From a virus (Duplodnaviria; Heunggongvirae; Uroviricota; Caudoviricetes), in the IMG/VR virus record IMGVR_UViG_3300029840_000054, positions 1-12,202 of that record: DNA of 12,202 nucleotides; one strand, 5' to 3'. Positions 1 through 12,202 of this stretch are shown here, piece by piece. The position numbers were made by a program, and so were the translations under genes. Each line of letters opens with the position of its first letter. Positions within the stretch are counted from its first letter, which is position 1. The notes under the pieces were generated by a model. It had not been told where the DNA came from and searched no databases. It was given only the letters and a program-made list of their open reading frames with translations.

Positions 1-1681
1 TTCCGGCACCGCCGACATAACCACCTTCCGCATAGCCCCGCATCAGGCGGTACAGATTGCCGACACCAATCCGGCTGGTCGCCTCCTTCGTGAAGACAAA
101 CTCCCCGCGATGAACAATCCCCGCAGGTTCATATTTACCCCCCGTCCCCGTAAATCCCCCGGTCGCGAAATGGAAGTTCGCCGCCGCAGCCTGAATGGCT
201 GTACCGCCTGACGCGGATGCGCCGCCACCAACAGCCCCGCCAATGGCGCTGCCGATACTCCCGACTATCCCCACCATCGCCTGCTTCAGAAAAATCTCTG
301 TCAGCATGGACAGCACAGAACGGGTGAAACCACGCCAGTTCTGTTCGCTGCCGGTCAGCATCGCTGCCATATTCTGTGCAATACCGTCAAAGGTCTGCGT
401 GGCCGCGTTTTTAACCTGCGAAAAACTGTCCGTCGCACTTTCCGCCCACTCGCCCCAGCCGGACTTCATCCCGGCCATCCAGCTTCCACGAAGCTGCTCC
501 TCCGCAGACCAGGTGTTCTTCAGTGCAGATGTGGCCTTCGCCAGCGCAACCGGATTATCACCGTACACCTCACGAAGGCGCTGCTCTTCCGACTCCCGCT
601 GCGCCTGACGGTCGGTGAGTCCGCGGGCTTTTGCGCTGATTGCCGCCTGCTTCGCGCTCTGCTGCTGTTCAAACCGCGCCGCCTGCTGTGCCAGCTCATT
701 CAGCCGTTTCTGGTGTTCAATCTTGTCGCCCAGCTCAGCCAGCTGGCGTTTGTACTCCAGCGTTTCTTTCTCATGGGCCAGCAGGGATTTTTCCTGCTCA
801 GATAACTGCCGTTTCGTGGCAGCCTCTTTCAGGACCGCATACTGACTTTCCGCCTTCCATAAATCACGGCGCTGCCGGCTGATTTTCTCATTCGCACCGC
901 TGTGTTTTTCCAGCGTCCTGAGCTCAGCTTCAAGGGCAAGCAGAGCCTCTCTTGCCTGCTCCTCTTCCCTCTCCCCGGCAGAGCGCGTTTTCGGTGATGT
1001 ATGCTTTTTACCTGTCAGCTCTTCAGCCAGACGGCTGACGGCTTCCTGCTGCCCAGGACCTTTGCTGACGCCTGTTGCACGCGAGCGGTTGATGTACCCC
1101 ATTTCCCCCTGGCGTATACGCGCATCCCGTTCCGCAATGGATTTTCTCAGCGCCAGTTCATCGCGTTTTGTTTTCTCAATAAATACGCGGTTCTCTTCTG
1201 CCAGTTCACCAAACAACGCACCAACGCCGGGCACATTCTTTGTCGTTTCCCAGGCTGACTGAATAAATTCAGCCAGCGCCAGATCCCCCTGCACAAGCAG
1301 CAGCTTCACCTGTTCAACGGTTCCGGCCACCACGTCAGTGATCAGACTGAGTGCCCCCAGTGTATGATCACCTATCCATGCCCATGCGTCAGAAGTCCAG
1401 GTTTTAACATCGTCCCAGATTTTTTCCACCGGCGTGGCCGCTTTATCAAGTTGCTCCAGACGTGCATTCATGACATCCGCAAACAGGGACATCGCCTCCG
1501 TCACCGCAGCCTGTTTACCTTTCGTGCGCTCAAGCTCATCAATATGGCGTAACTGGGAAACGCTCAGGAAGTTATACTGCTGATTCAGGGAGGCCAGCGC
1601 CTTCACCGGATCTGCTGCAATCCCTTCAAAGGCTTTTTCCACCTTCCCGGCATCGTCCCCCACCGTCTGCAGCCATCTCTG
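1..1681 (-). CDS. H: tail tape measure protein, C-proximal continuation (partial, runs off window at position 1; no start codon visible for this frame)
   Basis: Minus-strand translation is open from about 1681 to 1 and reads ...EALLALEAELRTLEKHSGANEKISRQRRDLWKAESQ...GTGGKYEPAGIVHRGEFVFTKEATSRIGVGNLYRLMRGY..., colinear with lambda gpH. Absent from the ORF track, presumably because it has no stop inside the window. Confidence 0.85.
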
Positions 1682-1691
1682 NNNNNNNNNN
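1682..1691. other. run of 10 ambiguous bases (N) at the tape-measure junction
   Basis: Literal n characters in the sequence. Confidence 1.
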
Positions 1692-1724
1692 TAAAGCCCT
1701 TGAACCTCTTCATAGCTCCTCCAA

Positions 1725-2459
1725 TTACTTTGACATTAGGATTTGTAGGTCTGCAGCGGTATATTTCCCGCTTTCTGCCAGACGGGCCAGATTTTCTGCC
1801 GCCTGTCTGATACCACCACCGGCTTCATCGCTGATCACCCCGGCCATTTTCCACAATTCTGCCGTTGTGGTGGCAGCCGCCCCTCCGGTCAGGATCAGTG
1901 AACGCAATAAGGCCCGGTCAGCCTGCTCTGCCTGCCAGGCGGCGGCAGCAAGCGCGGCCAGTACGGCAACCCCGCCACCTGCCGCCACACGGGCCACCGA
2001 CATAAATCGTCCCAGCTCACCGGCATTCCGGGCATTTTCAGCCAGTGCATTTGCCGTATCTGACAGCGACTCCTCTGATGATTCAGAGGCATCCCTGATC
2101 CCGAGAAGTTCCTCCTTCAGCAGGGTAAGCAGGCTGAGCGGTCCACCGAATGAATCGCTGATCTGCCCCCCCTGCTGCAGCATGATAAGGAAGGGATTCT
2201 GACCACCGGCAAGCTGAGTGACAATATCCGTGAACTGTGCGGGCAGTGTGCGCATGGCAGCCTTATACTGTCCGACTGATATCCCGGCTTTTTGTGCAGC
2301 CAGCGCCTGTCGGCTCAGCCCCTGTTCAACAGTACTGGCGGTTTTTCTGGCATCCGCCTCCAGACTGGAAAAATGACGGCGTACCCGGGCCATCTGTTCA
2401 TCAAACCGGGCCGCATCCAGACTCAAATCAATAACCAGATCACCCGCTGGCTGGGACAT
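1725..2459 (-). CDS. H: tail tape measure protein, N-terminal 244-aa fragment ending at an in-frame TAA
   Basis: Track ORF begins MSQPAGDLVIDLSLDAARFDEQMARVRRHFS...AGISVGQYKAAMRTLPAQFTD..., matching the lambda gpH N-terminus. SD-like GGAGGTG lies upstream of the ATG. Stop at 1725-1727. Confidence 0.85.
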   Translation of the reverse strand: MSQPAGDLVIDLSLDAARFDEQMARVRRHFSSLEADARKTASTVEQGLSRQALAAQKAGISVGQYKAAMRTLPAQFTDIVTQLAGGQNPFLIMLQQGGQISDSFGGPLSLLTLLKEELLGIRDASESSEESLSDTANALAENARNAGELGRFMSVARVAAGGGVAVLAALAAAAWQAEQADRALLRSLILTGGAAATTTAELWKMAGVISDEAGGGIRQAAENLARLAESGKYTAADLQILMSK

Positions 2460-2495
2460 ATCTCACACCTCCGGAAATCCCCGCTGAAGCCATCA

Positions 2496-2861
2496 TTAAT
2501 GCAACATCATCCTCGCTGACATCCACCACATCCGCAGAAGGTGAAATATCGCGCCCTCCGTCCCCTCCGAACCGGACGCCTCCGGCATCTCCGTCTGCTC
2601 TTCCTCACACGCTGGAGCAAGCAGACTGAAATCCGCCGGATGCATATCCGGATCGCCAAAAAACAGGCTGAGTACGGCGTACATCAGCCCGGAAAAATGA
2701 GCGTCCAGTTGGGTATCCTGAAAATAATGCGTGCAGTAAAAACGTCGCCAGTCGGCATATTCGGTGGATGTCATCCCGGCAAGCATGGCGCGCCAGTCGG
2801 GTCTCCCCATCTCTCGCGCCAGTTTCAGGACAAAGTTCAGCTCGCCTTCGAATGCTTTTTT
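2496..2861 (-). CDS. T: tail assembly chaperone, -1 frame portion of the G-T fusion (gpT part)
   Basis: Track ORF 2496..2810 (...TSTEYADWRRFYCTHYFQDTQLDAHFSGLMYAVLSLFFGDPDMHPADFSLL...) resembles lambda gpT and lies in the -1 frame relative to G. That frame is open back to the slippery heptamer at 2855-2861. Confidence 0.75.
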   Translation of the reverse strand, partial: KKAFEGELNFVLKLAREMGRPDWRAMLAGMTSTEYADWRRFYCTHYFQDTQLDAHFSGLMYAVLSLFFGDPDMHPADFSLLAPACEEEQTEMPEASGSEGTEGAIFHLLRMWWMSARMMLH

Positions 2862-3259
2862 GATGTTACCGGCTCAGTCGCTTCTGCTTTCCCGGTTTGT
2901 TCAGGATCGGCATCGTGCCGGTTATCCAGCATACCTGAAAGATAAAGCACCCGGTTCGTTGCCTGATTCAGTGCATCAGCAGGCCATCCCAGCATAACTT
3001 CACGGCGGATCTGCTGCATCTCTGTCTCCGGAGAGGCCAGAGTGCCTTTGAGGGAATGGGTATGCCATAGCGACATCGCCACAAGCAGGGATGCCGTTTC
3101 CAGATATCGCTGGTTAATGTGCACGACATCATGCTTCGTTGTCTCCTGTTGTTCTGCGTCTGAAACAAACTTTATATAATCAAACCGCTGCAGCGCAGAC
3201 AATTCGGAAAGCGTGACGGACACACCGTTATATTCAAATTGTTCTGTTTTCAGAAACAT
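2837..3259 (-). CDS. G: tail assembly chaperone gpG
   Basis: 140 aa, MFLKTEQFEYNGVSVTLSELSALQR..., same length as and colinear with lambda gpG. SD GGAGGT upstream. Confidence 0.9.
   Translation of the reverse strand: MFLKTEQFEYNGVSVTLSELSALQRFDYIKFVSDAEQQETTKHDVVHINQRYLETASLLVAMSLWHTHSLKGTLASPETEMQQIRREVMLGWPADALNQATNRVLYLSGMLDNRHDADPEQTGKAEATEPVTSKKHSKAS
2855..2861 (-). promoter_or_regulatory. candidate programmed -1 ribosomal frameshift heptamer A_AAA_AAG (G to G-T)
   Basis: In the G frame the codons are TCA AAA AAG (..TSKKHSKAS*). The preceding A gives the X_XXY_YYZ pattern, and the -1 frame from here runs without a stop into the T-like ORF. Confidence 0.6.
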
Positions 3260-3272
3260 GTATTACCTCCGT

Positions 3273-4025
3273 TTACCCTGCAGCGCCCGCTTCAGTAACG
3301 GTGACTTCAGCCACTGCGGCGAACTGACCATTTCCGCTCACCACAGGGATCTGCACCTTACCTGTCGCCACGCCGTTTACCGTAATTGTCATATCTTTCA
3401 CACTAATGGTGGCTTTCGACGGATCGGCGGAAACCGCTCTGAACGTCTTGTCGGTTGCACTTTCCGGCTCCAAAGAAACCGTCAGGGTGGTTGTTTTCCC
3501 TTTTGCCACCGTACCGGATGTCGGCGTCACCTTAATCGCACTGACCGGCGTAATTTTGCTGCGTTCTTCCGCTACAGAAGGTTTACCCACGTTAGTGACT
3601 TTCACCGTGCGGGTAATCACTTCTTTCGCCGTCACGGCCTTACCGATACTGCTGACCCAGCCACGAAACACATCCACCGTGCCATTCGGAAAACGGATTT
3701 TATAGGCCCGGACATCGCCGCTTTCAAACCAGCCTATAAGCCCTTTCTGGCCTTCCTCTCCCGGTTTCCAGGCCAGCGTAAAACTGGTATCACCTGCAGA
3801 TTTCTGCCCCTGCCCGGTCGCGCTCCAGTCCGCGTCTTCATCATCCAGGTAGTTATCATCGTAGGATTCAGCCGTCATCTCGCCCGGCGTCAGATCCTTC
3901 ACCTTAGCCAGTCGCTGCCAGTCATCGTCTGACAACGGGTTTGCATAAGCATCACCCTTGCCGTTGTAAACCCACAGAGTGGTACCGGCACCTTTTACCG
4001 GCTCAAGGGGATTTGGTGTTGCCAT
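3273..4025 (-). CDS. V: major tail tube protein gpV
   Basis: 250 aa; ...[50 protein letters not shown]... is near-identical to lambda gpV. Confidence 0.95.
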
Positions 4026-4032
4026 ATCGTCC

Positions 4033-4428
4033 TCACATCTCGTATGTAATGGAATAAGTCAGATCTGCAGAACTCCATAACGCCATATCGTCATCACGAC
4101 GATACTCATAGCCCTGCGTAACCATCGTGGTAATCAGTCCTGCCAGTGCCGGGATCTCGGTCATCGCCGGGTAAATCCGGCTTTCCATCCACTGATCAAG
4201 CTCTGAATCCGGTACCTGTGCCGGTAAAAACACCTCAATATGCAGCGTGGCCCGCCAGGTATCTGCATCCAGCTCTTCACCGGTATACTCTGCATCCGTC
4301 AGATAAACCGCGATCGCAGGAAAATCCTCTTCGTCAAAAACAACGGGGCGACCATCAAACAGCGTCGCCCCGTGTTCATGCTGCTCGAGTGCATCCAGCA
4401 CTGCGGCACGAATGTCAGTGTGTTTCAT
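4033..4428 (-). CDS. U: tail terminator protein gpU
   Basis: 131 aa, [28 protein letters not shown]...LTYSITYEM, colinear with lambda gpU (131 aa). Confidence 0.95.
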
Positions 4429-4958
4429 CGTTTTATTGCAATCCTCAGTTGTTGTTTCAGCGCGTATGCCAGTTCTTTAGGCAGGCGTTCACGCCGGATA
4501 CGGTCAACATTCTCATCAAATGCCTGTTTCAGTGGGGCCGCCATCGGGATTTTCACCACATCAATGGGGTAACGGTTTTTCCCGGCCACACGCTGCATGA
4601 CATGCCAGCGACCATTTTTTAATCGCTGAATAAATGCCCGCTGATACCGATGCTGACCGGCTTTAAGTATGCTGTTCGGGCGACGCCCCAGCATCCTGAT
4701 CCCCAGCTTANNNNNNNNNNNNNNNNCGCGGTTAACGATAATTCTGGCATTCGGATTTCTGACCGTCGCCCGTTTCAGTCTGGACCGTTCCTTTACCAGT
4801 TTCCGTCTCACCCTGGTTTCCCGGGCAACCTGTGACGAAGACTGATTAATCGCCGTTGTGGCCACGCGGTTAATGGTCATTGCAGAAGCAGCCGGAATGG
4901 CGTTTTTACGAACCCGGCTCAGATTGTCAATCGCCTGATCAAGCCCTTTTATCGCCAT
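4425..4958 (-). CDS. Z: tail completion protein gpZ (contains a 16-nt N run)
   Basis: MAIKGLDQAIDNLSRVRKNAIPAASAMTINRVA...NGRWHVMQRVAGKNRYPIDVVKIPMA... matches lambda gpZ. Start overlaps the U stop. Confidence 0.9.
   Translation of the reverse strand: MAIKGLDQAIDNLSRVRKNAIPAASAMTINRVATTAINQSSSQVARETRVRRKLVKERSRLKRATVRNPNARIIVNRXXXXXXKLGIRMLGRRPNSILKAGQHRYQRAFIQRLKNGRWHVMQRVAGKNRYPIDVVKIPMAAPLKQAFDENVDRIRRERLPKELAYALKQQLRIAIKR
4711..4726. other. run of 16 ambiguous bases (N) inside Z
   Basis: Literal n characters. The Z frame is preserved across the run (6 X codons). Confidence 1.
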
Positions 4959-4972
4959 AATTAACCCTGCGT

Positions 4973-5326
4973 TTATCGTCGCCGGTTAACTGCGGGTGGT
5001 TGCCCACGGTTGAGCCAGAGATAACAGCTACCCCCGTCATCCGGAGAAACACGATCCACCCAGAATGTCTCACCATTAATGGTCAGCGTGTCACCACGCC
5101 GCACGGCACGAACCGTATCCGTCCGCACAAATAATGACGGGCTGCTTCCTTCAATACGGACCCCGCTACCGGCAAACCCCAGCGACTCCGGATCGTCAAA
5201 AACCCCCTGAACTTCGCTGCCACACTGTGCCCCCGAGGTGAACTGCGCACAGAGCCCCATCACTTCAACAATCGTTCTGTCCACCCCGGCAAGGGCAGCA
5301 TCAAAGGAATTCTCAAAATCACGCAT
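4973..5326 (-). CDS. FII: head-tail joining protein gpFII
   Basis: 117 aa; ...GVFDDPE...GVRIEGSSPSLFVRTD.VR..RRGDTL...FWVDRVSPDDGGSC.LWL.RG.PPAVNRRR is near-identical to lambda gpFII. Confidence 0.95.
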   Translation of the reverse strand: MRDFENSFDAALAGVDRTIVEVMGLCAQFTSGAQCGSEVQGVFDDPESLGFAGSGVRIEGSSPSLFVRTDTVRAVRRGDTLTINGETFWVDRVSPDDGGSCYLWLNRGQPPAVNRRR

Positions 5327-5683
5327 AAACGGCCATTCCGCTCCTGACCATGTCTTTTGCCACTGAGGGGGGCATCAGAATTACTCTGCCAGCATCAACA
5401 TGCTCAACAGGCTCACCTGTTTCATCGTCAACACCGCACAGGTAAAAACACTTCAGAAGCCTGATACGTTCCAGAATACCAACGTCATCCTCACCGGTGT
5501 GCCTGCATGCCTGCTCATGAACGGTATCATCAACATCTGCGATTTCATTTTCCGAGGCGCAAACCTCCTCTTCCCACTCTGCCACACGCTGTGCGATATC
5601 CGCAGCACCGACATATCCGCCTCGCGCCCCAGCAGACCAGCCAGTTCACGAAGACGTTTCTGATTTTCTTCTTTTGTTGCCAT
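5319..5683 (-). pseudogene. FI: DNA-packaging/head assembly protein gpFI-like, split across two reading frames
   Basis: An SD-preceded ATG at 5681-5683 (AGGGAG, 6-nt spacer) starts MATKEENQKRLRELAGLLGREADMS, like the lambda FI N-terminus. The rest of the FI-like sequence (..IAQRVAEWEEE...EPVEHVDAGRVILMPPSVAKDMVRSGMAVYA) is in the other track ORF (5319..5585), a different frame. Confidence 0.6.
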
Positions 5684-5696
5684 ATCCAGCTCCCTG

Positions 5697-5728
5697 TGAA
5701 AAAAACACGGGGGCATTTCGCCCCCGCT
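5697..5728 (-). terminator. intrinsic-terminator-like hairpin plus U tract in the E-FI intergenic region
   Basis: The mRNA strand reads GGGGGC-GAAAU-GCCCCC (6-bp GC stem, 5-nt loop) followed by GUGUUUUUU(U)CAC, just after the E stop and before the FI SD. Confidence 0.35.
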
Positions 5729-5734
5729 CACGGA

Positions 5735-6763
5735 TTATTTCACCTGTACCACCACAAACTCATCCGGATCCGGCAGCACCATCAGCGGCGCGGACTGCGT
5801 CATGGTGAATTCACAGGACGGATCGCCCACGGTCAGCCAGTGTTTCGGGTAACGGGAAGAAGCCACCACTCCTTCAGACAACGCCTGTGCATCCTTAATG
5901 GCTCCATAGCAACGAATCCCCTCTGCTGCCGTATTCCCCAGCACCAGCGTGCCCTCCGGCAGATAACGTTTTTCGGTACCGTCCTCTGCCACATAAGACG
6001 TTTTCGCTACCACAATGGCCAGATCGCCGTAATACCCCTTGAAGGATACCACTGCGCCCAGATCTTTCACTGCCGTTTCGAGTTGTGAGTTTGAACCGCG
6101 ACGGGTATCCATTTTTTCGCGGAAAAGCTTAAAGCCATTCAGCAGACGCCAGACGGTACCGTCCATAATGGCAATATTCACAAGACCACTGGCCTGATCA
6201 CAGAAAAGGTCGATATCATATGTCGGGTCGAACGTGTCACGATCCTGTTTTGACCACTCCTTACCGCTACCTTGTATGATGTTATTCTTCGTCGATCGGC
6301 CAAAATCGACTTCAATTTTCTCGAACTGGTCTCCTTCCATCGTATATTTGCCATACAGCACGGCATTCACCGCCTGCATTTCTTCCACCTGCACAATAGC
6401 GTGCTCTTCCTGTTTGAGGTTATCAGTGATGATACGCAGACGACGGTAGGCCGGGTCGTTCAGCTGAGCCGGATCTTCACCGGGAAGGCGCTCAACCGCC
6501 TGCTGGTAATTAAATTCGTGTTTCGGCTTGACGTAGCCCGGACGCAACACGCGGGTTTCACCACCACGATGGCGCAGCACTTTTCCTTCAACGATCGGGG
6601 AGACATAGGCCGCCACCGGCGTTTTTCCGGTAATTTTGTCCAGCATCACCTCTTCGGTGTGGAAATTCACCGTACGGCGGAAAAACAGCTCCAGAAATAG
6701 CGCACGGAATTTAACTTTTTGTTCGGTATAACCGAGTAACTGGCGGGTCGTAAACAATCCCAT
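5735..6763 (-). CDS. E: major capsid protein gpE
   Basis: 342 aa; ...YVSPIV.G.V.R.RGG...PGYVKPKHE...DPAYRR.RII...EEMQAV.AVL.GKYTM...FTM.QSAPLM.L.DPDEF is colinear with lambda gpE (341 aa). SD AAGGA upstream. Confidence 0.95.
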   Translation of the reverse strand: MGLFTTRQLLGYTEQKVKFRALFLELFFRRTVNFHTEEVMLDKITGKTPVAAYVSPIVEGKVLRHRGGETRVLRPGYVKPKHEFNYQQAVERLPGEDPAQLNDPAYRRLRIITDNLKQEEHAIVQVEEMQAVNAVLYGKYTMEGDQFEKIEVDFGRSTKNNIIQGSGKEWSKQDRDTFDPTYDIDLFCDQASGLVNIAIMDGTVWRLLNGFKLFREKMDTRRGSNSQLETAVKDLGAVVSFKGYYGDLAIVVAKTSYVAEDGTEKRYLPEGTLVLGNTAAEGIRCYGAIKDAQALSEGVVASSRYPKHWLTVGDPSCEFTMTQSAPLMVLPDPDEFVVVQVK

Positions 6764-6791
6764 AAATCAGTTCCTTTCATTCAGAAATCAG

Positions 6792-6813
6792 TCAGGCCAC
6801 CATGGTGGCCTGA
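6792..6813. repeat. 22-bp perfect palindrome TCAGGCCACCATGGTGGCCTGA in the D-E intergenic region
   Basis: The sequence equals its own reverse complement. It lies 8 nt after the D stop and about 28 nt before the E start. Confidence 0.9.
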
Positions 6814-6820
6814 TAACGTG

Positions 6821-7168
6821 TTACGGCAGAGCCGCGTGACTCAGGGCTGTGCCGGCAAAGGCATTTGCCTTTTTGTGTTCATCCACACTGTCAGGCCAGC
6901 GGATTGCCTCCGTCGCAAAGGTCCCCGACTTGTAATAGGTCAGCACCGTCTCTGTGCCTTCAAGCGGCAGTACCAGTATGCCAACCGCACTACCGGCTTT
7001 CTGTCCATCCCAGACCACCAGTTTCCCGGTGGCTTCATCCAGCATCAGGGGCGTCAGAGCCGGTGTTGCAGAAGAAATCCCGCTGCTGCCTGTGGCGGTA
7101 TGAGCCGGATCATTACCAGCAAAAATACGTACTTCCGCACGCTGTTCAGTGATGGTTTTCGTTACCAT
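6821..7168 (-). CDS. D: head decoration protein gpD
   Basis: 115 aa; ...DPAHTAT...TPLMLD...KLV.WDG...AVGIL...YYKSGTF...AFAGTA.S matches lambda gpD. Confidence 0.95.
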   Translation of the reverse strand: MVTKTITEQRAEVRIFAGNDPAHTATGSSGISSATPALTPLMLDEATGKLVVWDGQKAGSAVGILVLPLEGTETVLTYYKSGTFATEAIRWPDSVDEHKKANAFAGTALSHAALP

Positions 7169-7204
7169 ATTGTAAAAACCTCATATTGATGGTCAGCACT
7201 GACT

Positions 7205-7807
7205 TCATGGCATGGCCATGAGCATTTTCACGTCCGCATCACCGTCTGCCGACGTCTGTGACACGCCACCCTGCACGGCTGCCGGTGAATGGTTCGCCAT
7301 GATGCGTTCAAACATGGCGGTTGTGGATGCAGAAACCGGTTCTGCTTTATCCGGCGATGAGGAGAGAATGTCGCGGGCAGCCTCCACCGTCATTCCGGGA
7401 AACGCCGCCAGTTTTTCAGCCTGCGCCTCAGCCCCTTTTGCCTCATCCAGAGCCATAATCTGATCACGGAGTGAGGGTCCGGCATCCGCCTGCGGTGAAG
7501 CCGCCAGGATCGGGCGGGCTTTTTCCACCGTCATATCCGGCATCGCCGCCAGCGTTGCCGCCAGTTGTTCACGACCTTTAGCCTCTTCACACGCCATAAT
7601 GCGATCGGCTTCACTCTGCGTGGATGCCACCGGCTGCTGTGGTGCTGCCGCGGTCAGAATCGCCCGGGCCTGTTCAACGCTCATGCCCTGTTGTCCTGCC
7701 AGCATCGTGGCAAGCTGTTCACGTCCCTTCGCTTCCTGACACGTCAGGATCCCCATCACTCGCTGGTTCTCCTGCGCGGCAGCTTCCGTTGCAGTTAATT
7801 GCGGCAT
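7205..7807 (-). CDS. nu3: nested in-frame scaffolding protein (Nu3-like), C-terminal 200 aa of C
   Basis: Internal ATG at 7805-7807 (M302 of C, MPQLTAT...) is preceded by a perfect AGGAGG SD, 4-nt spacer, encoded within C codons. Lambda nu3 is likewise the in-frame C-terminal ~200 aa of C. Confidence 0.65.
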   Translation of the reverse strand: MPQLTATEAAAQENQRVMGILTCQEAKGREQLATMLAGQQGMSVEQARAILTAAAPQQPVASTQSEADRIMACEEAKGREQLAATLAAMPDMTVEKARPILAASPQADAGPSLRDQIMALDEAKGAEAQAEKLAAFPGMTVEAARDILSSSPDKAEPVSASTTAMFERIMANHSPAAVQGGVSQTSADGDADVKMLMAMP

Positions 7808-8710
7808 AGTGCCTCCTGTATCATGAGTGTTCAGCGCCGCAACCATCACACTGATGGCATCCGACGCATTGATTAATTCATCCGCCAGCCCGGCCTCAAT
7901 GCCGGACTGACCTTCAAAAACGGCGGCCTCTGTTCCCGTGACTGCATCAACAGACAGACCGGTATACATCGCCACTTTTTCGGCAAACATCCGGCGCGCC
8001 GCATCAATCCGCTGCTGCATGTCCTGGCGAACCTCTTCCGGCAACGCTTCAAACTGATTGCCATCCACCTTGTGCGCCCCTGAGTAAATCAGCGTGATAT
8101 CCACACCGGCCTGCGCCAGATGACCGGCATAGCTGACATGGCTCATCATCACGCCAATGGAGCCGATACGGGATGTCTGGGTAACCAGCCGTCGGGAGCA
8201 GGCCGACGCCAGCAGCATGGCTGCAGAACAGGCCGTGTCATTGCACAGTGCCCAGACCGGCTTCTGCTGACTAAGTCGGTAAATCATGTCAGCACAGTCA
8301 AACGCACCGGCGGCCTGCCCGCCCGGACTGTCAATGTCCAGCAGTACACCCCGCACCTGGCTATCCGCCATTGCCTGCTGAAGACAGGCGACAATGCCGT
8401 CATAGCCTGTCATTCCGGAAAATGGCCGCATACCCCCCAGCCGGTGCACCAGCGTGCCTGTCACCGGCAGTACAGCAATACCGTTCACCACCCGGTAAAC
8501 ACGGGCCGGTCGTTTACCTCCGGCCATGTACTCGTCCGTTTCAGCCAGCATTCCGGGAGCATCAAGCTGTACCTGCTGTTGTGGTACCGAAAGACTTGCT
8601 GCCCCCATCTCGCGCCCGAGCGCGCAAAAGAAAACCCGCGCATAGGCGGGCTCCAGAAGCAGCGGTTCATTGAATGCTGCTGCAATAATGTGTGAAAGAT
8701 TACGTCTCAC
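7205..8710 (-). CDS. C: prohead protease/scaffold gpC (S49/ClpP-like N-terminal domain with a repeat-containing scaffold C-terminus)
   Basis: 501 aa, in the position and orientation of lambda C between B and D. The call rests on synteny and on colinearity of the C-terminal scaffold motif (RVMGILTCQEAKGREQ...PGMTVE.AR.IL) with what I recall of lambda gpC; the S49 peptidase assignment is from established knowledge of lambda gpC, not a motif I verified. Confidence 0.85.
   Translation of the reverse strand: MRRNLSHIIAAAFNEPLLLEPAYARVFFCALGREMGAASLSVPQQQVQLDAPGMLAETDEYMAGGKRPARVYRVVNGIAVLPVTGTLVHRLGGMRPFSGMTGYDGIVACLQQAMADSQVRGVLLDIDSPGGQAAGAFDCADMIYRLSQQKPVWALCNDTACSAAMLLASACSRRLVTQTSRIGSIGVMMSHVSYAGHLAQAGVDITLIYSGAHKVDGNQFEALPEEVRQDMQQRIDAARRMFAEKVAMYTGLSVDAVTGTEAAVFEGQSGIEAGLADELINASDAISVMVAALNTHDTGGTMPQLTATEAAAQENQRVMGILTCQEAKGREQLATMLAGQQGMSVEQARAILTAAAPQQPVASTQSEADRIMACEEAKGREQLAATLAAMPDMTVEKARPILAASPQADAGPSLRDQIMALDEAKGAEAQAEKLAAFPGMTVEAARDILSSSPDKAEPVSASTTAMFERIMANHSPAAVQGGVSQTSADGDADVKMLMAMP
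7345..7762 (-). repeat. three tandem copies of a ~47-53-codon motif within C/nu3
   Basis: Protein repeats RVMGILTCQEAKGREQLATMLAGQQGMSVEQARAILTAAAP / RIMACEEAKGREQLAATLAAMPDMTVEKARPILAASPQ / QIMALDEAKGAEAQAEKLAAFPGMTVEAARDILSSSP, with a possible partial fourth (ERIMANH). Confidence 0.8.
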
Positions 8711-10292
8711 GTGGTGTTGTCTCCTCTTCCGGCCTGCGACTCTCCGCTATCTGCTGCTGATACGCCTGCGCTATCCAAACCGGACGTGAGAGTCCGGCTT
8801 TTTCCCGCTCTGCAGATTCCCTGACCTGCTGGCGGAAAATGTCCTGATAATCCTCGCCCATCAGCGCCAGCTCTTTCTCATACGTGCTCAGTCCGGCCTC
8901 AATGCGCATCACTGATTCCTGAACCTCCTTGAGCCCGTCAATGGCCATTCTTCCGGCTCCAATCCACTCAGCCCGTGACCAGGCTGATCGCGCCTGATAA
9001 AAATCAAAACGTGCCCGTGGCGGACGAATAATCCCCCGAAGAAGTGCCTCTTCCAGCCAGCAGGAAAACATCTGCGTGGCCAGCCGGGACGCAATAAATT
9101 TTCGCCGCCCCATAAAATAGCGCCACGACTCATTGGCGGATGCGCGGGCACTTGAATAACTGACCTTCGAGTAATCACGGGACAACTGTTCGTAGGAAAC
9201 GCCAAGACCGGCGGCGATATACCGCAGCAGCGCCTGTTCAAGCGCCGAAAATCCATTGTCTGAATCCTGCGCGGTCTGAAGTTTCAGATCATCACCGGGG
9301 AAAAGGTGCGGAATTTTGACACCGCCCAGCGTCACGCTATTCGTGTCATACCAGGTGGAGAACTTATCCAGAATATTAATAAGCGGATTATCCTTCTGCC
9401 CCTGCGGCGCACCGGCGATATATTCAAAGGCCTTTTCGGTATCAAGTTCACTTTCAATCGTCGCTGCATACATCGCCTTCACTATGGCCGACTGAAGCTG
9501 TGTTGCCTGCAGGGAATCGAGCATCTTCAGCCGTTCCATGACGCTGTAAAACTGATTAGCCCCACGGGTCTGCCCGTCCTCCACCGGCTCGAAAATATGC
9601 AGCATGGCCGGACGTCCGGTGGGAAGTTCACGCGGGATCCGTTCCCATCGTCCACTACCAGAGAACGGAAAATCATCCTCACAAATATGGTACGCGACGG
9701 CACGGCCATATCGATCGACCTCCACACCGGCCCGCAGAAAACGGTTCCCCATACCGTGTCCAGGCGTGTCCACCCGTTTCGGACTCACGGCTTTAAAACG
9801 CGTACGGAATAACTGCGTGGTTTCCGTATCCCAGACCGGCTGCACAAAGATTTCGCCGTTAAACGCATGAACGCCCACACCTTCACGGATAAATTCCGTG
9901 AACGTGCGTTTTCCTTCCACGTCGATCTCGCCAAACATCCCTTCGGCGTATTCCGACCAGGCCGCCTCCACCTCATCGACAAAGCTTTTTGCTGCGGTCT
10001 CCCGCATCCCCAGCCAGCGCCAGTTCGGACGGTAGCTGATCAGAAACATATGCCCGACAATGTGATCCTTATGCAGAGCCACCGCATTAGCCGCTATTCC
10101 GTTATNNNNNNNNNNNNNNNNTGCCCGGGCATTCCCCAGACGCAACGCGGGTAACAGGGCCGCATCGGCACTCTGCGCCGGTGGCAACCACTCAGCCATT
10201 TGCCCGCCAAATCCTGCACCGCCCCCGTTGTAGCTGAGACTCTCACGAAGCGGAACGCCGTTCACATCAATCAGGACAGGCGTTCGTTTCAT
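8700..10292 (-). CDS. B: portal protein gpB (contains a 16-nt N run)
   Basis: 530 aa; ...LHIFEPVEDGQTRGANQFYSVMERLKMLDSLQATQLQSAIVKAMYAATIESELDT...LRYIAAGLGVSYEQLSRDYS...GRMAIDGLKEVQESVMRIEAGLSTYEKE is colinear with lambda gpB (533 aa). Confidence 0.95.
   Translation of the reverse strand: MKRTPVLIDVNGVPLRESLSYNGGGAGFGGQMAEWLPPAQSADAALLPALRLGNARAXXXXXXNGIAANAVALHKDHIVGHMFLISYRPNWRWLGMRETAAKSFVDEVEAAWSEYAEGMFGEIDVEGKRTFTEFIREGVGVHAFNGEIFVQPVWDTETTQLFRTRFKAVSPKRVDTPGHGMGNRFLRAGVEVDRYGRAVAYHICEDDFPFSGSGRWERIPRELPTGRPAMLHIFEPVEDGQTRGANQFYSVMERLKMLDSLQATQLQSAIVKAMYAATIESELDTEKAFEYIAGAPQGQKDNPLINILDKFSTWYDTNSVTLGGVKIPHLFPGDDLKLQTAQDSDNGFSALEQALLRYIAAGLGVSYEQLSRDYSKVSYSSARASANESWRYFMGRRKFIASRLATQMFSCWLEEALLRGIIRPPRARFDFYQARSAWSRAEWIGAGRMAIDGLKEVQESVMRIEAGLSTYEKELALMGEDYQDIFRQQVRESAEREKAGLSRPVWIAQAYQQQIAESRRPEEETTPRET
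10106..10121. other. run of 16 ambiguous bases (N) inside the portal gene
   Basis: Literal n characters. The B frame is preserved across the run (6 X codons). Confidence 1.
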
Positions 10293-10495
10293 AACCTCAC
10301 TCCCAGCGGACGACGGCGACGCCGGGTTGTCCCCAGTACCGACTCCGCATCATTGATCGCCCGGTTAAGCTCATCCAGAGAAGCCGCCGTATATTCAATT
10401 CTGCGACCATCTTTCTGGACAGACACCACCCGTTTACCGGTTAATAAATCAAGGCGCGCCTGACGCAGCGCCTGCAGTTCAGCGACTGTAACCAT
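10289..10495 (-). CDS. W: head-tail connector / head completion protein gpW
   Basis: 68 aa; ...A.LDLLTGKRVVSVQKDGRRIEYTAASLDELNRAI...RRRRP is colinear with lambda gpW (68 aa). Overlaps the B start and A stop as in lambda. Confidence 0.9.
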   Translation of the reverse strand: MVTVAELQALRQARLDLLTGKRVVSVQKDGRRIEYTAASLDELNRAINDAESVLGTTRRRRRPLGVRL

Positions 10496-12155
10496 TCACT
10501 CCTCCGGACAGCTTCGCTGCCAGTTCTTTAAGGGTTGGCCGGGTCGTCTCTTCTTCCCGGGATTTTGCCAGTACAGCCAGATCAAGCTGCCAGCGTTGCA
10601 CGGACACACGTAATGCCGCGTAGGCATACACCAGGCAGTCCAGCGCTTCGTTACGCCGCTTTTTGTTATCCCACAGCAGACGCATCTTTCCTTTTTCCCA
10701 CTTCTCCACAAGCTCTTCCGCGACCAGTTGCTGCGCCTCTGTCTGCGAAAAAATCTCCGGATCATCAGGAAAACGGATGGCATACGACGTGGCTTCATCC
10801 GCAGGCGTGGGATCGGCTTTCATACGGGCATAGAGAATTTCTTTTGCGGTGTCCGTCCCCACTTCGCACAGATACACGCCCCGCTGATTGCGGGTTTTTG
10901 GCATGGTGATCACCGGCTTGCCATAAACAGATGCACCTTTTACCGGCAGCACCCGGAAAACACCGTGTTTTTTTGACCTCTGATAGACAATTTCGCCATC
11001 GATCCCTCCGGTGTCCCAGCAGACACGGGAAATGGTCATTTCGGTTCCGTCTGCATGGCGGTATTTTTTGTTGATCGCCACATCCACACGTAACAGCGTC
11101 TCTTCCTCATCGGGACGCCCCATAATGATGATTTTATCCACCAGAAAGGCTTCCTCTCCCGGAGCCCATCCCCAGACATACATCTCAAAACGGTTTCGCT
11201 GCGAGTCAATGCCCGCCGTCAGATAAACCACCCGGGAAGGCACCGCAGCCGTGTAACGCACAACCTTATCCATCAGCACCTGGTGATCGAGTTTTTCGCC
11301 CACGGCCTCTTCCCAGGTCTCGCCCAGCGTGGTGTTCACAAAGGTTTTCAGGCCGTTGGGATCTTTCAGTGCATCCAGCCAGTCATAGACAATCTGTACC
11401 CAGGTGGTGAACGGACTGTACGCCGTCCAGATATGGAATGTGATGGAGCGCGGCGGCGGAATTTCATTACCCGCAGCGCTGAAAAACGTCAGGCCGTCAC
11501 GGGTCCACATGCCCGTGTTTTCACAGATCCACCGCCCGTTGCTCTGGTCAAGATCAGACTGATGGATCACGCAGCCATGATGTTCACAGAGGTAGAAAAC
11601 ACTTTCTGGACTGTCCTTCTCCCATTTAAGGCCAAAAGGCGTGGACTCATCGCCAAATTTCAGATACTGCGCCTCCCCACAGTGTGGGCAGGGCACATAA
11701 AAACGCATGAAATGCGCCGACTCGTTGGCCGCTTTTTCGATCTGGCAGGAGCCTTTTATTTTAGGCGTCGAGCCGCGAATGGATTTTGGCCATACCGAGC
11801 CCTCAATACGCTTATCCCCCAGCAGGGTTGGCGAGCCCTCTTTTTCGACATCCGGCTCGAACGAGGAAAGTTCGTCATAGCAGACCACGTCCACGGATTT
11901 TTCACGGTAGTTTTTGGCGGCAGCACCACCCAGGCACCAGAACCCCACACGGGACGTGAATCTTTTTAATGTCAGTGTGTTATCCCGGTGCTTACGCCCC
12001 AGCCAGGGGGAAAGAATTTTCAGACAGGGAACATCCCGTAATGTTGACTCCACATGAGACTTCATAAAATCTTCAGCGGCAGAATCCGTAGGCTGAAACA
12101 GAAGACTGTTACGGTTTTTATGCTCAATAAAGTAACCAATAAGTAACCGGCTCAT
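10479..12155 (-). CDS. A: terminase large subunit (gpA-like); ORF corresponds to lambda gpA from about residue 85 onward, with an in-frame stop immediately upstream of the ATG
   Basis: 558 aa; ...YFIEHKNRNSLLFQPTDSAAEDFMKSHVE...WCLGGAAAKNYREKSVDVVCYDELSSF...IWTAYSPFTTWVQIV...NTTLGETWE...TAGIDSQ...GTDTAKE...KKRRNEALDC... is colinear with lambda gpA (641 aa). Confidence 0.9.
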   Translation of the reverse strand: MSRLLIGYFIEHKNRNSLLFQPTDSAAEDFMKSHVESTLRDVPCLKILSPWLGRKHRDNTLTLKRFTSRVGFWCLGGAAAKNYREKSVDVVCYDELSSFEPDVEKEGSPTLLGDKRIEGSVWPKSIRGSTPKIKGSCQIEKAANESAHFMRFYVPCPHCGEAQYLKFGDESTPFGLKWEKDSPESVFYLCEHHGCVIHQSDLDQSNGRWICENTGMWTRDGLTFFSAAGNEIPPPRSITFHIWTAYSPFTTWVQIVYDWLDALKDPNGLKTFVNTTLGETWEEAVGEKLDHQVLMDKVVRYTAAVPSRVVYLTAGIDSQRNRFEMYVWGWAPGEEAFLVDKIIIMGRPDEEETLLRVDVAINKKYRHADGTEMTISRVCWDTGGIDGEIVYQRSKKHGVFRVLPVKGASVYGKPVITMPKTRNQRGVYLCEVGTDTAKEILYARMKADPTPADEATSYAIRFPDDPEIFSQTEAQQLVAEELVEKWEKGKMRLLWDNKKRRNEALDCLVYAYAALRVSVQRWQLDLAVLAKSREEETTRPTLKELAAKLSGGVNGYSR

Positions 12156-12202
12156 TTAAACCGTCTGGTCTGTTTCCTCCGGCTCTACAAAAATAATGTC
12201 CA

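What the first reader, a model, noticed from the sequence alone, without database searches (positions are those of the whole stretch)
1661..1760. Tape measure gene H is interrupted: premature TAA, then SD plus ATG, then the rest of H in another frame
The N-terminal H ORF (244 aa) ends at TAA 1725-1727. Immediately downstream on the mRNA strand is TAA-TT-GGAGGAG-CT-ATG (ATG about 1711-1713, MKRFKGF...) running into the 10-nt N run. Unmistakable tape-measure coding sequence then continues to position 1 in a frame that, by my reading, differs from both (about +1 relative to the N-terminal ORF) and has no start codon before the N run. Possible explanations: H is a pseudogene, there is an indel or assembly error around the N run, or the gene is expressed as two pieces or by recoding. 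The tape measure sets tail length and is essential for tail assembly.
Basis: partly seen in the sequence, partly recalled or inferred. Interest (0 to 1): 0.55.

Follow-up and report, generated by a model that had tools for sequence, protein, structure and literature searches.

The report
Assembly chimera inside tape-measure gene
The apparent break in this prophage's tape-measure gene is an assembly artefact: 64 bases from an unrelated gut Firmicute were joined on at a 21-base word the two genomes share by chance, a 10-N scaffold gap follows, and the same prophage in another assembly has the gene intact.

Summary
A 244-aa N-terminal H ORF ends at TAA 1725-1727, followed by GGAGGAG, ATG 1711-1713 (MKRFKGF), 10 N (1682-1691), and the rest of H in the +1 frame.

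The stop, the Shine-Dalgarno and the ATG are not phage sequence. Window 1692-1755 is a 100% copy of an intergenic region plus the first 8 codons of a DUF3592-like membrane-protein gene of Brotocaccenecus-like Oscillospiraceae (Clostridia). It is attached to H exactly at AGAAAGCGGGAAATATACCGC (1756-1776). That is the only word of 18 nt or more shared between the phage locus and the Firmicute loci.

The 64 foreign bases plus 10 N replace 31 bases of H. Putting them back gives one open 805-aa frame to the window edge, 801/805 identical to an intact E. coli O104:H4 tape measure.

A human-gut metagenome scaffold of the same prophage has the same IS66-truncated terminase and no SNPs against the window. 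There H is continuous (870 aa), with no N and no foreign DNA.

The junction is absent from 5,426 complete E. coli genomes, 50,697 phage records, IMG/VR and the metagenome contigs.

Verdict: a chimeric contig end plus a scaffold gap, not a pseudogene, split gene or recoding site. Low interest.

The parts
1756..2459 (-). Authentic 5' part of tape-measure gene H (start ATG 2457-2459), up to and including the 21-nt shared word
   Evidence: 100% identical to intact H genes of E. coli O26 11368 (L001) and O104:H4 (L003) and to metagenome scaffold L021. Pfam PF06791 TMP_2, E=4e-34.
1756..1776 (-). Crossover word AGAAAGCGGGAAATATACCGC (21 nt), present exactly in both the phage H gene and Brotocaccenecus-like Firmicute genomes
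   Evidence: It is the only word of 18 nt or more shared between the intact 15-kb phage locus and the Firmicute loci. No 22-mer is shared. The base 5' of it is phage-specific (C, not A) and the base 3' is Firmicute-specific (T, not C).
1692..1755 (-). 64 nt of Firmicute (Oscillospiraceae) DNA: intergenic region plus the first 8 codons of a 299-aa DUF3592-like membrane-protein gene. It holds the 'premature' TAA (1725-1727), the GGAGGAG (1716-1722) and the ATG (1711-1713).
   Evidence: An exact 30-mer hit in B. cirricatena NZ_JAJEPW010000008.1 (sequence). The 21-mer plus these 64 nt match 85/85 in 7 human-gut metagenome contigs: L006, L012, L013, L015-L018. GC is 41% against 58.5% in the flanks. 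There is no hit in E. coli genomes, phages or plasmids.
1682..1691 (.). 10-N scaffold gap (placeholder), joining the chimeric contig end to the next contig
   Evidence: The phage sequence resumes at 1681, 31 nt downstream of the break in every reference.
1..1681 (-). Authentic remainder of H (560 codons, running off the window edge)
   Evidence: 100% identical to L021 over the 1,186 nt that locus covers, and 99.6% to O104:H4 over the full 1,681 nt. Pfam PF06791 resumes at profile position 162 of 208, and PF09718 Tape_meas_lam_C scores E=2e-21.

Best explanation
The interruption is an artefact of short-read assembly and scaffolding, most likely of a low-coverage human-gut metagenome. The phage H gene and a co-occurring Brotocaccenecus-like Oscillospiraceae genome share one exact 21-nt word by chance. 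At that word the contig path left the phage and ran 64 nt into the Firmicute genome, and there the contig ended. A scaffolder then linked this contig to the next phage contig, which begins 31 nt further along H, and wrote a 10-N placeholder between them. The stop codon, the ribosome-binding site and the ATG are therefore Firmicute features (an intergenic region and the true start of a DUF3592-like membrane-protein gene). The +1 frame shift follows from 64 + 10 - 31 = +43. The real prophage almost certainly has a continuous tape-measure gene of about 870 aa. Shown here: the foreign origin, the position of the crossover, the restoration of the ORF, and an intact H in the same lineage. Inferred: that the mis-join arose in a k=21 de Bruijn graph, and that the N run is a placeholder.
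For: (1) The window is 100% identical to intact H genes on both sides. 64 nt + 10 N replace 31 reference nt. (2) The 64 nt are an exact copy of Oscillospiraceae chromosomal DNA, found in the B. cirricatena genome and in 15 human-gut metagenome contigs with purely Firmicute context; 7 of these match 85/85 including the overlap word. (3) The crossover is confined to a 21-nt exact word, the only shared word of 18 nt or more, and no 22-mer is shared. About 7 such words are expected by chance between any two bacterial genomes under a uniform model. From memory, 21 is the smallest k of the common metagenome assemblers. (4) Restoring the 31 nt gives an open 805-aa frame, 801/805 identical to O104:H4 H. 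(5) The same prophage lineage is marked by an identical IS66-truncated terminase ORF and has zero SNPs over 11.7 kb. In scaffold L021 it carries a continuous 870-aa H with no N and no foreign DNA. Sister contigs have coverage of about 4x and break at the same sites as the window's other N runs. (6) The junction is absent from 5,426 complete E. coli genomes, 50,697 phage records, 72,556 plasmids and IMG/VR. The chimeric 244-aa product is not on record among 153 billion gene positions. (7) The break lies inside the TMP_2 domain, not at a domain boundary. (8) The mechanism is well documented: shared k-mers link the graphs of different genomes and give chimeric contigs, especially at low abundance (PMC7299287).
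Against: The source assembly of the window was not found, so neither the assembler, its k, nor read support could be checked. At the larger k values used late in multi-k assemblies a 21-nt overlap should normally be resolved, so the mis-join needs low local coverage (plausible at about 4x). The window also carries two other private lesions not explained by this mechanism (-43 nt in T, -4 nt in FI). Beyond the 21-mer the next 31 nt are 15/31 identical between the Firmicute and phage sequences, which is a little more than chance.
Confidence: 0.93

Rival explanations
1. A wet-lab chimera rather than a graph mis-join. A chimeric DNA molecule or read, made by template switching during library PCR or whole-genome amplification and primed by the 21-nt microhomology, was incorporated at a low-coverage contig end. 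This is still an artefact, so the biological conclusion is the same.
For: The crossover sits exactly within a 21-nt microhomology, which also favours template switching. Coverage of this prophage in sister assemblies is only about 4x, so a single read could set the contig end. The private 43-nt loss in T lies between 7-nt direct repeats and also looks like a slippage product.
Against: Nothing separates it from the in-silico mis-join without reads. 21 nt matching a standard smallest k (from memory) is a neater fit to the graph explanation.
Confidence: 0.12
2. A real insertion. Oscillospiraceae chromosomal DNA was captured in the E. coli prophage H gene by illegitimate recombination at the 21-nt microhomology, with a 31-nt deletion. 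The rest of the insert and its right junction are hidden in the N gap, and H is a true pseudogene.
For: The 10 N could stand for a gap of unknown length. This prophage is already defective, with terL truncated by an IS66-family element, so further decay would be tolerated. The window has other private lesions.
Against: The donor stretch is an ordinary chromosomal region with no mobile element: DUF3592-like membrane proteins, with ORFs read by eye (not searched) as ribulose-phosphate epimerase and RecR nearby. The donor is an obligate-anaerobe Firmicute, 100% identical to free-living gut strains. There is no foreign sequence on the right side of the gap. The same lineage with zero SNPs has an intact H. 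The junction is absent from every collection searched.
Confidence: 0.03
3. H is genuinely expressed in two pieces or by recoding: a stop, then reinitiation at the SD + ATG, or a +1 frameshift into the downstream frame.
For: A strong GGAGGAG-N2-ATG follows the stop. Lambdoid tail operons do use recoding nearby: the G/GT -1 slippery heptamer GGGAAAG is present at 2887-2893.
Against: The ATG opens a Firmicute ORF (MKRFKGFNPMLF...), not tape-measure sequence. The downstream H frame has no link to it. All homologues have one continuous ORF through this point. The break cuts the TMP_2 domain.
Confidence: 0.01

Closest known systems
Inter-genome chimeric contigs in de Bruijn graph metagenome assemblies (reviewed in PMC7299287)
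   Same: Sequence from two unrelated genomes of one habitat is joined at an exact shared k-mer, at a contig end next to a scaffold gap, in a low-coverage genome. The join is not reproduced in other assemblies.
   Different: Nothing substantive. The assembler and k were not identified, and the chimeric tail is very short (64 nt).
Lambda gpH-type tail tape-measure protein (Pfam PF06791 TMP_2 + PF09718 Tape_meas_lam_C)
   Same: Both fragments match these families. The gene sits after V, G and T as in lambda. Once the 31 nt are restored, the 805 aa that lie within the window are 99.5% identical to intact E. coli prophage tape measures.
   Different: As written in the window the ORF is broken. This is a property of the assembly, not of the gene.
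Prophage genes inactivated by insertion sequences (here the IS66-family insertion in terL of this same prophage)
   Same: Foreign DNA abuts a truncated phage gene.
   Different: The terL insertion ends in an IS terminus and recurs in 4 independent contigs. The H 'insertion' is non-mobile Firmicute chromosomal DNA, has no repeats or duplication, and is seen nowhere else.
Programmed recoding in lambdoid tail operons (G/GT -1 frameshift)
   Same: A change of frame within a tail-assembly gene cluster.
   Different: G/GT uses a conserved slippery heptamer (present here at 2887-2893). The H frame change has no conserved signal and no counterpart in homologues, and comes from arbitrary inserted lengths.

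Membership tests
Inter-genome assembly chimera | The foreign segment is identical to the genome of another organism from the same kind of sample | tested here: met
   85/85 identity (21-mer + 64 nt) to 7 human-gut metagenome contigs of Brotocaccenecus-like Oscillospiraceae, and 83/85 to the B. cirricatena genome.
Inter-genome assembly chimera | The junction lies within an exact word shared by both genomes, of a length compatible with an assembler k | tested here: met
   A 21-nt exact word at 1756-1776, the only shared word of 18 nt or more, with diagnostic bases on each side. That 21 is a common smallest k is from memory.
Inter-genome assembly chimera | Located at a contig end or scaffold gap | tested here: met
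   The foreign stretch runs straight into the 10-N run at 1682-1691.
Inter-genome assembly chimera | Not reproduced in independent assemblies of the same element | tested here: met
   L021 (same IS-terL marker, 0 SNPs) is continuous through the site. There are no junctions in the E. coli, phage, viral or metagenome collections, and the chimeric protein is not on record.
Inter-genome assembly chimera | No read or read-pair support across the junction | not testable with these tools
   Raw reads and the source assembly are not available here.
Lambda-type tape-measure protein gpH | TMP_2 and Tape_meas_lam_C domains | tested here: met
   PF06791 E=4e-34 in the N fragment, continuing at profile positions 162-208 in the C fragment. 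PF09718 E=2e-21.
Lambda-type tape-measure protein gpH | A single continuous ORF of about 850-870 aa downstream of G/T | tested here: inconclusive
   Broken in the window as written. Continuous once the 31 reference nt are restored. Continuous at 870 aa in the same lineage, L021.
Gene disrupted by a mobile element (IS, intron or homing-endonuclease insertion) | The inserted DNA carries element termini, repeats or a mobility gene, with a target-site duplication | tested here: not met
   The insert is an intergenic region plus the start of a membrane-protein gene, in a non-mobile chromosomal context. 31 nt of target are lost and nothing is duplicated.
Programmed recoding or translational coupling | The signal is conserved in homologous genes | tested here: not met
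   641 E. coli records and 21 phage records match both flanks, and all of those listed by the tool are continuous through the site and lack the stop, SD and ATG.

The most novel reading that the evidence does not exclude
The junction is physically real: a piece of Oscillospiraceae (Clostridia) chromosome was captured inside an E. coli prophage tape-measure gene by microhomology-mediated illegitimate recombination, a very recent cross-phylum DNA transfer caught in a gut sample, with the rest of the insert hidden in the N gap.
Probability: 0.02. Interest if true: 0.5.

Novelty: not a real feature. Interest (0 to 1): 0.04.

Why it matters
It matters only for data quality. Taken at face value, this junction would produce a false tape-measure pseudogene call, a false 'defective tail' prediction for the prophage, a spurious 244-aa protein ending in ...AADLQILMSK, and possibly a false Firmicute-to-E. 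coli gene-transfer signal. It also gives a simple screen: for any stop or start signal that abuts an N run, search the few dozen bases next to the gap against other genomes before interpreting it. The prophage is probably defective anyway, but for a different and reproducible reason, an IS66-family insertion in the large terminase gene.

Tried and rejected
(1) I searched the 64 foreign bases against complete E. coli genomes, the phage and plasmid collections and IMG/VR, with no matches. That excluded an E. coli IS, a phage moron or a plasmid cassette.

(2) I considered a divergent tape-measure allele joined by recombination, because the foreign stretch reads AADLQIL where H has AGQLRIM and is 15/31 identical at the DNA level. 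I rejected this because the stretch is an exact copy of a non-coding Firmicute intergenic region.

(3) I considered an engineered scar or cloning junction, because a PstI site CTGCAG is created at the join. I rejected this for the same reason.

(4) I considered that the contig broke where prophage H alleles diverge. I rejected this because the flanks are identical to O26 H for at least 400 nt on both sides.

(5) Exact-product look-ups with the chimeric 244-aa ORF and the truncated 104-aa T found nothing, so the source assembly was not identified. The IS-truncated terL ORF did work as a lineage marker.

(6) I checked whether the other N runs also carry foreign flanks. They do not, and each replaces exactly 16 reference bases.

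(7) A scan of IMG/VR for the T-deletion junction found nothing.

Full report
**Observation**

The window carries, on the minus strand, a lambdoid E. coli prophage morphogenesis module running from terminase to tape measure.

- The ORF at 1725-2459 (244 aa) starts at the same ATG as RefSeq-annotated tape-measure genes and ends at TAA 1725-1727.
- GGAGGAG (1716-1722) and ATG (1711-1713, MKRFKGF) follow, and then exactly 10 N (1682-1691).
- From 1681 to position 1, tape-measure sequence continues in the +1 frame.

**What is actually at the break**

The window is 100% identical to intact H genes on both sides of the break. This holds for E. coli O26:H11 11368, phage VT1-Sakai and O104:H4, and 639 of 5,426 complete E. 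coli genomes match this stretch of H.

Identity stops after ...GGGAAATATACCGC at 1756 and resumes at CAGAGATGG at 1681. Between those points the references have 31 nt (CGGGCAGCTACGGATCATGGGGGAAACCTCT). The window instead has 64 other bases plus 10 N. The net change is +43 nt, which produces the +1 frame.

The 64 bases are 41% GC against 58.5% in the flanks. They match nothing in complete E. coli genomes, phage records, plasmids or IMG/VR.

**Origin of the 64 bases**

- A 30-mer from the segment has one exact match among 185,579 species-representative genomes. It is in Brotocaccenecus cirricatena, Oscillospiraceae, Clostridia.
- There the sequence is the spacer between two genes for DUF3592-like membrane proteins, plus the first codons of the second gene (MKRFKGFNPMLF..., 299 aa). 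I read the neighbouring ORFs by eye as ribulose-phosphate epimerase and RecR but did not search them.
- The 'premature TAA' is therefore non-coding Firmicute spacer.
- The GGAGGAG-ATG is the genuine start of a Firmicute gene.

**The junction**

A 31-mer spanning the junction was found in 15 human-gut metagenome contigs. All 15 have purely Firmicute context. In those strains the spacer reads AGAAAGCGGGAAATATACCGC, which is also the exact sequence of H at 1756-1776.

Seven of these contigs match the window 85/85 over this word plus the 64 nt. The word is the only stretch of 18 nt or more shared between the intact 15-kb phage locus and the Firmicute loci, and no 22-mer is shared.

The base 5' of the word is the phage's and the base 3' is the Firmicute's, so the crossover lies within these 21 nt. 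Under a uniform model, about 7 shared 21-mers are expected between any two bacterial genomes, so such a word is unremarkable.

**The gene is intact in the same prophage elsewhere**

Replacing 1682-1755 with the 31 reference bases gives a single open frame of 805 codons to the window edge. It is 801/805 identical to the O104:H4 tape measure.

The window's large-terminase gene is truncated by the terminus of an IS66-family (ISCro1-like) element at 12143-12202. I used the resulting 558-aa ORF as a lineage marker and found four human-gut metagenome contigs that carry it. They show no SNPs against the window.

The one that reaches the tail genes is L021 (ERZ28659820, XIEH16-1_SAMEA3449319_METAG-scaffold_2857). 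It has T at 137 aa and H at 870 aa (TMP_2 + Tape_meas_lam_C). Its sequence runs continuously through the site, with no N and no foreign DNA.

A sister contig is reported at about 4x coverage. It ends at exactly the base where L021 places a 10-N gap, within a base of the start of one of the window's other N runs. This points to a thinly covered genome.

The chimeric 244-aa product is not on record anywhere. The break falls inside the TMP_2 domain, not at a domain boundary.

**Mechanism**

The best explanation is a chimeric contig end plus a scaffold gap.

1. At the shared 21-mer the assembly path switched from the low-coverage phage to the Firmicute genome.
2. It ran 64 nt into the Firmicute genome and the contig ended.
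3. A scaffolder linked this contig to the next phage contig, which starts 31 nt downstream in H. No overlap could be found, because the contig end was foreign, so it wrote 10 N.

From memory, 21 is the smallest k in the default series of metaSPAdes and MEGAHIT, and SPAdes writes a 10-N 'artificial gap' in this situation. I could not verify which assembler was used. The general mechanism is described in PMC7299287: k-mers shared between genomes link their graphs and give chimeric contigs, especially for low-abundance genomes.

A chimeric library molecule formed by template switching at the same microhomology would look identical and leads to the same conclusion.

**Rivals**

- **Real capture of Firmicute DNA in the prophage.** The sequence alone cannot formally exclude this, because the gap could hide the other junction. 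The evidence against it:
  - The donor region is not mobile.
  - Nothing foreign sits on the right side of the gap.
  - The zero-SNP sister scaffold is intact.
  - The junction is absent from every collection searched.
- **Two-piece expression or recoding.** This is excluded because the stop, SD and ATG are foreign and the ATG opens a Firmicute ORF.

**Comparison with known things and novelty**

The gene is an ordinary lambda-gpH-type tape measure. The 'interruption' belongs to the known class of inter-genome assembly chimeras. It is not a real biological feature. Its only value is as a quality-control example.

**Open points**

Compared with L021, the window has two further private differences that this mechanism does not explain:

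- A 43-nt loss in T between 7-nt direct repeats (about 2588), which truncates T to 104 aa.
- A 4-nt loss in FI (about 5609), which frameshifts FI.

Neither occurs in any complete E. coli genome checked (for the T deletion). They may be further errors of the same low-coverage assembly or real decay of an already terminase-defective prophage. I could not decide between these.

The -43 in T and the +43 in H cancel exactly. I regard this as coincidence, because the +43 depends on an arbitrary N count.

All three N-associated sites overlie a GATC (TGATCY) motif, which is unexplained.

Noticed in passing
window 12143-12202 (minus strand start of the window): These 60 nt are 100% identical to the terminus of an IS66-family (ISCro1-like) element. 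They abut a 5'-truncated large-terminase gene, and the 558-aa ORF 10479-12155 starts inside the IS end. The same junction product is found in 4 human-gut metagenome contigs, so unlike the H break this lesion is reproducible. The prophage is probably packaging-defective.
   Followed up: yes
window about 2588/2589 (gene T, ORF 2496-2810, minus strand): 43 nt (TGCCGGACGAGGAAGAAATGCTGATGCAGAAAGCGACAGGAGT) are missing relative to every reference and to the zero-SNP sister scaffold L021. The loss is flanked by the 7-nt direct repeat TGCCGGA and frameshifts T (104 aa instead of 137). It is absent from 5,426 complete E. coli genomes, the phage records and IMG/VR. Whether it is a real deletion or an assembly/library error is not resolved.
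   Followed up: partly
window about 5609 (gene FI, start at 5683, minus strand): A 4-nt loss (GGGA; ...ATGTCGG|TGCTGC against ...ATGTCGGGGAGTGCTGC in L021, L022 and L023) frameshifts the DNA-packaging protein FI after codon 25. It is private to the window.
   Followed up: partly
window 4711-4726 and 10106-10121: Two 16-N runs each replace exactly 16 reference bases, with no foreign flanks. L021 has 10-N gaps at the same two places, and contig L022 ends at the same base as one of them. This suggests shared coverage dropouts, and the contigs may derive from the same or a related sample.
   Followed up: partly
window 1682-1755, 4711-4726, 10106-10121: The bases missing at all three N-associated sites contain a GATC (TGATCT, TGATCT, and TGATCC on the other strand). 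With 60 GATC sites in 11.7 kb, the chance of all three is roughly 6e-4 (a post hoc estimate). This may be a library or trimming bias, but it is unexplained.
   Followed up: no
window about 2588 and 1682-1755: The T deletion (-43 nt) and the net gain at the H junction (+43 nt) cancel exactly, about 830 nt apart. This is probably coincidence, since the +43 depends on the arbitrary 10-N count, but it is noted.
   Followed up: no
window 2887-2893 (minus strand, end of gene G): The lambda-type slippery heptamer GGGAAAG is present near the end of G, where the programmed -1 frameshift that makes the G-T fusion is expected. The private 43-nt loss in T would alter the C-terminus of that fusion.
   Followed up: no
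window 4568-4590 (tail protein ORF 4425-4958): This gene is 42 nt (14 codons, in frame) shorter than the O104:H4 allele. It matches the 534-nt length of the corresponding gene annotated in O26 11368, so it is ordinary allelic mosaicism.
   Followed up: partly

Follow-up and report, generated by a model that had tools for sequence, protein, structure and literature searches.

Is the terminase large subunit (TerL) at one end of this lambda-like sequence, whose apparent start codon directly follows a stop codon and which has no counterpart to the N-terminal part of lambda gpA, a naturally short or divided enzyme, or is it what remains of an ordinary gene? In the window (the whole 12,202-nt stretch of DNA that was analysed), the protein is encoded by a 558-aa open reading frame (ORF) on the minus strand (12155..10479) with the first residues MSRLLIGYFIEHK, and the initial annotation regarded it as truncated, split into two polypeptides or joined to a different upstream module. 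We found the gene to be both truncated and split, and the cause, which that annotation had missed, to lie in the 60 nt upstream of 12142, which are the end of the insertion sequence (IS) ISCro1. Almost certainly, a simple insertion of ISCro1 interrupted the TerL gene of a lambdoid Escherichia coli prophage with a phage-21-like head module, which is most likely packaging-defective. The features on which this reading is based are listed in Table 1.

Alignment of the ORF with lambda gpA (NC_001416 711-2636; 66% identity over the aligned length) placed its M1 at lambda M85 and YFIEHK at lambda residues 92-97, in agreement with the match at about residues 84-97 that had been proposed initially, and left the ORF without about 84-88 N-terminal residues. 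The absent part includes the Walker A motif or P-loop (lambda 76-KSARVGYS-83; described as KSA-R79-VGYS in PMC6379665, Table 1), and in the relatives L003 and L009 the corresponding KSARVGYT ends before the position at which the terminase-derived residues of the window begin. The ORF matched the Pfam profile GpA_ATPase (PF05876) from position 47 to 247 of 247, as against 3-247 for an intact 642-aa relative; by an end-to-end match, a complete N-terminal ATPase domain is absent from the window ORF, and the loss of some 85 N-terminal residues together with the P-loop, as first annotated, is borne out by both comparisons. The N-terminal segment of lambda gpA is the region that binds the small subunit, gpNu1. 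Like lambda gpA and phage 21 gp2, the remnant keeps the Walker B and catalytic Glu segment (VDVVCYDE, ORF residues 88-95, aligned with lambda VDVAGYDE, VAGYD-E179), the C-terminal endonuclease domain (GpA_nuclease, PF20454; E = 3.8e-71, profile positions 3-286 of 294) and the C-terminus, and the genes that follow it stand in lambda order, with homologues of W, portal, S49 protease, D-like decoration protein, E major capsid, FI, FII, Z, U, V, G, T and H tape measure; at the DNA level the remnant is ~90% identical to phage 21 gene 2. It differs from lambda gpA in being without residues 1-88, the coding sequence of which was located on the far side of the IS, and in its first five residues, which are not terminase sequence.

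The point at which terminase sequence ends was determined by megablast, using window positions 11200-12202 as the query against 5,426 complete E. coli genomes and a phage collection. Window 11200-12142 showed 100% nucleotide identity with intact 642-codon terminase genes in eight complete E. coli genomes and in phage PhiR5_1, the matches beginning sharply at query position 61 (window 12142; query 61-1003). In the full-length gpA-family alignment that had been suggested as a check, ORF residues 6-558 were identical to residues 90-642 of the intact 642-aa proteins of STEC17-183 and PhiR5_1. Since the remnant has so far kept 100% identity to intact genes, the insertion appears to be evolutionarily recent. 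The in-frame continuation through a sequencing error that the initial annotation had allowed for was not seen, and a sequencing frameshift was likewise rejected: identity to the terminase genes stops abruptly at the IS tip, with no shift of frame.

The remaining 60 nt (window 12143-12202) are 100% identical to the annotated ISCro1 end of E. coli APEC IMT5155 (L001 4001-4060), where query positions 1-60 adjoin a gene for 'IS66-like element accessory protein TnpA', with tnpB and the gene for 'IS66-like element ISCro1 family transposase' coming next, and are also 100% identical to a stretch of the Stx-type phage PPwrbA_EC3734 (L002). The three contexts have the 60 nt in common up to ...CCGGTTAC / GGTTTAAATGAGCCGGTTAC, and because the sequences that come next bear no relation to one another (window, TTATTGGTTAC...; IMT5155, GGTACTTCTCG...; phage, GATTTTAGCG...), the end of the match marks the tip of a mobile element. 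A sibling contig with the same junction (L006) extends 126 nt into the IS at 100% identity to ISCro1 and encodes MSIIFNGHYRMKHRTWITEALRLH, the same as the start of TnpA WP_001339397.1 (translated from L001); the plus-strand ATG at 12196 is the tnpA start, 54 nt from the IS tip.

Read on the minus strand, window 12202..12120 is tg GAC ATT ATT TTT GTA GAG CCG GAG GAA ACA GAC CAG ACG GTT TAA ATG AGC CGG TTA CTT ATT GGT TAC TTT ATT GAG CAT AAA, in which the TAA (12158-12156) adjoins the ORF ATG and the in-frame reading 5' of the ATG is ...DIIFVEPEETDQTV*, followed by MSRLLIGYFIEHK. The stop codon directly before the ATG had thus been read correctly, but it is a constant part of the ISCro1 end. On the plus strand the left end of the IS begins at 12143, so that the IS supplies the TAA, the ATG and the next 10 nt (AGC CGG TTA C), and with them MSRL and the C of codon 5 of the ORF; the TT of codon 5 comes from the terminase. 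Every ISCro1 end examined (the window, L001, L002 and L004-L007) contained GGTTTAAATGAGCCGGTTAC, with the TAA-ATG adjacency invariant, and the apparent start codon is an accident of insertion. An upstream ORF ending in ...EPEETDQTV had been put forward as a possible small terminase subunit or missing N-terminal domain; this candidate, as the C-terminus of either or of any other upstream module, was rejected, the peptide being the antisense of the ISCro1 leader before tnpA and the real Nu1 lying beyond the IS.

Table 1. Features at the interrupted terminase gene (positions in the window)
Feature	Position	Strand	Remarks
Left end of IS66-family ISCro1	12143..12202	+	terminal inverted repeat from 12143, GTAACCGGCTCATTTAAACCGTCTGG, then leader
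Start of IS accessory gene tnpA	12196..12202	+	7 nt, ATGTCCA (M-S-); continued in L006 as MSIIFNGHYRMKHRTWITEALRLH
One copy of the 8-bp target-site duplication, TTATTGGT	12135..12142	-	directly abuts the IS end
3' part of lambda/phage-21-type TerL gene	10479..12142	-	codon 89 positions 2-3 to codon 642, plus stop
Chimeric 558-aa ORF	10479..12155	-	ATG and following nucleotides, 13 nt in all, from the IS; in-frame fusion to the remnant
TAA before the ATG	12156..12158	-	belongs to the IS terminal sequence; no gene end

The reference copy of ISCro1 in IMT5155 (NZ_CP005930.1, L001, locus 1362-4060) is 2,699 bp long and carries the set of tnpA, tnpB and 'ISCro1 family transposase' (DDE_Tnp_IS66). 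Its terminal repeats are imperfect (GTAACCGG.../GTAAGCGA...), and an 8-bp direct duplication, GGTACTTC, stands on either side of it. Both ends of the element begin with GTAA, the left one as GTAACCGGCTCATTTAAACCGT... (window 12143 onwards) and the right one as GTAAGCGACTCGTCAGAACCGT... (L001 from 1362, and the left-junction contigs L010-L018). A target duplication of 8 bp is typical of the IS66 family and usual for ISCro1. This element was first named in Citrobacter rodentium ICC168; an expansion in C. rodentium has brought it to 24 copies (PMC3072379), and in E. coli it inserts into loci and alters their expression, as in the afa regulatory region of ST131, where the copy measures 2,824 bp as against the 2,699 bp of the reference copy used here (PMC8764528). 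ISCro1-like ends were present in about 1,660 of the 5,426 complete E. coli genomes, at up to 25 places per genome. At the terminase site, where the contigs break inside the IS, the visible IS genes comprise the first 24 tnpA codons (L006) and the last 40 transposase codons (L016, PF13817). The parts visible here, which are the ends only, show nothing unusual: the last 60 nt of the window and up to 126 or 154 nt in sibling contigs are identical or nearly so to the ends of the IMT5155 copy, with GTAA-initiated imperfect repeats, tnpA 54 nt from the tip and an 8-bp duplication. The copy at this IMT5155 locus, like that in related avian E. coli genomes, is distinct from the terminase insertion and lies ~180 bp upstream of Nu1 of a related prophage, in or near the cos/late-leader region; it links ISCro1 a second time, and independently, to the packaging end of a lambdoid prophage.

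In L003 the uninterrupted gene has the sequence ...ATG CTG ATG GGC GTT ATT GGT TAC TTT..., that is, ...GGGCG TTATTGGT TACTTT (uninterrupted site, …GGGCGTTATTGGTTACTTT…), and the window junction, which is the right junction, reads CCGGTTAC|TTATTGGTTAC. From an 8-bp duplication the other junction was predicted beforehand as GGGCGTTATTGGT|GTAAGCGACTCG..., a sequence in which VSDSSEPY and a stop codon come after the first 91 residues of the terminase. The predicted 99-aa protein (P0001; NCBI GCG06637.1, 'phage terminase large subunit [Escherichia coli]') was retrieved by exact-sequence look-up in a set of about 15 billion proteins, with 17 contigs in the look-up record. A 91-aa stub (P0002) was also found, corresponding either to the product of a 7-bp duplication or to a contig-end partial of the 8-bp product, and the 126- and 127-aa products expected from a 6- or 9-bp duplication were not found in the same look-up. 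The duplication is fixed at 8 bp by the junction as read in the left-junction contigs (GGGCGTTATTGGT|GTAAGCGACTCG in L010-L018), with TTATTGGT on both sides of the IS.

P0001 is encoded on at least 23 contigs, each with an intact 182-aa Nu1 gene that overlaps the start of the stub; Nu1 and the 91 missing codons are therefore intact on the other side of the IS. These contigs run on for 29-154 nt into the right end of ISCro1 and are identical to the reference except for one mismatch in L010, and the one from an E. coli draft isolate genome (L016, GCA_005397825.1) also encodes, on the other strand, the C-terminal end of the IS66 transposase. Four human-gut metagenome contigs from ENA (L004-L007) contain the window junction and break off 53-126 nt into the IS; these and the P0001 contigs came from the ENA/Logan/NCBI gene index. 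Exact searches for the window junction gave zero matches in one-genome-per-species contigs, IMG/VR viral contigs and JGI metagenome contigs, the predicted reciprocal junction had zero matches in JGI metagenomes, and either junction occurred in 0 of the 5,426 complete E. coli genomes. Both junctions were present in three of the four samples carrying the window junction, namely ERZ918389 (window junction in L006, reciprocal junction in L010), ERZ28659820 (L004 and L012) and ERZ827480 (L005 at 4.2x and L015 at 4.8x coverage). The window and its sibling contigs end inside the IS because short-read assemblies break at a multi-copy repeat. Taken together, the two halves of the gene, the two IS ends in the expected orientation and the 8-bp duplication point to one simple transposition event, and we infer that the junctions enclose one complete copy of the IS.

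In this event, ISCro1 transposed into codons 89-91, just after Walker A (KSARVGYT), duplicating the 8-bp target TTATTGGT. The 5' side of the IS carries Nu1 and a 99-codon stub, made up of 91 terminase codons (including KSARVGYT at 77-84) and 8 codons from the right IS end, and the 3' side carries the window piece, so that residues 1-91 now stand apart from residues 89/90-642. That the window piece resembles a complete ORF is due only to the left IS end (...TAA ATG AGC CGG TTA C), which happens to be in frame. Because the remnant is without the P-loop and without the region that binds the small subunit in lambda gpA, neither piece should be able to power packaging, and for this reason the prophage is most likely packaging-defective, as judged from lambda genetics.

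Could the two pieces instead form a working enzyme, with the P-loop and TerS-binding module and the rest of TerL made as separate polypeptides? Both do persist as ORFs (99 and 558 aa), and the downstream remnant has gained no further mutation relative to intact genes. However, what lies at the break is no gene boundary but the end of a transposable element, accompanied by a target-site duplication; the pieces are separated by ~2.7 kb of antisense-oriented IS, and the cut falls 5-7 residues after Walker A, inside an ATPase domain that is continuous by Pfam in the intact protein. Furthermore, the 642-codon gene is uninterrupted in relatives that match the remnant exactly, the sequenced phage PhiR5_1 among them, and the chimeric ATG is without a suitably spaced ribosome-binding site, which makes a naturally short or two-piece terminase extremely unlikely.

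A chimeric join of IS and terminase made during assembly or scaffolding, with the real gene intact, has a probability close to nil. The window is indeed a scaffold with three N-runs and local anomalies beside them, and it ends in a multi-copy repeat, but the same junction was found in four independent assemblies (L004-L007) whose contig names point to different assemblers, and the reciprocal junction, with its matching 8-bp duplication, in at least 23 contigs including that of an isolate draft genome; a target-site duplication could not be created by a chimeric join, and the reciprocal junction had been predicted before it was found. It is also very unlikely that the insertion was followed by an IS-mediated rearrangement, in which Nu1 and the 5' stub were moved off by recombination or a larger composite element was formed. 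Recombination partners exist, given the frequency of ISCro1-like ends in E. coli genomes, and no contig bridges the IS; against this, the two junctions occur together in three of four samples, at similar coverage in the one sample for which coverage is given, and one simple insertion would give both the duplication and the arrangement of the ends, with the right IS end at the left junction and the left end at the right one; nothing suggests rearrangement.

With simple insertion of ISCro1 as the preferred explanation, the status of the 558-aa ORF was considered. Reading of the sequence before the chimeric ATG revealed no Shine-Dalgarno sequence at a suitable distance, the only GGAGG ending 21 nt upstream. 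Over the last 760 nt of the reference IS, a consensus scan detected no sigma-70-like promoter inside the IS on the strand reading out of its end; the scan gave a single match, outside the IS, a count equal to the shuffle expectation. Since there is neither a properly spaced Shine-Dalgarno sequence nor a promoter reading out of the IS end, we regard the ORF as probably an accidental chimeric frame over a pseudogene. One might imagine that the IS-borne ATG supports low-level synthesis of a TerL without the P-loop and TerS-binding region, yet with the nuclease and portal-binding parts, which would act as a dominant negative on packaging by superinfecting lambdoid phages; this is exceedingly improbable, although, if true, it would explain both the mutation-free remnant and the recurrence of the allele in many samples.

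Other irregularities of the window were recorded along its length. Three N-runs lie inside genes, at 1682-1691 (10 nt, tape-measure gene), 4711-4726 (16 nt, Z-like gene) and 10106-10121 (16 nt, portal gene), and because of them the window has to be treated as a gapped scaffold whose small local differences from relatives need caution. At 5608/5609, 4 nt (GGGA) are absent in comparison with L004-L006 and the intact prophage of O104:H4 2009EL-2071; the loss shifts the frame of the minus-strand FI-like gene (about 5312-5683), so that the DNA-packaging protein FI of 122 aa in relatives is replaced by overlapping ORFs of 92 and 88 aa. Either the decaying prophage has a second, real lesion here, or the assembly is in error. 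In gene T (minus strand, 2496-2810), ~43 nt are missing at about 2590-2600, between two GCCGGA direct repeats, relative to L004 and the O104:H4 prophage, which frameshifts the ORF of tail assembly protein T and reduces it from 137 to 104 aa. Beside the first N-run, 64 nt (1692-1755) that align to no relative's tape-measure gene stand in place of 31 nt of that gene and contain a stop at 1725-1727; they look like a scaffolding artefact or a foreign read end. In L004 (ERZ28659820), gene calling divided the Z-like minor tail gene at 7245-7788 into two ORFs of 81 and 89 aa, and no Pfam match is on record for the portal protein, of 531 aa; these small differences in the Z-like and portal genes coincide with the places of N-runs in the window.

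Disruption of prophage late genes by insertion sequences is a textbook route to cryptic prophages and a classic first step of their decay. As in other IS-inactivated lambdoid prophages of E. coli, a transposable element here sits in an essential late gene of an otherwise lambda-like prophage; this is an IS-disrupted prophage gene of a kind already known and not a novel terminase architecture. The particular allele, with ISCro1 at TerL codons 89-91, differs in its occurrence, having been found in draft genomes and metagenomes and in none of the 5,426 complete E. coli genomes, and its recurrence there is of epidemiological interest at most. For annotation, the ORF should be labelled an IS-disrupted pseudogene and not a short or split terminase of a new type, and the prophage is best recorded as probably defective. 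More generally, the ends of metagenome contigs often lie inside insertion sequences, which calls for caution in genome scanning, and IS termini can supply both a stop and a start codon, such that a truncated gene mimics a complete ORF of odd architecture.
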